From: Escherichia phage vB_EcoS_SA126VB
Sequence record: OL960573.1
Length of the DNA: 61,753 bases
Reading direction: 5' to 3' (one strand)
Part shown: positions 1-61,753 of the stretch, in pieces
Layout: every line of letters starts with the position of its first letter
Numbering within the stretch: the stretch's first letter is position 1
The notes under the pieces: model-generated
Told to the model about the DNA's origin: nothing
Databases searched by the model: none
The model's input: only the letters and a program-made list of their open reading frames with translations
Program-made: the position numbers and the translations under genes

Positions 1-8
1 GAGCTTCC

Positions 9-566
9 ATGAACGGGGCAAGTCAAGAGCAATATGATCGTGACTGGACGAACTATATCCAGTATGCAAATAGCTTGTCCGCTGACGAGATGGCAATACG
101 TGACAAAGTTGTTGCTGAGTATATGTTCGACTACAATTGGACTAACGCTTGCATGAGATGCGGGTTCAATGCTATGTTTGCACAGGAGCTTGGCCAACGC
201 TTTGCCACGGACTGTTACGTTCGATGGAAGCTCAAGGAGATTGAAAGATCCCGTGTTCAACGTACTTCTGAGCAAGCTAACATTGAAGCAGACCTTGAGC
301 GTCAGCATATCATTGAAGCATTAAAACGTGAAGCTCATTATACAGGACCGGGATCTTCTCAAGCTGCTAGAGTAGCTGCATTGGGCAAGCTTGCACAAAT
401 TTATGATTTGGATGCGCCCAAGAAGGCTAAAATTGATGTTACTAACAGAGGCGGCGTAATGATAGTCCCTGCTGTAGCAAATATTGACGAATGGGAAAAA
501 ACTGCATCCGAGTCTCAACAACGACTAGTTAAAGAGACTGAAGATGGAGCTAAACCGACAACCTGA
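9..566 (+). CDS. putative terminase small subunit (5' end may lie upstream of window)
   Basis: 185-aa ORF directly upstream of and overlapping the large terminase gene; call by position only, no diagnostic motif. Confidence 0.4.
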   Translation: MNGASQEQYDRDWTNYIQYANSLSADEMAIRDKVVAEYMFDYNWTNACMRCGFNAMFAQELGQRFATDCYVRWKLKEIERSRVQRTSEQANIEADLERQHIIEALKREAHYTGPGSSQAARVAALGKLAQIYDLDAPKKAKIDVTNRGGVMIVPAVANIDEWEKTASESQQRLVKETEDGAKPTT

Positions 567-2103
567 TAACATGCCGCGAGTAGTCTGGAAACCACATCCA
601 GGTTCACAGACACTCGCTCTATCCTGCCCCGCTGATATTATCCTATACCACGGTACTCGCGGTCCTGGAAAAACGGACTGCCAGCTTATGCGTTTTCGTA
701 AGAATGTTGGTGTAGGGTACGGTAAATTTTGGAAGGGTATTATATTCGACCGTGAATATAAAAACCTTGATGACCTTGTGACTAAATCCCAGCGTTGGTT
801 TCCTGAATTTAAAGACGGGGCTAAATTCCTTAGCTCTAAGTCTGATTATAAATGGGTTTGGCCTACTGGTGAAGAGCTACTGTTCCGCGTTGCTTGTAAA
901 GAAAAGGATTACTGGTCTTATCACGGTCATGAATACCCATTTATCGGATGGAACGAATTAACAAAATATCCGGACGGGCGTTTGTTTGAAGCAATGATGT
1001 CCTGTAACCGTTCATCATTCCTACCCGAAGATAATCCAATTATCAATCCGGACGGTACTGTTACATATTTACCAGATATTCCTCTGGAAGTGTTTGCTAC
1101 CAGTAACCCGTTTGGAGCGGGGCATAACTGGGTTAAGAAACGCTTCATTGACGCTGCACCGATGGGCAAAATACTCAGGAAAACTACGCGAGTGTTTAAC
1201 CCGCGGACGCAGAAAGAGGAAGATGTGGTTACGACGCAATGCCATATCTTTGGTTCGTACCGTGAAAACAAAAACCTAAGCCCAAAATATATTGCAGAGC
1301 TTATGTCCATCACAGACCCGAACAAACGCGCCGCATGGTTAGGCGGTAGCTGGGATATCACCTCCGGTGGTATGTTCGATGACCTGTGGCGTAGCACTGT
1401 TCACAAAGTACGACCATTCCCGATTCCAGCGAGTTGGAAGATTACACGTTCTTTCGACTGGGGTTCTTCAAAACCGTTCTCTGTCGGTTGGTGGGCTATT
1501 AGTGATGGTTCGGATGTTGTGCGTGAAGATGGCACTACATTCTCCACGGTCCGCGGTGACCTGTTTAGGATTAACGAATGGTATGGGACCAACGGTAAAA
1601 CAAACGAAGGTCTACATTTGCTGGACTCAGAAATTGCAAGCGGTATACTGGAGCGGGAATTGGCCTGGGGTATACACGATCGTGTAGTTCCTGGTCCTGC
1701 GGATAACTCCATTTGGGATCTGGAGAACAATAACTCCACCGCTGCAACAATGGCGAAGAAAATTCGTCTTAACGGGAAGTTATACAACGGTATACATTGG
1801 AAGCGCAGTGATAAGTCTGCTGGGTCACGTAAACGAGGCTGGCAGAAAATGCGTGAGTTCCTTAAAGCTGCACTGCGGGAAGATGCGAACGGTAAACCTT
1901 TGCCCGGTCCGCGCGAGAATCCGGCAATGTACATTTTTGATAACTGCAACTATTTCTTTGAGCTGGTTCCAAGTCTACCTCGCGATGAAGTAGATCAGGA
2001 CGACGTTGATACGGAATGTGAAGACCATATGGGTGATGAAGTTCGTTATATGGTTCTGGATCAAGCTGTTTATACAGGTGTTGGCAAAACTATCGGTATT
2101 TAA
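544..2103 (+). CDS. terL: terminase large subunit
   Basis: 519 aa; N-terminal P-loop-like YHGTRGPGKTD; size and position before portal; ATG at 544. Confidence 0.85.
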   Translation: MELNRQPDNMPRVVWKPHPGSQTLALSCPADIILYHGTRGPGKTDCQLMRFRKNVGVGYGKFWKGIIFDREYKNLDDLVTKSQRWFPEFKDGAKFLSSKSDYKWVWPTGEELLFRVACKEKDYWSYHGHEYPFIGWNELTKYPDGRLFEAMMSCNRSSFLPEDNPIINPDGTVTYLPDIPLEVFATSNPFGAGHNWVKKRFIDAAPMGKILRKTTRVFNPRTQKEEDVVTTQCHIFGSYRENKNLSPKYIAELMSITDPNKRAAWLGGSWDITSGGMFDDLWRSTVHKVRPFPIPASWKITRSFDWGSSKPFSVGWWAISDGSDVVREDGTTFSTVRGDLFRINEWYGTNGKTNEGLHLLDSEIASGILERELAWGIHDRVVPGPADNSIWDLENNNSTAATMAKKIRLNGKLYNGIHWKRSDKSAGSRKRGWQKMREFLKAALREDANGKPLPGPRENPAMYIFDNCNYFFELVPSLPRDEVDQDDVDTECEDHMGDEVRYMVLDQAVYTGVGKTIGI

Positions 2104-2114
2104 CTGGAGGGTAT

Positions 2115-3611
2115 ATGGGTATTGATGCAACTCACCCGCTATATGATAAGTGGAAGGGTGCATGGGTCAAGTGCAACGACTGCTATGAGGGTGAAGATAA
2201 AATTAAGGAAGAAGGTGTTAAATATCTACCGCCTTTAGCTTCCATGATTATTGATGGGATGAATAATCCTGATGATTTGGGCTTTCAACGTTGGCTCGCT
2301 TATCGTCTGCGTGCTAACTTCCCTGACGATTATTCAAGTGCGGTTACAAACAATTTAGGCCTGCTGCACCAGAAGCCTCCTACAATCCAGCTTCCACCTG
2401 AAATGGAATACATGCGGGAGCTGTGTACTGCGGACGGTGAAGACATTATTGCTCTGCTACGTCGCATCAATGAAATGCAGTTAAAAAATGGACGTTTGGG
2501 CCTGCTGCTGGACTTACCTAAAGGTGAGGATGTAAATAACAGACCTTATATTAGCGTTTATGATGCTTTATCCATTATTAACTGGGATGATGGTAAAGAT
2601 GAATTGGGCAATATCAACTTGAACATGGTTGTTCTGGATGAAAGCGGTCCTGTACGTGTCAATCAGTTTGACTGGAAAGAAGAGAAGCGTTATCGCGTTC
2701 TACAATTGGGTCCAATGGACACAGATGAAGTTGCAGGTGGGGCGGTCTACTCCCAACATCTGTTTATTAACAATACCAATTATGATGAAGGGCAAATGAT
2801 TGCTCCTTATTATAAAGGTAATACGCTGGATGAAATTCCTTTCCAGTTTGTCAATACAACAGATATTACCCCAGCACCGGAAGCGCCGCCATTGTTGGGT
2901 CTTGCTAACATTTGTCTAAGCATGTACCGAAGTGACGCGGATTACCGCCAAAGCTTGCATATGCAGGGTCAGGACACCTTAGTCGTTGTTGGTGGTACTG
3001 GGGAGAATGGGGATAAAGCCCCTCAACGCATTGGCCCTGGCGCTGTCATTAACGTTGCTATTGGTGGTGACGCTAAATATGTAGGTGTTAGCGGTGACGG
3101 TTTGTCCGAGCAACGTCTCGCACTAGCTGCGGATAAGCAAGAAGCCCAAATTAAAGCCGGGCAAATGGTAAACAACACCAAGAGCACGCAGGAATCAGGC
3201 GAAGCTATGAAAACGCGTATTGCTGCGCGTACAGCTAGCCTGATTCGAATTGCGTATACTGGTGCGGCAGGTTTGGAAAACTTGCTGAAGGTTTGCGCTA
3301 AATGGATGGGTGCTGATCCAGAGAAAGTTGTGGTTAAGCCTAATCTTGAATTTACCAAGAGCATGTTTAACGGTCAGGACTTTGTTCAAATTATTACTGC
3401 ACGCAACCTTAAGGCTCCGATCAGCTTGCAGTCTATTCATGGCTGGCTTGTTGATCAGGGCTTAACCACACTAAGCTTTGAAGAAGAAATGGCAATTCTT
3501 GAGGAAGAGCTTAAGAAGTGGCCTCTGCCCGATGATGCTAAGGCTGATTTAAACGCAGAGCAGCAAGTAAACAAAGATCCTAAGGAAGACAACGCTTCCG
3601 ATAAAGAATAG
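2115..3611 (+). CDS. portal protein
   Basis: 498 aa directly after terL; GGAGGG RBS before ATG 2115; canonical position. Confidence 0.75.
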   Translation: MGIDATHPLYDKWKGAWVKCNDCYEGEDKIKEEGVKYLPPLASMIIDGMNNPDDLGFQRWLAYRLRANFPDDYSSAVTNNLGLLHQKPPTIQLPPEMEYMRELCTADGEDIIALLRRINEMQLKNGRLGLLLDLPKGEDVNNRPYISVYDALSIINWDDGKDELGNINLNMVVLDESGPVRVNQFDWKEEKRYRVLQLGPMDTDEVAGGAVYSQHLFINNTNYDEGQMIAPYYKGNTLDEIPFQFVNTTDITPAPEAPPLLGLANICLSMYRSDADYRQSLHMQGQDTLVVVGGTGENGDKAPQRIGPGAVINVAIGGDAKYVGVSGDGLSEQRLALAADKQEAQIKAGQMVNNTKSTQESGEAMKTRIAARTASLIRIAYTGAAGLENLLKVCAKWMGADPEKVVVKPNLEFTKSMFNGQDFVQIITARNLKAPISLQSIHGWLVDQGLTTLSFEEEMAILEEELKKWPLPDDAKADLNAEQQVNKDPKEDNASDKE

Positions 3612-3706
3612 TTGCAACTTCCAAGTTGATTGGTTTATATTAACGAACACGGGGCTGGGACGGCTCAGCTCCAAAAACGTCACACGGGTGACAACGGAGA
3701 TAAGAA

Positions 3707-4579
3707 ATGAAAAAGAGTTCTGTAGCTATTAGTGTTGGTATGGCTTTAATTAATCCACGCGCTCGCGGTGAAGGTGATGTGGAACTGGAATACGAATATG
3801 CATCTGCGGAAGAGATCCCGGCAGAGTTTGCAACTCTTTACGCAGAGCAGGGCGGTAAATACGTTCTTGCAAAAGTTAAAGGTGTAGCCCCTGCTGATAG
3901 CGTTCGTCGTCTGGAAAGTGCGTTAGCTAAAGAACGTAACGACCATCGTCAGGTGAAGCAACAGATTAGCGCACTTGGGCGTCCGGTTGAAGAAGTCCTT
4001 GCGGACCTTGATCGTATCCCTCAACTGGAAGCTGCCGCTAACGGTAAAGGTACTCCGGAAGACATCGAAAAGATGGTTAAAGCCCGTCTTGCTCCGCTCG
4101 AGCGTCAATTACAAACTGTAGCAGCTGAACGCGATTCCGTTAAGCAGGAAATTGAAGGCTACCGCACTCGCGAAACTAAAGCGAAAATTAAAGACGCAGT
4201 TATTGCTGCTGCATCCGGTGCTAAGCTGCGTCCGTCTGCTATCGAAGATGCGGTGACTTATGCACAGTTGCAAATGACCGTCGACGAGAACGGCAATGTG
4301 GTTACGAAAGATGGGGCTGGTGTAACTCCATACCTGACTCCGGCTGATTGGCTGAACGAAATCCTTCCGAAACGTCCGCACTGGGTTGAAGGATCTGCTG
4401 GTGGCGGTGCGTCTGGTCCGGGCGCTGGCGGTCATCACGGTGAAGACCCATACAGTCACGACGGTTGGAACATCTCTAAGCAGATGAATCTCTGGAAAAC
4501 TAATCAATCTTTAGCTAAACGCTTAGCTGAAAAGAATGGCGTAGACCCGCTGAAGCCTGTACGTCCTGCTAAGAAATAA
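3707..4579 (+). CDS. putative scaffolding protein
   Basis: 290 aa, charged helical sequence between portal and major capsid genes; GGAGA RBS. Confidence 0.5.
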   Translation: MKKSSVAISVGMALINPRARGEGDVELEYEYASAEEIPAEFATLYAEQGGKYVLAKVKGVAPADSVRRLESALAKERNDHRQVKQQISALGRPVEEVLADLDRIPQLEAAANGKGTPEDIEKMVKARLAPLERQLQTVAAERDSVKQEIEGYRTRETKAKIKDAVIAAASGAKLRPSAIEDAVTYAQLQMTVDENGNVVTKDGAGVTPYLTPADWLNEILPKRPHWVEGSAGGGASGPGAGGHHGEDPYSHDGWNISKQMNLWKTNQSLAKRLAEKNGVDPLKPVRPAKK

Positions 4580-4580
4580 G

Positions 4581-4609
4581 TTGACATCCCGACGTCCCTG
4601 ATGTTAAGT
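4581..4609 (+). promoter_or_regulatory. sigma70-like promoter (TTGACA-17-TTAAGT) upstream of major capsid gene
   Basis: TTGACA at 4581-4586, 17-nt spacer, TTAAGT at 4604-4609; overlaps a 9-bp inverted repeat (CCCTGATGT/ACATCAGGG). Confidence 0.35.
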
Positions 4610-4701
4610 TTCAACACATCAGGGACACGGGTTCCTAAACAGCCTTCCACGGGGAAAGGCTACCAACAGTAAACAAATCAATCCTTTTCCTGGAGACAAG
4701 T

Positions 4702-5763
4702 ATGTCTAAATCTAAAATTATTCTACCATTTGGTCGTGGTGAAACTGACCTGACTCGTTTGAAGGATGTCATTGTCCCTGAGATCTTCACTGGTTATGTG
4801 CAGACGCAGACCGCCGAACTTTCTGCTCTGATCCAATCCGGTGCGGTTGTAATGGACGAGCGTTTATCTGCTAACCTTGCTGGTGCAGGTCTGACTTTTA
4901 ACGAGCCGTTCTATAACGACCTGAAAGATGAAGACGAAGATATCGCGGTTGATAAAGGCGATCCGTCCAAACCGTCTAACATTACTACCGGATCTGAAGT
5001 TCAGGTTCGTATGAGTCGTTCAAAATCCTGGGGTTCTGCGGATCTGGTATCTGCTTTGATCGGTAACGACCCAATGACCGCTATCGGTAACCGCGTGTCT
5101 GCGTGGTGGGTTCGCCGTCTGCAAGCTGCATACATCGCAACCTGGAAAGGCGTATTTGCTAATGCGAAGAAATCCCATAACGATGATCTGACGTTCGATA
5201 TTTCCGGTTCTTCATTTGTAAACAACCAGACCAACTTTACCGCGTCTAACTTCATCAACGCAACTGCAACGATGGGTGATGCTGCTCGCGGTCTGACTAT
5301 GATTATGGTACACTCTACCGTTCGTAACCGTATGCGTCAGTTGAACCTGATCGACTTCATTCCGGATGCTCGCGGTGAAACTCAGTTTGAGTATTATCAG
5401 GGCCTGCGTATTATCGAAGACGACTCCATGCCACACGATCCGTCTACTGGTGTGTTTGAAAGCTGGCTGTTCGGCCCGGGCGCAACTGCAATGGGTGCTG
5501 GATCACCGAAAGTTCCGACCGCTGTGGTGCGTGACGAAGCCGCTAACCAAGGCGCTGGTGAAGAAGTTCTTCACAACCGTGTTGAATGGATTCTGCATCC
5601 GGTTGGCCATGCTTGGGCTGCTGCTCAAACTGCTAAAGGTGGTCCGTCTAACGCTGCTACCACTAACAACCTGGCCCATGAAGATTCCTGGCGTCGTGCG
5701 TTCCCTGAGCGCAAGCAGCTTAAAGTTGCACGCCTGATTACTCGTGAGTATCAGGGTTCCTAA
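4702..5763 (+). CDS. major capsid protein
   Basis: 353 aa after scaffold gene, GGAGA RBS, followed by strong terminator; typical capsid size and position. Confidence 0.75.
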   Translation: MSKSKIILPFGRGETDLTRLKDVIVPEIFTGYVQTQTAELSALIQSGAVVMDERLSANLAGAGLTFNEPFYNDLKDEDEDIAVDKGDPSKPSNITTGSEVQVRMSRSKSWGSADLVSALIGNDPMTAIGNRVSAWWVRRLQAAYIATWKGVFANAKKSHNDDLTFDISGSSFVNNQTNFTASNFINATATMGDAARGLTMIMVHSTVRNRMRQLNLIDFIPDARGETQFEYYQGLRIIEDDSMPHDPSTGVFESWLFGPGATAMGAGSPKVPTAVVRDEAANQGAGEEVLHNRVEWILHPVGHAWAAAQTAKGGPSNAATTNNLAHEDSWRRAFPERKQLKVARLITREYQGS

Positions 5764-5794
5764 GGCTTCACTCAACGCCGCGCTGTAGTATTTT

Positions 5795-5822
5795 GGGGAC
5801 ATCTTATGTCCCCTCTTTTTTA
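5795..5822 (+). terminator. rho-independent terminator after capsid gene
   Basis: GGGGACAT-ctt-ATGTCCCC stem followed by TCTTTTTT. Confidence 0.7.
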
Positions 5823-5833
5823 GGAGAACAACC

Positions 5834-6157
5834 ATGCGTTATCAACGTTATGAGCGACATGACTTGATGGAAAAATCGTTGCAGGTGGAGCCAATTTCGA
5901 TTACTCTCAATCCTGCTACGATTGACACCACAACTTCAGAAGTAAAAACGGTTACTGTTAAAATAAACTTTGTCCCAGGCGGAACTACAAACAAAGCGTA
6001 TAGCGCGTCAGTTGACGGTTCCTCTGCTACAATTAAAGACAACGGGGACGGTACAATTACTGTGACCACAACCGAAAGCAGTGGTACTTCAAACTTGACA
6101 GTAACGTCCAAGGCAAAGGATAGTGTTACTGGTACATGTGTTATTAATGTGACCTAA
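5834..6157 (+). CDS. Ig-like (Big_2-type) domain protein, possible head decoration protein
   Basis: 107 aa, Thr/Ser-rich beta-strand pattern (TVTVKINF..TITVTTTE..LTVTSKAKD) typical of bacterial Ig-like domains; AGGAGAA RBS. Confidence 0.5.
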   Translation: MRYQRYERHDLMEKSLQVEPISITLNPATIDTTTSEVKTVTVKINFVPGGTTNKAYSASVDGSSATIKDNGDGTITVTTTESSGTSNLTVTSKAKDSVTGTCVINVT

Positions 6158-6173
6158 AAATAAGGATTAAACA

Positions 6174-6827
6174 ATGAAGACATTAATTGAAGCATTGTTA
6201 GAACTTGATCCGGATAACCCGAATCATTGGACTAGCGACGGTCTACCTAAAGTTGACGCTCTGCGTTTCGCTACCGCTAACCCGTCTTTAACTCGCGACG
6301 ATATTACAACTGCTGCTCCGCTGTTTACCCGCGATAACCGCGTGCTGGAAGAGCCCGAGTCAGTGGAACCTGTTAAATCTGCTGACCCAGTTTTACATGA
6401 AGCAGTTAAACAGGAGAAAGCTCATGAAGAACAAAAGAAAGTCGCGGTTGCAACGATGCAAATCGAAGTTAAGATTAGCGAAGCACTGCGTGCTCTTCTG
6501 GAGCCGGAAAAAATCGGTGACACTTCCAGCCTAAGCGATGAAGAGCTGAAAGCGAAGCGTGAAAAGCTTAGCAATGTGGTTAAAGAGATTGCCCACACTA
6601 AGCACGCGTTGGAGCTCGCTATCGCAGACGTTCAAGCGGATCTGGATAAGATTATCGTTGAGCAGGAGCGTCGTCGTCCTAAGTCCGGTCTTACTGCAAC
6701 TCAGATGTATCTTGAAGCGCAGAAAAAACGTAAACCGGAAGACATGCTTTCTGACCATCGCTTCCAGAACCCTATTGACGATCCTGTCGCCCGTATGGTT
6801 GCACGTAATATGATGCGTCGAGGTTAA
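6174..6827 (+). CDS. hypothetical head-module protein
   Basis: 217-aa ORF with AAGGA RBS, in head module. Confidence 0.45.
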   Translation: MKTLIEALLELDPDNPNHWTSDGLPKVDALRFATANPSLTRDDITTAAPLFTRDNRVLEEPESVEPVKSADPVLHEAVKQEKAHEEQKKVAVATMQIEVKISEALRALLEPEKIGDTSSLSDEELKAKREKLSNVVKEIAHTKHALELAIADVQADLDKIIVEQERRRPKSGLTATQMYLEAQKKRKPEDMLSDHRFQNPIDDPVARMVARNMMRRG

Positions 6828-6881
6828 CCATGGAAATGAGCCATAGACAATATGTGTTGTGGCTCCTCCGACGTAATAGAA

Positions 6882-6910
6882 AACGGCGTCAAGAAGACGC
6901 CGTTTCTGTT
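6882..6910 (+). terminator. stem-loop, possible attenuator or weak terminator
   Basis: AACGGCGTC-aagaa-GACGCCGTT followed by TCTGTT. Confidence 0.4.
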
Positions 6911-6965
6911 CCTGAAGAAGAGCTCCCGCCACTTATCCCTACAACCATCGCAATGAGGAAGAAAG

Positions 6966-7472
6966 ATGGAGATTCCACTGATAGTTGAAGATGGTACTGG
7001 TGTACCGGACGCCAACAGTTATGTCACCATTGAACAAGTCCGCATGTATGCCGCAATGCGAGGTATTGTACTTCCAAGTGAAGACGAAGATCTAAAGACA
7101 AAGATCTTTGACGCTATGGATTTTGTGGAAGGGTACAGCCAACGCTTTAAAGGTTATAAAATTGACCCACAGCAACCGCTAAATTGGCCACGCTACGGGG
7201 TGTTTGTGGATGGGTTCGAGCTACCCCAAAGCCCCTTACCAAAGGCGCTTATAAACGCTGTTTGCCAGCTTACAGCGGACTCAGCTACTAGCGGTCCTCT
7301 TAATGGGAAAACTACTGCATATGCAGTCAAAAGAACTAAAGTAGAAGGTCTTGAGATTGAATACGCAACTGGTAGCACAGCACAGTCAGGTCCAGCAAAA
7401 ACATATGATAAAGCTATGACGTTTTTATCACCTTTGCTGGGTTATCAAATGGGTAATAGATTGATACGGTGA
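6966..7472 (+). CDS. putative head-tail connector/adaptor protein
   Basis: 168 aa, position after head genes, GAGGAAG RBS; call by synteny. Confidence 0.45.
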   Translation: MEIPLIVEDGTGVPDANSYVTIEQVRMYAAMRGIVLPSEDEDLKTKIFDAMDFVEGYSQRFKGYKIDPQQPLNWPRYGVFVDGFELPQSPLPKALINAVCQLTADSATSGPLNGKTTAYAVKRTKVEGLEIEYATGSTAQSGPAKTYDKAMTFLSPLLGYQMGNRLIR

Positions 7473-7475
7473 TTT

Positions 7476-7856
7476 ATGAGCTTTCCTTACGAGCAGCTAG
7501 TTGAAGCTGCAAAGCAAATGATCAACGATGCTGGTGTTAACTGTACCCTTGTTGTTATGGAGCAAGGGGAAGGTCAAGATGAATGGGACGATCCGAGCGT
7601 TGAAAAACGATACCCATTCATTGGAGCTTTCCTTTCACCGAAGGAAAAGATGATTGGCGGCAGTCTTGTTTCTGCTGGTGAGCTGAAAGTGTTGACTTAC
7701 CCAATGACACCTCCATTGACTCGCGATAAAGCAATGACTGCACGCATTGAGCGTGTGTCACCGGATGGGGAACTGGAAGTGTGGACAATAAATGAGTTTG
7801 TTGATACACGACCAGCTAACGTTTCTGTTCTTTACACTTTTAAGGTGACGCGATAA
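7476..7856 (+). CDS. putative head closure/head-tail joining protein
   Basis: 126 aa, tightly packed in neck module; synteny. Confidence 0.4.
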   Translation: MSFPYEQLVEAAKQMINDAGVNCTLVVMEQGEGQDEWDDPSVEKRYPFIGAFLSPKEKMIGGSLVSAGELKVLTYPMTPPLTRDKAMTARIERVSPDGELEVWTINEFVDTRPANVSVLYTFKVTR

Positions 7857-8263
7857 TGGGATTCGGGGCGGATATTCGACGTGCAAGTCAGAAGGTACTT
7901 GTTCAGACAAGCGAGCAGGCCAAAAAAGTCGTTGTCAAGTTCACAGAGAACGTGATACAGGATACTCCTGTTAAGACCGGACGCACAAAAGGTGGTTGGC
8001 GGTCATCCATTGGTGCTCCGTATGCAACGGAAACTATCCGCCTCGATCCTACTGGAGAGATGGCTAAAGCTGAAGCCCGAGTTGTTGCACGCCAACTACC
8101 TAATGATAAAGACTGGACTTTCTACTTTAGCAACTTAAGCCCGTATGCTCCGAAACTTGAATATCTTGGTTGGTCGCAGCAAGCGCCAAATGGCATGGTG
8201 CGTATTAACGTAGCGAAGCTTCCAATGTTAATACGCCAAGCTATTGTAGAAGGAAAACTATAA
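7856..8263 (+). CDS. putative neck/tail terminator protein
   Basis: 135 aa, ATG overlaps previous stop; synteny. Confidence 0.4.
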   Translation: MGFGADIRRASQKVLVQTSEQAKKVVVKFTENVIQDTPVKTGRTKGGWRSSIGAPYATETIRLDPTGEMAKAEARVVARQLPNDKDWTFYFSNLSPYAPKLEYLGWSQQAPNGMVRINVAKLPMLIRQAIVEGKL

Positions 8264-8712
8264 TGCTGGGATACGATTTTATCAATGACGCATTTAATAA
8301 GATGCTACGCGAAGCCGTTGGACCGGATATAGGTATAGCGTGGAAGAACAAGAAGTTTACACCTAAAGCGAATCAGATGTGGTTAAAGGCAATCAATGCA
8401 CCTGCATCCACATACGCGGCAACGTTAGGTGATAACGGTCTGAATGAAATTCCAGGCTTCTACCAAATCACAGTATATAGTCCTTTAAACACTGGAACGT
8501 CTAAGCAGAATCAAATCTTGGATTCTATTCGGAAAAAGTTTAAACTGGGCTTGCGTATCCCGTGCCCGGATGACCACACGTTACGGATTGTCAGTTTAGA
8601 CTTTTCGCAAGGTGGACAAACTTCGCTGAACGATTTTACCAAAGGCGGGGTTGAAGATAACTGGGACGTTAACTTTATCACAATCTATTGGTCGGCTCGT
8701 GAGCCGAGGTAA
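8263..8712 (+). CDS. putative tail completion protein
   Basis: 149 aa, ATG overlaps previous stop; synteny. Confidence 0.4.
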   Translation: MLGYDFINDAFNKMLREAVGPDIGIAWKNKKFTPKANQMWLKAINAPASTYAATLGDNGLNEIPGFYQITVYSPLNTGTSKQNQILDSIRKKFKLGLRIPCPDDHTLRIVSLDFSQGGQTSLNDFTKGGVEDNWDVNFITIYWSAREPR

Positions 8713-8726
8713 GAGAGGATCTAAAT

Positions 8727-9650
8727 ATGGCTACAGGTTCACGTTATTCGTGTTACTACGTCAAAGAAGATGTAAGCAACACTACGCCAGCGAGCGCGAA
8801 GTTTACTCCGTTCCGTGTGACCAGTTCCGGTCTGGACATTAATATTGCAACGCTGGAATCTGAAGAACTGCGCGATGATGCGGAAACTGCGGACTTCCGC
8901 CTCGGTGCTCGCAGTGTTGAAGGTACAGTAACGGGCGAAATGTCCTTCGGCACCTTCGATGATCTTATTGCTGCTGCACTTCGTGGGGAGTGGCAAGACA
9001 ACGTCCTTAAAGGCGGTATTATCCGTCAGTCATTTACTTTCGTAGACTATAACGCAGATCTACCGTCAGGTAAATATACAATTTATCGCGGTTGCGAAGT
9101 TAATAGCATGACTTTCTCATTGTCTGCGGAAAACATGACCACAGTGGAATTCGGTATTGTTGGGCGCTCGATGGAAATTGCGGAATCGCTTCCATCTGGT
9201 GCAACTATCAAAGACCGTACAACTACGTCACCGATGGATGGTTTCTCCGGTCGCTTGCTGGAAAACAACGAAGAAATCAGCGTTATTACGGAAATCGGTC
9301 TTACCGTTGAAAACGATATTGCGCCACGCTTTGTTGTTGGTTCTAAGTTCTCCATTGAACCGTCCGCTGGTCGTCGTGCGGTAACTGGTACAGCTAACGT
9401 GTACTTCCTGGATAACAAGCTGCGTATGAAGTATCTGGATGAAGTGGAAACTTCAATCAAGTTTGATCTGATTGACCCAAGCAATCCGGAACAAAAATAC
9501 ACTGTGGAAATTCCTCGCGTGAAATTCACTGAAGCTCCGCGTCCTATTGACGGTGAAGGGGATATCATGCTTAATATGGGCTACCGCGGATTGCTGGACC
9601 CAGCAACCGCAAGTTCCATCAAAATTACCCGCGTTGTAGCGGGAGCCTAA
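8727..9650 (+). CDS. major tail (tube) protein
   Basis: 307 aa directly upstream of the chaperone and tape-measure genes; AGAGAGGAT RBS. Confidence 0.6.
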   Translation: MATGSRYSCYYVKEDVSNTTPASAKFTPFRVTSSGLDINIATLESEELRDDAETADFRLGARSVEGTVTGEMSFGTFDDLIAAALRGEWQDNVLKGGIIRQSFTFVDYNADLPSGKYTIYRGCEVNSMTFSLSAENMTTVEFGIVGRSMEIAESLPSGATIKDRTTTSPMDGFSGRLLENNEEISVITEIGLTVENDIAPRFVVGSKFSIEPSAGRRAVTGTANVYFLDNKLRMKYLDEVETSIKFDLIDPSNPEQKYTVEIPRVKFTEAPRPIDGEGDIMLNMGYRGLLDPATASSIKITRVVAGA

Positions 9651-9659
9651 GGATAAGAA

Positions 9660-10067
9660 ATGACCGACACCAAAAAAGCCAAAGTTGTAGTAGCTAAAAG
9701 CTTCCGTGATTTTAAAACTGTGAGCCGGGCTAACGACCCGGCAAACACTAAGCCAATGAATGTGGTTATTCCTGGTGTAGGCGACACTGGCGAAAAACTC
9801 TACATTCGTAGCCGCTACTGCACAGAGTATCGTGACGCGGAATTGAAAGCACAACGTCAACTGTTAGCACTTATGCAGGGCAAAGACGGTGAAGTAACAG
9901 ATGCTATGAAGGAAGACATCCTTACCCGTTCACTGTGCAACCTTGTAGCGGGATGGACGTTTGACGAGCCGCCAACTGTTGACAACGTGTTTGAGTTCTT
10001 AACGGAGAACCCAACTGTCCGAGAAGACCTTAACGTATTTGCCGCTAAAGATAGTAATTTTTTCTAA
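9660..10067 (+). CDS. tail assembly chaperone (G-like, frame-0 product)
   Basis: 135 aa between tail tube and tape measure; ends DSNFF* on a slippery run. Confidence 0.6.
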   Translation: MTDTKKAKVVVAKSFRDFKTVSRANDPANTKPMNVVIPGVGDTGEKLYIRSRYCTEYRDAELKAQRQLLALMQGKDGEVTDAMKEDILTRSLCNLVAGWTFDEPPTVDNVFEFLTENPTVREDLNVFAAKDSNFF

Positions 10068-10465
10068 AAGCGCGCAGACAGTTAATTGATAAGAAGATCC
10101 TCCAATGGGAACTAAATAGCAAAGTCCCCGGCGGGGGATCTTCTTTATTATCGCAACTGCAAAAGGTTGAGGAACAGTCTGGTAAGACGCCACCTAAGCT
10201 TAAAGAATATCGGGAAAAGGAAATACCGCTTTGCTTCGAATATCTATCTACTTTATTTGATGATATCTACACTGGAGGAGATTTTAGTTATACAGAATTG
10301 CACAGCTATCAAGTGACAATGGGCTTACATCTTCAACCGTACGAATGCGAAATACTGCGGCAGCTATGGCTTGAAAAGCGCGTGTCAGAAGCTGAACAAA
10401 ATGCTAAACTCATGGAAAGTCAAATGCAAAATCAAAATAAAGGTAGAAGAAAAAGGAGAAGATAA
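9660..10465 (+). CDS. tail assembly chaperone GT-like fusion product via -1 frameshift
   Basis: -1 frame read by hand from 10058: FFLKARRQLIDKKILQWELNSKVPGGGSSLLSQLQKVEEQSGKTPPKLKEYREKEIPLCFEYLSTLFDDIYTGGDFSYTELHSYQVTMGLHLQPYECEILRQLWLEKRVSEAEQNAKLMESQMQNQNKGRRKRRR*; stop overlaps tape-measure ATG. Confidence 0.55.
10058..10064 (+). promoter_or_regulatory. -1 programmed ribosomal frameshift slippery heptamer T_TTT_TTC
   Basis: X_XXY_YYZ heptamer in frame 0 at the 3' end of the chaperone ORF; -1 frame is open from 10058 to the TAA at 10463-10465. Confidence 0.6.
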
Positions 10466-13400
10466 TGGCCGAAACCGCTTCGCTAGTAATCAGAGTTGAC
10501 GCGAGAGGGATTAGTACCGCGGACTCTATGTTGCGGAACTTAGCGCGTACAGGTGACACAGCGGAGCGGTCCGCTCAACGTGTTACCTCCAGCTATAAAA
10601 CATTGTCTAACACATCTAACGAGCTTGCAACTGTCACAAGTCGTTTGGACGCTGCAATTGTAGGCATGGTTAGCGTTGACACTATTAGCCGTGTTATATC
10701 GCTGTCTGACTCCTGGACCATCCTTACCAACAAACTTGAACTGGCTCGTACGGGTAATGAAACCGTTGCAGATGCGCAGCAACGCGTGTTTGATATTGCC
10801 CAGCGTTCTCGTACAAGCTTAGAAGCGACTGCAACTCTGTACTCCCGTCTCCAGCGTGCGATGAAGAATACTGGTATGACAGGGATGGAGCTTGGACGCA
10901 TTACCGAAACAATTAACAAAGCAATGATTGTTTCCGGTGCAACATCCCATGAAGCAAGTGCTGCCCTTATTCAGTTTTCGCAAGCAATGGCATCCGGTGT
11001 TCTGCGTGGGGAGGAATACCGCTCTGTTGCAGAACAAGCGCCGCGCTTAACTCAAATCATGTCCGATTCGTTAGGCGTTACCATTGGACAATTGCGTGAG
11101 CTGGCGTACAGCGGAAAGTTAACAGCCGATGTGGTTATCAAATCGTTGTCTGGTGCTGCGGATACAATTGATAAAGAATTTAGCCGCACTATGCCAACGT
11201 TCAACCAGCAATGGACAGTTGCAACAAACAACCTGACTAAGTTTATGGGCGAATCCCAAAAGACTCAAGGTGCGGTCGCTGCATTGGGACAGACGTTTGT
11301 TGCATTATCCGAAAACTTAGGAACGGTTGTAACGGTTGGTTCAGCTTTAGCCACAGTAATTACCGCCCGTATCATTACGGCAATGCTTGCTAAGACTAAA
11401 GCGTCTATAGCTGCTGCAAAAGCATCTCAGATGGAAGCTGCACAAACTGCGGCAACTACGGCGGTGATGCAAAGCTCCATTGGCATTACTGCACAAAAAG
11501 CGGCTGCGGACCGTGCTGCTTCCCTTGCATCTTTGCAGGTTGCACGCGGTGCGTTAGCGGTTGCTAAGGGTACGGCAGCGGAAGCGGGTGCTCGCCTTGC
11601 ACTTATTAACGCTACCCGTGCGCATTCTGCGGCAATTATGGCGGACGTACAAGCGCGGCAAGCGCTCAATGCTGCGCTTAATGCAACTGTACCAGCCGCA
11701 AGCCGGGCAGCTACAGCAATGAGCGTGCTGCGCGGTGCTATGGGGTTAATTGGCGGTCCTGTTGGTGTAGCAATGCTGGCAGCGGGTGCAATTTACTCCT
11801 ATAAAGCGTCATTGGAAGCTGGTCGTGCGGAAAACAATCAGTTTGCGGATAGTGTTGATACTGTACGCGATAAACTGATGCAGATGACAGAAGCTCAGTT
11901 GGCAGCTAACGCAGTTAAAGCTCGCGCAATTCTCCCCGAACTTGAAGAGCAAATGAAGCGGGAGCAAACTGCTCTTAAATCTGCAACGGAAACGCAGAAG
12001 TTCTATGAAGCACAATTAAAACGTCGTGCTGCGTCCGGTCGTGATACAGCCAGTGCTGAAAAGAATTTACAAATTGCAACGGATAACGTCAAGCTTGCTG
12101 CGGAGCGTGCTGAAGAAGCTCAACGCCGTTACAACAATGTCTTAGAAATGACAAGCCCTGCTATCGAGAAGATAATTCCGTTAGCTCGTCAGCTTGCTGC
12201 TGATATGAAGGCTGTTCTTAGCATCAAATCCGGTCCGCTTATTGACGAGAAAGTGCTTGATCGTTTTAAAGGTCAGTTAGGTGACGTTAACCGTGAAATT
12301 GACGTCAACACGGTTAAAGGTGCTGGTAACGCTCGTCAGGCTGCAATCCTTAGTGGACTGTATCAAACTCTGGGCAAAGATGCAGACACCTACGGAAGTC
12401 TAATTCGCAAAGTAGCTATGGGACAGGATGTTAGCTCTGAAGCGACAAGCGAGTCCGCAAAAGAACTTGTTAAATATGCTCAAGAGCTAGCGGAAGCTTA
12501 CGGCAAGAATTATGATCTCGAGGAAGCGGAGAGGAACCGAACTAAAGCGACAAAAGACGGTATTAAAGCAGAACAACAGAACGCCAAAGTTATTGACGAT
12601 TTACGGAACAAGCTTAACGAAGTAACCACAGGGGTTAAGGAAAACGCCAAAGCTAAAGCTCAAGCTGTGGCACTTAATAAGCTCAATGCGTCTGCAACGG
12701 CTGCGGAAAAAGCGGAAGTTGTTAGTCTTGCTGCTGCAATCTACGATGCAGAAGAAGCTCAAAAGAAACTGGACGAACGTAAAAAGAATCGTAAGTTTGC
12801 GCAGGGTCTATTGGATGAAGGTATGACGGACTATGAAAAAATCGCGTACGAGCAAAATACTAAGATTGCTGAGCTTACTGCTAAACAACGAGCGGATGAC
12901 CTAGCTTACTATCAACTTTATGAGGATGCCAAAACTCAAGTCCTGAAGAAAGCAAGCATGGAAAGGGAAAATCTGGATAAAGTTCTTATGAACCGAATGA
13001 TATCCTTTTCTCAGGAATCCTTGGGTATTATACTGTCAGGGCTGGAAGAAGGTGTTAGTAAACAGAACTTTATTTATAAGGCAATGTTTGCTGCACAGAA
13101 AGCAATGCAAATCCCATCAATCCTTGCTAACACGGAGACCGCAGCATCTGCGGCGCTTGCGTGGGGTACACAGCAAGGCGGTGCTACAATGGGCGCGGCT
13201 ATGGCTGGAATTGTTAAAGCTATGGGTTATGCGTCCGCTGCTACTGTGGGTGGCTTAGCAATCGCTGGCATGGCACACGATGGTATTGATAATGTTCCAC
13301 GCGAAGGTACATGGTTATTGGATAAAGGTGAACGCGTACTTAATGCTCCGTCTAATGACAAGTTAAACCGCTTCCTGGATAGCCAAGCTTCACAACAAGG

Positions 13401-13581
13401 TGGCGTGAATATGTCTGGTGGTGTTAGCATTGTCCAGTATATCACGGTGCAAGGGAATGGCGATGCTGCACTCACGCAAGCCATGCAGCAAGCGGCTCGT
13501 GATGGTGCGGAGCAGGGATATAATAAAGTTCTTACAGACTTTGCATCCCGAGGAACAATTCGTAGAACTGCAATGGGGTAA
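10465..13581 (+). CDS. tail tape measure protein
   Basis: 1038 aa, Ala-rich helical sequence, immediately after chaperone/frameshift. Confidence 0.85.
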   Translation: MAETASLVIRVDARGISTADSMLRNLARTGDTAERSAQRVTSSYKTLSNTSNELATVTSRLDAAIVGMVSVDTISRVISLSDSWTILTNKLELARTGNETVADAQQRVFDIAQRSRTSLEATATLYSRLQRAMKNTGMTGMELGRITETINKAMIVSGATSHEASAALIQFSQAMASGVLRGEEYRSVAEQAPRLTQIMSDSLGVTIGQLRELAYSGKLTADVVIKSLSGAADTIDKEFSRTMPTFNQQWTVATNNLTKFMGESQKTQGAVAALGQTFVALSENLGTVVTVGSALATVITARIITAMLAKTKASIAAAKASQMEAAQTAATTAVMQSSIGITAQKAAADRAASLASLQVARGALAVAKGTAAEAGARLALINATRAHSAAIMADVQARQALNAALNATVPAASRAATAMSVLRGAMGLIGGPVGVAMLAAGAIYSYKASLEAGRAENNQFADSVDTVRDKLMQMTEAQLAANAVKARAILPELEEQMKREQTALKSATETQKFYEAQLKRRAASGRDTASAEKNLQIATDNVKLAAERAEEAQRRYNNVLEMTSPAIEKIIPLARQLAADMKAVLSIKSGPLIDEKVLDRFKGQLGDVNREIDVNTVKGAGNARQAAILSGLYQTLGKDADTYGSLIRKVAMGQDVSSEATSESAKELVKYAQELAEAYGKNYDLEEAERNRTKATKDGIKAEQQNAKVIDDLRNKLNEVTTGVKENAKAKAQAVALNKLNASATAAEKAEVVSLAAAIYDAEEAQKKLDERKKNRKFAQGLLDEGMTDYEKIAYEQNTKIAELTAKQRADDLAYYQLYEDAKTQVLKKASMERENLDKVLMNRMISFSQESLGIILSGLEEGVSKQNFIYKAMFAAQKAMQIPSILANTETAASAALAWGTQQGGATMGAAMAGIVKAMGYASAATVGGLAIAGMAHDGIDNVPREGTWLLDKGERVLNAPSNDKLNRFLDSQASQQGGVNMSGGVSIVQYITVQGNGDAALTQAMQQAARDGAEQGYNKVLTDFASRGTIRRTAMG

Positions 13582-13584
13582 TAT

Positions 13585-14169
13585 ATGCTCACTTGGCCCG
13601 AAGAGCTTAGACCATCGGAAATGGAATGGTATCTAGTTTCAAACGCTGTAGAATTTACAAGTCCCTTCAATGGGGCTTCCCAAACTGTGTCATATCCCGG
13701 ATCTCGTTGGGAAGCGACACTGACATTTAGCAACTTAAATGACTGGCAATCCAGAAAGCTTGAATCAACGTTAGCTAAACTTGATGGCAAAGCTGGTCGC
13801 ATTATGCTTCAGGATTTTGGTCGCTGGGGTAGGCCTCCAATGGGATTACCTGTGGTTAATGGTGCAAATAACACTGGGACAACTTTATCAACTAAGGGTT
13901 GGACTCCTGAACGTAAGGTATTATGGGAAGGGGACTATATCGCAGTAAACAATGAATTAAAATTGATAACAGAAGATGCTTGGAGTGATTCTTCTGGTAA
14001 CGTGATTTTAAACATTGCCCCAATGTTAAGAAGCATCCCTCCAAACGGTGCGAAGATTGAAACTCAGAAACCCCAAGGATCTTTCCGTTTAGCCGAAAAC
14101 ACAAATGGAGTTAAACGTCAACCTGCATTTAATAACTCCTTTACTTTAAAATTTTCGGAGGCATTCTAA
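13585..14169 (+). CDS. putative distal/minor tail protein
   Basis: 194 aa directly after tape measure; synteny with lambda-like M/L region. Confidence 0.5.
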   Translation: MLTWPEELRPSEMEWYLVSNAVEFTSPFNGASQTVSYPGSRWEATLTFSNLNDWQSRKLESTLAKLDGKAGRIMLQDFGRWGRPPMGLPVVNGANNTGTTLSTKGWTPERKVLWEGDYIAVNNELKLITEDAWSDSSGNVILNIAPMLRSIPPNGAKIETQKPQGSFRLAENTNGVKRQPAFNNSFTLKFSEAF

Positions 14170-14753
14170 TGTTATTCAGTCCGTTTAGCGATAGCCTTCT
14201 TAGCGCAATGGAGCAACCAAACGTCGCGCTAGTGTTGGCAGCGGAAATAGACTTCCCTTCCGGTATCACCCGCGTGCATACCGGAACAGGAACTGTTATT
14301 ATCAATGGTCAGACTTTTCTTGGTGTAGGTACTCTAGGGGATGTTGGATCGGTTACAGAAGAAAACAGCACAAGCTCAAGCACTATGTCCATGGCACTTA
14401 GCGGTCTGGATATGAGTCTTGTAGGGGAGACGTTAAACGAAGAAGTTATTGGCCGCAATGTTATTTGCTATCTTGCGGTTATGAACGATCAAGGCGTTGT
14501 CACTGGTGCAAACGTATTATTTGAAGGGTTTATTACAGATACAGCTTTACAAGCAGGACAACAAAATGCTTTGAGCTATGTTATTGCCAATGTCTTTGAG
14601 CGTTGGTCACAAGGTTTACCGGATCGCTATACAGATGAAAGTCAACAACGTTTACATCCAGGTGATCGGTTCTTTAGATATGTTGCACAAATGGCTGAAC
14701 GTTCAATCTTTTGGGGGAGTAAAAAAGATGCGCCAGGGTTCACGTATGAGTAA
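14169..14753 (+). CDS. putative minor tail protein
   Basis: 194 aa, ATG overlaps previous stop. Confidence 0.45.
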   Translation: MLFSPFSDSLLSAMEQPNVALVLAAEIDFPSGITRVHTGTGTVIINGQTFLGVGTLGDVGSVTEENSTSSSTMSMALSGLDMSLVGETLNEEVIGRNVICYLAVMNDQGVVTGANVLFEGFITDTALQAGQQNALSYVIANVFERWSQGLPDRYTDESQQRLHPGDRFFRYVAQMAERSIFWGSKKDAPGFTYE

Positions 14754-15162
14754 AATGCCAGGATGGCAAACACGTTTATTAACCACAGTAAAGGAGCTGG
14801 CATCGACTCCTTTTTCTTGGGGCGAAAACGATTGCTGTACGTTTGCCGCTAAATGTGTTGATGCACAATACAACACAAATATTTATAATCAGATAGCAGG
14901 TAAATACCGCACAGAGCTTGGAAGCAAACGGTTCTCAATTGAAAAGGTTGGAACAACTTACCTTCCAACCTTGCTTGACGCTTACCTAAGTGAGCGCGTT
15001 GATAAGAACTTTGCGCAAAGAGGAGATGTGGTTACATTTGAGGGAGCATTGGGCTTAACCGCTGGCATATTATGGACGGGATATGTATGGGCTATGGGCC
15101 CGAACGGTGTGGAAACATTCCCGCTTAATAAGATCAAAATCACGGATATTTGGAGGGTCTAA
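14728..15162 (+). CDS. putative tail assembly protein, NlpC/P60-like (gpK-like)
   Basis: Start moved to ATG 14728 (GGGGGAG RBS; track start 14578 overlaps previous gene by 176 nt); ENDCC..GDVVTF resembles the NlpC/P60 Cys region. Confidence 0.4.
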   Translation: MRQGSRMSKMPGWQTRLLTTVKELASTPFSWGENDCCTFAAKCVDAQYNTNIYNQIAGKYRTELGSKRFSIEKVGTTYLPTLLDAYLSERVDKNFAQRGDVVTFEGALGLTAGILWTGYVWAMGPNGVETFPLNKIKITDIWRV

Positions 15163-17801
15163 TGCCACCAGCAATAATTGGAGCAGCAATAGCTTTAGGT
15201 GCTTCCGCTGCCGCTGCGGCGGGGTGGATTGCTACGGGCGTAGCTTTGGCTATTGGTATGGCTGCAACTGCGGCGGGTGCTCTTTTAACTAAGACACCTA
15301 ATATGAACTTTAATGCTTATAAAGGTCAACAAGAGCGTAAACAGGTTTTACGAGCAGCCGCAGCATCTCGAACAGTAGTGTATGGCACAACGGTTGCTTC
15401 CGGTGTTATGACGTTTGCCGAGGAGCAGCCTGGAGATCAGGACGAAGACGAACTCCTGCATATGGCTCTTGTTGTAGCTTCACATCCATTGGAGGGAATT
15501 GGTGATATTTGGCTTGGGGATGACCTTGTACAGACTTTCGAACAGTATGTCACTTGGGAATTTCATAATGACCGTCAGACGGTAGACCCTTTCATGCTAA
15601 ACAACTGTCCTTCATGGAAAGAAGATATGATTGGGAAAGGGATTGCCTGGCTTCGTATTAGTTTTAAGTTTAATGCAGAAAAATTCCCGTCTGGCTTGCC
15701 AAACATTAAGCTTCTTAAAAGAGGTCGCCGTGTATATGATCCTCGTTCTGGTTATACCATATTCAGCGATAATGCAGCGTTAGTGATACTTGATTACTTC
15801 CGCACGTATTTAAAGCGCAAAGATGAAGATATTAACTGGGACCAATTCAAAGAAGCGGCTAACATCTGTGATGAATACGTCAATAACGCTGATGGTTCTA
15901 CAGAGCGCCGTTATAAAATCAACGGTGAATTTGAAGTAGATGAAGCCCCATCCAAAATTCTGGATGCTATGTTGCAAGCATGTGGTGGCGAGCTAACGTA
16001 TGTAGCGGGTAAACACGGCCTTCTGGTTGGCGCATATTACGGCCCAGCAACAATGACGCTGGACGAAAGTTGTATTGCTGGGGATATTAAAATTGTTCCA
16101 GAGACTTCTTATAAGGAGCGCACCAACACCATTACAGGGACGTTTATTGATCCGAAGCAGAACTATGTTGAGGCGGACTTTCCTCCAGTTGTGGTCAAGG
16201 AATGGGTGGAAAAAGATGGCGGTGAAATAACTCAGGACATGGATTTCCGATTTGTAACAAGTGAATATCAAGCCCAACGTTTATCTAATATTATTCTACG
16301 TCGTAAACGTGTTGGGCGCACAATTGAAATCCCTTGTAACATGAAGGGTTATAAGTTCCGTCCAGGAATGTATGTAAAAGTTACCATCACGCAGATTGGC
16401 ATGAAGAATGTTGAAATGCGCGTTACCAAATGGTCTTTTAACCCTAAAGGTGGGGTTAACCTTACCTTACGTCAAGATTTCCTGGAAATGTGGGACGATG
16501 CAATTGGTAAACCTATGGACCGGCCGGATCTTGTAGACTTGCCAAGTGGTGGTGTTGCTCAACCTCAAAATCTTCAATACCAGATATTGCAGATTAGTGA
16601 TGTGGTACAGGGGGTATTATCCTGGACCAACATGGGGCAAGTTGCATATAACCGCGTAGCTGTGCGACAGGGAGGCGTTACTATTTGGACCGCACAAGTC
16701 CCTGGCCAAAGCGTTCGTGTCACTGGGTTGCTGCGTGGGGCGTATACTGCGCACGTTCAAGCTGTATCGCACAGTGGAGCAATATCACCGGAAGCTTATT
16801 TGGAGTTTAATATTCAAGCTCCACCGCCACCTTCATCTGTTGAGATACAGAACGGTTATTTTTCTTTAACTCTTATACCAAAGATTGCAGAGCTCACTAG
16901 TGTTAGCACACAATTTGATTTCTGGACGTCTGGTGAAACAAAACTGCCGTCTGCTAATACAGATGTTGTTGAGCGCGATGCGACCCGTGAAGGTATGGGA
17001 ACTATATGGCAGAAAAATAACTTACTCAATGACCACACTTATTACTGGTATGTAAGAACTATCAATGCCTTTGGGTCGTCCGCGTTTGTGGAAGTTGAAG
17101 CTCGTGTATGGGCAGAAACTGCACAGATCATAGAAATTATGGATAAAGAGTTTCAAGAAACTGAAACTTTCAAAAACCTTATGGAGACTGTGCAAAAGGT
17201 TGATGACGGTGTAACGGAATTGTCCAAAGTAGTTGAAGGACAAGCTACAAAAATTGAATCGGTTCAGAGTAGTGTGGGTGATGTTGTTGTTACCGTGCAA
17301 GAGCAATCGCAAGCACTAGCAGATCTTAATGGCAAACTTTCTGCTCAATGGGGACAAAAGGTTCAAATAGACAATGATGGCAACAAATACGTTGCAGGTA
17401 TGCAGTTAGGTATTGAAGGTAGCGGAGGACAATTCCAGTCTTACTTTATGGTGAGCGCTGATAACTTTGCTATTTATAATCCTGTAGCGGGAGCAGCACA
17501 GCTTGCTTTTGCTATTAAAAACGGTCAAAGTTTCTTACAAGAAGCTTTTATTGAAAACGGATCGATTACCAACGCTAAGATTGGTAATGTTATCCAGTCC
17601 AATAACTGGAATGGTAACGATCAAGGTTGGGCAATTACAAAAGACGGTTATTGCGTATTTAATAACGTAACCGTCAGAGGGACAGTTGTTGCTAACGCTG
17701 GTCAATTTGGTTTCAATGGAAATGGAGGTATTACAATTGATAGTAACGGTATTCGTGTTCCGCTATCAGGTGGTGGTGTTGTCATAGTGGGACGCTGGTA
17801 A
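15162..17801 (+). CDS. tail tip / host specificity protein (J-like)
   Basis: About 880 aa after minor tail genes; ATG 15162 overlaps previous stop (TAATG), track start 15150 is TTG. Confidence 0.6.
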   Translation: MPPAIIGAAIALGASAAAAAGWIATGVALAIGMAATAAGALLTKTPNMNFNAYKGQQERKQVLRAAAASRTVVYGTTVASGVMTFAEEQPGDQDEDELLHMALVVASHPLEGIGDIWLGDDLVQTFEQYVTWEFHNDRQTVDPFMLNNCPSWKEDMIGKGIAWLRISFKFNAEKFPSGLPNIKLLKRGRRVYDPRSGYTIFSDNAALVILDYFRTYLKRKDEDINWDQFKEAANICDEYVNNADGSTERRYKINGEFEVDEAPSKILDAMLQACGGELTYVAGKHGLLVGAYYGPATMTLDESCIAGDIKIVPETSYKERTNTITGTFIDPKQNYVEADFPPVVVKEWVEKDGGEITQDMDFRFVTSEYQAQRLSNIILRRKRVGRTIEIPCNMKGYKFRPGMYVKVTITQIGMKNVEMRVTKWSFNPKGGVNLTLRQDFLEMWDDAIGKPMDRPDLVDLPSGGVAQPQNLQYQILQISDVVQGVLSWTNMGQVAYNRVAVRQGGVTIWTAQVPGQSVRVTGLLRGAYTAHVQAVSHSGAISPEAYLEFNIQAPPPPSSVEIQNGYFSLTLIPKIAELTSVSTQFDFWTSGETKLPSANTDVVERDATREGMGTIWQKNNLLNDHTYYWYVRTINAFGSSAFVEVEARVWAETAQIIEIMDKEFQETETFKNLMETVQKVDDGVTELSKVVEGQATKIESVQSSVGDVVVTVQEQSQALADLNGKLSAQWGQKVQIDNDGNKYVAGMQLGIEGSGGQFQSYFMVSADNFAIYNPVAGAAQLAFAIKNGQSFLQEAFIENGSITNAKIGNVIQSNNWNGNDQGWAITKDGYCVFNNVTVRGTVVANAGQFGFNGNGGITIDSNGIRVPLSGGGVVIVGRW

Positions 17802-17811
17802 TGAAATATTT

Positions 17812-17833
17812 AAACGGGGCTCATGCCCCGTTT
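17812..17833. terminator. bidirectional terminator between convergent genes
   Basis: AAACGGGGC-tcat-GCCCCGTTT perfect hairpin with A/T-rich flanks on both sides. Confidence 0.65.
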
Positions 17834-17834
17834 A

Positions 17835-18800
17835 TTAATACATATTTGGTATAGCTATGAGTGGTGTTGAAATCACCACGTTACGACCGGGCATTTGGAA
17901 TTGTTGTCGCGAGTAGTTGCCTACCACGCGGTTTCTTGCAGCACCTACCACATTATCTGCCATGCGGATCCCGTTCATGCGAATATGATTATAACCTCCG
18001 TTGTTCTCAATAAGCGTGCCTGTGTATGCAAGCTGTATTAAGCTGTTACCAATATTTTGCCAGCCCGCGCTAAGATCTACTGTTCCGTTGAATACAAAAG
18101 GCTTCTTAACCGTGGAGAACGTAACCTGCCCCGCGCTGTTCGTCATGGTAATACCATCACCAGGCTGTGGAGGAGTGTTATTAAATATTACTAATTCCAT
18201 CCCAACAGAAGCTGATACGTCATCAATTCCACCATATGCTGCATTGCGAACAATAATATTCGAACCATCAAAACCTACTGACACGTTAGGGTCGTTCCAG
18301 CGAGCAAACGGAACACCACCGACAGGTAACGGTATACTGCCGTTAACCCATACGTACTGGGAATACTGACAAGTCATGAGAAAGGCTGCGTTGGATATTG
18401 CTGTAAAGTCCGTGGAGTTAGCAACAAATAGACCCTCGTTTCGCGTTCCTACAGGTAGCAGTTCCATAATCACCCCTGCCCATTGCGGCAGCCCACTATA
18501 GGCACCCAGTCCGTCCGCACCTCGCAACGTAACTCCACCGTCCCCGTTTCGGGTTACGGACGTCACATACATTGGATCCGGAATAACTAGCGTCTGATCA
18601 AATACTTCCAGTACTTCAACTGGGTTAGTCATAATAACGACATGCTGCGATCCTGGCGTCAGAGGTGTATTGATGGTTAGTGTTTTGTCAGATTGACATC
18701 GCTGATTGAAGTTAGCGCAAAAAGACGGGGCTCTCAATCCTGCTGTTATTTGCATTGCAGGTCTACCGTCATTGTAGTTTATATAAATACCCTCTGGCAT
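17835..18800 (-). CDS. hypothetical beta-rich protein, reverse-oriented inside tail module (possible receptor-binding or moron protein)
   Basis: 321 aa from ATG 18800 (GGAG RBS; track start 18836 is TTG); Gly/Asn/Thr/Val-rich; convergent with tail tip gene. Confidence 0.5.
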   Translation of the reverse strand: MPEGIYINYNDGRPAMQITAGLRAPSFCANFNQRCQSDKTLTINTPLTPGSQHVVIMTNPVEVLEVFDQTLVIPDPMYVTSVTRNGDGGVTLRGADGLGAYSGLPQWAGVIMELLPVGTRNEGLFVANSTDFTAISNAAFLMTCQYSQYVWVNGSIPLPVGGVPFARWNDPNVSVGFDGSNIIVRNAAYGGIDDVSASVGMELVIFNNTPPQPGDGITMTNSAGQVTFSTVKKPFVFNGTVDLSAGWQNIGNSLIQLAYTGTLIENNGGYNHIRMNGIRMADNVVGAARNRVVGNYSRQQFQMPGRNVVISTPLIAIPNMY

Positions 18801-18924
18801 AGTTACTCCAACAATGTGGTTAAAGATGATAGACAATATTGTTTTATATTCTAATTTAATTTACCATATTTATATGCCATAGTGCATCCATTAATTGATC
18901 AACTCTGCGAAACAAGAGGTAAAA

Positions 18925-21033
18925 ATGGCAACTCGTTTATATGGTATTCTGACGGATGGTTTAAATAAACCGATTGTTAACGCTACCGTCGCCCTTTTAG
19001 CAAAAGGGAACACAATTACCGTTCTTAATGGTAGTGAGGCTGTATTTCGTACAGACGGAGAAGGTGCCTATAATGTAACTGTGCAAGCAGGGCATTACAA
19101 AGTAATCATTGGACCACAGGGTCTTGAGCCTTATAAAGCTGGTGAGATAGTTATTTATTCCGACAGCCCTGAAGGTTCGCTAAACGGATATTTAATCAAC
19201 TGGGCTCCGGAAGAATTAACTCCGGACGTTATCAAACAAGTCCAGCAACTTGTGGCTAACTCTGAAGAATATGCTCTGCAAGCTGGTCGCTCTGCTGCCG
19301 CAGCAAACGCAGATGCTACGGACGCTCGCAATAGTAAGGCTTCCGCTGCTCAATCTGCTTCGGATGCACTTGTCTATAAAAATGATGCCAAAGCTAGCGA
19401 AGACGCTGCTAAACAAGCACAAGCTGGTGCTGCTGGTTCTGCTAACACTGCATCTCAAGCTGTAACCACAATTCAAGGTCTTAAATCTGACGTTGAGCAG
19501 TTAAAAACAGACACACAGGGTATTAAGGATAGCGCAGTAACGGAAACTACCGCGCTAAAAGACGCTGCTGCTGCTTCAGCTACGCAAGCAAGTAATAGTG
19601 CTGCCGAAGCAGGACAACAAGCTGGTAACGCGGCTGGTAGCGCAAATAGCGCTAAGGGCGACGCGGACCGTGCAAAGGCAGAAGCAGACCGTGCGGAAGT
19701 TGCAGCTAACAGGGCCCCGGATCTTCAACCTTTCCCTGACGTATGGATTCCATTTAATGACTCGCTTGATATGCTTGCAGGTTACTCGCCAGGGTATAAG
19801 AAAATAACAGTTGGTGAAGATGTTATTACAATGCCTTCTGATAAGGTTGTTAGTTTCTCGCGTGCGTCAAATGCAACATACATAAATAAGCATGGTGAAT
19901 TTTGCATTGCCAATATCGATGAACCTAGATTTGAAAAGCAAGGACTCTTGATTGAAGGCCAGAGGACAAATCACATTACTTTCAGTAATGACCCCGCTTC
20001 ATTAAATACAGATAAATACCGTAGTGATGTTACTTATAATGTTGATAAGTATGGTTTTGCATATGCAACGGCGACAGCAAACGAAAATTCACAAGGTGAG
20101 TATCCTTCATTATTTTATTGTGAAACAGTAAATGCAATCAACTGTCAGCAAAATGAATACGTTTCTTTATCTATACGAGTAAAGGCAAACTTGGATATCT
20201 ATATCACCCCACAATTTTATTTAGTAGGTGAGGATGGAGGTCTTATTCTTGGCGCTAGATCTTTCATAAGTTGCGAAACCGGCGAAGTTTCTTCTGTAGT
20301 AGAAGGGAGAGGGACTATAGCACATAGAATATATAGAGAAGACAACGGATGGTTGAAAGTTGAAGCTATGTGTAAATTTGTAGAACGTGGAGGTAGTTCT
20401 ATTGGATCTGTAAATTATTGTCGGAATAATGATCAACCTGTGCAAGTTGGGGATACAATATCATTTTGTACTCCGCAATTTGAAAAGGGTTTTTGTGCAT
20501 CCTCCTTCATTATTACGGGAAGCACGCCTGCAACAAGGGCTCTGGATTATGTTACTATACCTGCAAGAAATAATTTCTCAGGAACGAATATTTCATTCCT
20601 TGCTGAGGTAAGTATTAACTGGGATAGCTTTGAATTAGTTAATACATACCCGATGATAATGGATAACAGTAAATATAATATAGCAGGGGAATCTTTTGTA
20701 TCGGAGATGTTTATAGCTACAAGAGTGCCTAGCGTTTACTTTTTAAATAAGGAAACTGGACGTCCTACAGGCTCAAACGGAGCTTCATTTAGTGGTGTTG
20801 GCATCCCCTCCGTATGGGGTTTTATACATACAAAAAACGGGGATGTAACATCGTTTTTGAATGGTTTTAAGAATATAACATCCTCCGGTTCAACGTGGGA
20901 AGGACTATCTCCGGATTCCTTGCTGGAGATAGGCGGTAGACCTTCAGATCCAACTAAATTGTATGGTCATATTCGTAACCTTAGAATATGGAATCGAGTA
21001 TTAACGGATAGTCAAATGAGGGAGAAAGTTTAA
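18925..21033 (+). CDS. tail fibre protein
   Basis: About 700 aa; ATG 18925 with AGAGGT RBS (track start 18895 is TTG); Ala-rich coiled segment then C-terminal globular region. Confidence 0.55.
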   Translation: MATRLYGILTDGLNKPIVNATVALLAKGNTITVLNGSEAVFRTDGEGAYNVTVQAGHYKVIIGPQGLEPYKAGEIVIYSDSPEGSLNGYLINWAPEELTPDVIKQVQQLVANSEEYALQAGRSAAAANADATDARNSKASAAQSASDALVYKNDAKASEDAAKQAQAGAAGSANTASQAVTTIQGLKSDVEQLKTDTQGIKDSAVTETTALKDAAAASATQASNSAAEAGQQAGNAAGSANSAKGDADRAKAEADRAEVAANRAPDLQPFPDVWIPFNDSLDMLAGYSPGYKKITVGEDVITMPSDKVVSFSRASNATYINKHGEFCIANIDEPRFEKQGLLIEGQRTNHITFSNDPASLNTDKYRSDVTYNVDKYGFAYATATANENSQGEYPSLFYCETVNAINCQQNEYVSLSIRVKANLDIYITPQFYLVGEDGGLILGARSFISCETGEVSSVVEGRGTIAHRIYREDNGWLKVEAMCKFVERGGSSIGSVNYCRNNDQPVQVGDTISFCTPQFEKGFCASSFIITGSTPATRALDYVTIPARNNFSGTNISFLAEVSINWDSFELVNTYPMIMDNSKYNIAGESFVSEMFIATRVPSVYFLNKETGRPTGSNGASFSGVGIPSVWGFIHTKNGDVTSFLNGFKNITSSGSTWEGLSPDSLLEIGGRPSDPTKLYGHIRNLRIWNRVLTDSQMREKV

Positions 21034-21034
21034 A

Positions 21035-21301
21035 ATGAAAGATATTAATTTGCAATTTAAAGACGAAAAACATTATCGGGATGTTGTCATTAATAGTAAC
21101 TGGCTTAAGACAAACTACGGTAAAGTGTTTGTAGATGAAATTGGTTTTGTCCTCATAGTAGATGACCCGAAAAGTAGGACTCCAGTTGTCATTGGCAAAG
21201 AGGGTTATTATATAAACATAAGAATAATAGATAACAATGTAGACTTGTCAGAGCTTGAACAATTCATTATTAAGAACCCCTGTGTACGTAAATGGGCATA
21301 A
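21035..21301 (+). CDS. hypothetical protein (possible fibre assembly/accessory)
   Basis: 88-aa ORF between the two fibre genes. Confidence 0.4.
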   Translation: MKDINLQFKDEKHYRDVVINSNWLKTNYGKVFVDEIGFVLIVDDPKSRTPVVIGKEGYYINIRIIDNNVDLSELEQFIIKNPCVRKWA

Positions 21302-21311
21302 GAGGTGAACA

Positions 21312-23072
21312 ATGACTACTTATACTAATATTCCTCAGGACATTACAAAACTTAAATCCGAAAAGATGGATAAAAGTAATAACTTATCTGATCTTGCGGA
21401 CCGTGCTGCTGCGTGGTTAAACGTTCGACCAATTGGGTCTACACCATTAGCAGGAGACCCCGTTAGCGATTATGATGCAACAACTAAACGTTGGGTTGAG
21501 AACTTAATCAACACAGGTACAGTTGGTCCAACAATGAACGGGGTAATGAATTACGGGGTAGGGGATTTCCATCTTCGGGATAGTCGCGCTTACGTTCAAC
21601 CTTATGAGGTTACATCGGACGGGCAATTACTTAACCGTGCCGACTGGCCGGAATTGTGGGCTTACGCCCAAATGGTTGGGCTTATAGATGATAGTGAATG
21701 GTTAGCTGATAAATTCAAACGCGGCAAATATTCCTCTGGCGACGGAGTTACAACTTTCCGCGTACCAGATAAAAACGGTGTTCAGGAGGGATCTATTCGT
21801 GCGCTTTATGGTCGTGGTGATGGTGGAAACTCCTCTGCAAATGGGCAACTGTTCGAATCCGCTGCGCCTAATATTACAGGTTTTTTCACCACATATTCAG
21901 CTCAAACCTATGGCCAGGTATTAGGTCAAACTGGTGGTTGTTTTAACGCAAACAATAATGCTTTCCCTGAAGGAAAAGGCGAAGGAATCCCTCCAGGAAC
22001 TACAGCTCTTGCTGGACGTTACAACACCTGTGACTTCAATGCTTCAATTTCAAGTCCAATTTACGGCGCATCCACTGATGAAATCCTTACGCGCAACTTT
22101 GTCGGTGTGTGGGTAATCCGTGCGTCAGGTGGGTTTGTTGCGGCAAATACATCATGGAGTGTAATAAACGCTAATGCTGTCAAACCTTCTTCTGGAACAA
22201 TTGTAAGAGGGGGTAGTGTAAAATCAGAATACAAGATAGGTACGACTACCACACATCAAGCGTATTTGCAATCTTACGGAAAGATTGATGGATTGAGCAG
22301 CGAATCAGGGGCGGTGTTATCAAATGGTGTTCAGGAATGGGCATTTGGTCAGGATGGTACATTACGCCTTCCAAACGCAGAATTTCAGATCGGGACATTG
22401 AGAACTGATGGAGCACTACAGGTTGACGCATACATACGAGCAAAAGACTTCTACGCACAGCCGTTAAACTCTGTCGGCGTTTCTGCTATAGAAAGAAACG
22501 CCATAAGGATGATAAACTACGCCAATGTTGGAGAAGGGTATTTTGTAAACACTATAAGCGGCGATTGGTATGATGGAAGCTGGATTCTTGGTGGTATTCG
22601 CTCCGGTAGTACGTTGTTAGATAGGATGCAACTTAATGTCTCTGACGGAAGCGGAGGAGTTGCATCTTATCTTTTTGGGTCGGACGGTATAGCAAAATGC
22701 CAAGAATGGAGAAGTTTATCCGACAAACGCATTAAAAGTAATATTGAGCGTATAAACGATCCACTGTCCAAGATGCGGAACATTAAAGGCGTTAAATGGA
22801 CATTGGAAACAAATGGGTCAGTTGGGTATGGATTTATTGCTCAGGATGTAGAGAAGGATTTCCCTGAAGCAGTATCCGAAACAAAGTCCTCTCCTGTTAC
22901 CTTACGCAATGGTTCATCCGTGACTGATGTAAAGTCTGTAAACACTTCCGGTATAGCCGCAGCGCTACATCATGAAGCAATTCTTGCTTTGATGCAAAAA
23001 GTGGAGAACCTAGAAGCGGAATTAGCTGCACTAAAAGAAGCGAATGGTTCACAGCAAACTAACCTTCCATAA
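21312..23072 (+). CDS. tail fibre/spike with tail-collar-like N-terminal region and C-terminal S74-type intramolecular chaperone domain
   Basis: N-terminal LNRADWPELWAYA resembles the phage tail-collar motif; C-terminal SDKRIKSNIERI...KGVKWTLE...GFIAQDVEKDFPEAV matches the self-cleaving chaperone domain pattern. Confidence 0.65.
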   Translation: MTTYTNIPQDITKLKSEKMDKSNNLSDLADRAAAWLNVRPIGSTPLAGDPVSDYDATTKRWVENLINTGTVGPTMNGVMNYGVGDFHLRDSRAYVQPYEVTSDGQLLNRADWPELWAYAQMVGLIDDSEWLADKFKRGKYSSGDGVTTFRVPDKNGVQEGSIRALYGRGDGGNSSANGQLFESAAPNITGFFTTYSAQTYGQVLGQTGGCFNANNNAFPEGKGEGIPPGTTALAGRYNTCDFNASISSPIYGASTDEILTRNFVGVWVIRASGGFVAANTSWSVINANAVKPSSGTIVRGGSVKSEYKIGTTTTHQAYLQSYGKIDGLSSESGAVLSNGVQEWAFGQDGTLRLPNAEFQIGTLRTDGALQVDAYIRAKDFYAQPLNSVGVSAIERNAIRMINYANVGEGYFVNTISGDWYDGSWILGGIRSGSTLLDRMQLNVSDGSGGVASYLFGSDGIAKCQEWRSLSDKRIKSNIERINDPLSKMRNIKGVKWTLETNGSVGYGFIAQDVEKDFPEAVSETKSSPVTLRNGSSVTDVKSVNTSGIAAALHHEAILALMQKVENLEAELAALKEANGSQQTNLP

Positions 23073-23088
23073 CCACATCTAACTTCTC

Positions 23089-23113
23089 AGCGCGTCTTCG
23101 GGCGCGCTTTTTA
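23089..23113 (+). terminator. rho-independent terminator after fibre gene
   Basis: AGCGCG-tcttcggg-CGCGCT followed by TTTTTATT. Confidence 0.65.
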
Positions 23114-23242
23114 TTGACTGTCAATCCCAATTTACAAAATCTTTACATTTGGATCATTGTAAAAAGCATGTTAAGGGGTATGCTTTACTTCGTAACCAGT
23201 TGGTTACATCCTCTTAACAAATCCATATATGGAGATTTTCCT

Positions 23243-23950
23243 ATGTCTGACATGACTCTTTTACCTACTAATCTCGGTGGCGACGGTTTCGGTGGTGAAG
23301 CTGGTGCGGCTGGTATCGGTGGCGCGATCGGTGGCTTAATTGGTTCCTGGATCGGTAATGGTTGGGGTGGCAATGGTGGTTGGGGTGGTCGCGGTAACTT
23401 CGCTGGTCCGGTGGAAGTGCAAGCTTCTGTTGACACCAACGCAATTCTGCAAGCTATCAACAACGGTACTCTTCAGACCATTCAGGGGCAGAACGGTACT
23501 AACCTGACTGTTGAACGCTCCGCTGCTTCTACCTATAACGGTATTACTCAGCAGAACACTCAAAACCTGCTGGCTTCCGTTCAGGGTTTTGCTGGTCTGA
23601 ACGCGCAGATCCAGGGCGGCACCAGCCAAGTGCTCGCGGCTCTGTGTAACAACGAAGCGGCTAACATTACCCGTTCTTTCCAGGCCCAGTTAGCAGCCGA
23701 GAAGTGTTGCTGCGAAACCAACCTGAACATCGAGCGTCAAGCTGAAGCTACCCGTGCACTGATCCGTGATCAACACGCACAGGCGCAAGCTGTTCTGATC
23801 TGCGACCTGAAGTCCCAGTTGCAGGAAGCTCGCTTTGCGAACTCTCAGTTGGCGCAGACCGCTGGTCTTACCTGTAAGATCAATCAGGTTGAGCAGTTAG
23901 TTAACTTTAAACTGCCAACTCCTCCAACTCCTCCGACTGGCTGCTGCTAA
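23243..23950 (+). CDS. glycine-rich protein with Cys-containing C-terminus, unknown function
   Basis: ATG 23243 with GGAGA RBS; N-terminal GGDGFGGEAGAAGIGGAIGGLIGSWIGNGWGGNGGWGGRGN; C-terminal CCCE...PTPPTPPTGCC. Confidence 0.45.
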   Translation: MSDMTLLPTNLGGDGFGGEAGAAGIGGAIGGLIGSWIGNGWGGNGGWGGRGNFAGPVEVQASVDTNAILQAINNGTLQTIQGQNGTNLTVERSAASTYNGITQQNTQNLLASVQGFAGLNAQIQGGTSQVLAALCNNEAANITRSFQAQLAAEKCCCETNLNIERQAEATRALIRDQHAQAQAVLICDLKSQLQEARFANSQLAQTAGLTCKINQVEQLVNFKLPTPPTPPTGCC

Positions 23951-23972
23951 TCGTTGAAGTGTGGTTAAACTA

Positions 23973-24006
23973 AAGCGCCTTTCGCTCCTCCGCTTGGGGC
24001 GCTTTT
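23973..24006 (+). terminator. possible terminator (long-loop hairpin plus T-run)
   Basis: AAGCGCC ... GGCGCTT arms followed by TTTT; loop about 18 nt so weaker call. Confidence 0.35.
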
Positions 24007-24021
24007 AACAGAGGTACTATC

Positions 24022-24390
24022 ATGAGCCACATTAAAATCGCAACGATGGGAATACCACGGGTCAAATTGCCTAAGGTTGCTTTACCTCGCATTAGCGTAG
24101 GCGAGCACCACCATGAACATGAGAAAGAGGAATATAAACATGCTCACTCTTATGCTCGAGATCATGAACATATGGCAGCTATGTCAAATGTTCTTGACCG
24201 GATGGAAGAACCTCCGCATACGTGGGCGGCGTACCACGACAAGCCCGGCGGTATGATGTCCATTGTTGAAATGGAATACCGCGAATTAATGGAGTGTAAG
24301 AAAGAAGGCGACCGCGCAGGGATCATGAAAGAGTTGACTGATCTTGCCGCGGCTTGTACTTGCGCTCTTCAAAAAATGAAAGATATGTAA
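24022..24390 (+). CDS. hypothetical protein with histidine-rich segment
   Basis: 122 aa; GEHHHEHEKEEYKHAHSYARDHEHM; AGAGGT RBS. Confidence 0.5.
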   Translation: MSHIKIATMGIPRVKLPKVALPRISVGEHHHEHEKEEYKHAHSYARDHEHMAAMSNVLDRMEEPPHTWAAYHDKPGGMMSIVEMEYRELMECKKEGDRAGIMKELTDLAAACTCALQKMKDM

Positions 24391-24405
24391 GAATAGGAAG
24401 CCGAC

Positions 24406-24936
24406 ATGCAAAACGTAAACGCAGGAATGGGCGTAACCCAGTTCAACGGGATGAAACCGAAAAACTCCATCAACATGGGCGGTGTTGATTGGACGTTACG
24501 TCGGGACGCTACCGATTCAACTACCATGTTCCCACACCAGAAGGTAAGCTGGCTTAATGCTGGCTGTGAACCTATGGGTGATGGAAGGGTTCATTACTGT
24601 TGGATTATGGGAGTGATACCGCCTACGCCGGGCACTATCGAACGACCCGTGAATGTGATGTATGTCGGCTTCCACCAGTTCAAGATCACAATTGCTCCAA
24701 ACTCCATTAGTCAGTCAGATCTTGATCGTATGCATGTTTACGTCAGCGATGGTACAGACTTCGCAGGGGATTTTATTAGTAAGTTTCTTGGTATGCAACC
24801 AGAGCAGCCTGTAGAAGCACGCGAGCATATTAGCCCGTGGCCACCCATGATTGATCAGGAAGTGCTGCAACCAAAGACCGCTCAAACGGTCCCTCAGAAA
24901 CCGGAGCAGAAGGTGAAACCAAATGACGAAGAATGA
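24406..24936 (+). CDS. hypothetical protein
   Basis: 176-aa ORF with AGGAAG RBS. Confidence 0.5.
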   Translation: MQNVNAGMGVTQFNGMKPKNSINMGGVDWTLRRDATDSTTMFPHQKVSWLNAGCEPMGDGRVHYCWIMGVIPPTPGTIERPVNVMYVGFHQFKITIAPNSISQSDLDRMHVYVSDGTDFAGDFISKFLGMQPEQPVEAREHISPWPPMIDQEVLQPKTAQTVPQKPEQKVKPNDEE

Positions 24937-25207
24937 AGGTATTGATAAAGTCGTTGAAGGGCTTTCTATTCGTGCTCATGTTATAGCAGACGAAGGTCAT
25001 GATCAACTCACAATTATGAAATCTGCATTCAGCGATTTTAAGTCTCTTGGAAACTTAAGCGGGTTAATGACTGTGGTGTCGACCGGAAAATTAACCCAGC
25101 AGCAAATCAGTCTGGCTCAGCGTATTGCTGTTAAAGTTATTGCGGTACTTGGGATGATTGAAGCTGAAAAGCCCAGTTCCAAGCAGGATAACGAAAGCGA
25201 CCTTTAA
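24923..25207 (+). CDS. hypothetical protein
   Basis: 94-aa ORF overlapping previous stop. Confidence 0.45.
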   Translation: MTKNEGIDKVVEGLSIRAHVIADEGHDQLTIMKSAFSDFKSLGNLSGLMTVVSTGKLTQQQISLAQRIAVKVIAVLGMIEAEKPSSKQDNESDL

Positions 25208-25218
25208 GGAGGTCTACT

Positions 25219-25422
25219 ATGTGTGGTAATACTAACCGTTGCTGTCTAGGCAGTCCTGCAACACAAGCAGGTATACTTCAGGGGCAATTGGCGCAAGCAG
25301 CTTGTAATTGCAAAACGTTTCAACCTGTACCCGTAACACCAGTGTTCGTAAACGCAGTGGCACCAGCAATTTTTAAGCCTTTTGACCTATATCCATATGG
25401 TAGTTTCTTTCGTATATTTTAA
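25219..25422 (+). CDS. small Cys-containing hypothetical protein
   Basis: 67 aa, AAGGAGG RBS, followed by terminator. Confidence 0.45.
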   Translation: MCGNTNRCCLGSPATQAGILQGQLAQAACNCKTFQPVPVTPVFVNAVAPAIFKPFDLYPYGSFFRIF

Positions 25423-25431
25423 GACGTAGCA

Positions 25432-25457
25432 AGGGGCCGCTAGAGCCCCTTTTCTTT
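25432..25457. terminator. terminator at the switch from rightward to leftward genes
   Basis: AGGGGC-cgctaga-GCCCCT followed by TTTTCTTT on the plus strand; convergent gene ends. Confidence 0.6.
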
Positions 25458-25737
25458 AACGCTTATGAAAAGCTGACAGGATTGCGAGTGTTACAGCACC
25501 CAATCCGACGACGGTAGCATAAGTAAGTTGGTGTTGAACTTTAACAAAACCGTAATAGGTGCTAGGGATCTCCACAACCCCAAACGCCATGGCAAAACTT
25601 GTCCCAAGAAGTGCTACAGCAAGGGCGCGTAATAACGCCCTGCTCATTGCTGTAAAGCCCTTCTCATTACTATCTCCGGTCATTATAACAACAATGATTA
25701 GAAATAGCGCAACGACAACTAATAGATATTCCATCAT
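25456..25737 (-). CDS. small membrane protein
   Basis: 93 aa, two hydrophobic helices. Confidence 0.45.
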   Translation of the reverse strand: MMEYLLVVVALFLIIVVIMTGDSNEKGFTAMSRALLRALAVALLGTSFAMAFGVVEIPSTYYGFVKVQHQLTYATVVGLGAVTLAILSAFHKR

Positions 25738-25940
25738 TTGCGTCTCCTGTACATGTATTGATCATACGCAGTCGCAATAATAGTGACTGGCCAGCAAGCG
25801 AGTATACATAGAAGACTTACAATCTTCTCCCAACGTTTCTTATGGGCTAGCGCATAATCATAGTTATTCCAACAAAAGAAATAAGTCATTGCTGCAATAA
25901 CTGCACCAATTACAAAATACATAACCACATATTCAGTCAT
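25734..25940 (-). CDS. small membrane protein
   Basis: Start moved to ATG 25940 (track start 25946 is TTG); two hydrophobic segments. Confidence 0.45.
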   Translation of the reverse strand: MTEYVVMYFVIGAVIAAMTYFFCWNNYDYALAHKKRWEKIVSLLCILACWPVTIIATAYDQYMYRRRK

Positions 25941-26124
25941 TAACAAACTCCCATGTTAAATGATTACGATATACACCATTGTCTACATACCGTCCGGGAC
26001 GTGGATCAAAGCTAGGTACAGTAAATGCTAACGTTCCCGCAGTGTAAAGTTGCACCTTTTGTCCGTTCCACGGTCCGCCTATCAATTTAAAAGTCTGTCG
26101 ATAACCTTTTGCAGCTTTAGCCAT
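25933..26124 (-). CDS. hypothetical small protein
   Basis: ATG 26124 preceded by AAGGAG (track start 26130 is GTG). Confidence 0.4.
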   Translation of the reverse strand: MAKAAKGYRQTFKLIGGPWNGQKVQLYTAGTLAFTVPSFDPRPGRYVDNGVYRNHLTWEFVND

Positions 26125-26136
26125 GCTCACTCCTTA

Positions 26137-26160
26137 AATACCCGCGCGAACGCGGGTATT
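26137..26160 (-). terminator. intercistronic stem-loop (possible attenuator/terminator)
   Basis: AATACCCGCG-cgaa-CGCGGGTATT perfect 10-bp stem directly upstream of the RBS of the next leftward gene. Confidence 0.4.
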
Positions 26161-26166
26161 TCTTTG

Positions 26167-26373
26167 TTACGCTTCCGGTGTTTCTGGTAATGGTTCATCA
26201 GGAACAACAATAACGTCGGCTAAAACTTTTAACGCTTCTTGTTGCTCCGCTGTCATATTATTCCAGTAATAGACGTGAATGTAAACTACTGGTTTGTCAC
26301 CATGTTGCCACGGTTCGCGACTTACTACATCCGCAGCTAAATCGCTTGCTACGCTCTTTTCTTTACCAGCCAT
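26167..26373 (-). CDS. hypothetical protein
   Basis: 68-aa ORF with ATG start. Confidence 0.4.
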   Translation of the reverse strand: MAGKEKSVASDLAADVVSREPWQHGDKPVVYIHVYYWNNMTAEQQEALKVLADVIVVPDEPLPETPEA

Positions 26374-26405
26374 GCTAATGTACCCCTTTAATGTTTTACA
26401 CGCGG

Positions 26406-26699
26406 CTAGCCCCCAAAAGTACCCCTATGATCAAGGGTGCTAATGCGCTTCTCCAGCCAACGTGCGTTCTTTTCAAAATGTTTATTGGTACGCGCTGCTT
26501 TGCACGCATCAATAATACCTAACTCACATCCAAGCTGCGTTTGTCCCATCACGTAAGAATGGGTTAACATGCTGGATACAAGCTCTTCGCATTGTAACTT
26601 AATAGGATGGTCTTGGCATAGTTTCTTTGCTGCATCTTTTAAATCCACAGCTTGGACACCAGGCGCTATCAGCAAAGTTACGAGTAATAAACGTTTCAT
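26406..26699 (-). CDS. secreted/periplasmic small protein
   Basis: N-terminal MKRLLLVTLLIAPGVQA signal-peptide-like segment; four Cys in mature part. Confidence 0.45.
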   Translation of the reverse strand: MKRLLLVTLLIAPGVQAVDLKDAAKKLCQDHPIKLQCEELVSSMLTHSYVMGQTQLGCELGIIDACKAARTNKHFEKNARWLEKRISTLDHRGTFGG

Positions 26700-26983
26700 T
26701 ATGCTTTCCCTTTACGACATAAGGCTTGAAGTTCCAGAAGCGCATCAATGTCTTCCTGTGGAGTTACACCGACGTGAATTGGATATTTAGCGCGACATTC
26801 GTAGCCAACTTCAACAGTGTGGTTAATGTAACCATAAACACATCCACCAATAACAGTGAAGATAAGCGCAACAATCATTGTAAGGTATTTACCTTGTTTG
26901 CGTTCTTCATTTTGTTTATTAAGCTGACGGTTAAGTTCCACCGCGTCGATTTTACCTTTGTTGTAATCGTCTACTAAGCTCAT
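26699..26983 (-). CDS. small membrane protein
   Basis: ATG 26983 with AAGAGGAG RBS (track start 27040 is TTG and lies inside a terminator hairpin); one transmembrane segment. Confidence 0.45.
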   Translation of the reverse strand: MSLVDDYNKGKIDAVELNRQLNKQNEERKQGKYLTMIVALIFTVIGGCVYGYINHTVEVGYECRAKYPIHVGVTPQEDIDALLELQALCRKGKA

Positions 26984-27010
26984 TTTGCATCTCCTCTTGT
27001 TGTATGCATA

Positions 27011-27037
27011 TATTAAAACAGACCCGCGAAGGGTCTG
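27011..27037 (-). terminator. rho-independent terminator after DNA polymerase gene
   Basis: CAGACCC-gcgaa-GGGTCTG followed on the minus strand by UUUUAAUA. Confidence 0.6.
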
Positions 27038-27047
27038 CAAGTGGAAT

Positions 27048-29033
27048 TTAGGCGTATCCCATGTCTTCGAGATACTTCTCTGCTTTAGCTATATAAGCAT
27101 CATAATCTATGTCGTCCGGTATTTTATCCGGTAGCGTCATGATTGGGACACCTCCCGCGCTACCAGCTACACGGTTGCCCGAGTTAGCATAGATTATTTC
27201 GGGAGTTTCTTCATTGGTGCTTAAATACCAGCGTACAACCTTACCCAAAAATTCGCCATTCCATACCGCGCCGCCTTTTACTGCACGTAGGATAATGAAT
27301 TTTCTAATATCGTTGCAATTGCGTATAGTACGAGAAACAGGCGTACCGTGGGCCAAACATTCACATACAGCTTCCATAATAATTTCACCAGTACAGTTCT
27401 TTTGAAGCCCTGTTTTCGCGAACCAGCCTTTACGTTTAATTTCAACATTTCCTTCCTCATCAGGTTCTTTTACTGCAACATAGTTGTTGACGTTAGCACT
27501 GTACAGCTTGTCATAGTAGTTGGATTCCATTTTAAAACCTGTTACGGATTCCCACCACTTAATCATGTTATCAACGAAATCCTGCATGTGGTCAGGGTAC
27601 TTAACCACAATGCCATCCGTGTTAGCTGAAATTACTTTAACACCGTTCAGCTCAAACGCTTCAATAAGCATTAACAGAGATAGCTGTCCTGTGATAGTTA
27701 CCTGTATCAACAATTGCGGCGCGTACAATACAGACCACATTGAACCCAATTTACCGAACGATCCGTTGATTACGATCTTCAGCGTGTTGGCTGTGTTCTT
27801 GTCTCCTGAGTGCTTAGCCGCAATACGACGGTCTACAATGCTTTTATAAACACGAAGGAACGCTGGTCCCAACTGCTCAGGGTATAAGCCCTGATTAAGA
27901 ATAATTGAAGGGTAATAGGACGTTACGTCAATGTCTCGCTTCTTAATACCTGGCTCTTTACCGTGACCAGCACATTCTTCAGAGCTGTGTAGCCCACCGA
28001 TACCCATACGGTAGACACCGTCCGCAATCTTGATCTCCAGACCTGTTAAGGCTGGGGGCAAGCTAATGCCACCGTTATCGCTAACAACAAAGCGGCAGTC
28101 GCGAACAATATCCAAAACACTATTCATCAGAGGTGTTTGAAAACGAATAAAGTCCGGTATGTTATACGCATACTTTGTTCCAGGATAAACTTGGGGACGC
28201 TGCGGACGCACACCAGTTAACGCTTGAATTTCGTGTTTAATTACGTCTTCTGCAATCTGCGCATCAGAACGTGAACGCAGATCCACACCGTATTCTTGCG
28301 ACATAATTTCACGAAGATGTAAAGGTTCCTGTAATGCAATAAAACATTCTTCCGTCTGTACAAGGTCGTTAATACAGTACCAGCGTACAATAAGCATCTG
28401 GTCCTGCGTCAACATTGTATTTGGCTTGAACGGTAAATCCTGCATACGGCGAGTATGTACACGTCCGCCATATTGTTTCAAACCACCAGATCCAGGCAGA
28501 ACTTCCATAATATCAATGTGGTTAACGTTCTGCATACGCTTGAGACGGTAACTTTTCAATACATCCGAAGGACGCCAATCTTCAACGATTATCTTATCGG
28601 TTGCGTCTTTAAGCTGCGCATTAGAACAGCCGTTAAGCGCAAGCGTAGCAATGGTCATATCGTAACCGTTACCGTTAAAGCTCACGATAAGGAAGTTTGT
28701 CATTACCCAGTTAAGTAGCAAGCAATTCAAACTACAACCGTGATACATTTCGAAGTAGACAACTTTCTTAGTCCTTACTCCGCGGAATGCGATCAAGAAG
28801 TAGTTTGAATAACATTCAATATCATATACAAGCGGTTCGCGGTTAATCCATGCTTGAATAAGTTCATCCTGTGTGTACAGGTTGTATTGGAAGTTCCGCG
28901 CTTCCTCAAGATTAGGCAAATAATCCGGGCGCTCCCAAGTGCGCTCCGGCGGTAAACGTTTAACTTTTTCTTTCTTTGCTTTTGGCTCAGGCGGTAAGTC
29001 CTGCCAAAAGAAACCAATAGCATCTGTCCGCAT
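27048..29033 (-). CDS. DNA polymerase, family B (compact, with 3'-5' exonuclease motifs)
   Basis: Exo motifs YDIECYS, FNGNGYD, YCINDL; polymerase motifs DVTSYYPSII (A), KIVINGSFGK (B), SANTDGIVV (C); ATG 29033 overlaps upstream stop (TAATG), GGAGAA RBS; track start 29087 is TTG. Confidence 0.75.
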   Translation of the reverse strand: MRTDAIGFFWQDLPPEPKAKKEKVKRLPPERTWERPDYLPNLEEARNFQYNLYTQDELIQAWINREPLVYDIECYSNYFLIAFRGVRTKKVVYFEMYHGCSLNCLLLNWVMTNFLIVSFNGNGYDMTIATLALNGCSNAQLKDATDKIIVEDWRPSDVLKSYRLKRMQNVNHIDIMEVLPGSGGLKQYGGRVHTRRMQDLPFKPNTMLTQDQMLIVRWYCINDLVQTEECFIALQEPLHLREIMSQEYGVDLRSRSDAQIAEDVIKHEIQALTGVRPQRPQVYPGTKYAYNIPDFIRFQTPLMNSVLDIVRDCRFVVSDNGGISLPPALTGLEIKIADGVYRMGIGGLHSSEECAGHGKEPGIKKRDIDVTSYYPSIILNQGLYPEQLGPAFLRVYKSIVDRRIAAKHSGDKNTANTLKIVINGSFGKLGSMWSVLYAPQLLIQVTITGQLSLLMLIEAFELNGVKVISANTDGIVVKYPDHMQDFVDNMIKWWESVTGFKMESNYYDKLYSANVNNYVAVKEPDEEGNVEIKRKGWFAKTGLQKNCTGEIIMEAVCECLAHGTPVSRTIRNCNDIRKFIILRAVKGGAVWNGEFLGKVVRWYLSTNEETPEIIYANSGNRVAGSAGGVPIMTLPDKIPDDIDYDAYIAKAEKYLEDMGYA

Positions 29034-29986
29034 TAGACACGTTCTCCAATTAATACACCGCGAAGATTGTCCCCAAAGAATGCGCAAGGTTGCGGATATA
29101 AACTAAAGTCCGCAGTCTTAACCACATTTTCAAGCAATAACAGGATATCAATATTGTACACTCCCGTTATTGTTCGGTCCTGTAATACGAAGCTTGCACC
29201 TTCCGCATCATCATAGTGAGTACGGGCTAGACCGTTTTCAATATATACACGCGGTCGGTCTTCTGCGAACGGTTTAATTTTATGCAAGCCCTCAAAAAGA
29301 CCTGGATCAACAGGATGTGCATTGCATTGAACATTTAAAATACGACGTATATCGGGCCACTCCGCATCAATAAGCTGTGTTCGCAACCAGCGACCTTCCG
29401 GATAATGAAACGTTACATTGTTCTTACTAACCTGAATATGTGTCGGGTTAGCTTTAATGCGAAGTATTTCTTTAATAGCAACAGACGGTATTATGCAGTC
29501 AATAGGGAATTGATTACCAAACCAATATTCCGCAATGGTGACGTTATTTGTAGCAAACAGGCTACCGTTATTAATCAGAATACCGCAAGCCCACGGGCGG
29601 GACGCATCCGAGCCTACAAACGGAGCAACAGACTTCACACCGTGTACGAAGCGAGCACCGTCTATTTCGTATAAATCACCTTCAGGGAATACGTGAGGCG
29701 TTTCCTTGTCAATGCAGCGTATAGCAACACGAAACGGTCCGGACTTAATATTAAGTTTACCGTTAGCCATCATTGTTAACTGTACGGTTTCGTCACAGTT
29801 TGAAATAGCTTTAATCATAGGCCCAGCTTCAGGCTTGCAATCAATATCCAGCTCAATAGGGCTACCCAGTGCAATAACACCGTTAAAGCCCTGTACCTGT
29901 CCATCACGGATAAGAAAGCTGGTAAGCCCTTCTACCAGTTCCTTTTTAGCGACGGACCCTTGAACAAATTTAAGAGCGTCTAACAT
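29033..29986 (-). CDS. beta sliding clamp-like protein (DnaN-like)
   Basis: 317 aa; LIDAEWPDIRRILNV closely resembles the DnaN segment LVDGRFPDYRRVLP (recalled from memory); translationally coupled to polymerase. Confidence 0.5.
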   Translation of the reverse strand: MLDALKFVQGSVAKKELVEGLTSFLIRDGQVQGFNGVIALGSPIELDIDCKPEAGPMIKAISNCDETVQLTMMANGKLNIKSGPFRVAIRCIDKETPHVFPEGDLYEIDGARFVHGVKSVAPFVGSDASRPWACGILINNGSLFATNNVTIAEYWFGNQFPIDCIIPSVAIKEILRIKANPTHIQVSKNNVTFHYPEGRWLRTQLIDAEWPDIRRILNVQCNAHPVDPGLFEGLHKIKPFAEDRPRVYIENGLARTHYDDAEGASFVLQDRTITGVYNIDILLLLENVVKTADFSLYPQPCAFFGDNLRGVLIGERV

Positions 29987-30213
29987 TAGCGATCCTCGAT
30001 TGCTCTAATTGTGGTTAAATCTAATTCGCAGGTTGGAGGGTATCCATAAAGTTCCATTTGTTTTCCTTGTGCATTAAACCATGTACCTGATGGATCCTGC
30101 CACTGCTTAGGTGTCTTGTGGAGAAATACTACTCTGTTTTCACCATAATAATTAATTCTTACTCCTGTGTGAGTATATTTACGTTTACCTTTTGGTCTTC
30201 TTAAGTTAGCCAT
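29986..30213 (-). CDS. hypothetical small protein
   Basis: 75 aa, Lys/Arg-rich N-terminus; start and stop both overlap neighbours. Confidence 0.4.
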   Translation of the reverse strand: MANLRRPKGKRKYTHTGVRINYYGENRVVFLHKTPKQWQDPSGTWFNAQGKQMELYGYPPTCELDLTTIRAIEDR

Positions 30214-31133
30214 CAGAACAACTCCATTACACGATCACGGAATGTGCCGTCATGGGTGGCGTTAATGTTTGCAGCAATTACACCATACGCCCATAAGTTG
30301 AAGGCAGCACGTGATTCATAGATTGTTGATAAACGTTCGTAAGTGAAACCGTTTTGCTCAAGGTATTTAAGGACAGCGTCTTGTTCGATTTCAGTTAATG
30401 TTGAAACATGCTTACCAAAATGATGGCGGTCCGGTGACTTATCTGATACGCGCATTGGTCCCCACGGAGGGGTAACCACACTTCCAAACGCTGCCGCTTG
30501 AATCCAGGAGGATGAGTCGCAGCTATACCACGGATAACGTTCCATGATGGTTGTTGACGTAATACCAAACGCATGAAGTTTAATCTTAGCACGTCCGCTA
30601 CCGTCGCAAATATATTTGTCCCACATGCGGTCAAGCCAAGTCTTAAGCGTGTCCGTGGAACGCCCTACCATGCCCCCGATGGTGATATATTCGTAGTTCT
30701 TCATGTAGTATTCAAGATAGCGGAAGTCTTCACCAAAGTGAAAGCAAGGTAACGGTTTAGCACCGCGTGCTTCCATTTCAAGCTGGTTACGGTAGGTTTG
30801 CAACGGGTCACCGATACCATCGAGTACCGACGCCATTACCGCACCATCTTCAACGCGAAGGATGTCTTTGTTGCGCTTAATGTATTCGCAGTATTCAACA
30901 ATATCAATGTGAGCACCTAAAGAATGTGCAGAGAATGCACCGGAGTCGAGAAATACTTTAGCCCCGTCCGCACGCATCTGATCAACATACTTTTGACGCC
31001 CAACGTAGTGATATGATTCCAAAATATGGGGCAGATTGCGCGTGATATTTTTCTCATGCTCAGACAGCTTTTCATAACGCTGCTGGCCAGGCATATATCC
31101 GTTCGTGTAAACTGCTGCCATAAAAACGTTCAT
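30213..31133 (-). CDS. dpdA: DpdA-like tRNA-guanine-transglycosylase-family protein (predicted DNA 7-deazaguanine transglycosylase)
   Basis: 306 aa; FLDSGAFS matches the TGT catalytic DSGGFQ region; no CxCxxC..H zinc motif; sits beside folE/queD/queC/queE. Confidence 0.65.
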   Translation of the reverse strand: MNVFMAAVYTNGYMPGQQRYEKLSEHEKNITRNLPHILESYHYVGRQKYVDQMRADGAKVFLDSGAFSAHSLGAHIDIVEYCEYIKRNKDILRVEDGAVMASVLDGIGDPLQTYRNQLEMEARGAKPLPCFHFGEDFRYLEYYMKNYEYITIGGMVGRSTDTLKTWLDRMWDKYICDGSGRAKIKLHAFGITSTTIMERYPWYSCDSSSWIQAAAFGSVVTPPWGPMRVSDKSPDRHHFGKHVSTLTEIEQDAVLKYLEQNGFTYERLSTIYESRAAFNLWAYGVIAANINATHDGTFRDRVMELF

Positions 31134-31336
31134 TTTTGGAACGGCCCTCCAAACTGATCAATTAGTTCTAAAGTACGCCACGTTTCATTAAATGCTTCGT
31201 CCGCTCGATGTTTAGCGTCAATAAGCTGCTGCTTTAAAACATCTGTAGGCGCATCATTCTGTACTGCAGAGCAAGCATCTGCAGTACCTGCTTTAAGCTG
31301 GTAGAATGCTGTCTCTAAGATTAGTTGTCTTGACAT
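31130..31336 (-). CDS. hypothetical small protein
   Basis: ATG 31336 preceded by GGAGGA; track start 31363 lies inside the folE terminator hairpin. Confidence 0.35.
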   Translation of the reverse strand: MSRQLILETAFYQLKAGTADACSAVQNDAPTDVLKQQLIDAKHRADEAFNETWRTLELIDQFGGPFQK

Positions 31337-31352
31337 ATTTCCTCCAATGACT

Positions 31353-31389
31353 AAAAAGCCCATACCAGTATTATGACCGATATGGGCTT
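31353..31389 (-). terminator. rho-independent terminator after folE
   Basis: AAGCCCATA ... TATGGGCTT 9-bp stem followed on the minus strand by UUUUUAG. Confidence 0.55.
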
Positions 31390-31407
31390 GATCTGTAAAG
31401 CTATCTA

Positions 31408-32055
31408 TTATTTACAAGCTTCGAGGAACTCCCGGCGCCAATATGCACCCATATCGGTTCCCCCCAGCCCCGCGCGTGCGGTGCATCCGCGGAATGCTTT
31501 GGTAATAGTAGAGCTGCCGCATACCTGCTTAACACCGCGCGACTCCATGCACATATGCTTGGCGTCAATATAAACACATACAGCTTTCGGGTTTAAATGC
31601 TCCTGAATAGCGTCAGCAATCTGGTTAGTTAGACGCTCTTGCACTTGCAAGCGACGGCTAAAAGCATCAACCACGCGAGACAGTTTACTGAGCCCCACGA
31701 TGCGACCGTTAGGAACATACCCCACGACAGCGCGACCGATAATAGGGGCCATATGGTGTTCACAATGACTGTAAACAGGAATATCACGAACAATGACCAT
31801 TTCATTGGTGTTTTCCGCCCCATCCTCAAAGGTTTTAAACAGACCAGCAATATCTACATCGTAACCGCTAAACCATGTGGCATAAGCTTTAGCGACACGG
31901 TCTGGAGTCTCTGCTAATCCTGGACGTAATTCAATGCAATCTTCAATCTGAGTTAGTAAAGTATGCACCGCGCGAGCAATACGGAATTGAGTACCTTCAT
32001 TATCAATAGTAAATTTTGGCATGGTTTGCAGTTTCCTTGTTGTTAATGTGGTCAT
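31408..32055 (-). CDS. folE: GTP cyclohydrolase I
   Basis: 215 aa; [30 protein letters not shown] contains the FolE CEHH signature. Confidence 0.85.
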
Positions 32056-32057
32056 AC

Positions 32058-32549
32058 TTACAGACTATAGTTTACGTGACATTTCGAAGTTTCTTCGATG
32101 GTGCATTCTACAAGTTGAACACCATGTTCGTCAAGTAGTTGCGGTCCAATTACTTCAACCATATATGCAGCTAGGTTTTCGGCGGTAGGGTTGAACGGTA
32201 AAGATACCAGCGAGTTGTCAAAGTCCCTTACATCGTGACCCGTAGCTTCGTCACAAAGTTCAAGATCAACCTGAAGAGCTTTAATCAAAGGATCTTCTTC
32301 CCAGTGTAGGAATTTATGATCCCAATTATCTTCCAACCACTGGCAGAGCGTAGTTTTAACCACACTAAAATCGATAACTCGCCCAACGTCGTCCAGCAAA
32401 ATACTATTGATTTCTTGCGACCCTTTTTTCGGTGCAACCTTAAAGTGAAACTTATAGTTGTGACCATGAAGGTGACGACACTTACTTTCATGACCCACAA
32501 CACGGTGACCAGCGCAAATTTCATGTGAACGAATTACTGTATAACTCAT
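32058..32549 (-). CDS. queD: 6-carboxy-5,6,7,8-tetrahydropterin synthase
   Basis: 163 aa; CRHLHGHNY (CxxxHGH zinc motif); AGAGGT RBS. Confidence 0.85.
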
Positions 32550-33136
32550 TTTAATACCTCTTTAGACTGTTCAATTTCTAACGCACGTTGCGCCGACGCA
32601 ATAATGTCTTTCAGATCTTCTACCAGATTCTTATGACCGCGTTCGCCCGGCTGCAACGCCTTTTTAATCAAATGTTGTAAAGCTGGGTTAGTTGTGTTCC
32701 AAGCTTCCAAGACATCATAGACGTCCACGATGCATTTTACAACATTGCCGTTTTGATCTTTACCATAAATAACTTTCTGATATTTATTCATGGGAATTTT
32801 AGATGGTTCGTATTTCGTAAAAACTGCACCATTAAATGTATTACTTATGCTTATTCCAGAAGAAGGTTGATGGTACAATCCGGAGCGAGTGTTTTCGCTG
32901 GCTTGGTTGACGTAATCTTCCGCAACAATATATCGCCAGGCTATGATATCTTGAACTTTATAAGGGCTATTTTCATCCATAGCTGAACGCCCTTCCATAG
33001 CCCAATCCCATCCATGTAATAGATTCTTAACGTGTGTGCCGTTGCGCAAACGAACTTCAAACTTCTCATTACGAAGAAAAATAGGCATTCCTTTACCGTC
33101 GTGTAGGTGCCAAATTTTATTCAAATTATCTTTCAT
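32546..33136 (-). CDS. hypothetical protein embedded in 7-deazaguanine cluster
   Basis: 196 aa from ATG 33136 (stop of upstream gene 2 nt away); no recognisable QueF/ArcS/amidotransferase motif. Confidence 0.5.
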   Translation of the reverse strand: MKDNLNKIWHLHDGKGMPIFLRNEKFEVRLRNGTHVKNLLHGWDWAMEGRSAMDENSPYKVQDIIAWRYIVAEDYVNQASENTRSGLYHQPSSGISISNTFNGAVFTKYEPSKIPMNKYQKVIYGKDQNGNVVKCIVDVYDVLEAWNTTNPALQHLIKKALQPGERGHKNLVEDLKDIIASAQRALEIEQSKEVLK

Positions 33137-33138
33137 TT

Positions 33139-33618
33139 TTACGCTCTCGCTGTACGTGAATGAACTTCGTAAACAACCCAAAGGATAGCAGACGCTGTGA
33201 ACTTACTTAAGCTCATTGCTACCATCGATCCCGGATTAACAATACCTATAATACTTAAGAACACAATGGAGTCAATCGGTACAGCTACCAAAGAGCTGAT
33301 AAATACTCGTTGATGGAAAGGCTTCTTGGTGACCGTGTATACTACATAGTCCGCAAACTCACTAAGCGCAAAAGACGCAACGGATGCAACTACAACCGCA
33401 GGATCACCGAACACCCAGCTAAGAATGCAACCAACAATCATTGCAGGGATGACGCCTTTGCCAGCGTTACGCTGTGCGTAATCACGCAGAACAAAGATAA
33501 TGCCTACAAAGAAAGCCATCATGGGGACTACGCCAAGTGGCGTATTAAGCATCGGAAGGTAGGAAAAGCCCAGGTTTACGAATGTAATTGCAGCCAGATA
33601 AGCAACGATAAATTTCAT
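33139..33618 (-). CDS. putative queuosine-precursor (preQ0/preQ1) transporter, YhhQ/DUF165-like membrane protein
   Basis: 159 aa, 4-5 hydrophobic helices; loose resemblance to YhhQ; adjacent to queC; GGAGAA RBS. Confidence 0.4.
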   Translation of the reverse strand: MKFIVAYLAAITFVNLGFSYLPMLNTPLGVVPMMAFFVGIIFVLRDYAQRNAGKGVIPAMIVGCILSWVFGDPAVVVASVASFALSEFADYVVYTVTKKPFHQRVFISSLVAVPIDSIVFLSIIGIVNPGSMVAMSLSKFTASAILWVVYEVHSRTARA

Positions 33619-33738
33619 ACTTTTGTTCTCCAGTTTTAACAGCGCTATTCGCTGGTTGTTGGGTTTAAAAGCTTTAGTAGTATAGTTGGGTTACCGCACC
33701 CTAAACAATGCGCTAGCGGTGCGGTTTTCGCGGTAAGA

Positions 33739-34461
33739 TCAAATGTGTTTGCTGTAAGCCTTATCCATAAATTCGCTATAGCCTTTAGCGCGAAGTTTAC
33801 ACGCCGGGCATTCCCCGCAACCGTATCCCCAGTCATGCAGAGTACGACGGACGCCATTATAGCACGTATGGGACTGCTCAATTACTGTGGTTAAGAAACC
33901 AACCTTATCCGCCAGCTCAAACGTTTCTGCTTTATTTAAACGCATAAGCGGTGTAACAAAATGGATATCAGTTTCATATCCAACGTTTAATGTAGCTTCA
34001 AGAAGATCAACAAACTGCTGGCGGCAATCCGGATAACCGCTATAGTCTGTTTCACAAACGCCTGTAACCACATATCGAGCACCAACTTTCTGCGCGTAAG
34101 CGTGCGCGGTAGTAAGGAAAAGAGCATTACGGTTTGGCACAAAGCTTGCCGGAAGGTTGTTGTGCTGTTCGTGATGTTCGTTAACATCACCTTCGTCCCC
34201 GATTAAAGCGCTATTCCCAATCTGTTTCAAAGCAGGTAATTCAAAGACAACAAATGGGACATCGTGCTCTTTACAAATTTGATTAGCACAAGCCAGCTCA
34301 ATGTTATGACGTTGACCGTATGCAAAACCAATAGCGTAGACCTTATCATAGTTATTAAGGGCAAGGCCCAAACAGGTTACGCTGTCCTGGCCGCCAGACA
34401 GGACGACAACGGCGGAGTTATGATTTTTTACAGGGAATACCAGTTTATCTAATTTATTCAT
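33739..34461 (-). CDS. queC: 7-cyano-7-deazaguanine (preQ0) synthase
   Basis: 240 aa; PP-loop VVLSGGQDS; C-terminal Cys cluster CYNGV...CGECPAC; no fused amidotransferase domain. Confidence 0.85.
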   Translation of the reverse strand: MNKLDKLVFPVKNHNSAVVVLSGGQDSVTCLGLALNNYDKVYAIGFAYGQRHNIELACANQICKEHDVPFVVFELPALKQIGNSALIGDEGDVNEHHEQHNNLPASFVPNRNALFLTTAHAYAQKVGARYVVTGVCETDYSGYPDCRQQFVDLLEATLNVGYETDIHFVTPLMRLNKAETFELADKVGFLTTVIEQSHTCYNGVRRTLHDWGYGCGECPACKLRAKGYSEFMDKAYSKHI

Positions 34462-34462
34462 T

Positions 34463-34651
34463 TTAGAAACCTTTAAGGCTAATATTAAGGTTAACGACTA
34501 CTTGTTCAACTACATCTTCAGAGGCCATCTGACGCTTATGAATTTCAAGCTCCGAGTATATTTTCTTGGATGCAGCACGACAAATAGCGTCATTTAACTC
34601 GTCCTGTAAACGTTGAATCTTTTGCATAAGAATTACAGTCTCTTCATTCAT
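34463..34651 (-). CDS. hypothetical small protein
   Basis: 62 aa between queC and queE, ATG start. Confidence 0.4.
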   Translation of the reverse strand: MNEETVILMQKIQRLQDELNDAICRAASKKIYSELEIHKRQMASEDVVEQVVVNLNISLKGF

Positions 34652-34856
34652 CTACTTCACCTTTAATATCACAAGGGTTGATTGTTACGTTAGACATTAC
34701 AATTGGATGATTACGCGCTCCAATTGTACTAACGTAATTAATATCTAATTCTACATGCACGCCCTGCATAGTAGCGTGAGCAATCGAAGAATTAAGTTTT
34801 TCTACCAGCTCAGTAATCATTTCCTGATGCTGTTTCGCTTCTTCCAAAGTGATCAT
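34644..34856 (-). CDS. hypothetical small protein
   Basis: 70 aa between queC and queE; stop overlaps queE start region. Confidence 0.4.
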   Translation of the reverse strand: MITLEEAKQHQEMITELVEKLNSSIAHATMQGVHVELDINYVSTIGARNHPIVMSNVTINPCDIKGEVDE

Positions 34857-35563
34857 TATTCCACCCCGATATATTTGTGAACCTGAAGCTGCAACGTGTA
34901 ACCGTGTTTCATACAGCTTTGGACAACGGCTTGGATGTTACTGTGGTTAAGGTTTTCATCCTGCTCGTCCATTGGCTGTAAATATATCTTACCCTTGAAC
35001 CCCTTCGGAGGTCTAGCGATAAATGGCGTAGCTTGATGATCTAATGCTTGAAAAGGTAAACCATCTACCACGTTTACACAGCACGCTTTAAGTACATATT
35101 TAAATGCATTAGCGCGGTACAGCACAGAAGGGTGAATCTTTGAGGTTTTGGGGCTACATACAATCACAGGTAACTGGGAAAAGTTCTTAGGTAAAGGCAT
35201 AGACCCATTAGTCTCAATTTGCACCAAATACCCGCGCGATAACAGTTGTTCGACAAACGGGTTAATTTGCTGGCGGAATGGTTCACCCCCAGTAATAACC
35301 ACAAGTGATGTGCTATTGCCTGATTCCAGCTTACGGCTTTCGATTAAACGCATAATATCGACAATATGATAAAGACTACGACCAACAGTATAATCCGTAT
35401 CACAGCCAGGACATTGCAGGTTGCACCCAGCAAGACGCACAAATACAGCAGGTTGGCCGCAAAATGGACCTTCACCCTGAATGGTAGAGAATACCGAATG
35501 CACGTCTAAATACATATCGTTTTCTTTAGAACGGGACTCGGGAGCTTGTTGATTAATATTCAT
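34856..35563 (-). CDS. queE: 7-carboxy-7-deazaguanine synthase (radical SAM)
   Basis: 235 aa; RLAGCNLQCPGCDTDY (CX3CX2C radical-SAM motif); AGAGGA RBS. Confidence 0.8.
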   Translation of the reverse strand: MNINQQAPESRSKENDMYLDVHSVFSTIQGEGPFCGQPAVFVRLAGCNLQCPGCDTDYTVGRSLYHIVDIMRLIESRKLESGNSTSLVVITGGEPFRQQINPFVEQLLSRGYLVQIETNGSMPLPKNFSQLPVIVCSPKTSKIHPSVLYRANAFKYVLKACCVNVVDGLPFQALDHQATPFIARPPKGFKGKIYLQPMDEQDENLNHSNIQAVVQSCMKHGYTLQLQVHKYIGVE

Positions 35564-35576
35564 CTTAAATCCTCTA

Positions 35577-35606
35577 GTGAAAAAGAAAGCGCCTCATTGG
35601 GCGCTT
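35577..35606 (-). terminator. rho-independent terminator upstream of queE
   Basis: AAAGCGCC-tcatt-GGCGCTTT followed on the minus strand by UUCUUUUUC. Confidence 0.55.
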
Positions 35607-35632
35607 TCATTATAACGTGATATGTTTTGATA

Positions 35633-36436
35633 TTACAAGCCGTTCAGGGCTTCCGGTACTGGCATAGGCACGCGACCAGTTATACCATTGAACTTCTTCC
35701 AACGTGCATACTGAGTTTTAACAGTATCTTCGTTCAGACCGTGACGACCTGCCAGATTCAGGACATAAGAGATCGGAGCAGGCTGACCCAGTGTAGCGCT
35801 AATCTGATCCATCAGAGCCCAGGCACGACCGCAGGAAGTTTCAGGTTGCGGACGACGAACACCATTCTGTTCCGGCATACGGTTCGCTTCTTTCGCTTTC
35901 ACACGTTCAGCTTTTTCGCGGGCTTTTTCAGCAGCCTTTTCAGCCTGTTTAGCAGCGCGGATCTTGTCTTTGAAGCTTTTAATAGACGAATCCAGTTCGT
36001 CAACCATGCTCTGAGCAGCAGTTACTGCACCGGACAGATCTTCGCCTTTGGATTTTTTAACAACTGCTTTCAGCTCTTTCAGAGCATTCTTTAAATGCTT
36101 CAGCTGTTCAGAACCCTTAGATTCTGCTTCCGTAATCTGTTCAACAGTGCTTTCATCGGTAATACCGGATAAAGCAAACTTCACGGTTTCAACTGCCTGG
36201 GAAAGAGCGGTAAATTTATTTTCCGCTTCAGTACGGATTTCAGCTTGTTTCTTTTCAGCGGCAGCTTTTTTCTCTGCTTCTTTTTTCTCTTTTGCTACGC
36301 GTGCAGCTTCAGCGGCAGCGGCTTTTTTAGCTTCTGCGTCGTTAGCAGTAGCTTCTTTCTTTGCAGGCTTAGCAGATTTTGCAGCGGCAGCAGCGGCTGC
36401 GGCAGCAGCGGCTTTCTTATCTTCAATATTACTCAT
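35633..36436 (-). CDS. Ala/Lys-rich protein with basic low-complexity N-terminus
   Basis: ATG 36436 with GGAG RBS (track start is GTG); N-terminal AAAAAAAAAAAKSAKPAKKE...; globular C-terminus. Confidence 0.5.
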   Translation of the reverse strand: MSNIEDKKAAAAAAAAAAAKSAKPAKKEATANDAEAKKAAAAEAARVAKEKKEAEKKAAAEKKQAEIRTEAENKFTALSQAVETVKFALSGITDESTVEQITEAESKGSEQLKHLKNALKELKAVVKKSKGEDLSGAVTAAQSMVDELDSSIKSFKDKIRAAKQAEKAAEKAREKAERVKAKEANRMPEQNGVRRPQPETSCGRAWALMDQISATLGQPAPISYVLNLAGRHGLNEDTVKTQYARWKKFNGITGRVPMPVPEALNGL

Positions 36437-36563
36437 TTTCTTCACTCCGAATTATTATGGGTTCGTTTGTTACCAACGGGGTTAAATGTACCAAAGGATT
36501 TTGTGACACGCAACCACTTACATAAACATTTTTAAAAATATTTTTGATCAGGGTTAGAACTTA

Positions 36564-37058
36564 TTAGCTCTTCGCACCTCTGCCCGGTGTCCATGCTGCT
36601 TGCAATGCGGGTTGCTCACAAATGACCCGGGCACCGGAAATAATACTACCCTCCCGTTCAGCATCGTATTTGACACGGGCAGGTTTCCAAAGTCCTTCAT
36701 CCATTGACGGAACGTATTGCCCAATTTGAGGTGAGCAAAAGCCTTGGATATCGTATTCCACACAGAATTCGGCTTGTGCGCTAATTTGGGCGTGATCCAG
36801 GATTGTTTCTGGAAGTTGCGTAAAGTAATCAAACAAAATGCGCTCAACGATTTCCCGTTCATATGGTGCAGCTCCTAAGTTTTCTGTCAGGTTAATATAA
36901 AGCATTTGAAGATCAACATCTTCAAGATCTTTTAAATCGTTTACTGGTGTTACCAGTGTTGACTCCGGACAACAGATAATTCCAAGTTGGTGTAGTGTCA
37001 ACCAATTGGGATGTTTTGCCAAGAGTTCAAATTTATCTGTATCAATTAGGACGTACAT
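36564..37058 (-). CDS. hypothetical protein
   Basis: 164-aa ORF with ATG start. Confidence 0.5.
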   Translation of the reverse strand: MYVLIDTDKFELLAKHPNWLTLHQLGIICCPESTLVTPVNDLKDLEDVDLQMLYINLTENLGAAPYEREIVERILFDYFTQLPETILDHAQISAQAEFCVEYDIQGFCSPQIGQYVPSMDEGLWKPARVKYDAEREGSIISGARVICEQPALQAAWTPGRGAKS

Positions 37059-37070
37059 TCCAATCCCCTA

Positions 37071-37102
37071 TAAATAAGTAATGCCCCAATAGTAGGGGCA
37101 TT
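37071..37102 (-). terminator. terminator after helicase gene
   Basis: AATGCCCC-aatagta-GGGGCATT followed on the minus strand by ACUUAUUUA. Confidence 0.5.
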
Positions 37103-37117
37103 AGATGTTGAAGTCAA

Positions 37118-39094
37118 TTAGAACGGAACGTAATCCGGATCATCTACTTGTACAGGGTTAACCACATTGTTCACCGTTATACCTTGCGTATTCTGCGAAA
37201 CAATATCGTCCCAGCTTACATCATCATTATAGCTCGGACCTTCTGTTGTTCCATCCTGCCCGTATACTTTAACCTGAATAGCTTCGTCGTCCTGTGGAGC
37301 TTCAAACTTACCGAAACAAGTACCATCATAATCATAGTTCAATATCTCAGGCCATTTCTTATTGGTATGAACTTTGATGTATTTTGGTGTTTTAAGCATT
37401 GCAGCAACATCAAGAGCTTCTTCAATAGTTTGTGGTAAAGGTAAATGTGTCCTTTTCTTCCACCATGCGACCGCTTTACGACCCGCCCAGTCCCCATGAA
37501 GCAGAGCTACCCATTCACTGAATATTTTACTACCGCAATAATAAGTCACCTTCATTGTTGGAGGTTTAGAGCTGTCATTGCGTTTAGTATGCTTTGCATA
37601 AGTAACATGCGTAACTTTAAAGTCTTCGACTACTGGAATATCCTGCTTGATCAGGGCTTCCGTACTTGCAGCTTTCTTGAGTTTGGTCTGAAACTTAAAC
37701 TCATGACCGCAAAAGCCTTCTTTAACGTAATCCGTCCCGCGTAGTCTAAATCCTTTCAGATATAATTGTTGAACTTGTTCCTGTGTAACACTGTCCATCG
37801 GGATTGGTGCGAAGCCACCGCAATAGCGAGCGGACGCATGATTATACGACCCGCACACATCGCATTCTTTAACTGGAGCAGTACCAGCACCTTTTTCGCC
37901 AGGGCGCTTGGGTTTAACAGGGTCGTTAATAGGGCCCAAACGGCGCGTATTACCGCTGAAATCCAGTACAAGGCAGTTCTGCTTAGGGCTTGCCGCAATA
38001 GCTTGTAAGCGCCCCTCCTGCGTGGAAAGATCAAAGCCCTCCGCGTATACCGGACGCGTACCGCGACCCAGCATCTGAACCCATAGCACCGCCGACGCAG
38101 TAGGGCGGAGCATGATGATCAGGTCAAGCATTGGATGATCAAAACCTGTGGTTAAGACGTTATTGTTAGTTAATGCTCGAAATTCACCGCGCTTGAATTT
38201 TTCAATAATCTCGTCACGTTCTTTTGCATCAAGCTTAGAGTGAATACATCCACAGCTAATACCCATATCGTTCAGCATATCACACGCGTCTTTAGCGTGT
38301 TCAATACCAGAACAAAATATAAGCCAGCTTTGACGGTCTTCACCACATTCAATCGCTTCCTCAAGTGCGCGGAGTGTTGCGTCATCGCGGTTTACCGCAC
38401 TTTGCAGCTCACTCTGGATAAACTCACCGCCGCGTTTACCTACCCCGTTGAGATCCAGCTCCATCTTAGTACGCTTTGGCACAACCGGAAGAAGATAACC
38501 TTGTTCCAGGAACCAGTTGAAGGCTTCCGGAGTAGTTGCATCAAACGTTACCTTATCAAATAACGCATCATCGTCTTCGTTTTCCTTAACAATTGAACCA
38601 TACCCTAGTCGATAAGGTGTAGCAGTAAGACCGATGATTTTTAAGTAAGGGTTAACTTCACGCAACGCTGCAAAGAACTTCTTATACATTGTTGCATCAC
38701 GCGGACTAATAAGATGCGCTTCATCCACAAAAATAAGATCAACTTTGCCGAACTTTTTCGGATGCTTAGCAACGGACGCAATTCCTGCAAAGGTAATAAG
38801 ATTGTAGACTTCTTTACGCTTCAAACCCGCGCTGTAAATACCTGCTGGCGCTTCGGGCCAGACTTTCATTAATTTATCATAGTTTTGTGCAATTAACTCT
38901 TTGACGTGAGTTAACATCATTACGCGCTGGTTTGGATACCATTTGTAAAGCAGATCGAGGAACCCCGCGATAACGAGCGATTTTCCTGTCCCTGTTGGTA
39001 ACAGGATCAAAGGGTTCCCCGCGTTACCCTTTTCAGCATCAAAATAGCGGAATACGCTATAAACTGCTTCCTGTTGATAATCGCGGAGCCTCAT
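37118..39094 (-). CDS. superfamily-2 DEAH-box DNA helicase with C-terminal Cys-rich region
   Basis: Walker A LLPTGTGKS, motif II IFVDEAHLIS, CDVCGSYNHASARYCGG; ATG 39094 (track start 39100 is TTG), GGGAAAG RBS. Confidence 0.7.
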   Translation of the reverse strand: MRLRDYQQEAVYSVFRYFDAEKGNAGNPLILLPTGTGKSLVIAGFLDLLYKWYPNQRVMMLTHVKELIAQNYDKLMKVWPEAPAGIYSAGLKRKEVYNLITFAGIASVAKHPKKFGKVDLIFVDEAHLISPRDATMYKKFFAALREVNPYLKIIGLTATPYRLGYGSIVKENEDDDALFDKVTFDATTPEAFNWFLEQGYLLPVVPKRTKMELDLNGVGKRGGEFIQSELQSAVNRDDATLRALEEAIECGEDRQSWLIFCSGIEHAKDACDMLNDMGISCGCIHSKLDAKERDEIIEKFKRGEFRALTNNNVLTTGFDHPMLDLIIMLRPTASAVLWVQMLGRGTRPVYAEGFDLSTQEGRLQAIAASPKQNCLVLDFSGNTRRLGPINDPVKPKRPGEKGAGTAPVKECDVCGSYNHASARYCGGFAPIPMDSVTQEQVQQLYLKGFRLRGTDYVKEGFCGHEFKFQTKLKKAASTEALIKQDIPVVEDFKVTHVTYAKHTKRNDSSKPPTMKVTYYCGSKIFSEWVALLHGDWAGRKAVAWWKKRTHLPLPQTIEEALDVAAMLKTPKYIKVHTNKKWPEILNYDYDGTCFGKFEAPQDDEAIQVKVYGQDGTTEGPSYNDDVSWDDIVSQNTQGITVNNVVNPVQVDDPDYVPF

Positions 39095-39096
39095 AA

Positions 39097-40005
39097 TCAA
39101 TCTTTCCCGTAATAATTAGCTACTTGATAGTTTTGACAACCAACTTTCTGTCCTTGCGTATCCACTGCGACGGAATGGAAATTGCAATACCATGTTCCAT
39201 CTTCTTTAGGTTCAAGGAATTGGCATGTGCGGCAGTTTACTTCCGGCATAGTTTTACGCCAGCATAGTGAGGAGTGATCGCACCATTTACATTCGAAGAA
39301 AGTGGGATCTTTAAATGCGCGGTCCGGAATGTCTGTAGCAATAGCAATCTGCACACCACGATCAATATACATGTCCGCGGTAACAGGATCAAACGGAATA
39401 ATTTCTGCGTAAACTTCATCGTCATTCTTGTTTACAGCAAGATATAACGCTGCGCCAAGACCTAGTTTTCGCATGTACACGTTCATCTGTACATAGTGCT
39501 CAGGTTTGGCTTCTTTAACACCTTTAGCTTTCAGCTTTTTAAAAGACTTATCGTTATGTGTCTTCATTTCGGTGAGCACAGGCATCCCAGGCTGCACGTC
39601 CGGACAACCTATAACCACACCATCGCAGGAACCTCCAAAGTGTCCGCCAGCTTCGCTGATACGGAACTGGTGTCCATTTTCGTCCTGCTGGTAGACCTGC
39701 ATACCTGCCGCAAGAAGCATAGCAATGAAACGCGCTTCTTCCAGATGTCCACGGTTAAACAGTCGAAGCTGGCGTCCGTCAAACTCTTTGCGTGTGGCCC
39801 ATCGATATCCATAGAAAAGCTTGCGTGCGCATTGTTGACCAATAAGGGAAGCGCCTAAGTGGCTGCGGTTACCGCTTTCAGGGCGATAAGCGTCTTCAAT
39901 TGTGGGAATAACTACGCCAAGATACTTACGGTAAGTCCCACCCTGATCTTTTTGCACACCGTCATTGATCGCTTGAAGTGTTTTTTCTGCAATATAAATA
40001 GCCAT
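39097..40005 (-). CDS. PD-(D/E)XK exonuclease, Cas4/RecB-like with predicted Fe-S cluster
   Basis: QMNVY (QhxxY) motif, D..EMK core, C-terminal CKWCDHSSLC plus an N-terminal Cys. Confidence 0.6.
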   Translation of the reverse strand: MAIYIAEKTLQAINDGVQKDQGGTYRKYLGVVIPTIEDAYRPESGNRSHLGASLIGQQCARKLFYGYRWATRKEFDGRQLRLFNRGHLEEARFIAMLLAAGMQVYQQDENGHQFRISEAGGHFGGSCDGVVIGCPDVQPGMPVLTEMKTHNDKSFKKLKAKGVKEAKPEHYVQMNVYMRKLGLGAALYLAVNKNDDEVYAEIIPFDPVTADMYIDRGVQIAIATDIPDRAFKDPTFFECKWCDHSSLCWRKTMPEVNCRTCQFLEPKEDGTWYCNFHSVAVDTQGQKVGCQNYQVANYYGKD

Positions 40006-40015
40006 TGGAATACCT

Positions 40016-40046
40016 TAGAAAAATAAGCCGTCTTTCGACGGCTTAT
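40016..40046 (-). terminator. rho-independent terminator between SSB-like gene and exonuclease gene
   Basis: ATAAGCCGTC-tttc-GACGGCTTAT 10-bp stem followed on the minus strand by UUUUUCU. Confidence 0.65.
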
Positions 40047-40069
40047 GGACACTACAGAGGGAGGTTAAC

Positions 40070-40936
40070 TTACTGCTGCCACGGCGGGACTGCTGCTTGT
40101 GCCGGATGCGGTTCAGCTTGCTGCTGCGGCTGAGCTTGCTGCTGAGGTGCTGCTGCCTGGCCAGGCTGTGCTACCTGCTGCGCCCACGGCTGCTGAGCTG
40201 CTTCCGGTGCTACTGGCTGTTGTACCGGAGCTTGCTGCACTGGCTGCTGCGGTGCTGCATTTTGAGCAGGGTTATCCCACGGTTGCGGTGCTGCATTCTG
40301 CCACGGTTGAGCTGCTGCGCCCTGCTGCGGTGCTGGTTGCTGAACAGGCTGCTGAACTGGCTGCGGTTGCTGTACAGGCGCTTGCTGTTGCTGAGCAAAC
40401 GGGTTAGCCGCTGGTTGCTGCGGTGCTGCGCCCGGGAAAGCTGGCTGCTGTGCTGGCGCACCTGCACCGAACGGGTTAGCTACTGCTGCTTGAGCACCCA
40501 TTGCTGGAACACCTGCTTCTTTTTCTGCATACTTAACCGGATCGTTGATGTTAGCATAACCGTTAGGTTCGTTGCTGTCTTCATAACCTTCCTGAGAACG
40601 AACTTTCAGACGCAGGTTCAGCGGAATGTTATGCAGTTGAGCAGGAGTATCCCAGCGGATTACGCCTACAGCATGGGAAAGAGCGCCCAGTTGCTCGTAA
40701 GCAATACGCACAGTATCTTCGTTGTCGTTGATAACGTTGTAACGAGCAAAGATTTTACGACCTTTAGCAAAACCATCAATGATGCTAAACGTTACCTGGA
40801 TCGCCATACCGCCATTTTTGGTCGGTTTAAATTCAGATGTTTCAATTACTGCTTTATACCAACCTTTCGGCAATGCGCCGTAAGAAGGTGCTTGATAGCT
40901 GCTCGCGTCAAAGTGGAAATTAGTTGGCATAGTCAT
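40070..40936 (-). CDS. putative ssDNA-binding protein with long Gln/Pro/Ala-rich C-terminal tail
   Basis: Globular N-terminal ~130 aa then ~150 aa of PVQQP/AAPQQP repeats; position between RecA-like ATPase and exonuclease. Confidence 0.4.
   Translation of the reverse strand: MTMPTNFHFDASSYQAPSYGALPKGWYKAVIETSEFKPTKNGGMAIQVTFSIIDGFAKGRKIFARYNVINDNEDTVRIAYEQLGALSHAVGVIRWDTPAQLHNIPLNLRLKVRSQEGYEDSNEPNGYANINDPVKYAEKEAGVPAMGAQAAVANPFGAGAPAQQPAFPGAAPQQPAANPFAQQQQAPVQQPQPVQQPVQQPAPQQGAAAQPWQNAAPQPWDNPAQNAAPQQPVQQAPVQQPVAPEAAQQPWAQQVAQPGQAAAPQQQAQPQQQAEPHPAQAAVPPWQQ
40080..40500. repeat. low-complexity CAGCAGCC/GCTGCTG-type coding repeat (encodes the Q/P/A tail)
   Basis: Reiterated cagcagcc/ctgctg units visible directly; generates long spurious antisense ORFs. 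Confidence 0.8.
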
Positions 40937-41664
40937 TAGTTGATACCTTTCATTTTGTTGATAACAGAACCTAAGTGTGGGACTTCAACCGCATCTAAAC
41001 GTCCCGAACGATCCTTAGCGATTGTATTAAAGTCCGGTTGAGTTTGCAAGTAACGATATGAGTTACCTTGCTGATCCTTATTTACATTCAGACGAAATAC
41101 TTCGTCGAAGAAATAAGGGAGCATTTGTCCCAATTTGGACCCAGGCATAGATGGAGCATACGCGGTAACACCGGAGACTTCATCTTTGTCTTTGCCCATT
41201 TTAGCAGACATATAAACATGTTTGCCAGGAATATCGCGAAACTTACGGATCAGATCTTGCATCTTTTCAAGCAAAGTACCATAAGCTTGACGAGGATCTT
41301 TCGTTCCCTTTTTCGCGTTGTTTAAACATTGTTCAGCAATTTCGCTCAAGCTGTCAAGCGCAATAGAATCGAAATACTGCTGGTTAGCTGGAGTTACACA
41401 CCACTGATAAGCCGCTTCAACGTCTTCCAGACATTTCACTTCAATTACCGGAATATCGTAAACGATGGGCAAGCCCATGTTACCATAAACACGGTTAAGG
41501 TTTTCCGCTGCAATAGACAACAGACCGGATTCTGCGCTGATCAAAATTGGTTTAGGTAGTGTGGCTACAAGACTGGTTTTACCCATACCCGCTTCACCGT
41601 AAACCAGAATTTTAACACCTGTGTCCTGCACAACTTGTGAAGACATTTTAATTTCAATGGCCAT
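40936..41664 (-). CDS. RecA-like ATPase (Sak4/AAA_24-like recombination protein)
   Basis: 242 aa; Walker A VYGEAGMGKTS near N-terminus. Confidence 0.6.
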   Translation of the reverse strand: MAIEIKMSSQVVQDTGVKILVYGEAGMGKTSLVATLPKPILISAESGLLSIAAENLNRVYGNMGLPIVYDIPVIEVKCLEDVEAAYQWCVTPANQQYFDSIALDSLSEIAEQCLNNAKKGTKDPRQAYGTLLEKMQDLIRKFRDIPGKHVYMSAKMGKDKDEVSGVTAYAPSMPGSKLGQMLPYFFDEVFRLNVNKDQQGNSYRYLQTQPDFNTIAKDRSGRLDAVEVPHLGSVINKMKGIN

Positions 41665-41729
41665 TTAACGCCTCTCTTTTAAGTTCGCGCTCATTGTAAC
41701 GTAATATACTTTGAACCCTCAATTACTTT

Positions 41730-42644
41730 TTAATCTAAAGCCTGATCAGTTTCATCGCGGAAATGCATAAAGTTTGCAAAACGCGGTTTATCTTTCACGC
41801 CATGAGGGAAGTGTTTATATGAAATAGTCCGACCTTTAATTTTGTCAGGGTTATTCCAATAATAAATCTTATCCTCTTGCGTTAGTTTACCAGGACTAAC
41901 GTTGATTGTATTGCCCGTCTTAACGTCTTTACAAACCAACGTCCCGATCATACCGTTAGGAACTTTATTTTCCTGATGCGAAGATCGTGTAGTCCTGCCC
42001 AGCTCGTTAACAGTAGCTTCATTAAGGTTAGTTTCACCCTCAATAATATCAAGGACAATAGCATCTTCCTGAATAAAGCGTTTAATACGAAGATATCCAC
42101 CTTCACGAACTGTGCCGCGCCCATGTTTATAAGGCTTGTCAGGATCGCGGATAATAATACCTTCATAACCAATATCAAGCCAGATGTTTTCCCAGTAGAG
42201 CAGCTCTTGTAAAGACTTAACCACATACATTGGGACAACTTGCAGGTCGAGCAATTCGCCTTTAGCGTGCTGTGTGGTTATAAAGTCTTTCATCATGTTG
42301 TAGCGTGCTTCATAGCCCAGCTCTGCAACACTTTCCGCGCACAGATCAAAGATGTGCCATTTCAGGAACGGTTCACCTTCAATTGTGTTTACCGCACTGG
42401 TTGTTTTACGGCACAGATCTGGATCTGTTTCTACACCTGCTGCGAGCTCGCCGTCATAGCCCATGTACTGGGGACCGCTGAAAATTGCGCTTGTATGGCG
42501 GTTTTTAAACAGCTTTAAGCTTCGCCCTACTATCTGCCCGTCCGGATTTAAACCGCGCACACCGTCGATTTTAGGCAGTATGCAGCACGGAAATTTAATC
42601 TTTTCTTCAACCGCGTCAGTCGCTAAATGTGGTTTAAAAGTCAT
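41730..42644 (-). CDS. ATP-dependent DNA ligase
   Basis: 304 aa; adenylation motif I KIDGVRG. Confidence 0.75.
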   Translation of the reverse strand: MTFKPHLATDAVEEKIKFPCCILPKIDGVRGLNPDGQIVGRSLKLFKNRHTSAIFSGPQYMGYDGELAAGVETDPDLCRKTTSAVNTIEGEPFLKWHIFDLCAESVAELGYEARYNMMKDFITTQHAKGELLDLQVVPMYVVKSLQELLYWENIWLDIGYEGIIIRDPDKPYKHGRGTVREGGYLRIKRFIQEDAIVLDIIEGETNLNEATVNELGRTTRSSHQENKVPNGMIGTLVCKDVKTGNTINVSPGKLTQEDKIYYWNNPDKIKGRTISYKHFPHGVKDKPRFANFMHFRDETDQALD

Positions 42645-43147
42645 AGAGGTCTTTCACTCCCGTGGTTTTGGTTAAAGTTATAGTCACGTTCTGCTTGTTT
42701 TCGAATACGAACAGCTTCATTGAAATTTTCAAAATATCCAAGAAATTTTTCTTTTCTGTTAATCCGTATATAAGCTCTCCATTTACCTCTCTTTTTGCAC
42801 CAAAGCACTCCAACTTGACCGCTTTTGTTATTAGCTGGTTTGCGCCTATTACACGCATTAACTTGATGCGTAACAGATTTTAAATTTGTGCGACGGTTAT
42901 TTAACCCATTTCCGTCATCATGATCAATTTCTTCAGGTTCTTCATCATAGAGCATTTTCCAGATTATACGATGTGCTTTATATAATACTCCATCAATACG
43001 CAATACTAGATAGCTTTTACCATCCGGTTGCGTTACAACAGTACCCGCAGGTTCCATTGTTTCATAACGAATTAAAATACCTGTCTCTTCGCAATAATAG
43101 AATAAACTGTCTAAAATGTCTTTATCTGGTGTTCCTCGTATATGCAT
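42641..43147 (-). CDS. HNH homing endonuclease (HNH_3 plus AP2-like domain)
   Basis: IDHDDGNGLNNRRTNLKSV HNH core, AP2-like KSGQVGVLW..GKWRAYI; ATG 43147 with GGAGGTGA RBS (track start is TTG). Confidence 0.7.
   Translation of the reverse strand: MHIRGTPDKDILDSLFYYCEETGILIRYETMEPAGTVVTQPDGKSYLVLRIDGVLYKAHRIIWKMLYDEEPEEIDHDDGNGLNNRRTNLKSVTHQVNACNRRKPANNKSGQVGVLWCKKRGKWRAYIRINRKEKFLGYFENFNEAVRIRKQAERDYNFNQNHGSERPL
42935..42976. repeat. 42-bp exact repeat, copy 1 (inside HNH gene)
   Basis: aggttcttcatcatagagcattttccagattatacgatgtgc is identical at 47482-47523; encodes AHRIIWKMLYDEEP on the minus strand. Confidence 0.9.
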
Positions 43148-43152
43148 AAATA

Positions 43153-43656
43153 TCACCTCCAATAATATTTACTCTTTATTTGTTGAATAAGCTCTTTACA
43201 TTGAAGGATCCTAATCTTGCTTCTCTCAAGTCTCATTGCGTGCCGAGCTCTTTGATCGCAAAATCTTTGGGCTTTACTACGCTGGTCCTGATTAGCTGTA
43301 TGACCTTTAACGTGGCGGAACTCAATAGTAAGATTATATTTACGCAATTGATCGTTCAACCATTTGAAAGCTACACCTTCCTGTTCACTTTTCCAGCTCG
43401 CTTCTTTATACACTTTAATAGCTGTTGAACAGTCTGTTTGCACAATTAAATGATCACCTGGATGGATTAATTTAGCCTTCATTCCCTCCCAAATAACATT
43501 ACAGATTGCCATTGTTTCAGCTGCATTATTATCAGGAGCTCCACGTAACGGTCCACCGTTAGCGTTATTTCCACGGTTGCACACTACCCAGCCACCGTAT
43601 CCAGCGGCTTTTGTATTTGGACAAAAACTTGCATCAGATATAATTGTTACTCGCAT
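43153..43656 (-). CDS. ribonuclease H
   Basis: 167 aa; RNase H-like DASF..E..D..H pattern (SDASFCPN, AAETMAI, VQTDCSTAI, VKGHTAN). Confidence 0.6.
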   Translation of the reverse strand: MRVTIISDASFCPNTKAAGYGGWVVCNRGNNANGGPLRGAPDNNAAETMAICNVIWEGMKAKLIHPGDHLIVQTDCSTAIKVYKEASWKSEQEGVAFKWLNDQLRKYNLTIEFRHVKGHTANQDQRSKAQRFCDQRARHAMRLERSKIRILQCKELIQQIKSKYYWR

Positions 43657-43664
43657 AATAACTC

Positions 43665-43691
43665 CTGTTAAAAAGGGGCTTTCGCCCCTTT
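43665..43691 (-). terminator. rho-independent terminator upstream of RNase H gene
   Basis: AAAGGGGC-tttc-GCCCCTTT followed on the minus strand by UUUUUAAC. Confidence 0.65.
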
Positions 43692-43697
43692 AGTTTA

Positions 43698-44465
43698 TTA
43701 CAGTTTGTCTTTGAACTCTTCGATATATTGCTCAATCGGGTACTGCTTACGCTTGAAACGATCAAACAAGATTTTAGCAGATTCTACGTCTTCGTCGCTC
43801 TCTTTACTTGCGCCCGGTGCCATAAAATCACGCCATGTAAAACCGTTCAGATTATGCATCTTAGCAATGTGTTTATTGTAACGACTTTCCCAGTCAATAC
43901 GCTGAGCACGACCATGGATCTGAGCTGGCGGAATAGCGCGTCCAAGAACTTGCACATAAGGTCCGGTTTTAAACTCAACAACACTACCGTTAAGATCTAC
44001 ACCATCCGCAAAGTTGTGTAGCATAGTTTCAATAACGTCATTCAATGTTGGAACCATCACTTTTCCCTGAGCAATACCTGCCAAATAACCGACGTTTTCT
44101 TCACCGTACAACTCAATCAGTTCTTTCTTGGTCGCTTCTGCTTCTTTGTTTGCGAACAAAGCCAACATCTGTTGTTCGAACATGTGCTCCTGTTCCAGGA
44201 AGTGAGTATATCGCTCTTCATCCACTTTGCAGACAATCCATTTGTATTCAACATCCTTGCTGAAGTCCGGATACTGATCTACTTCTACTACTTCCGTAGT
44301 AAAGAACTTGCCGTTATATTGAATAACAACTGTATCGCCCGGCTGTAATTCGTCGCTTTCCAGGGCACGGTAGGTATAAAGACGACCACCTGCTTCAAAC
44401 TTAACTTTGACAGTTACAACACCTTTTAACAGGGCATGATAAGCTTTCTGAAATTCTTTACGCAT
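43698..44465 (-). CDS. hypothetical protein
   Basis: 255 aa, AAGAGGAAA RBS. Confidence 0.5.
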   Translation of the reverse strand: MRKEFQKAYHALLKGVVTVKVKFEAGGRLYTYRALESDELQPGDTVVIQYNGKFFTTEVVEVDQYPDFSKDVEYKWIVCKVDEERYTHFLEQEHMFEQQMLALFANKEAEATKKELIELYGEENVGYLAGIAQGKVMVPTLNDVIETMLHNFADGVDLNGSVVEFKTGPYVQVLGRAIPPAQIHGRAQRIDWESRYNKHIAKMHNLNGFTWRDFMAPGASKESDEDVESAKILFDRFKRKQYPIEQYIEEFKDKL

Positions 44466-44507
44466 TTTTAGTTTCCTCTTGGGCGGTTGATCCGCTCGTT
44501 AATGTGG

Positions 44508-44918
44508 TTAAGCTTTATTTGGAACAATTTCCAGTGACGCAGATCCAACTTTAGATTCAACGCACTGGTTAAAGACTGCGGCTTGCTCCGCTGTAAGTTT
44601 ACGCCAAGCCGCAACTTTCAATACAGGTTTATTTTCCACAAGCAGATCAACGTTAACACCAACTTTAATCAGATCGCCCAGGATTCCGTTAAGGCTTGGA
44701 AGATCAATCTTACGATCAATCTTGTGGGTCATTTTCATAACCCCGCCAGTAATTTCAACTTTATTAGTCCCCTCAGACGGCGCTGGGAAATAGGACTTAA
44801 TGATCTTATCACGGAGTGCTCGCTCGCGAGCTTGAAGCTTTTGTAATTCTGCTTTGGTTTTATACCACTCAATAACATCTGCTTCGGTTGCTTGTACTGC
44901 TTTATCTGCGTCGAACAT
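44508..44918 (-). CDS. hypothetical protein
   Basis: ATG 44918 with AGAGGA RBS; track start 44978 is TTG and overlaps the predicted promoter. Confidence 0.45.
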   Translation of the reverse strand: MFDADKAVQATEADVIEWYKTKAELQKLQARERALRDKIIKSYFPAPSEGTNKVEITGGVMKMTHKIDRKIDLPSLNGILGDLIKVGVNVDLLVENKPVLKVAAWRKLTAEQAAVFNQCVESKVGSASLEIVPNKA

Positions 44919-44950
44919 TTTTCTATCCTCTGTTGTGTTTCGATGTATGT

Positions 44951-44978
44951 ATAATAGCACATCCATGTGACAGGGCAA
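44951..44978 (-). promoter_or_regulatory. sigma70-like promoter (TTGCCC-16-TGcTATTAT)
   Basis: Minus-strand -35 TTGCCC (44978-44973), extended -10 TGcTATTAT (TATTAT = 44956-44951), about 25 nt upstream of RBS/ATG 44918. Confidence 0.35.
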
Positions 44979-45159
44979 GACTCAATCTGTATCAATTAAT
45001 CTTTTTAAACGGATTAGTAATCTAGCAACCTTCCTCCATTCAGCATCCTCCATTAATGGTGAAGGTTTATACGCTTCAGGTATCGGACAAGGTATATAAG
45101 GTTCCATGTCAGATATTACTTGCTTTGATAACTTTTTCTTCCGTTTACCCATAAATAAC

Positions 45160-45747
45160 CTATTTTAAATAACGGGAAGTCATAATTGGGTGCAGAGACA
45201 CTTCTTCCTCTGCTGTAACCACATTGGCAGACGTTCCAGTAGACCCGAAACCATTGGCACCGCGCTCAGTAGTTTTAAGCTCGTCTACTTCTACCAGTTG
45301 CACGCAAGGCACCTTAATAAGCATAGCTTGCGCAATACGATCACCATGTTTAACTGTAAAACTACCATCGTTATCAATAGTAATCTTAACCTTAACTTCC
45401 CCAGTGTAGTCGCTATCAATGACGCCCACGCAGTTTGCTAGACGCACGTCGTTTTTGAATCCGTGTCCGCTACGGGAATAGACCATAAGCGCGTAACCTT
45501 CAGGAATATCAAACGCTAACCCTGTGCGGAATATATGCTCGTAAGAGAAAATAATTTGTTCACATCCATCTTCACTCTTAAGATCCGCGTGCAGGTCAAA
45601 GCAAGCTGCTCCCGCACTGGCAAACGATGGCAGGATTGCGGTGTCCGTTAAGCGTTTCACCCCGAGAAGAGTTGGCGCAAAGGATGTAGCAGTTACGCTA
45701 GAATTAGTTATAGAAATACTGTGCATGTTATTTAATACGTCAGTCAT
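45160..45747 (-). CDS. dut: dUTP diphosphatase (trimeric dUTPase)
   Basis: Motifs AGACFDL, YSRSGHG, GVIDSDYTGE, DRIAQ, RGANGFGSTG; AAGGTG RBS. Confidence 0.8.
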   Translation of the reverse strand: MTDVLNNMHSISITNSSVTATSFAPTLLGVKRLTDTAILPSFASAGAACFDLHADLKSEDGCEQIIFSYEHIFRTGLAFDIPEGYALMVYSRSGHGFKNDVRLANCVGVIDSDYTGEVKVKITIDNDGSFTVKHGDRIAQAMLIKVPCVQLVEVDELKTTERGANGFGSTGTSANVVTAEEEVSLHPIMTSRYLK

Positions 45748-45759
45748 AATTTCACCTTA

Positions 45760-46224
45760 TTAAGAGTATGTACCTGTTTGAACAATGTGATTAATAGCAT
45801 GTGCTCTGAAGATTTCTCTAAAATCTTCAAGTTCTATTGTAGCACGAATTGGCTCCTTTTTAATATAATGATTGAACTCATTAATATCAAAGACGGAAGG
45901 GTTCATACATATAACAACTTTCCAACCCGCTCTAGGAATCTTATACATTAAGACTGGGATTTTATTACATTCCTGTGCAGACTTAACAGTTTGCTTCCAC
46001 CATGTGTTAACAGCAAGAGTTGCATGGTTTTTGATCTCTACACAATATTGGCAAGTATTATCAATATCCGCACCACCTACAGCCGATTGATTTTGTCGCC
46101 TTTGTGCAATAGGTTTAGGTGGTAACGGTTTACCAATAAGCTTATGCACTTCCGCATAAATATCGTTGAAAAAATCGCAAGCTTCCCTTTCAGCTCTCTG
46201 ACCTTTTTGCCGTATGTTGACCAT
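45760..46224 (-). CDS. putative Holliday-junction resolvase-like nuclease (Hjc/PD-(D/E)XK-like)
   Basis: KGQRAERE plus DIDNTCQYCVEIK (D..E.K) pattern; ATG 46224 with AAGGAA RBS. Confidence 0.4.
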   Translation of the reverse strand: MVNIRQKGQRAEREACDFFNDIYAEVHKLIGKPLPPKPIAQRRQNQSAVGGADIDNTCQYCVEIKNHATLAVNTWWKQTVKSAQECNKIPVLMYKIPRAGWKVVICMNPSVFDINEFNHYIKKEPIRATIELEDFREIFRAHAINHIVQTGTYS

Positions 46225-46702
46225 GATTTGCAAATTCCTTATGTAGTTCCAATCTTTTAGTTCTAACCCAAGCTTTAGCAGCTTGTAAACCTTCAGGTGT
46301 AAGTTCAAAATACTTTGATACCAAAACACCTTTTACATGTAAGTTTGCATAATAGACTTGAATGCCATTATGTTTTGTAATAGTTACGCACTTAACACCA
46401 GTCTTTGAGTCTTTACGAATAACCATATTATAATTGTTCTGTGAACGATCAGCCAGTCTAAGATTTTCTATTCTGTTATCATCTCGAACTCCGTTAATAT
46501 GATCAATTATCTTGTCTTCAGGAATATCACCATTGAAGTATTGCCATATTAACCTGTGAGCGAAATAAAATCTCTTATCAATTTTACCTTGAATGTAACC
46601 GTCCTGACGTTTTGTACCAAATGGTCTTTTATTATAACCGTTTTTATTTCTTTGAAATAATTTGCCATCTATATAAATAAAGCGATCGTTTACATTGATC
46701 AT
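46190..46702 (-). CDS. HNH homing endonuclease (HNH_3 plus AP2-like domain)
   Basis: IDHINGVRDDNRIENLRLA HNH core; ATG 46702 with AAAGGAGG RBS. Confidence 0.7.
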   Translation of the reverse strand: MINVNDRFIYIDGKLFQRNKNGYNKRPFGTKRQDGYIQGKIDKRFYFAHRLIWQYFNGDIPEDKIIDHINGVRDDNRIENLRLADRSQNNYNMVIRKDSKTGVKCVTITKHNGIQVYYANLHVKGVLVSKYFELTPEGLQAAKAWVRTKRLELHKEFANHGQHTAKRSES

Positions 46703-46750
46703 GTTTACCTCCTTTATATGTATTTTAATATGAAGTAAAATCAATCTCAA

Positions 46751-46781
46751 TAAAAAAGCGCAACGTTTTCACGCTGCGCTT
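46751..46781 (-). terminator. terminator upstream of HNH gene
   Basis: AGCGCA ... TGCGCT imperfect hairpin followed on the minus strand by UUUUUUA. Confidence 0.5.
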
Positions 46782-47086
46782 AGTTTAAATAAGGTACTTG
46801 ACTATTCAGCTTCCCTTATTTCCGGTAAATTGTACAGCCTCGCCAAAGGCTGGTGACGGTTTGGTACATCTGGCGCCGTCGCGTTGAACATCGTTCACAT
46901 CGTTCAGTAAGTTGCGGGTTTACCCTGTCCGCTCCAGGAAGCCCAGCGAAAGTAGTTGCTGTAAGGAGGTACAGCTACCGCTTTCAAGGGCTTGAATTAA
47001 GCATCGTTCACTAAGTTAATGTTGTTAAATTGTTAAACCTCGTTAACTGTGGTTATCTTAAAGGATGCAGTCTTGAATGGCAAGCT

Positions 47087-47404
47087 TCAATTTTGCGCGG
47101 TTCCCTTTGCCGCTTTTGGTGCTAAAGTACCATCATTTAACATCAACTCAAAACCTGTTACTTGATCGGTTGGAACAATAGGGTAATTCATGATAGCCAT
47201 GTGGATACAACCCCCTCCATCACATTCGTCGATGTATTCACTACCCCAATAGTATAAATGACCATCTCTTCGAATATCCATTGCTGTAGGGAAATCTACA
47301 AGAATTCTTTTGATTTCTTTTCGTCCTTCTTTATGCAGATTAGTTTCAATACGGATAAGCTCCGCATAAATTGCTTCACAGATAGTGTTTACAATACTCA
47401 TCAT
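47087..47404 (-). CDS. hypothetical protein
   Basis: 105-aa ORF with ATG start. Confidence 0.45.
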   Translation of the reverse strand: MMSIVNTICEAIYAELIRIETNLHKEGRKEIKRILVDFPTAMDIRRDGHLYYWGSEYIDECDGGGCIHMAIMNYPIVPTDQVTGFELMLNDGTLAPKAAKGTAQN

Positions 47405-47748
47405 TTACCCCTTAAGTTTTGAATCATTCTATCACAGGCAGCTTTTACAGAAGAATTTTGCCAGTCTTCCTCAATTTGTGAAGGTTCTTCATCATAGAGC
47501 ATTTTCCAGATTATACGATGTGCCAGATAATGAAGACCGTCTAGACCAACAAGAATATAAACGTTTCGGTCTTTAACAACAGCGCGACCAGCTTCTTTTC
47601 CTGCGAACTGAGAGTTGAATTTGGAACAAGCTCTTTGTGTTTTAAAGAACTTTAAAGGCGCTTTCTTCCATCTTAAAATGCCAGTCTCTTCATTATACTC
47701 AAAACGATCATGCAAATAGTCAAATGAAGGTAAAGGTCTAAATTTCAT
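47401..47748 (-). CDS. truncated, degenerate HNH-endonuclease-like paralog (possibly non-functional)
   Basis: Shares YNEETGIL and AHRIIWKMLYDEEP with the 42641 HNH gene; catalytic IDHxDGN replaced by IEEDWQN; no AP2 domain; ATG 47748 with weak RBS. Confidence 0.4.
   Translation of the reverse strand: MKFRPLPSFDYLHDRFEYNEETGILRWKKAPLKFFKTQRACSKFNSQFAGKEAGRAVVKDRNVYILVGLDGLHYLAHRIIWKMLYDEEPSQIEEDWQNSSVKAACDRMIQNLRGK
47482..47523. repeat. 42-bp exact repeat, copy 2
   Basis: Identical to 42935-42976. Confidence 0.9.
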
Positions 47749-47989
47749 AATATTACCTATAACCAATAAAAGAACCAGAAATAACCAGCTACGAAAATAG
47801 CACCCGCAAATAATTTTAAAAGTTCGAACATTGTTCCCTCCGTTAACTTTATGCTGTAAGTATAGCAGGACTTGCGATGTATGCAACAACTTTAGACTTG
47901 AAATACATCTATAAAATAGCACGATTTGCCTTTACCTTTGATCCGTCTAGCTGTACTATTAACTCATAAACAGAGCGGAGGATTACAAA

Positions 47990-48214
47990 ATGGTCATGCT
48001 GAATAAAGTATATAGCACAATGGGCGCGGATTATAAAGTTGTACGTCACCCGCGTACTGGTAAATTTGAAGCATACATCCGTCCAATGGGTGAAGGTTGG
48101 ATGTATTACGGTACTTATGATGACGCTGAGCAAGCTTATAAAGAAGCGGAAAGTGTAGCGGAAGCATCCGAAATTATGGCAAGGTACGACGTCGATGATT
48201 ACTACCTTAACTAA
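47990..48214 (+). CDS. small rightward gene embedded in the leftward block
   Basis: 74 aa; GGAGG RBS 9 nt before ATG; strong terminator immediately downstream; overlapping minus ORF 47909-48217 judged spurious. Confidence 0.45.
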   Translation: MVMLNKVYSTMGADYKVVRHPRTGKFEAYIRPMGEGWMYYGTYDDAEQAYKEAESVAEASEIMARYDVDDYYLN

Positions 48215-48246
48215 CAATAAAGGGCCGAAAGGCCCTTTATTTATTT
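48215..48246 (+). terminator. rho-independent terminator
   Basis: AAAGGGCC-gaaa-GGCCCTTT followed by ATTTATTT; overlaps stop of leftward primase gene. Confidence 0.65.
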
Positions 48247-50577
48247 GCTTAAGTCCTTGAAAACACTCTCAATCGACTCGTCTATATACCAACCCAATCC
48301 CCTGAAATTACGCTTCAACGCATCTTCACGCGTGACTGGAACGAGCGCGCCCATATCTACAAGTTGTTTGATAGTAAGGTCTGTTGCAGTACCTGCTCCC
48401 ATCCTGTGATTCTTGAATGCTGCCAGACCGTATGTCCTGCGTGTGATAGTTGCCTTCGGGATAATACCGTCAACGCGCAGCTCCTTACGATCACATGCAA
48501 TCTTACCGCCAAGATAGTCTTTGCAGACCTGGCAAATAGCCTTCACGCGCGTTTCATCATCACCACCAATAGTACCTTTTTCCCATGCGTTGATCATGAT
48601 GTCCTGCCCATGCGTAACAAAATCTACCGCCCATTGCATGTGATTGGGCTGAACGACAGGATTGATCCAGTTTTCCCCTACCGCTAGCAGGGACGCAAGG
48701 CGCAGAGCTTTAAGGTGCGCACGGTTCCACGGCTGACGAATAGCTTCGTCTTTAGTTGCGTTAATGTGTTCATCACACAACAAGTTAAACTCCCGCTCAA
48801 TCCTTGCAGCTTCCGGGCTTAACTGGACGGTGACGGTCTGGAACTTCGCCATTGTTACTAACGTGTGGTTAACAAGATGGCACACCATATCCTTTAATTG
48901 CTGGGGCATTGTGATTTCAGGATTTTCGTTTGCAGGAACACGATCCCCTTCATATTGCACAATGTGGAAACGGGACAAGAAACCGTCTTCCATCATTTCA
49001 CGTGTTAACGCTTCAAAGAATGTGTCCGGTGTTGTTTCGCCCAGCACGCTGAACGCCACCCCTTCCATCGTCTTGGTATTATTAGCCTTATCAGAATATC
49101 CAATACCGCCAACAACATCCATCGCACCAGATTTTTGATACACATCTGTAATAGTTTGCTTCAGGGTATAGTTCGCAGTACCAGGCTGAGCTGTCGCCAT
49201 ACCTTTAATGGTTTTACCAAACTCACCGTTAATATTCACAAACGAAGTATGATCCGCAAAACTTTTACGCAAAGCAGGACCGGAAGCATAGTTAGTCATG
49301 TCTACAAATTCATGCACTTGCGGCAATTGCTCGCCTACCTGCTTACAAATATAGCTGGGTCCAGCGTGAAGCATTTCTTTACCCACACCTGATCGGGCAA
49401 TAAGGACAAAGTAACCGTTCAGCCCTGTGTTGGTGATAGTATTCCACACCTTGCCACATACGCCGGATAAGAATGCTAAAGATGCAGTGATTGCAATTTC
49501 TTTCACCGGACGCTGCGATGCTTTGTAGATATACTTCGCAAGCTCTCCAGCAAGTCCCGGCGGCCATTCAATAGCGGTTGCATCAATGGACGTGCTTTCT
49601 GCAACTACTATTTCACCGGACGGGCTGACTGTGGTTACAGGCATTTCCGTTACCTGCTGCATTGCACTGTGTGCAGCTTGCATACGGGCAGCGTAATCCC
49701 GCGCCAGCGCCGCTACGTTTTCCTGGGCAATACGCTCACGCTCCATACGACCGCGGCACATGCGCAAACAACGGTCAATATGAACATTGTTCTTATTAGC
49801 CTTCTCACGTTTGCCCAGTGCACTGTAACGGAACAGACGGCGACATTGCTCATTACTTTCTGTGTAGAATGCATACATAGAAATAAGAGCAAGATCTGCT
49901 TCAGACTGGGAAGGGAATCCCATTTCAACCCATTCGCCATTGAATAGGCGTGCATACTTGTCCCCGTTGTCCGCTTCAAGTGCACGCTGGTGAATAGTTG
50001 CATCGTCTTCTACCGGATCTTTTTCTACCAGTTCAATTTCATATGTCTTGCGCTGAAGATCAATTTCATTCACAAGCATAGTAAGATAATGATCGCGTTC
50101 AGCAACTGGTTTGTTGTAAACGGGATTACCTGTGCAGATAATAAAACGCTCCTGACTATAAACCTCGACACCATCACGTCGACGACCTTTACCGATGTTA
50201 CCTCTTAACCACAGGTGAACACCCAAGCCTGAGCGACTTACTTCGGTGTAAGTATCGAACGCAGTCATGATCTGTTCGAAGCGGCGCAACTGTTCCGGCG
50301 TTGTGTGCTTCTTGGGATCCGGTTCATTGGTTGCGTTCTTCACATCCAGGTCGATGCAGGTGAACGGGTCTTGCGCAGTAAGCACAAAGCCAATATAAGG
50401 TTTGTTGAAATGAGCGGCGCAACCTTTGGCAGCTTCAAAAGTCATTAGCATATCCGGATCGGTAACGTCCGCCGCCATCAAACGTCCGATATCGTTGTCC
50501 CATACGAGCGGCTTTTTGTCCGTATCGGCGACCGCCCATTGTGGGAAAGCTTTAATCTCAGCGGGAAACAATTCCAT
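48241..50577 (-). CDS. replication protein with primase-polymerase (PrimPol)-like N-terminal domain
   Basis: 778 aa; N-terminal YIGFVLTAQDPFTCIDLD...GLGVHLWLRG..GVEVYSQERFIICTG resembles bifunctional primase/polymerase domains; central P-loop-like ARSGVGKE. Confidence 0.55.
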   Translation of the reverse strand: MELFPAEIKAFPQWAVADTDKKPLVWDNDIGRLMAADVTDPDMLMTFEAAKGCAAHFNKPYIGFVLTAQDPFTCIDLDVKNATNEPDPKKHTTPEQLRRFEQIMTAFDTYTEVSRSGLGVHLWLRGNIGKGRRRDGVEVYSQERFIICTGNPVYNKPVAERDHYLTMLVNEIDLQRKTYEIELVEKDPVEDDATIHQRALEADNGDKYARLFNGEWVEMGFPSQSEADLALISMYAFYTESNEQCRRLFRYSALGKREKANKNNVHIDRCLRMCRGRMERERIAQENVAALARDYAARMQAAHSAMQQVTEMPVTTVSPSGEIVVAESTSIDATAIEWPPGLAGELAKYIYKASQRPVKEIAITASLAFLSGVCGKVWNTITNTGLNGYFVLIARSGVGKEMLHAGPSYICKQVGEQLPQVHEFVDMTNYASGPALRKSFADHTSFVNINGEFGKTIKGMATAQPGTANYTLKQTITDVYQKSGAMDVVGGIGYSDKANNTKTMEGVAFSVLGETTPDTFFEALTREMMEDGFLSRFHIVQYEGDRVPANENPEITMPQQLKDMVCHLVNHTLVTMAKFQTVTVQLSPEAARIEREFNLLCDEHINATKDEAIRQPWNRAHLKALRLASLLAVGENWINPVVQPNHMQWAVDFVTHGQDIMINAWEKGTIGGDDETRVKAICQVCKDYLGGKIACDRKELRVDGIIPKATITRRTYGLAAFKNHRMGAGTATDLTIKQLVDMGALVPVTREDALKRNFRGLGWYIDESIESVFKDLSK

Positions 50578-50583
50578 ATTTAA

Positions 50584-50787
50584 TTAAGACCTCCGACGCT
50601 TATCGCCTTGCATCTTTTCCAGGACGGGTTCTGCTAATGAACGTTTATAGATGTACACGCTACCGATTTTAATAGCGCCTGGAATGCATTCGCGCATTCT
50701 GGAGAGCTTAAATTTTGAAATACCGAACTGGTTTTCAATTTCGGTAGTTGTTATATAGTTGTGATTAAATTCTTCGACGTGGGTCAT
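50584..50787 (-). CDS. small helix-turn-helix DNA-binding protein (AlpA/excisionase-like)
   Basis: 67 aa; ITTTEIENQFGISKFKLSRM..IKIGSVYIY; AAAGGAGGAG RBS. Confidence 0.45.
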   Translation of the reverse strand: MTHVEEFNHNYITTTEIENQFGISKFKLSRMRECIPGAIKIGSVYIYKRSLAEPVLEKMQGDKRRRS

Positions 50788-50848
50788 AGCTCCTCCTTTG
50801 TCCTCACACTATACACAGATAAGAGGAGCCATTGCAATGCGTTTTGCA

Positions 50849-51595
50849 TTATTGGATTTCGGTTTTTTGGTACTGCATCACGATCTGAAATACCTGATCC
50901 GGTGTTCGCCCTTCGCGCAACTGTATCATCCATTCATCCAACTGTTCTAAACGTGCTTGAGCTTCGTTAATGTCCTTAAACGGCTGCCATGATACGGGGA
51001 CACAGCCATTAACACTTAGAGTAATTGATGTAGTCCCGTTTTCATACACTCTAAGCGCGCAAGTTGGCCAAACGCCACGGTTATCCCATACAGGAGGATT
51101 TTCTACAGATTTATAACTGCTATACCATTTATTGCGAAGCGATGTTCTTTCCTTATCCGTCAACGGAGCACCTTTAACCCTTTCATGCTCCTCCAGCCAA
51201 GCTTTAAATTTTGGGTCCGGTTTGCGCCCAACCTTTCCGCCTTTCCCTTTTGCATTTTCTTTAAACGCTTGTTCATATGGATCATTACCATGCGTTTTGT
51301 GCCAGTTAAACATACCGTTATAACGTGTTATCTCTTTGGCATCCAACTCATGCCCCAACTTATCGCTAACCCATGCAAGGAAATCCGCCCTCTCTTTGGC
51401 ATCCAGCTTCCCCGCTTTCTGTCTTGTAGCTTTTTTAACAGGCTGCTCCACATCTTCGTTGAAGTAATTTTCTACCATTGCAAGCGCCTGGCTTTTAGAT
51501 GGTGCACCGCGCAACCGTGAGCACTCCTGGACGATCCATGCAGCGAAGCACAACTCCTTAACCACAGTTTTAGATGCAATCATTTCTTCACTCAT
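50849..51595 (-). CDS. hypothetical protein
   Basis: 248 aa, GAGGAG RBS. Confidence 0.5.
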   Translation of the reverse strand: MSEEMIASKTVVKELCFAAWIVQECSRLRGAPSKSQALAMVENYFNEDVEQPVKKATRQKAGKLDAKERADFLAWVSDKLGHELDAKEITRYNGMFNWHKTHGNDPYEQAFKENAKGKGGKVGRKPDPKFKAWLEEHERVKGAPLTDKERTSLRNKWYSSYKSVENPPVWDNRGVWPTCALRVYENGTTSITLSVNGCVPVSWQPFKDINEAQARLEQLDEWMIQLREGRTPDQVFQIVMQYQKTEIQ

Positions 51596-51608
51596 AATAA
51601 CACTCCTC

Positions 51609-51638
51609 GTTATAAGAATAGATTTAAGCCGTCCACAA
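51609..51638 (-). promoter_or_regulatory. possible sigma70-like promoter (TTGTGG-18-TATAAC)
   Basis: Minus-strand -35 and -10 hexamers just upstream of the RBS of gene 50849-51595. Confidence 0.3.
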
Positions 51639-51697
51639 AACTTTTACAGTATCGCAAAACCTTTAAAAGTTACGTTATAAGGGAATTATATTAAAAG

Positions 51698-51917
51698 ATA
51701 GTGCTAGTGGCAATTATAGTGGCATTACTGCGTATAGTGCGCCGTTGCTGGCTTTCAATGTCCTGCCACTATAACTGCACAAACGGCTATCACTACTATT
51801 TTGTATAAAGTATAAATTTTTGGGTTTTGCGTTACGTATAAATACCCCCCTTTAAACTAAGAATTATAGTAGTAGTGGATAAACATAGTGAAATGCCACT
51901 ATCACTACTTACTATAA
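51698..51917. repeat. cluster of iteron-like repeats (TGCCACTAT / ATAGTGGCA and CACTACT units)
   Basis: TGCCACTAT at 51764 and 51894; inverted ATAGTGGCA at 51716; ATAGTGC at 51734; CACTACT at 51791 and 51904; AGTAGTG at 51871. Confidence 0.6.
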
Positions 51918-52181
51918 TTAATTTAATAAAAAATTGGGGTATCTGTACCAAAAACCTAAAACTTTCAGTCAACAGACTAAAAACGGATAGAAACTAAAAG
52001 TTAATAAGTAATAACATAAATATATATAAAATAAGGATTTATTAGTAATGTATATAGTACCTATTGGTATTATTTGAATGTTTTTGGGTCATTGTTAAAA
52101 AGTCCCAAAACTCACAAAAAGTGAACGGATGCAGATCAAAAATGAGAAGTCACGTGCTTTTGAGGGAAATTTATTGAACTA

Positions 52182-52211
52182 TTGTGATCGGAAGGTATAT
52201 CAAGCTATAAT
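52182..52211 (+). promoter_or_regulatory. near-consensus sigma70 promoter (TTGTGA-18-TATAAT) facing rightward with no obvious gene
   Basis: TTGTGA 52182-52187, TATAAT 52206-52211; adjacent to the AT-rich tract. Confidence 0.35.
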
Positions 52212-52295
52212 GCGCTTAATCGCGGGATATTGGAGGAGGACTTTATTGCGCGGTTAACCGGACCAGTAGGAGGGCTGGCCCGGAGAAGTTAGAAT

Positions 52296-52472
52296 TTATT
52301 TGCGGACGAATACAGAGCCGACAAATAATGTTGATTGAGTGGCAGCTTGCTCGATTAATTCGCCAACAAGCTGGGACTGCGTTAGAGGTTTAAGGCCTTG
52401 TTTGGCGCGTGCTTCATTTACACGGCGCTGAAGGTCTTTTAGGTATTGAGTTGCGAAGCTGTCTAATTGCAT
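52296..52472 (-). CDS. hypothetical small protein
   Basis: ATG 52472 with AGGAG RBS; longer track ORF from 52670 overlaps upstream gene. Confidence 0.3.
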   Translation of the reverse strand: MQLDSFATQYLKDLQRRVNEARAKQGLKPLTQSQLVGELIEQAATQSTLFVGSVFVRK

Positions 52473-52525
52473 TTTCGTTACTCCTAGGGCTCCCGCAGAA
52501 GCCCGTTGGTTGATGTGGTTATAGA

Positions 52526-53140
52526 TTATGCGTCCAGTCCGTTGTATTTGCGCCAGGCGTAGAACTGAATGGCAACTGTTGTCCCGTTGTAAGAAGGCAT
52601 TGCCGTTTTCATTTCTTTCAGCTCCGGCGTGCGGCCCAGTTCGGCTAAAAGTTTGTCGCCCATTGCCCACACTTCGGCGGTTTTTCCTTTCAGCGGCTTG
52701 CGAGCGCCATTTTTGAAATCACAGCGAGCAGCTTTTGCATCCTGTTTTGGCGCGGCAGCTTTTGGCTCTTCAATTTTGATTTCAGAAACCTGCGTGGCAG
52801 CTTTTGCATGTTTCATATCTTTCTCTTCCTCCTGCTCCAGAGCTTCGAGGCAGCTTTTGACGATTTCCGGATTTACCATCGGGCGCAGTACCGAGACGCT
52901 GGCAGCTGGCGCGGCGGTCGGTGCTGGGACTTTCTGCTCCGGCTGTTGCGCTTTTTTATGGTCGCGCAGCACCTGAAGCACTTCCTTCTCAACGATGTAA
53001 AAACCAATCTCGTCCTGATGGATAAGCTGTTCGTGTGCGTCGCGTGCAACCTGGCCCCAGCGGGTCTTAAGGGCGCGGCGTGCATTCGTTTTCATGGTGT
53101 AGCGCATTTTGTCCTGTTCGCGGTGGGTTACTTTAGACAT
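52526..53140 (-). CDS. hypothetical protein
   Basis: ATG 53140 with AAGGAG RBS; about 204 aa. Confidence 0.45.
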   Translation of the reverse strand: MSKVTHREQDKMRYTMKTNARRALKTRWGQVARDAHEQLIHQDEIGFYIVEKEVLQVLRDHKKAQQPEQKVPAPTAAPAASVSVLRPMVNPEIVKSCLEALEQEEEKDMKHAKAATQVSEIKIEEPKAAAPKQDAKAARCDFKNGARKPLKGKTAEVWAMGDKLLAELGRTPELKEMKTAMPSYNGTTVAIQFYAWRKYNGLDA

Positions 53141-53213
53141 GGTATAGCTCCTTTCATTAATATTAGTTTGCTTATTACTGCCCACCGTAATGATGAGCAG
53201 TGTATAAGAAAAC

Positions 53214-53462
53214 TTATTGCACGATTGCTACGAAATCGGCGGTTGCGATATCCATGCTTGCGAAAGCAACGATGCTATAGTCGGTGTCGTTGTCCGCGTT
53301 AAACGCTTTGAGGAACTGCTGTACTGCTGCTTTATGGTTAAGAGTTACGTCGACAGCGTAGTCCCAGCTATAGACTTTGCGCTTGCCAAAACCTTTAACT
53401 GCAATTCGTGCGCTTTTAGTGTTGGTTGGTGCCAAAAATTTGGTGACGATAGAAGTAGCCAT
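53214..53462 (-). CDS. hypothetical protein
   Basis: 82-aa ORF with ATG start; first gene of the leftward block. Confidence 0.4.
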   Translation of the reverse strand: MATSIVTKFLAPTNTKSARIAVKGFGKRKVYSWDYAVDVTLNHKAAVQQFLKAFNADNDTDYSIVAFASMDIATADFVAIVQ

Positions 53463-54034
53463 GATGTAATCCTCGTTTTGTTTAAGTTGACTTATTATTG
53501 CCCAGTCAGATCAACTAGGCAAGATATAAATCAACTATTTTCGCTTACATAATCCAGTGCAGCTTCGAGGAAATAGAATTCTTCCTGCTTATATAAGCTG
53601 ATGGCCCACTCCAGCTGAGCGCGAGTAAGGTGGCGATATTTGTTGTCGATGCTATAGCTGCGACCGAAGTAAATGATATTGAAGTAGTTGGACATAACGC
53701 GCCTCCAAGTGTGGTTAAGAAGTAGTACCGTGTTGCTATGGGTACATAATAGCGATGCATCGTGATATTGAATAGGCCAAAAGTGCTATTTAGAATTATT
53801 TTGCATCTAGTGAAAATTATGCTTGCATTGCATATTAGCACCAATGGCCTAACTAATATCACACGATCCGGTCTACACGCGTGCACGCATACATATAAGG
53901 CGAACCGGACCAGTTTCCACGGACTGGGAGTAGTATACCGGATCTACAGGAGCGGTTGCGCGCCCATATCCGTCCTGTAAGCTGGTCCACGAACAGGTCC
54001 AAAAAATATTTTTATAAAAAGATGCAAAAAGGTG

Positions 54035-54063
54035 TAGACATATGATCAGTCTAGCACTACTAT
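54035..54063 (+). promoter_or_regulatory. sigma70-like promoter (TAGACA-17-TACTAT) for rightward block
   Basis: Preceded by an A/T-rich UP-like tract; about 50 nt upstream of ATG 54113. Confidence 0.35.
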
Positions 54064-54112
54064 ATACACATACCGCAAGGGTACTACAAATTAACTTAAA
54101 GGGGTTTACATC

Positions 54113-54316
54113 ATGTCTATTCGTAACGTTATCTGCGTAATGGTTGCAAACAATAATTTCGGTTTCGTAGAAGGCACAGAGTATAAAATGGATCTTAAAA
54201 CTCGTTGCATTATTAAAGGTGAAGAGGAATGGCGTGCAGTAGTAGAAGACCGCGGAGATATCTACATCTATAGTTCGGATACAATGAAAACTATTGCCGT
54301 CTTCGAATTTAACTAA
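54113..54316 (+). CDS. hypothetical small protein
   Basis: 67 aa, AAAGGGG RBS. Confidence 0.4.
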   Translation: MSIRNVICVMVANNNFGFVEGTEYKMDLKTRCIIKGEEEWRAVVEDRGDIYIYSSDTMKTIAVFEFN

Positions 54317-54384
54317 GCCAACTCATACAATGGGCATTAATACAGTGCCCATTAATAAGCTAACTAATTATAACGAGGTGTATT

Positions 54385-54570
54385 ATGTCTACGAACACTG
54401 TGAAGTCTGTAAATAATAGCAACAGAACATTTAAAGTTATGTACTATGGCGAATATATCGGAGACGTTACAGCTCCCAGCCGCATCGATGCAGAAGGTTT
54501 CGTCCGCGTAGAGATGCAACTTGGAATCGCCGATTTTAGCGCCATCGTTGAACTGGTAGAGGTGTACTAA
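54385..54570 (+). CDS. hypothetical small protein
   Basis: 61 aa, GAGGTG RBS. Confidence 0.4.
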   Translation: MSTNTVKSVNNSNRTFKVMYYGEYIGDVTAPSRIDAEGFVRVEMQLGIADFSAIVELVEVY

Positions 54571-54571
54571 T

Positions 54572-54712
54572 ATGTCACGAAAATACACGCTTACACGCGC
54601 ACAGCACGCGTTATTGATTGCAGCTATGCGTGAAGAGTATGCGGCTCACGGCTGGTATAGCGCCATGATACGCGGAAAAAGTTTATATAAAGAGTTGTGT
54701 CCGCAGAAATAA
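54572..54712 (+). CDS. candidate small ORF (46 aa), below ORF-track threshold
   Basis: ATG 54572 right after previous stop, GAGGTG RBS; MSRKYTLTRAQHALLIAAMREEYAAHGWYSAMIRGKSLYKELCPQK. Confidence 0.3.
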   Translation: MSRKYTLTRAQHALLIAAMREEYAAHGWYSAMIRGKSLYKELCPQK

Positions 54713-55277
54713 GGCACACAGCAGCACCACAGCGGGCTAAAGCTCAAAGGTAATGGTAATGCATTACCAACACACAACGAGCACGTTGTACCCCACAAAG
54801 CGGCGCTAATTTCAATGCTCACAGGCTGTACGTTAACGCGTACGGCCTGCTCTGCTATATGTGCGCCATGTATATAGCCAGCTCACAATATGCATCAATA
54901 TAATGACGAATGAAATAGATTCGTTTGGAAGAATAACGGATCTTACAGTCACAGACCGGTCCAATGAGCCGACTCATAGACCCCACCTAGGATCATCAGG
55001 GTACTAATAATCACACGAGGGCGCCTTATCCATCCTGATAGTAAGTCCTTGTCTAAATCTCACCTGTCACATTCCTATCCACCTACATCCATAACCCCAC
55101 CTACCTTCTTTTTGAATATATTGCGCTCATCCTTTCTAAATATATGGATTTTGGTAGTAAATTCTGAGTCGTCAACGTATAATTCGTCTTGTAGCTGCTC
55201 CATAGCTACCATCTTTAAGCGGATGCAACCAATTTCTATCAATTCACACCTGTTTTTAGAGCATCAAGGAGGTATTT

Positions 55278-55529
55278 ATGTGTGACACCAGTGTAAGCGC
55301 TACACCCAGCACCTCCAGCAATGTGGTTACAGAGGTAAATGCAATGCGATTAGGTCCATATCGCGGCTATTATGGTCGTGCTGCATGGAATGACGCTACT
55401 CAACGTTTTGAAGGCTGGATTATCTGCCCGGAACGTGTTAAATTTCACTCCGTAAAAGAGAAAAATATCGTTCTTAATTTTCAAAAATGTGTCACTAAAT
55501 ATGTAGAGGAGCAAGAAGAATGCGTGTAG
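55278..55529 (+). CDS. hypothetical protein
   Basis: 83 aa, AAGGAGG RBS. Confidence 0.45.
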   Translation: MCDTSVSATPSTSSNVVTEVNAMRLGPYRGYYGRAAWNDATQRFEGWIICPERVKFHSVKEKNIVLNFQKCVTKYVEEQEECV

Positions 55530-55810
55530 AAGAGATTGTTGAAGGTAAAGAGTATCGTTTACTGACCGATATTGGTGGTGTTGGGTATACTCCGGATGAT
55601 GCAGCTTGTTTTAACGTCCTTCCGCAAGGTGCTATCGTGACAGTTAACAAGGTCGTTACCGATTTATACAGTGTTCATGACGGCAGATGGCCACATGCAG
55701 TTATTGTTACCTTCGGTAAAGATGGTTATGTGGACCTTGATGGCGAAGACGATACTTACGAAGTTGCGTATACAGGTCTGGTAAGTCCCAATTTCCTGGA
55801 AGAAGTATAA
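55520..55810 (+). CDS. hypothetical acidic protein
   Basis: 96 aa, GAGGAG RBS. Confidence 0.45.
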   Translation: MRVEEIVEGKEYRLLTDIGGVGYTPDDAACFNVLPQGAIVTVNKVVTDLYSVHDGRWPHAVIVTFGKDGYVDLDGEDDTYEVAYTGLVSPNFLEEV

Positions 55811-55861
55811 TTATCAATCTATAATGGGTTCTACGGAGCCCTTAATTATCTGGAGGTTGTT

Positions 55862-56161
55862 ATGCTGTATTTAGGAATGGACGAAACTGGACACGCAATT
55901 CCTTCTGTTAACAAAGAGACGCAAGTATTTACAGACTATTACGGGTCTGCTATTCCTGTAGAGCCCTGGGCCAACTTTATCGCTGTAGACGCAGACGGTA
56001 AAGTACATTGTTATGACGCCAAACCTTCTTGCTATGAATCTGGTAAGCAATGGATGCTTGGCGTATACGGTTTGCATGTGCGCTACTGCGGTGAAGTTGA
56101 CATTGAAGGTGTGGACTGGCGCGATACGTTGAAGGAGATTACTACATATGTCCACAGCTGA
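55862..56161 (+). CDS. hypothetical protein
   Basis: 99 aa, GGAGG RBS. Confidence 0.45.
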   Translation: MLYLGMDETGHAIPSVNKETQVFTDYYGSAIPVEPWANFIAVDADGKVHCYDAKPSCYESGKQWMLGVYGLHVRYCGEVDIEGVDWRDTLKEITTYVHS

Positions 56162-56237
56162 AGTTACCACATTCATAATAGCTTTTGCGGTTGCTTTATT
56201 TCTTCTAGCTAAGTTAGATTTATTTATTGGGTAACTT

Positions 56238-56462
56238 ATGCGACTACTTATGGTTCTTGGTGTTATAATTGCTGCATTCATTGTGTTTGCAATTGTAGAC
56301 TCTAAAGAAATGGAGCGGCAAAATTGTCAGCGTACTGGTAACAGCCGGGAGGATATTATTTGGCAATATATTTACGATGCAAAAGGTAATGTTATGTCAA
56401 TGTATCCTCAGGTTATTACAGAGTATGAATATAAATGCAACGACCGTAACAGGTGGAGATAA
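56238..56462 (+). CDS. small membrane protein
   Basis: 74 aa, N-terminal hydrophobic helix. Confidence 0.4.
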   Translation: MRLLMVLGVIIAAFIVFAIVDSKEMERQNCQRTGNSREDIIWQYIYDAKGNVMSMYPQVITEYEYKCNDRNRWR

Positions 56463-56464
56463 TA

Positions 56465-56944
56465 ATGGAAGTTACTGAAGCTGCTAAACGCATGGTAAAA
56501 TTCTATGTCGGCTCTGATGCACCTTTAATTCGCGCTTTTGATCAGGAACTTTATGTTTTCCAGGCTGATCGAGAGGAAGCTGAAGAAATTGCTCAGGCAA
56601 TCCTCAATCTGCAAGCAAAAGCGGATCGTGCGGAAGCCCTTGAAGCAGAATGGCGAGCTCAGGAAGAATGCGCCGAAAATGCTGAAACGGATCTTGTCAA
56701 CATGCGTGCTGCTGAGCACGCACTATCCGATTCTTATATTCGTTTGCGTCAAATTGTTGGTGCAATGAACCCGCCTGGTGTGAGCAGCGAAGAGGTGTGG
56801 GCGCATACCGAGAAGAAGGCTCAAGAGTTGCGTGATCGCTGCGAAGCTCTGGAAGCTGTAGCAAAGGACTTCCTGCGTCGTAATAAATATGGTCCTTTGT
56901 TCTATCGTGATTTGTATAACCGTTTTAAGGAGATTGTGAAATGA
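56465..56944 (+). CDS. hypothetical acidic coiled-coil protein
   Basis: ATG 56465 with AGGTGGAG RBS (track start 56453 is GTG). Confidence 0.45.
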   Translation: MEVTEAAKRMVKFYVGSDAPLIRAFDQELYVFQADREEAEEIAQAILNLQAKADRAEALEAEWRAQEECAENAETDLVNMRAAEHALSDSYIRLRQIVGAMNPPGVSSEEVWAHTEKKAQELRDRCEALEAVAKDFLRRNKYGPLFYRDLYNRFKEIVK

Positions 56945-57210
56945 TCACAGCACAACAAGCACGTAAAAATAGTGAAAATTTGGATATCACTGAATATATT
57001 TATGATTTGGATAAATGGATTACTAAAGCGTCTCTCGAGGGTAGAGATTGTATTAAACTATTTGAAAAGCCTTATAGTGAAATTGGTAGTCCTAATGCAC
57101 GTCCTGTAATGAGAAAGGTGACTGAACAACTGGTATCATTTGGATATAAAATCAAATATAACCAACCATTGAGTCGGATGGATACTGAAAGTGTGGAGAT
57201 TTTATGGTGA
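56941..57210 (+). CDS. hypothetical protein
   Basis: 89 aa, ATG overlaps previous stop. Confidence 0.4.
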   Translation: MITAQQARKNSENLDITEYIYDLDKWITKASLEGRDCIKLFEKPYSEIGSPNARPVMRKVTEQLVSFGYKIKYNQPLSRMDTESVEILW

Positions 57211-57277
57211 TTGAAGAAAATATCAAATATTGGAAAGGTTTTATTGACGAAATGTTGAAACCATTGGAGAAGAAATA

Positions 57278-57670
57278 ATGCGATTAGTCGTCACCGGAGG
57301 TCGAGATTTTAAGCATGTGGAGTATATTTACGCTCAATTGGATAAGATGCATATGCAAAGAAGGATAACCACACTTCGCCACGGTGACGCTGACGGTGTT
57401 GACCGCATTTGCGAACATTGGGCGGAGCGGAACGGTATTAAGACGGAGGCGTTTCCTGCGCCGTGGCACAATCTTTCACTGCCAAATACTAAGATACGAT
57501 ATAACGCCAAAGGAGCTTATAATGCGCAAGCAGGCGCTTACCGTAATCAATTAATGCTGGATACTGATCCTAAACCAGATCACGCTATTGTGTTTCCGGG
57601 CGGAGCTGGTACTATGGACATGTACAGACGGATTAAAGCATCCGGTATTCCTTACACATTAGCGGAGTAA
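57278..57670 (+). CDS. LOG/SLOG-like Rossmann-fold protein (predicted nucleotide-processing enzyme)
   Basis: VVTGGRDF near N-terminus and VFPGGAGTMDM (PGGxGT motif) near C-terminus; GGAGAAG RBS. Confidence 0.4.
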   Translation: MRLVVTGGRDFKHVEYIYAQLDKMHMQRRITTLRHGDADGVDRICEHWAERNGIKTEAFPAPWHNLSLPNTKIRYNAKGAYNAQAGAYRNQLMLDTDPKPDHAIVFPGGAGTMDMYRRIKASGIPYTLAE

Positions 57671-57673
57671 ATA

Positions 57674-58144
57674 ATGGCTGACGTTAAAACTATTGTTGAT
57701 GCAATGGACGAATCCAAAGACTGCCAACTGAAGAAGTCGTTTGAAGTAAAACAGGTTACAGAAACTCAGTTGGTCTGCAATTTTGCGCGTTATTGTGGAC
57801 TGGGACGCGGGAAAGACTGGAACGGGCTTATTGTTATGCCCACATCACAGATCCTTGTCTATGTCCGTAATGTTGTAGAAGATCTTTTACGTCTTCAAAT
57901 AGATATTGGTGACGTAGAAATTAACATGACTGCGAGCTCTACTATTGTGGTTAAATGGCAGTCGGGCGAGACACTGCGTTTGGAAGCGTGTCATTGTGCT
58001 AAGAGCTTGCACCACCTGCGCGGTTGTCACTACCAGTTTGTTGGGTTTGTGCATCCGCAAGGGTTAAGCGAGCGTACGGCGCTGGTAGCGCGTTTGCTGC
58101 TGCGTCCTTACAATAACGAGCCGGAAGTTATATACGAGGCATAA
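57674..58144 (+). CDS. hypothetical protein
   Basis: 156 aa, GGAG RBS. Confidence 0.45.
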   Translation: MADVKTIVDAMDESKDCQLKKSFEVKQVTETQLVCNFARYCGLGRGKDWNGLIVMPTSQILVYVRNVVEDLLRLQIDIGDVEINMTASSTIVVKWQSGETLRLEACHCAKSLHHLRGCHYQFVGFVHPQGLSERTALVARLLLRPYNNEPEVIYEA

Positions 58145-58145
58145 G

Positions 58146-58352
58146 ATGGAAACCCCATTGGCTAAACAAATGATAGAGCGTGCTGATCGGGACGGTTTGC
58201 CCGAAGACCATGCTATGCGTCGAACTGCACAAGCGTTTGACGAAATTAGCGTTAATTACGCTATGGGAAAGAGCACGCCTAAAGGCTTACTGGGCGCATG
58301 GGCTCGCGCTCGTCGCTGCTGGTGCAACTACACCGGAGAACCGCTTGTATGA
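58146..58352 (+). CDS. hypothetical small protein
   Basis: 68 aa. Confidence 0.35.
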   Translation: METPLAKQMIERADRDGLPEDHAMRRTAQAFDEISVNYAMGKSTPKGLLGAWARARRCWCNYTGEPLV

Positions 58353-58771
58353 TTAAACATGTTAAGCAACCAACGTTGAATACATGCGTTTCTGCGTGTT
58401 TGGCAATGATCCTTAATAAACCTGTTGAGAATGTGATTGAGGAATTTCATAGTCGTTATTATAACAACTGGGAGATTACTATCAGCGAATATTTGACTAA
58501 AAACGGCGTCCAGCATCATTGTTCGGAAGGTGGTGGACGGGAAACTTTGCATATGGGAGGTTTGTTCCTGTGCACGGTGCCAAGTCTTAATATTCCGGGC
58601 GCATTGCACCAGATTGTAATTGATATGACAGATCACAAGTTTATTGTGTATGATCCAATTAAAGGATGGGAAGGTAAAAAGTTCTATGTTGGTCCGGATC
58701 AAGATCCTGAAGAGCCTGGAGCTTTTATCATTCATACTTGGGTCAAAGACGTTGAAATCCTGCTTTATTAA
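58349..58771 (+). CDS. papain-like cysteine peptidase, C39-like
   Basis: ATG 58349 overlapping previous stop; QPTLNTCVSACLAMIL (Cys motif) and HQIVIDMTDHKFIVYDP (His region). Confidence 0.45.
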   Translation: MIKHVKQPTLNTCVSACLAMILNKPVENVIEEFHSRYYNNWEITISEYLTKNGVQHHCSEGGGRETLHMGGLFLCTVPSLNIPGALHQIVIDMTDHKFIVYDPIKGWEGKKFYVGPDQDPEEPGAFIIHTWVKDVEILLY

Positions 58772-58833
58772 TTTTCTTGCTATCACATAACCCTTCATTG
58801 TATTGTGTACCCATCGAATAAGAGGGGTACACA

Positions 58834-59019
58834 ATGACCAAACTATACGCCGGATTGTTTTTATTTGCGACGTTAATGTTCGCTGGGCTTTATACCTATA
58901 CAGTAGTCGAACAACCTTCCACGGTTATCCGAATCTTTGCAAGTACAGGGCTTTGCATCTGTCTTATTCTATTTGTTTTATGCATTGTTATTATCCAAGA
59001 CCAAAGGAAAGTTAAATGA
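58834..59019 (+). CDS. small membrane protein
   Basis: 61 aa, two hydrophobic helices, AAGAGGGG RBS. Confidence 0.4.
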   Translation: MTKLYAGLFLFATLMFAGLYTYTVVEQPSTVIRIFASTGLCICLILFVLCIVIIQDQRKVK

Positions 59020-59480
59020 CCACAATTGCGTTTGATGGAAAAGTATTAGCTGCGGACCGTGGAGTTATGCGCGGGGAAGCTGTGACTGCTTATAAGAAAG
59101 TTCATAGCGTGAATGGACATCGTGGACGGTTTCTACTGGGCTTGTGCGGCCTTACAGCATTTACCGATCAGGTGTTGCGTTATTTTAATAGCGCGGAACC
59201 TGTTAAGTTCCCTGATATTAAACTTTACAGTAAAGATGATGATTACGGGCAAACTTGCGGTCTTGCTGTCACTCCGGAAGGTACTTGCCATTTTATTTAT
59301 AATGATGGTACTTTGAGCGAGCCCATGCTGGATGGATGGGGATCTGAGGGTAGCGGTTGTGTGTTTGCTGCTGGGGCGTTAGCTGCTGGTGCAAGTGCGA
59401 GCGAAGCTATTGAGTTGGCAATTAAACACACCACCTGCGCATTCCTGGGAGTTGATACAATATCATTTGAGGGTTTTTAA
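59016..59480 (+). CDS. HslV/proteasome-beta-like Ntn-hydrolase fold protein
   Basis: N-terminal MTTIAFDGK (Thr at position 2 after Met removal, as in HslV TTIV); Gly-rich GSEGSGCVFAAGALAAG segment. Confidence 0.4.
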   Translation: MTTIAFDGKVLAADRGVMRGEAVTAYKKVHSVNGHRGRFLLGLCGLTAFTDQVLRYFNSAEPVKFPDIKLYSKDDDYGQTCGLAVTPEGTCHFIYNDGTLSEPMLDGWGSEGSGCVFAAGALAAGASASEAIELAIKHTTCAFLGVDTISFEGF

Positions 59481-59481
59481 A

Positions 59482-59973
59482 ATGGAATGGTCTTCCATAT
59501 TTACTTATTTGGATGGAAAGCTGTTCTGGAAAACTTCTAGAGGTGGTAGAGTTATACCAGGAGCACTTGCTGGTCATGCTACAAAGAGGGGTTACGTTAA
59601 AATACGATGCGGTTGTAGTTTCTATCTAAGGCATCGCATAGTATGGGAAATGCATAATGGTTCCATTCCCGAAAATATGCAAATAGATCATATTAATCAC
59701 GTTCCTGGAGATGACAGGATAGAGAATCTTAGATTAGTTACAAGTACATTAAATAATAGGAACGTAACCAGATCTAAGCTTAATAAGTCTGGTGTTACTG
59801 GTGTTTGCTATCACAAAAGAAATAAAAGATGGATAGCTTATATTAATACACAGGTTGGTCAAGTAAGACTTGGCTCTTTTATTAATTTTGAAGATGCTGT
59901 CAATGCTCGTAAAAATGCTGAGATTGTATATGAATACCACGAGAATCACGGAACTGAACGTAAGAGTTTTTGA
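59482..59973 (+). CDS. HNH homing endonuclease (HNH_3 plus AP2-like domain)
   Basis: IDHINHVPGDDRIENLRLVT HNH core; AP2-like KSGVTGVCYHKRNKRWIAYI; ATG 59482 right after previous stop. Confidence 0.7.
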   Translation: MEWSSIFTYLDGKLFWKTSRGGRVIPGALAGHATKRGYVKIRCGCSFYLRHRIVWEMHNGSIPENMQIDHINHVPGDDRIENLRLVTSTLNNRNVTRSKLNKSGVTGVCYHKRNKRWIAYINTQVGQVRLGSFINFEDAVNARKNAEIVYEYHENHGTERKSF

Positions 59974-60217
59974 TGTTTTACCTTCACAATTAAACTGGAG
60001 GATAAAAGATTTTTATAACTATGTCCAAGTGAACGATGATATTTTCTTCACTAATTGTGAGGAGGTAGCTATTGCGATTATTGATAGTCTGCAAACTAAT
60101 GGCCTTGTTATCTTTTGGGATGGGGTTAACGATTACTCAGTATATTCAGAAAAGTATCTTGGCGAAGGGGACTCATTATTCGCTAAGTCCTGCGTTCTGG
60201 CATTCCTTAATAGATGA
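59870..60217 (+). CDS. hypothetical protein, start uncertain
   Basis: Track ORF overlaps HNH 3' end by about 100 nt; no convincing ATG/RBS downstream. Confidence 0.25.
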   Translation: MALLLILKMLSMLVKMLRLYMNTTRITELNVRVFDVLPSQLNWRIKDFYNYVQVNDDIFFTNCEEVAIAIIDSLQTNGLVIFWDGVNDYSVYSEKYLGEGDSLFAKSCVLAFLNR

Positions 60218-60302
60218 TCCGTCATATCCAATTCAGCTTGCTCCTCTTGATCAAAGCCTGTTAATATTATCAAGCCTAAATCAAGCGGAGGAGGCTTTAT
60301 CT

Positions 60303-60740
60303 ATGGCACTTCAACCTCGTGGTATTCGTAATAACAATCCAGGTAATATTCGCTGGGGTGATAATTGGCAGGGCTTAGTTCCTGCTGATAAGCGAACAGA
60401 TAAATCTTTTGCGCAATTCACGCAACCGATTTACGGCATTCGTGCACTAGCGAAAATCCTGACAAACTACACCAAACGTGAAGGCTTACCCAATGTGGGT
60501 AAGAAAAACATCGATACTGTACGTGAAATCATCGCTCGCTGGGCACCGCCTAACGAAAACGATACGGAAGCGTATATTCGCTCTGTTGCCAAAGCAATTG
60601 GTGTTCGACCTAACGATCCAATTAATGTCTTCGACAAGGCAATTATGTCAGGATTGGTGAAAGCAATCATTCGTCATGAAAATGGCATGATGCCCTATAC
60701 CGACGACGTAATTAACCGCGCTATTGCAATGGTACTTTAA
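60303..60740 (+). CDS. hypothetical protein, candidate endolysin/cell-wall hydrolase by position
   Basis: ATG 60303 with GGAGGAGG RBS (track start 60072); GIRNNNPGNIRWG motif; directly upstream of holin/spanin genes; enzymatic class not established. Confidence 0.3.
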   Translation: MALQPRGIRNNNPGNIRWGDNWQGLVPADKRTDKSFAQFTQPIYGIRALAKILTNYTKREGLPNVGKKNIDTVREIIARWAPPNENDTEAYIRSVAKAIGVRPNDPINVFDKAIMSGLVKAIIRHENGMMPYTDDVINRAIAMVL

Positions 60741-60745
60741 CTGAC

Positions 60746-60767
60746 GGGGCGTTAGCCCCTTTTATTT
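60746..60767 (+). terminator. rho-independent terminator
   Basis: GGGGC-gtta-GCCCC followed by TTTTATTT. Confidence 0.65.
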
Positions 60768-60776
60768 GGAGGGAAC

Positions 60777-61121
60777 ATGTTCAATTCACCCAACGAACAT
60801 TGGGCAGTTCTAGCGGGGTTTGCGTTTATCTCCCTCATTGGGGGAGCTCTCGGTTATGTCATGCGTACAATAGACGCTGGTAAGAAAGTACGGGCAAGCA
60901 TTGCGTTTCTTGAAGGCTTATCCGCCGCTTTCTTTGGCGTTATAATGTATGCGATCTACAGGGAGTTTAACATCAGCCTTTGGTTCGCTTTTGGCCTTGC
61001 TGGCCTATTTGCTTGGGCAGGTTCACGTGCTACGCTAAAAGCCCTAACGTCGCTTATAGCTTCACGGACAGGGATCAAACTCGATTCAGGGGACTGCAAA
61101 CATGAAAACGATTCTAAATAA
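60777..61121 (+). CDS. putative holin (three transmembrane segments)
   Basis: 114 aa, three hydrophobic helices, charged C-terminus; GGAGGG RBS; precedes spanin pair. Confidence 0.5.
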   Translation: MFNSPNEHWAVLAGFAFISLIGGALGYVMRTIDAGKKVRASIAFLEGLSAAFFGVIMYAIYREFNISLWFAFGLAGLFAWAGSRATLKALTSLIASRTGIKLDSGDCKHENDSK

Positions 61122-61578
61122 CTTCTTCGGTTTTATAAAAACTAAACCGCGTCTGTTTATCGAGTATTTGATGATCGGCGCGGTTGTGTTTTTATGCGGG
61201 GTGGCTGCCTACCTGTGGTCACAGAACGAGCTTAACAAATCAAATTTAAGTTTGGCTGAAGAACGTTTAACCGTTGTGGAGAAAGACAATGCAAAGCTGG
61301 GCGAGGCTGTTGTATTTCTTGCTGCACAAAGGGAGAAGGACACTGACTCTTTCAAGAAACTAACTTCTGCAATTCAAGATGAACAACATAACCACAAGTT
61401 GCTTCAGGACAAGTTGCAGACACTGGAGAAAAGCAATGCTGACGTCAAAGCTTATCTTAACGAGCGTATTCCTGATGATTTGCGCAGGTTGCTCGACGCA
61501 GACTCAACCTCCTCCAGCTCCACAGATAGTGAAGGTAAGGCTACCCGCACATCTACTGGTGGAATGTCGGGAAGTTGA
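61102..61578 (+). CDS. putative i-spanin (Rz-like)
   Basis: N-terminal transmembrane helix then coiled-coil-like periplasmic region. Confidence 0.45.
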   Translation: MKTILNNFFGFIKTKPRLFIEYLMIGAVVFLCGVAAYLWSQNELNKSNLSLAEERLTVVEKDNAKLGEAVVFLAAQREKDTDSFKKLTSAIQDEQHNHKLLQDKLQTLEKSNADVKAYLNERIPDDLRRLLDADSTSSSSTDSEGKATRTSTGGMSGS

Positions 61579-61741
61579 GAAAATTCCTTTGGTTTACACA
61601 AGAGATATTATCCGACGTTTACAGGATACAGAAACTGCTCTGACTGAATGTAAGCTAAGGGTTAAGGAAATCATACGCTATGAAGCTGAAAATGTTTCGC
61701 TTGATTTTGTAGGATCAAGCAATTATATTCAGCCTAAATAG
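61436..61741 (+). CDS. putative o-spanin (Rz1-like lipoprotein), overlapped with i-spanin gene in another frame
   Basis: ATG 61436 with GGAGAA RBS; MLTSKLILTSVFLMICAGCS lipoprotein-signal-like N-terminus; Pro-rich segment QTQPPPAPQ. Confidence 0.45.
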   Translation: MLTSKLILTSVFLMICAGCSTQTQPPPAPQIVKVRLPAHLLVECREVEKIPLVYTRDIIRRLQDTETALTECKLRVKEIIRYEAENVSLDFVGSSNYIQPK

Positions 61742-61753
61742 CAATAAGAAGGG

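What the first reader, a model, noticed from the sequence alone, without database searches (positions are those of the whole stretch)
53165..53510. Conserved 18-nt motif upstream of two consecutive early genes
TTGCTTATTACTGCCCAC (53168-53185) and TTGACTTATTATTGCCCAG (53487-53505) match with one indel and one mismatch, and each sits 25-45 nt upstream of a leftward start codon (53140 and 53462). The spacing fits a shared promoter or operator for the first genes of the leftward block.
Basis: seen in the sequence. Interest (0 to 1): 0.4.

Follow-up and report, generated by a model that had tools for sequence, protein, structure and literature searches.

The report
Conserved hairpin module between phage early genes
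The repeated 18-base motif is one arm of a roughly 60-base stem-loop that sits between the small early genes of this Seurat-like coliphage and its relatives; it is an ordinary kind of intergenic punctuation, apparently undescribed in this phage group, not a simple shared promoter or operator.

Summary
The window is a Seuratvirus genome (Queuovirinae). The two motif copies are real: the exact 14-nt core occurs twice against 0 expected. Each is the 3' arm plus 3' flank of a roughly 20-bp hairpin filling the gap between two leftward early genes (dG -21 and -19 to -24 kcal/mol, z about -4). A covariance model finds a third copy at 54308-54378 on the + strand, in the first gap of the rightward early operon. 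All three are co-oriented with transcription and start at the upstream stop codon.

Related and distant phages (Vid5, PSTCR4, K4PH164, Nonagvirus BRET) carry the same module. The flanks are invariant (UUAUA...UAAUAA). The upper stem varies but stays paired: 10 of 10 pairs covary, and 0 of 500 shuffles match the score.

Only one window copy looks like a sigma-70 promoter (TTGCCT-17-AATAAT). Across the family the box spacing is 14, 15 or 17, so promoter geometry is not the conserved feature. No copy has a U-tract. The modules persist as conserved islands where flanking ORFan genes are swapped.

Best reading: an intercistronic RNA hairpin for processing or stability, with the layout of T4-type PeSL cassettes. 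Its function is inferred, not shown. Interest is modest.

The parts
53472..53544 (-). Module 'a'. The hairpin is 53485-53536, with an 11-bp AU-rich lower stem, a 3x2 internal loop, a 10-bp upper stem (53498-53522) and a 5-nt loop. It follows the UGA stop of the 54-aa ORF (53531-53533), which lies inside the lower stem. Its sigma-70-like boxes are TTGCCT at 53522-53517 and AATAAT at 53499-53494.
   Evidence: Fold dG -19.1 to -24.0 kcal/mol, z -3.9 to -4.0. CM R2 scores 84.2 bits, against 24 bits on the reverse strand. The promoter scan gives 9/12.
53151..53222 (-). Module 'b'. The hairpin is 53165-53214, built of 5+5 bp lower stems and a 10-bp upper stem (53177-53201, two G.U pairs) with a 5-nt loop. 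It begins at the UAA stop of the 82-aa ORF. It has no credible -35 or -10.
   Evidence: Fold dG -21.3 kcal/mol, z -4.58, with 0 of 200 shuffles as stable. CM R2 scores 71.6 bits.
54308..54378 (+). It lies in the first intergenic gap of the rightward early operon and begins at the UAA stop at 54314-54316. The 10-bp upper stem is at 54329-54353 (AAUGGGCA/UGCCCAUU). Its flanks are almost the same as those of module b, but its stem is entirely different. In this genome the lower stem is weakened (CUCAUA instead of CUUAUA).
   Evidence: It was found by CM R1, which was not trained on it: 28.6 bits, E 1.2e-3. R2 gives 65.7 bits, but R2 was trained on this copy. Homologues occur in CAjan, yong3, ECP2304 and GottfriedDienst.
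53531..53695 (-). First leftward early ORF (54 aa, unknown function). It is replaced by other genes in most relatives, with the homology break at 53540/53541.
53214..53462 (-). Second leftward early ORF (82 aa, unknown function). Together with module b it forms a cassette (about 53147-53482) that is absent from Seurat, VogelGryff, SA80RD and SHIN8.
52526..53140 (-). Third leftward early ORF (204 aa, unknown function, conserved across genera). A module lies directly upstream of its homologue in Seuratvirus, Vid5 and PSTCR4.
54113..54316 (+). First rightward early ORF (67 aa). Its stop codon opens module c.
54385..54570 (+). Second rightward early ORF (61 aa), downstream of module c. The island 54325-54389 (module plus SD plus ATG) is conserved even where both flanking genes differ.

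Best explanation
The motif is half of a modular intercistronic stem-loop. The layout is: stop codon, AU-rich UUAUA, a 9-10 bp variable GC-containing stem, a 4-8 nt loop, the complementary arm, the invariant UAAUAA(G/A), about 20 nt, then Shine-Dalgarno and ATG. The genome has three copies, all within about 600 nt either side of the divergent early control region, and all in the sense orientation of their operon.

Shown:
- The hairpin is the selected feature, supported by covariation.
- It is co-oriented with transcription and intergenic.
- It is low-copy and confined to the early operons.
- It marks the junctions at which small ORFan cassettes are exchanged between relatives.

Inferred:
- The hairpin forms in the polycistronic early mRNA made from the upstream early promoters and acts there.
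- My preferred mechanism is processing and stabilisation. The two-turn helix (about 20-21 bp, with an internal loop directly under a 10-bp upper stem) has the size and shape I recall for bacterial RNase III substrates such as the sites between T7 early genes. Cutting in the internal loop would separate the cistrons. It would leave the upstream message capped by a protective 3' hairpin and give the downstream message a defined AU-rich leader.
- In the 'a' form the same DNA may also act as a weak internal sigma-70 promoter, because its boxes straddle the stem as in T4-type PeSL cassettes.

About 0.5 applies to 'RNA-level structural module rather than promoter or operator'. About 0.3 applies to RNase III specifically.
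For: Structure:
- Both motif copies fold into roughly 20-bp hairpins with z -4.6 and -3.9.
- RNAalifold on 10 sequences finds 7 of 14 pairs with compensatory change.
- On 23 sequences with a 21-pair structure, 87.5% of cells are paired against 72.8% in shuffles (0 of 500 reach it). The covariation score is 0.394 against 0.130. Slid controls give 27-49% paired. All 10 upper-stem pairs covary.
- Modules b and c share their flanks but have unrelated stems. The c stem AUGGGCA/UGCCCAU is the G/C-flipped form of the BRET and K4PH164 stem UUGCCCA/UGGGCAA.

Strand:
- The upper stem has 31 G.U against 9 A.C, and the sense strand is more stable in 18 of 23 sequences.
- CM scores are 66-84 bits in sense against about 24 bits in antisense.

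Position:
- Every copy in every phage checked is co-oriented with its flanking ORFs and starts at the upstream stop codon.

Geometry:
- Total helix length is 20-21 bp in Seuratvirus, Vid5 and PSTCR4 despite different sequences.

Not a terminator:
- The 3' flank is AAUAAUAAG, and the terminator scan does not list any copy.

Not generally a promoter:
- Box spacing is 14 (PSTCR4_a1, K4PH164), 15 (BRET, phiG7_b, window b and c) or 17 (most a-types).

Context:
- RNase III sites in E. coli are enriched in intergenic regions within transcripts (PMC6212723).

Cassette junctions:
- Homology with 11 of 14 relatives that align across this region breaks within 3 nt of the 5' edge of module a.
- The islands 53483-53540 and 54325-54389 persist between unrelated flanking genes.
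Against: - No transcript ends are known for any of these phages, and no transcript-mapping study of them turned up in the library. Every functional step is therefore inferred.
- The lower helix shows no sense-strand bias (13 G.U against 22 A.C).
- In this genome's module c the antisense fold is the more stable (-23.1 against -13.1 kcal/mol). An RNA-only reading is therefore not proven, and a two-turn helix is not present in every copy.
- The innermost four lower-stem pairs (UUAU/AUAA) and the TG...CA at the stem base never or almost never vary. That points to sequence-specific recognition, which RNase III alone does not explain. It fits a -10 box or a bound protein better.
- The a-type module keeps TTGC...17...AATAAT in three genera, and with more sequence identity than the adjacent protein.
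- RNase III sequence rules could not be scored, because the matrix is not held.
Confidence: 0.5

Rival explanations
1. These are true PeSL-type cassettes. Each module is an early sigma-70 promoter whose spacer holds a stem-loop, and the stem-loop attenuates or terminates read-through from upstream. Every ORFan cassette would then be its own insulated transcription unit. Modules b and c would be decayed or unusually weak promoters.
For: The layout matches the published description of RB49/phi1 PeSLs: stop codon in AT-rich sequence, -35, stem-loop most often between the boxes, G-T pairs, -10, SD and ATG, sitting at the indel and replacement junctions of close relatives (PMC2839356; PMC4122927). 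Module a has TTGCCT-17-AATAAT. Spacing of 17 recurs in yong3, STP-SP5, Seurat, SA80RD, Vid5 and PSTCR4_a2. KS_A3 changed its stem but kept a promoter-like CTAACA-18-TATAAT. The TAATAA tract is invariant.
Against: Two of the three copies here lack usable boxes, and 14-15 nt spacings occur in several lineages. A 9/12 match is near chance level in this AT-rich region. There are only 3 copies per genome (1 in BRET), against about 50 in RB49/phi1. There is no U-tract for intrinsic termination. Lower-stem complementarity extends well outside the promoter, and the outer pairs covary in Vid5 and PSTCR4.
Confidence: 0.25
2. One reading: a shared double-stranded DNA site, either a promoter or an operator for a phage or host regulator, controlling the two genes.
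For: The site lies 24-45 nt upstream of two start codons. Its dyad symmetry has nearly invariant outer half-sites, TTATA..TG and CA.TAATAA. Module a has promoter-like boxes.
Against: The centre of the dyad differs between copies and phages yet stays complementary, which a protein site does not require. G.U pairs make the dyad imperfect on the other strand. Module b has no promoter boxes. The third copy lies in the opposite operon, again in sense orientation, although a symmetric operator would not need an orientation.
Confidence: 0.08
3. An antitermination or RNA-polymerase-modifying RNA site, like lambda nutL/nutR or HK022 putL/putR. It would be placed early in both divergent operons so that transcription can read through downstream terminators.
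For: The element is low-copy, present in both early operons, in sense orientation and roughly 200-300 nt downstream of the likely early promoters. Terminator-like hairpins lie further downstream, for example 54779-54793 and 55826-55841.
Against: Loop sequences are not conserved even within one genome (UGAUC, AUUAC, UUAAUACA), whereas nut boxB is read through its loop. There is no boxA-like element and no two-hairpin put fold. Rfam gives no match. In KS_A3 the module lies about 1.4 kb and seven ORFs from the operon start. BRET has only one copy.
Confidence: 0.07
4. The module has no regulatory role of its own. It would be a recombination linker or selfish junction sequence, conserved because it is the substrate on which cassettes are swapped.
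For: Homology breakpoints coincide with the module edges, and short conserved islands lie between unrelated genes. The phiG7 b-position module is a chimera of b flanks and an a-type arm.
Against: Homologous recombination needs sequence identity, not pairing, yet the stems diverge while keeping complementarity. Strict sense orientation, the fixed position from stop codon to SD, and conservation across genera whose adjacent protein is only about 30% identical all point to selection on function.
Confidence: 0.07

Closest known systems
PeSL (promoter-early stem-loop) cassettes of T4-type myoviruses RB49/phi1, PST and nt-1 (Arbiol et al. 2010, PMC2839356; Comeau et al. 2014, PMC4122927)
   Same: An intergenic module that starts at the upstream stop codon in AT-rich sequence. 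The stem-loop lies between or over sigma-70-like boxes, G-T pairs are tolerated, and SD and ATG follow. It sits next to small ORFans in variable early regions and coincides with indel and replacement junctions between close relatives.
   Different: There are only 1-3 copies per genome instead of about 50. Two of the three copies here have no credible promoter, and box spacing varies from 14 to 17. The stem is longer (about 20 bp, bipartite) and covaries. The hosts are siphoviruses (Queuovirinae, Vidquintavirus, Craquatrovirus). Promoter and terminator activity are untested.
RNase III processing sites between the early genes of phage T7/T3 (my own knowledge of Dunn and Studier's work; general in vivo context from PMC6212723)
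   Same: Intercistronic hairpins in a host-polymerase early transcript. Each is about two helical turns with an internal loop under a roughly 10-bp upper stem. They form a family with similar AU-rich loop flanks and different stems, and they have no U-tract.
   Different: No cleavage data exist. There is no sequence similarity to T7 sites. The RNase III box rules were not scored. The lower stem is weak in some copies.
Lambda nut and HK022 put antitermination RNAs
   Same: Low-copy sense-strand RNA hairpins placed early in both divergent early operons.
   Different: There is no conserved loop, no boxA, no double hairpin and no Rfam match.
Intercistronic mRNA-stabilising hairpins (REP-type 3' stabilisers in bacterial operons; own knowledge)
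   Same: A stable hairpin directly after a stop codon that could block 3' exonucleases.
   Different: These modules are phage-borne, have invariant flanks and a fixed distance to the next SD, and are not a dispersed host repeat.

Membership tests
PeSL (T4-type promoter-early stem-loop) | Intergenic, beginning at the upstream stop codon in AT-rich sequence and ending with the SD and start codon of the next ORF | tested here: met
   All three window copies and all copies in relatives.
PeSL (T4-type promoter-early stem-loop) | Sigma-70-like -35 and -10 boxes about 17 nt apart | tested here: inconclusive
   Module a has TTGCCT-17-AATAAT, 9/12. Modules b and c have CTGCTC-15-AGTAAT and ATGGGC-15-ATTAAT. 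Relatives show spacings of 14, 15 and 17.
PeSL (T4-type promoter-early stem-loop) | Stable stem-loop between or overlapping the boxes | tested here: met
PeSL (T4-type promoter-early stem-loop) | Many copies concentrated in hyperplastic regions (about 50 per genome) | tested here: not met
   Exactly 3 copies in the window and 1 in the whole BRET genome.
PeSL (T4-type promoter-early stem-loop) | Located at indel and replacement junctions between close relatives | tested here: met
   Breaks at 53540/53541, 53146-53154 and 54317/54325; conserved islands at 53483-53540 and 54325-54389.
PeSL (T4-type promoter-early stem-loop) | Demonstrated promoter and terminator activity | not testable with these tools
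   Needs reporter assays or transcript-end mapping.
RNase III processing site (T7 early type) | Helix of about 20-22 bp, often with an internal loop about 10 bp below the hairpin loop | tested here: met
   20-21 bp in modules a and b and in Vid5, PSTCR4, yong3 and KS_A3. Only the 10-bp upper stem is predicted for this genome's module c.
RNase III processing site (T7 early type) | Lies within a polycistronic transcript, in sense orientation, between cistrons | tested here: met
   Position and orientation are shown. Co-transcription is inferred from the gene layout.
RNase III processing site (T7 early type) | Base-pair preferences of the proximal, middle and distal boxes | not tested
   The scoring matrix of PMC6212723 is not held as text.
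RNase III processing site (T7 early type) | Cleavage by RNase III | not testable with these tools
   Needs an in vitro assay or a comparison of rnc- and wild-type hosts.
Intrinsic (rho-independent) terminator | GC-rich hairpin followed directly by a U-tract | tested here: not met
   The 3' flank is AAUAAUAAG, and none of the three copies is listed by the terminator scan.
Operator of a sequence-specific repressor | The same dyad sequence at all sites in one genome | tested here: not met
   The stems of modules a, b and c differ and covary.
Lambda nut / HK022 put | Conserved boxA plus a boxB loop, or the two-hairpin put fold | tested here: not met
   Loops are not conserved, the element is a single hairpin, and Rfam gives no hit at E <= 1.

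The most novel reading that the evidence does not exclude
The module is a dedicated, previously unrecognised cis-regulatory RNA of the immediate-early transcripts of the related siphoviruses examined here (Queuovirinae, Vidquintavirus, Craquatrovirus). Its variable hairpin would present an invariant UAAUAA(G/A) tract, an (ARN)3-type sequence, to a specific host or phage factor. Candidates are RNase III, Hfq/S1 or an early phage protein. That factor would set the processing, stability or translation of the conserved 204-aa early gene and its neighbouring ORFans.
Probability: 0.15. Interest if true: 0.55.

Novelty: new variant of a known kind. Interest (0 to 1): 0.35.

Why it matters
Early regions of virulent coliphages are full of ORFans whose expression signals are almost never mapped. 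This module gives a concrete, testable handle on how Seurat-like and related phages punctuate their immediate-early operons. It also bears on how ORFan cassettes are swapped between relatives. If it proves to be an RNase III-type site or a PeSL-like promoter/attenuator, two things follow. The PeSL concept would extend from T4-type myoviruses to siphoviruses. The module would also be a compact insulator part for phage engineering. It changes no major concept.

Tried and rejected
- Rfam scan of 51000-55500 at E <= 1: no family matched.
- Intrinsic terminator: rejected, because there is no U-tract.
- Genome-wide copies: two covariance models with filters off find only the three copies. Other hits score 14 bits or less, with E above 3.
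- Raw sliding-window MFE scan: dominated by GC-rich coding regions and uninformative.
- IMG/VR search with the 204-aa protein: only 4 loci, all close relatives.
- IMG/VR pattern search (TTATANNTTGC-N15-21-GCAATAATAA): 23 loci, and four of the 19 searched with the model score as true hairpin modules (three distinct sequences). These lie in uncultured contigs with no match among isolated phages. This is weak evidence that the design occurs elsewhere.
- Pfam, PHROGs and PDB searches of the flanking proteins: unknown function only.
- Integron attC-like recombination site: considered and rejected from my own knowledge of attC. As I read the sequence, the terminal GTTGA...TCAAC is in the opposite order to the attC core sites. 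I saw no integrase, though none was specifically searched for.
- Simple deletion model (recombination between modules a and b giving the Seurat arrangement): rejected, because Seurat's leader downstream of the module differs from both window leaders.
- Tandem in-frame UAA UAA as a read-through backstop: the in-frame relation holds in the three window copies but not in yong3, so I dropped it.
- Literature: no description of these elements in the 9g, Vid5 or Seuratvirus papers.

Full report
**Identity of the window.** Megablast of 52500-54000 finds 34 phage records at 90-99% identity, all Seuratvirus (Queuovirinae): CAjan, Seurat, slur01, BASEL phages and others. ORF layout gives three blocks:
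- rightward structural genes at 1-25.2 kb;
- a leftward block at 25.4-53.7 kb;
- a rightward block from 54.1 kb.

The finding therefore lies at the start of the leftward early operon, next to a divergent control region at about 53.7-54.1 kb.

**The observation.** They align with one indel and two mismatches. The 14-nt core CTTATTAYTGCCCA occurs exactly twice, against 0.00 expected. The motifs lie 24-45 nt upstream of the ATGs at 53140 and 53462. These are the second and third genes of the block, because a 54-aa ORF (53531-53695) precedes them.

**What the motif is.** Each intergenic region was folded as the leftward transcript. Both give a long hairpin that starts at the upstream stop codon:
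- 53141-53216(-): dG -21.3 kcal/mol, z -4.58;
- 53463-53533(-): dG -19.1 kcal/mol, z -3.90; with a little more flank, -24.0 kcal/mol.

The opposite strand folds less well: -17.2 against -24.0 kcal/mol for the second region.

**Comparative evidence.** The gap upstream of the 204-aa gene's homologue carries a hairpin of the same architecture but different stem sequence in the following phages:
- Seurat, CAjan, yong3, KS_A3, STP-SP5, VogelGryff and SA80RD;
- Pantoea phage Vid5 (Vidquintavirus, 33% protein identity);
- Providencia phage PSTCR4 (Craquatrovirus, 29% protein identity).

Further copies occur in Klebsiella phage K4PH164 and in the Nonagvirus BRET.

The covariation evidence is as follows.
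- An RNAalifold consensus of ten sequences has 7 of 14 pairs with compensatory changes.
- For 23 distinct sequences and a 21-pair structure, 87.5% of cells pair, against 72.8% in shuffles (0 of 500 reach the observed value).
- In the same test 14 pairs change on both sides, and the covariation score is 0.394 against 0.130.
- Sliding the 3' partner by 1-3 columns drops pairing to 27-49%.
- All ten upper-stem pairs covary. The four innermost lower-stem pairs (UUAU/AUAA) never or almost never vary.

The invariant parts are UUAUA on the 5' side and UAAUAA(G/A) on the 3' side.

**A third copy.** Covariance model R1 was built without this copy. It finds 54314-54373(+) at 28.6 bits, E about 1e-3. This is the first intergenic gap of the rightward early operon, and the element again starts at a UAA stop and is in sense orientation. 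Its flanks nearly match those of the 53157-53216 copy, but the stem is unrelated: AUGGGCA/UGCCCAU against CUGCUCA/UGGGCAG. Homologues occur in CAjan, yong3, ECP2304, GottfriedDienst and Greed. The refined model R2 finds exactly these three copies in the window at 84, 72 and 66 bits. Their reverse-strand shadows score about 24 bits and nothing else exceeds 13 bits. The whole BRET genome has one copy, also in the early operon.

**Promoter or hairpin?**
- The 53478-53538 copy has TTGCCT-17-AATAAT, a 9/12 match. The boxes sit at the base of the upper stem and just 3' of it.
- The same geometry recurs in several relatives.
- Matches of that quality are near chance level here: 22 found against 14 +/- 3.8 expected in 6 kb.
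- The other two window copies have no usable boxes.
- The spacing between the box-like sequences is 14 in PSTCR4_a1 and K4PH164. It is 15 in BRET, phiG7_b and window copies b and c. It is 17 in most a-types.

Promoter geometry is therefore not the family-wide constraint, whereas pairing is. No copy has a U-tract (the 3' flank is AAUAAUAAG), and none is called by the terminator scan. Rfam has no match.

**Strand.** In the upper stem G.U pairs outnumber A.C by 31 to 9, and the sense strand is the more stable in 18 of 23 sequences. This favours a structure read on the transcribed strand. The lower helix shows no such bias, and this genome's module c folds better in antisense. The strand evidence is therefore moderate, not decisive.

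**Cassette junctions.** Local blastn of 50.5-57 kb against 19 related loci gave these patterns:
- Seven relatives lose homology at 53540/53541, within 3 nt of the module's 5' edge.
- Four more keep only the island 53482/3-53540/1 (58-60 nt) between unrelated flanking sequence.
- The cassette at about 53147-53482 (the 82-aa gene plus module b) is absent from Seurat, VogelGryff, SA80RD and SHIN8.
- On the right, the island 54325-54389 persists in CAjan, Greed and CSP1 between different genes.
- GottfriedDienst has a 297-nt gene insertion exactly at 54317/54325.

The phiG7 b-position module is a chimera of b-type flanks with an a-type arm and compensating partner.

**Comparison with known systems.** The layout and junction behaviour match the PeSL (promoter-early stem-loop) cassettes of T4-type phages. 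Those are described as running from stop codon through AT-rich sequence, -35, stem-loop (most often between the boxes, with G-T pairs), -10, SD and ATG. They were shown there to have promoter and terminator activity and to mediate modular shuffling (PMC2839356; PMC4122927). Membership fails on copy number (3 against about 50) and, for two of three copies, on the promoter.

The helix is about 20-21 bp with an internal loop under a 10-bp upper stem, in an intercistronic position within an early operon. From my own knowledge this resembles the RNase III sites between T7 early genes. In E. coli, RNase III sites are enriched in intergenic regions within transcripts (PMC6212723). The published base-pair matrix was not available to score the helices.

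The nut/put antitermination sites share only the low copy number and the placement in both operons.

**Mechanism.** I commit to an RNA-level intercistronic hairpin module that processes or stabilises the early polycistronic mRNA. RNase III-type cleavage is the most likely route, and the a-type copy may double as a weak internal promoter. The structure, orientation, position, copy number and junction behaviour are shown. Transcription through the element, cleavage, stabilisation and promoter activity are inferred.

**Literature and novelty.** I found no description of these elements in the 9g, Vid5 or Seuratvirus comparative papers, and no transcript mapping for these phages. This is a new variant of a known kind of element, of modest interest.

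Noticed in passing
window 51596-52295: A roughly 700-nt ORF-poor stretch inside the leftward block. It has a repeated TGCCACTAT(A/C)A motif (+ strand at 51764 and 51894, - strand at 51726) and a 15-nt inverted repeat at 51710-51724/51764-51778 (hairpin about -29 kcal/mol). It also has near-consensus sigma-70 sites on the - strand: TTGCCA-17-TATAAT at 51713-51685 (11/12), plus 52098-52069 and 51892-51863. It is probably the strong promoter/operator cluster for the replication genes.
   Followed up: no
window 53696-54112: The divergent early control region contains a 39-nt inverted repeat (53714-53752 and 54057-54095, 72% complementary), so the two early leaders mirror each other. It also contains a 27-nt inverted repeat (53762-53788 and 53836-53862, 78%) that looks operator-like.
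   Followed up: no
window 55805-55866 (+): A short GC hairpin, GGGUUC/GAGCCC, flanked by UAUAAU and UUAAUUAU, lies between ORFs 55520-55810 and 55862-56161. It has the same stop-AU-hairpin-AU-SD layout and a more U-rich tail. The terminator scan lists it, but the covariance models do not hit it.
   Followed up: partly
L010 (Pantoea phage Vid5, MG948468) 2932-3513: The GenBank annotation puts gp80 on the strand opposite to the homologue of the 204-aa gene. That homologue is the ORF at 2971-3513(+), with tblastn E 8e-16 and the same AGAAGGAAUAUAC-AUG ribosome-site context. The annotated strand for this block looks doubtful.
   Followed up: partly
L017 (phage phiG7) 2558-2617: The module at the b position is a chimera. 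It has b-type flanks, but its 5' arm CUUGCCUACU is identical to that of the Seurat a-type module, and the 3' arm compensates. This suggests exchange or gene conversion between modules.
   Followed up: partly
L041 2841-2901(-), L031 5855-5908(+) / L025, L029 3136-3188(-): Uncultured IMG/VR contigs with no match among isolated phages carry hairpin modules of the same design (UUAUA..UUGCC-stem-GGCAAUAAUAA). They are intergenic, co-oriented with the flanking ORFs and begin at or just after the upstream stop codon.
   Followed up: partly
relatives L002, L004, L013, L017 (CAjan, KS_A3, SA80RD, phiG7): HNH homing-endonuclease genes are inserted at variable places in the same early region, for example directly downstream of the 204-aa gene in CAjan and KS_A3. 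This is a second source of mosaicism there.
   Followed up: no
window 53499-53491, 53179-53171 and 54351-54359: The nearly invariant tract 3' of the stem (AAUAAUAAG; AGUAAUAAG in module b, AUUAAUAAG in module c) reads as A-R-N triplets. From memory this is the type of sequence bound by the distal face of Hfq. This was not tested.
   Followed up: no
window 4580-4701 and 10068-10166: Very stable long hairpins lie in two intergenic gaps of the structural-gene block (-39 and -34 kcal/mol, z -4.3 and -5.3). They are probably terminators or processing sites for late transcripts.
   Followed up: no

What the first reader, a model, noticed from the sequence alone, without database searches (positions are those of the whole stretch)
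58349..59480. Two predicted peptidases of different folds encoded side by side
One gene shows the C39/papain-like Cys and His motifs (QPTLNTCVSACLAMIL; HQIVIDMTDHKFIVYDP). Two genes later an ORF begins MTTIAFDGK with a Gly-rich core, like HslV/proteasome-beta Ntn hydrolases whose catalytic Thr is exposed after Met removal. Neither sits in the head module, so they are unlikely to be the prohead protease. A pair of proteases in this non-structural block could target host proteins or process phage proteins.
Basis: inference. Interest (0 to 1): 0.55.

Follow-up and report, generated by a model that had tools for sequence, protein, structure and literature searches.

The report
Two side-by-side phage peptidase genes
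This E. coli phage carries two small predicted protein-cutting enzymes almost next to each other, one related to bacteriocin-processing cysteine peptidases and one a miniature proteasome subunit; both look catalytically intact, but what they cut has never been tested.

Summary
The window is a complete Seuratvirus genome; the 140-aa protein is identical to one of Escherichia phage vB_EcoS_SA126VB.

ORF 59016-59480 (154 aa) is a proteasome-beta/HslV-type hydrolase (pLDDT 95.6; profile E 2.5e-9 to HslV). It keeps Met-Thr, Asp14, Lys28, Gly45 and Ser113. It matches the features reported for PPH, a phage proteasome-homologue family described in 2021, and some records already call it "peptidase HslV family".

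The pair is retained in every relative examined with about 67% or higher terminase identity, although the two proteins have drifted to 26-38% identity. Outside that lineage each gene usually occurs without the other, so an obligate two-enzyme machine is unlikely.

Substrates are unknown. One testable lead: related C39 toxins cleave GyrB/ParE, and in Kuttervirus the homologue lies between the phage's topoisomerase II genes.

Verdict: real, moderately interesting, new members of known kinds.

The parts
58349..58771 (+). Gene for a 140-aa standalone C39-clade papain-like cysteine peptidase (called C39L here; PHROG 4049, 'unknown function')
58367..58399 (+). Codons for Gln7 (58367-58369, oxyanion hole), Cys13 (58385-58387, nucleophile) and Cys17 (58397-58399, CxxxC partner)
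   Evidence: Q7 and C13 are invariant and C17 is at least 90% conserved in 108 sequences. An HMM alignment puts Q and C in register with LahT150 (6mpz; the alignment itself is not significant, E 2.1). The Q+6=C and C+4=C spacings match StbD-CT Gln177/Cys183/Cys187.
58607..58654 (+). Codons for His87 (58607-58609) and Asp102 (58652-58654), followed by Pro103
   Evidence: H87, D102 and P103 are invariant in 108 sequences and align in register with the His and Asp of LahT150.
58834..59019 (+). Intervening 61-aa hydrophobic ORF (PHROG 22841). It is not a conserved part of the pair.
   Evidence: In Nonagvirus JenK1 and Hafnia phage yong3 a 117-124-aa non-hydrophobic ORF lies between the pair instead (yong3 also has a non-hydrophobic 61-aa ORF before its PPH gene). 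In PSTCR7 and several IMG/VR loci the two peptidase genes abut.
59016..59480 (+). Gene for a 154-aa proteasome-beta/HslV-type N-terminal-nucleophile hydrolase of the PPH type
   Evidence: PHROG 1040 'peptidase HslV family' E 5e-32; Pfam Proteasome 15.4 bits, below the 22.4-bit cut-off. AF2 pLDDT 95.6. Foldseek probability 1.0 to HslV, beta5 and BPH. Profile E 2.5e-9 to HslV. Fits the PPH description in PMC8665760.
59019..59354 (+). Codons for Thr2 (59019-59021, nucleophile after Met removal), Asp14 (59055-59057), Lys28 (59097-59099), Gly45 (59148-59150) and Ser113 (59352-59354, inside Gly-Ser-Gly)
   Evidence: T2, D14, G45, G112 and G114 are invariant and K28 is at least 90% conserved in 22 sequences. 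D14, K28, G45 and the Gly-Ser-Gly align with the corresponding HslV positions in the profile alignment, which starts at residue 9.

Best explanation
What they are. The two genes encode small, single-domain cytoplasmic peptidases that appear catalytically competent.

C39L. This is a standalone member of the C39 clade of papain-like cysteine peptidases. Cys13 would be the nucleophile, His87 the base, Asp102 would orient the His, and Gln7 would form the oxyanion hole. By analogy with its closest structural relatives, I infer that it makes one or a few site-specific cuts next to small residues (Gly-Gly type) in a folded host or phage protein, rather than degrading protein in bulk.

PPH-type protein. 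This is a stripped-down proteasome-beta/HslV homologue. Host methionine aminopeptidase would remove Met1 and expose Thr as the N-terminal nucleophile, with Asp14 and Lys28 completing the triad.

How they relate. The genes form a conserved pair in Queuovirinae-like siphophages. Each occurs alone in many other phages. The most likely reading is therefore two independent, fast-evolving accessory proteases acting inside the infected cell (host takeover or counter-defence), not a head-maturation enzyme and not an obligate two-enzyme machine.

Shown versus inferred. Shown: fold, conservation of catalytic residues, family size, synteny. Inferred: proteolytic activity, Gly-Gly-type specificity, host-directed role.
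For: Identity of C39L.
- pLDDT 96.
- Q7, C13, H87 and D102 are invariant in 108 sequences.
- 8 of 108 members match Pfam Peptidase_C39.
- One public metagenome record labels an orthologue with the ComA peptidase-domain structure title.

Identity of PPH.
- pLDDT 95.6, Foldseek probability 1.0, profile E 2.5e-9 to HslV.
- Catalytic residues are conserved.
- The second helix of the first helix pair is missing from the model, as reported for PPH.

Accessory, host-directed reading.
- C39L homologues lie in early or replication regions and in blocks of small unknown ORFs in unrelated phages: the lambdoid nin region, Kuttervirus, Certrevirus, T4-like vibriophage, Samunavirus, Enhodamvirus.
- In relatives whose large terminase is 67-76% identical, the pair has drifted to 26-38% identity. 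That is faster than portal (46-60%) or capsid (52-56%).
- The relative Vid5 does not carry either protein in its virion.

Separability.
- 15 of 51 C39L loci with at least 6 kb of downstream sequence carry PPH.
- Only 2 of 80 PPH-seeded loci carry C39L, and both are Seuratvirus.
- More distant relatives L163 (C39L only) and L034 (PPH only) keep one gene.
Against: - No activity, substrate or expression timing is known for either family. The literature searches found only the 2021 bioinformatic description of PPH.
- Neither protein reaches the Pfam gathering score. NCBIfam and PADLOC give no hit.
- Every relative examined with about 67% or higher terminase identity keeps both genes close together. 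A second, unrelated prophage lineage has both genes 3-5 kb apart. This hints at some functional link.
- PPH homologues lie within or next to packaging and head modules in about half of the loci examined, which fits a late or morphogenetic role better than host takeover.
- No canonical prohead protease is annotated in this genome type.
Confidence: 0.6

Rival explanations
1. The two enzymes work as one functional module. For example, C39L makes a specific first cut and PPH, as a self-compartmentalising ring, degrades the fragments. Alternatively, both act on the same host pathway.
For: Adjacency or near-adjacency holds in all relatives examined with about 67% or higher terminase identity, despite 26-38% protein identity. 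In PSTCR7 the two genes overlap by 4 nt. They co-occur 3-5 kb apart in unrelated lambdoid prophages. PPH is always downstream on the same strand.
Against: 78 of 80 PPH-seeded loci lack C39L, and 36 of 51 C39L loci with enough flank lack PPH. Whole families with C39L have no PPH nearby: Kuttervirus, Vibrio VP2/VP5, Samunavirus. Conserved synteny within one lineage can be inheritance alone. The gene between them is not conserved.
Confidence: 0.18
2. The PPH-type protein is a morphogenetic protease. It would process a head, scaffold or connector protein during assembly and then be lost from the virion.
For: PPH homologues lie between portal and scaffold/capsid genes (L009, L023). They lie between head-tail adaptor Ad1 and head closure Hc1 in phages with the same capsid family, PHROG 247 (L048, L061). 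They lie directly before the large terminase gene in Ralstonia phage QkW1. A large terminase gene lies within 3-4 kb in 49 of 99 loci. In this phage no other maturation protease is annotated, and PPH is about 2.3 kb upstream of the small terminase gene across the genome ends.
Against: A relative's capsid protein matched the SPP1 coat protein by HHpred, and a separate scaffolding protein is present (PHROG 206). By my own knowledge, SPP1-type heads need no protease. PPH was not detected in Vid5 virions. It diverges much faster than the head proteins. Sites upstream of terminase and between head and tail genes are also classic insertion points for accessory genes.
Confidence: 0.12
3. C39L is a host shut-off protease. 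It would cut the conserved HAGG|K loop in the ATPase domains of host GyrB and ParE, as the interbacterial C39 toxins Cpe1 and StbD-CT do.
Confidence: 0.12
4. One or both proteins are not proteases in vivo. C39L could be a papain-fold isopeptidase, deamidase or transferase, for example removing a ubiquitin-like tag. PPH could be a ligase/transpeptidase like connectase, or an adaptor that captures host HslU.
Against: The best structural matches are true endopeptidases, and the full Gln/Cys/His/Asp set is kept. PPH keeps the complete Thr/Asp/Lys set plus Gly45 and Ser113, as in active HslV.
Confidence: 0.1

Closest known systems
C39 peptidase domains of bacteriocin/quorum-peptide ABC exporters (PCAT1, ComA, LahT; Pfam PF03412, MEROPS C39)
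   Different: C39L is a standalone soluble protein, not fused to an ABC transporter. No leader-peptide substrate gene lies nearby. It is below the Pfam gathering score. It has a conserved second Cys (CxxxC) that is absent from the LahT segment aligned. It is encoded by phages in early or accessory regions.
Interbacterial C39 peptidase toxins Cpe1 (E. coli T6SS) and StbD-CT (C. rodentium CdiA-like), which cleave GyrB/ParE
   Different: C39L has no delivery domain (PAAR, CdiA or YajC-entry) and no adjacent immunity gene. No sequence-level link was found by profile search. The target of the phage protein is unknown.
[quoted passage not shown]
   Same: Compact size (the paper gives about 140 residues; here 154). 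No propeptide. The second helix of the first helix pair is missing. Nearest to HslV and BPH. Found in tailed phages and prophages. Catalytic Thr/Asp/Lys retained.
   Different: Nothing found argues against membership. Direct clustering with the paper's reference sequence WP_042125023.1 could not be done. The positional patterns (frequent placement next to terminase or head genes, pairing with C39L in Queuovirinae-like phages) did not appear in the passages of that paper I retrieved.
HslV (ClpQ), the protease subunit of bacterial HslUV
   Same: N-terminal Met-Thr-Thr-Ile start. Thr nucleophile exposed by Met removal. Asp, Lys, Gly and Gly-Ser-Gly positions align. Same fold.
   Different: About 20 residues shorter and lacking one helix. 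No hslU-like ATPase gene nearby. TM-score only about 0.66. Below the Pfam Proteasome cut-off and no NCBIfam match. Oligomeric state is unknown.

Membership tests
Peptidase C39 clade (papain-like, clan CA) | Papain-like alpha/beta fold closest to solved C39 domains | tested here: met
Peptidase C39 clade (papain-like, clan CA) | Catalytic Cys, His and Asp/Asn plus oxyanion Gln, in that order | tested here: met
   Q7, C13, H87 and D102 are invariant in 108 sequences and align in register with LahT150.
Peptidase C39 clade (papain-like, clan CA) | Scores above the curated Pfam PF03412 threshold | tested here: not met
   13.5 bits against a 22-bit cut-off for the window protein. Only 8 of 108 family members match at E up to 0.01, best 2.4e-6.
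Peptidase C39 clade (papain-like, clan CA) | N-terminal domain of an ABC exporter with a double-glycine leader-peptide substrate encoded nearby | tested here: not met
   Standalone 140-aa protein. No ABC transporter and no conserved small neighbouring ORF in 83 loci.
Peptidase C39 clade (papain-like, clan CA) | Cleavage after a Gly-Gly motif | not testable with these tools
   Needs biochemistry.
C39 toxins that cleave GyrB/ParE (Cpe1, StbD-CT) | Structural and motif similarity to the toxin peptidase domain, including the Cys four residues after the nucleophile | tested here: met
C39 toxins that cleave GyrB/ParE (Cpe1, StbD-CT) | Delivery domain and cognate immunity protein | tested here: not met
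   No N-terminal extension in the window protein. The longer family members carry other phage-type extensions. No conserved partner gene.
C39 toxins that cleave GyrB/ParE (Cpe1, StbD-CT) | Cleaves the HAGGK loop of GyrB and ParE | not testable with these tools
   Only contextual hints: in Kuttervirus the gene sits between the topoisomerase II subunit genes.
[quoted passage not shown] | Proteasome-beta-like Ntn fold with the Thr1/Asp17/Lys33 triad and the Gly47 oxyanion position | tested here: met
   T2, D14, K28 and G45, plus S113 in Gly-Ser-Gly.
[quoted passage not shown] | No propeptide; compact size (about 140 aa); second helix (H2) missing | tested here: met
   The Met-Thr start is invariant. 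154 aa. The model has one helix (47-58) followed by coil through 61-79, where H2 would be. The criterion comes from PMC8665760.
[quoted passage not shown] | Encoded by tailed phages or prophages | tested here: met
   59 phage records and 144 IMG/VR matches.
[quoted passage not shown] | Clusters with the reference sequence WP_042125023.1 | not tested
   The reference sequence was not retrievable with these tools and did not appear among the cluster members read.
HslV proper | Paired with the HslU AAA+ ATPase; full-length HslV architecture; curated model match | tested here: not met
   No ATPase gene in the neighbourhood. One helix is missing. Pfam Proteasome 15.4 bits against 22.4, and no NCBIfam hit. 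Use of the host's HslU cannot be excluded.
Phage prohead (head maturation) proteases | Belongs to a known prohead-protease family and is encoded between the portal and capsid genes | tested here: not met
   Neither protein matches such a family. In this genome the head module runs terminase, portal, scaffold, capsid, with no protease. Neither protein is in Vid5 virions. Some PPH homologues elsewhere do occupy that position.

The most novel reading that the evidence does not exclude
The unannotated phage C39L family (about a thousand 50%-identity clusters) is a widespread host shut-off weapon. On this reading it is a phage-encoded counterpart of the Cpe1 and StbD-CT toxins and cuts the Gly-Gly loop of host GyrB and ParE. 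In Kuttervirus it is built into the phage's own topoisomerase II operon, whose product reads YAGSN at the corresponding position. In Queuovirinae-like phages it is kept together with a mini-proteasome (PPH) that might dispose of the products.
Probability: 0.1. Interest if true: 0.8.

Novelty: new member of a known kind. Interest (0 to 1): 0.42.

Why it matters
Few phage-encoded proteases other than head-maturation enzymes have been characterised. This window shows two of them, each belonging to a sizeable family.

C39L.
- 994 clusters at 50% identity and 195 cultured phages, including Kuttervirus and T4-like vibriophages.
- Annotated as 'hypothetical' in all but one public record seen.
- It can now be read as a catalytically intact C39-type cysteine peptidase.
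- There is a concrete, cheap first experiment: does it cut GyrB and ParE as the related interbacterial toxins do?

PPH.
- It is the only viral branch of the proteasome family and has no known function.
- This study adds two new clues: it tends to sit next to terminase and head genes, and it is paired with C39L in Queuovirinae-like phages.

Practical point. Seuratviruses and Nonagviruses are in the BASEL collection and grow on E. coli K-12, so knock-outs are practical.

Tried and rejected
- Single-sequence searches of both proteins against PDB sequences gave nothing useful. The C39L profile against PDB sequences gave only non-significant hits.
- hhalign of the family profile against a LahT segment aligned only the Cys motif (probability 59.5%).
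- NCBIfam and PADLOC gave no hits for either protein.
- The promoter/terminator scan was uninformative. Promoter-like sites were only somewhat above the shuffle expectation (33 against 23.4, sd 5.3). The only strong terminator-like site lies after the endolysin gene. Expression class remains unknown.
- I looked for a conserved small substrate gene next to C39L across 83 loci and found none. The recurrent neighbours are lambdoid replication and nin genes.
- I checked whether the longer family members were CdiA or T6SS toxins. They are not; they carry other phage-type extensions.
- A third homologue search with the family profile retrieved no toxins and no annotated proteins.
- I considered that a second peptidase next to PPH might be a general rule, because a PhageMetallopep gene follows PPH in prophage locus L115. 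It did not recur in the neighbour clustering.
- I looked for the published PPH reference accession among cluster members and did not find it.
- Literature searches for functional work on either family in phages found none.

Full report
**What the window is**

The region matches Seuratvirus phages (Queuovirinae) of E. coli at about 96% nucleotide identity: SHIN8, slur01 and CAjan. The 140-aa protein is identical to a protein of Escherichia phage vB_EcoS_SA126VB, whose genome is 61,753 bp, the same length as the window. The window is therefore a complete phage genome.

Genes on the + strand run from about 52 kb through small unknown ORFs, the two peptidase genes and the lysis cassette. They then continue, across the genome ends, into small terminase, large terminase, portal, scaffold and capsid genes.

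**Checking the observation**

The ORFs and motifs are exactly as described.

| Gene | Coordinates | Length | Note |
|---|---|---|---|
| C39L | 58349-58771 | 140 aa | its start overlaps the upstream ORF by 4 nt |
| hydrophobic ORF | 58834-59019 | 61 aa | lies between the pair |
| PPH-type | 59016-59480 | 154 aa | its start overlaps the 61-aa ORF by 4 nt |
| HNH endonuclease | 59482-59973 | 163 aa | follows directly |

**The first protein (C39L)**

- Library matches. Standard libraries say little: PHROG 4049 'unknown function', and Pfam Peptidase_C39 at 13.5 bits, below the 22-bit cut-off.
- Family size. An exhaustive profile search found 994 clusters at 50% identity with E up to 0.001, and 638 with E up to 1e-10.
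- Conservation. In a 108-sequence alignment with 27% mean column identity, the only invariant columns are Q7, C13, H87, D102 and P103. C17 is at least 90% conserved.
- Structure. The AlphaFold2 model is confident (pLDDT 96, pTM 0.90).
- Supporting links. Eight of the 108 members match Pfam C39 directly, best E 2.4e-6. An HMM alignment to LahT150, not significant on its own (E 2.1), places Q, C, H and D in register.

The C39/papain-like reading is therefore well supported. Formal Pfam membership is not met, and the protein is standalone rather than part of an ABC exporter.

**The second protein (PPH type)**

- Library matches. PHROG 1040 'peptidase HslV family' at E 5e-32, and a sub-threshold Pfam Proteasome hit.
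- Conservation. M1, T2, D14, G45, G112 and G114 are invariant, and K28 and D147 are nearly so.
- Structure. The model has pLDDT 95.6.
- Fold matches. Foldseek finds HslV, proteasome beta5 and BPH at probability 1.0 with TM about 0.66. The family profile matches HslV sequences at E 2.5e-9, aligning the Asp, Lys, Gly and Gly-Ser-Gly positions.
- Missing helix. The model has a single helix where proteasome-like proteins have a pair: helix 47-58 is followed by coil through 61-79.
- Family assignment. [quoted passage not shown]

I could not cluster the protein directly with their reference sequence. No later functional study of PPH was found. Some GenBank records already call the orthologue 'peptidase HslV family', 'putative protease' or 'ATP-dependent protease'.

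**Are the two genes linked?**

*Within the Queuovirinae-like lineage.* Every relative examined with about 67% or higher terminase identity keeps both genes close together on the same strand, with C39L upstream. These are Seuratvirus including Hafnia phage yong3, Nonagvirus JenK1, Pantoea phage Vid5, Providencia phage PSTCR7, and seven IMG/VR contigs. The two proteins are only 26-38% identical to those of the window. What lies between them varies:

| Phage | Between the two genes |
|---|---|
| this window | a 61-aa hydrophobic ORF |
| JenK1, yong3 | a 117-124-aa non-hydrophobic ORF (plus a 61-aa one in yong3) |
| Vid5 | a SLOG-domain gene |
| PSTCR7 | nothing |

*Outside the lineage.* Seven or eight lambdoid prophage contigs carry C39L in the nin region and a PPH-like gene 3-5 kb downstream, after the lysis genes and before terminase.

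*Overall counts.*
- 15 of 51 C39L-seeded loci with at least 6 kb of downstream sequence have PPH.
- Only 2 of 80 PPH-seeded loci have C39L, and both are Seuratvirus.
- More distant relatives keep one gene or the other: L163 has C39L only, and L034 and L048 have PPH only.
- Kuttervirus, Certrevirus, a T4-like vibriophage, Samunavirus and Enhodamvirus have C39L among early or small unknown genes with no PPH nearby.

I conclude that the pair is a conserved piece of synteny in one lineage, with a hint of wider association. Neither enzyme depends on the other.

**Where PPH sits elsewhere**

Among 99 PPH-bearing loci, a large terminase gene lies within 3-4 kb in 49, typically about 1 kb downstream. 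Examples:

| Locus | Gene order |
|---|---|
| L009, L023 | portal, 92-aa ORF, PPH, 310-aa protein, capsid |
| L048, L061 | capsid (same PHROG 247 family as here), head-tail adaptor Ad1, PPH, head closure Hc1 |
| Ralstonia phage QkW1 | PPH immediately before the large terminase gene |

Four points still make that role unlikely here:
- A relative's capsid protein matched the SPP1 coat protein by HHpred, and there is a separate scaffolding protein. From my own knowledge, SPP1-type heads mature without a protease.
- No protease is needed by the annotation of the head module.
- Mass spectrometry of Vid5 virions lists 11 proteins, and neither orthologue is among them.
- Both proteins evolve much faster than the head proteins.

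**A functional lead for C39L**

- What the toxins do. That toxin and E. coli Cpe1 cleave the conserved HAGG|K loop in the ATPase domains of GyrB and ParE. This collapses DNA supercoiling.
- Shared motif spacing. The residues reported for StbD-CT are Gln177, Cys183, Cys187, His258 and Asp275. Their spacings match Q7, C13, C17, H87 and D102 of the phage protein closely, including the second Cys.
- Kuttervirus context. In Kuttervirus bering the homologue is wedged between the phage's topoisomerase II large and medium subunit genes. The annotated start there cuts off the catalytic Cys. The full ORF begins 2 nt after the upstream gene.
- Phage topoisomerase motif. The phage subunit reads YAGSN at the position I take to correspond to HAGGK. 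That alignment is by eye.

Against the idea:
- No profile search linked the phage family to the toxins.
- The topoisomerase context was seen only in Kuttervirus.
- Seuratviruses have no topoisomerase of their own.

I rate this about 10-12% likely, but it is cheap to test.

**Verdict**

- The HslV-like protein fits an already described, functionally uncharacterised family.
- The C39-like protein belongs to a large, essentially unannotated phage family, now assignable to the C39 clade.
- The side-by-side arrangement is real and conserved in one lineage, but it is not evidence of a joint machine.
- Function, substrates and timing remain unknown.

Interest is moderate.

Noticed in passing
window 59482-59973 (+): An HNH endonuclease gene (Pfam HNH_3, E 1.5e-19) lies between the PPH gene and the endolysin gene. 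It is present only in some Seuratviruses (SHIN8, SLUR76/26, slur01). In most relatives the match stops at window 59481, so it looks like a mobile homing-endonuclease insertion.
   Followed up: partly
window 57278-57670 (+); L145 10465-10833; L168 about 4031-4546: A YspA/YAcAr SLOG-domain protein (Pfam PF10686, E 8.8e-19) recurs beside the peptidase pair. It lies upstream in Seuratvirus, between the two genes in Pantoea phage Vid5, and directly upstream of C39L in Providencia phage PSTCR7 at 32% identity. It could be a third member of an accessory island.
   Followed up: partly
window 58801-58836 (+): A 12-bp stem-loop (-20.1 kcal/mol, z -3.5 against shuffles) pairs the Shine-Dalgarno sequence and the AUG of the 61-aa ORF. 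That ORF's stop overlaps the PPH start. No T-run follows, so it is not an intrinsic terminator. It might throttle translation of the 61-aa ORF and, through coupling, of PPH.
   Followed up: partly
L170 4480-4929 (Salmonella phage bering, Kuttervirus): The C39L homologue sits between the topoisomerase II large and medium subunit genes. Its GenBank start (MSACLAM...) is too far downstream and removes the catalytic Cys. The full ORF starts MVLNPLVHQKQPTGNTCMSAC, 2 nt after the upstream gene.
   Followed up: yes
L009 6929-7342; L023 about 2984-3406; L048 10001-10516; L061 2946-3386; L167 5001-5447: PPH homologues lie inside head or connector gene clusters: between portal and capsid genes (L009, L023), between head-tail adaptor Ad1 and head closure Hc1 (L048, L061), or immediately before the large terminase gene (L167).
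   Followed up: partly
L115 15574-16657: In a GC-rich lambdoid prophage, the PPH-like gene passes the Pfam Proteasome gathering score (27.5 bits). It is followed, with overlap, by a Pfam 'Putative phage metallopeptidase' gene (E 6.8e-43) and then by terminase genes. This pairing did not recur in the neighbour clustering.
   Followed up: partly
window 57674-58144 (+): The 156-aa ORF (PHROG 25149, unknown function) gives a very weak NCBIfam hit to DpdG of the 7-deazaguanine DNA-modification system (E 0.029, 13.7 bits against a cut-off of 80). It is probably chance, but this phage type does modify its DNA with 7-deazaguanines.
   Followed up: no
window 60741-60759 (+): The only strong terminator-like hairpin in the + strand block (GGGGCGTTAGCCCC followed by a T-run) lies between the endolysin and holin genes, inside the lysis cassette.
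   Followed up: no
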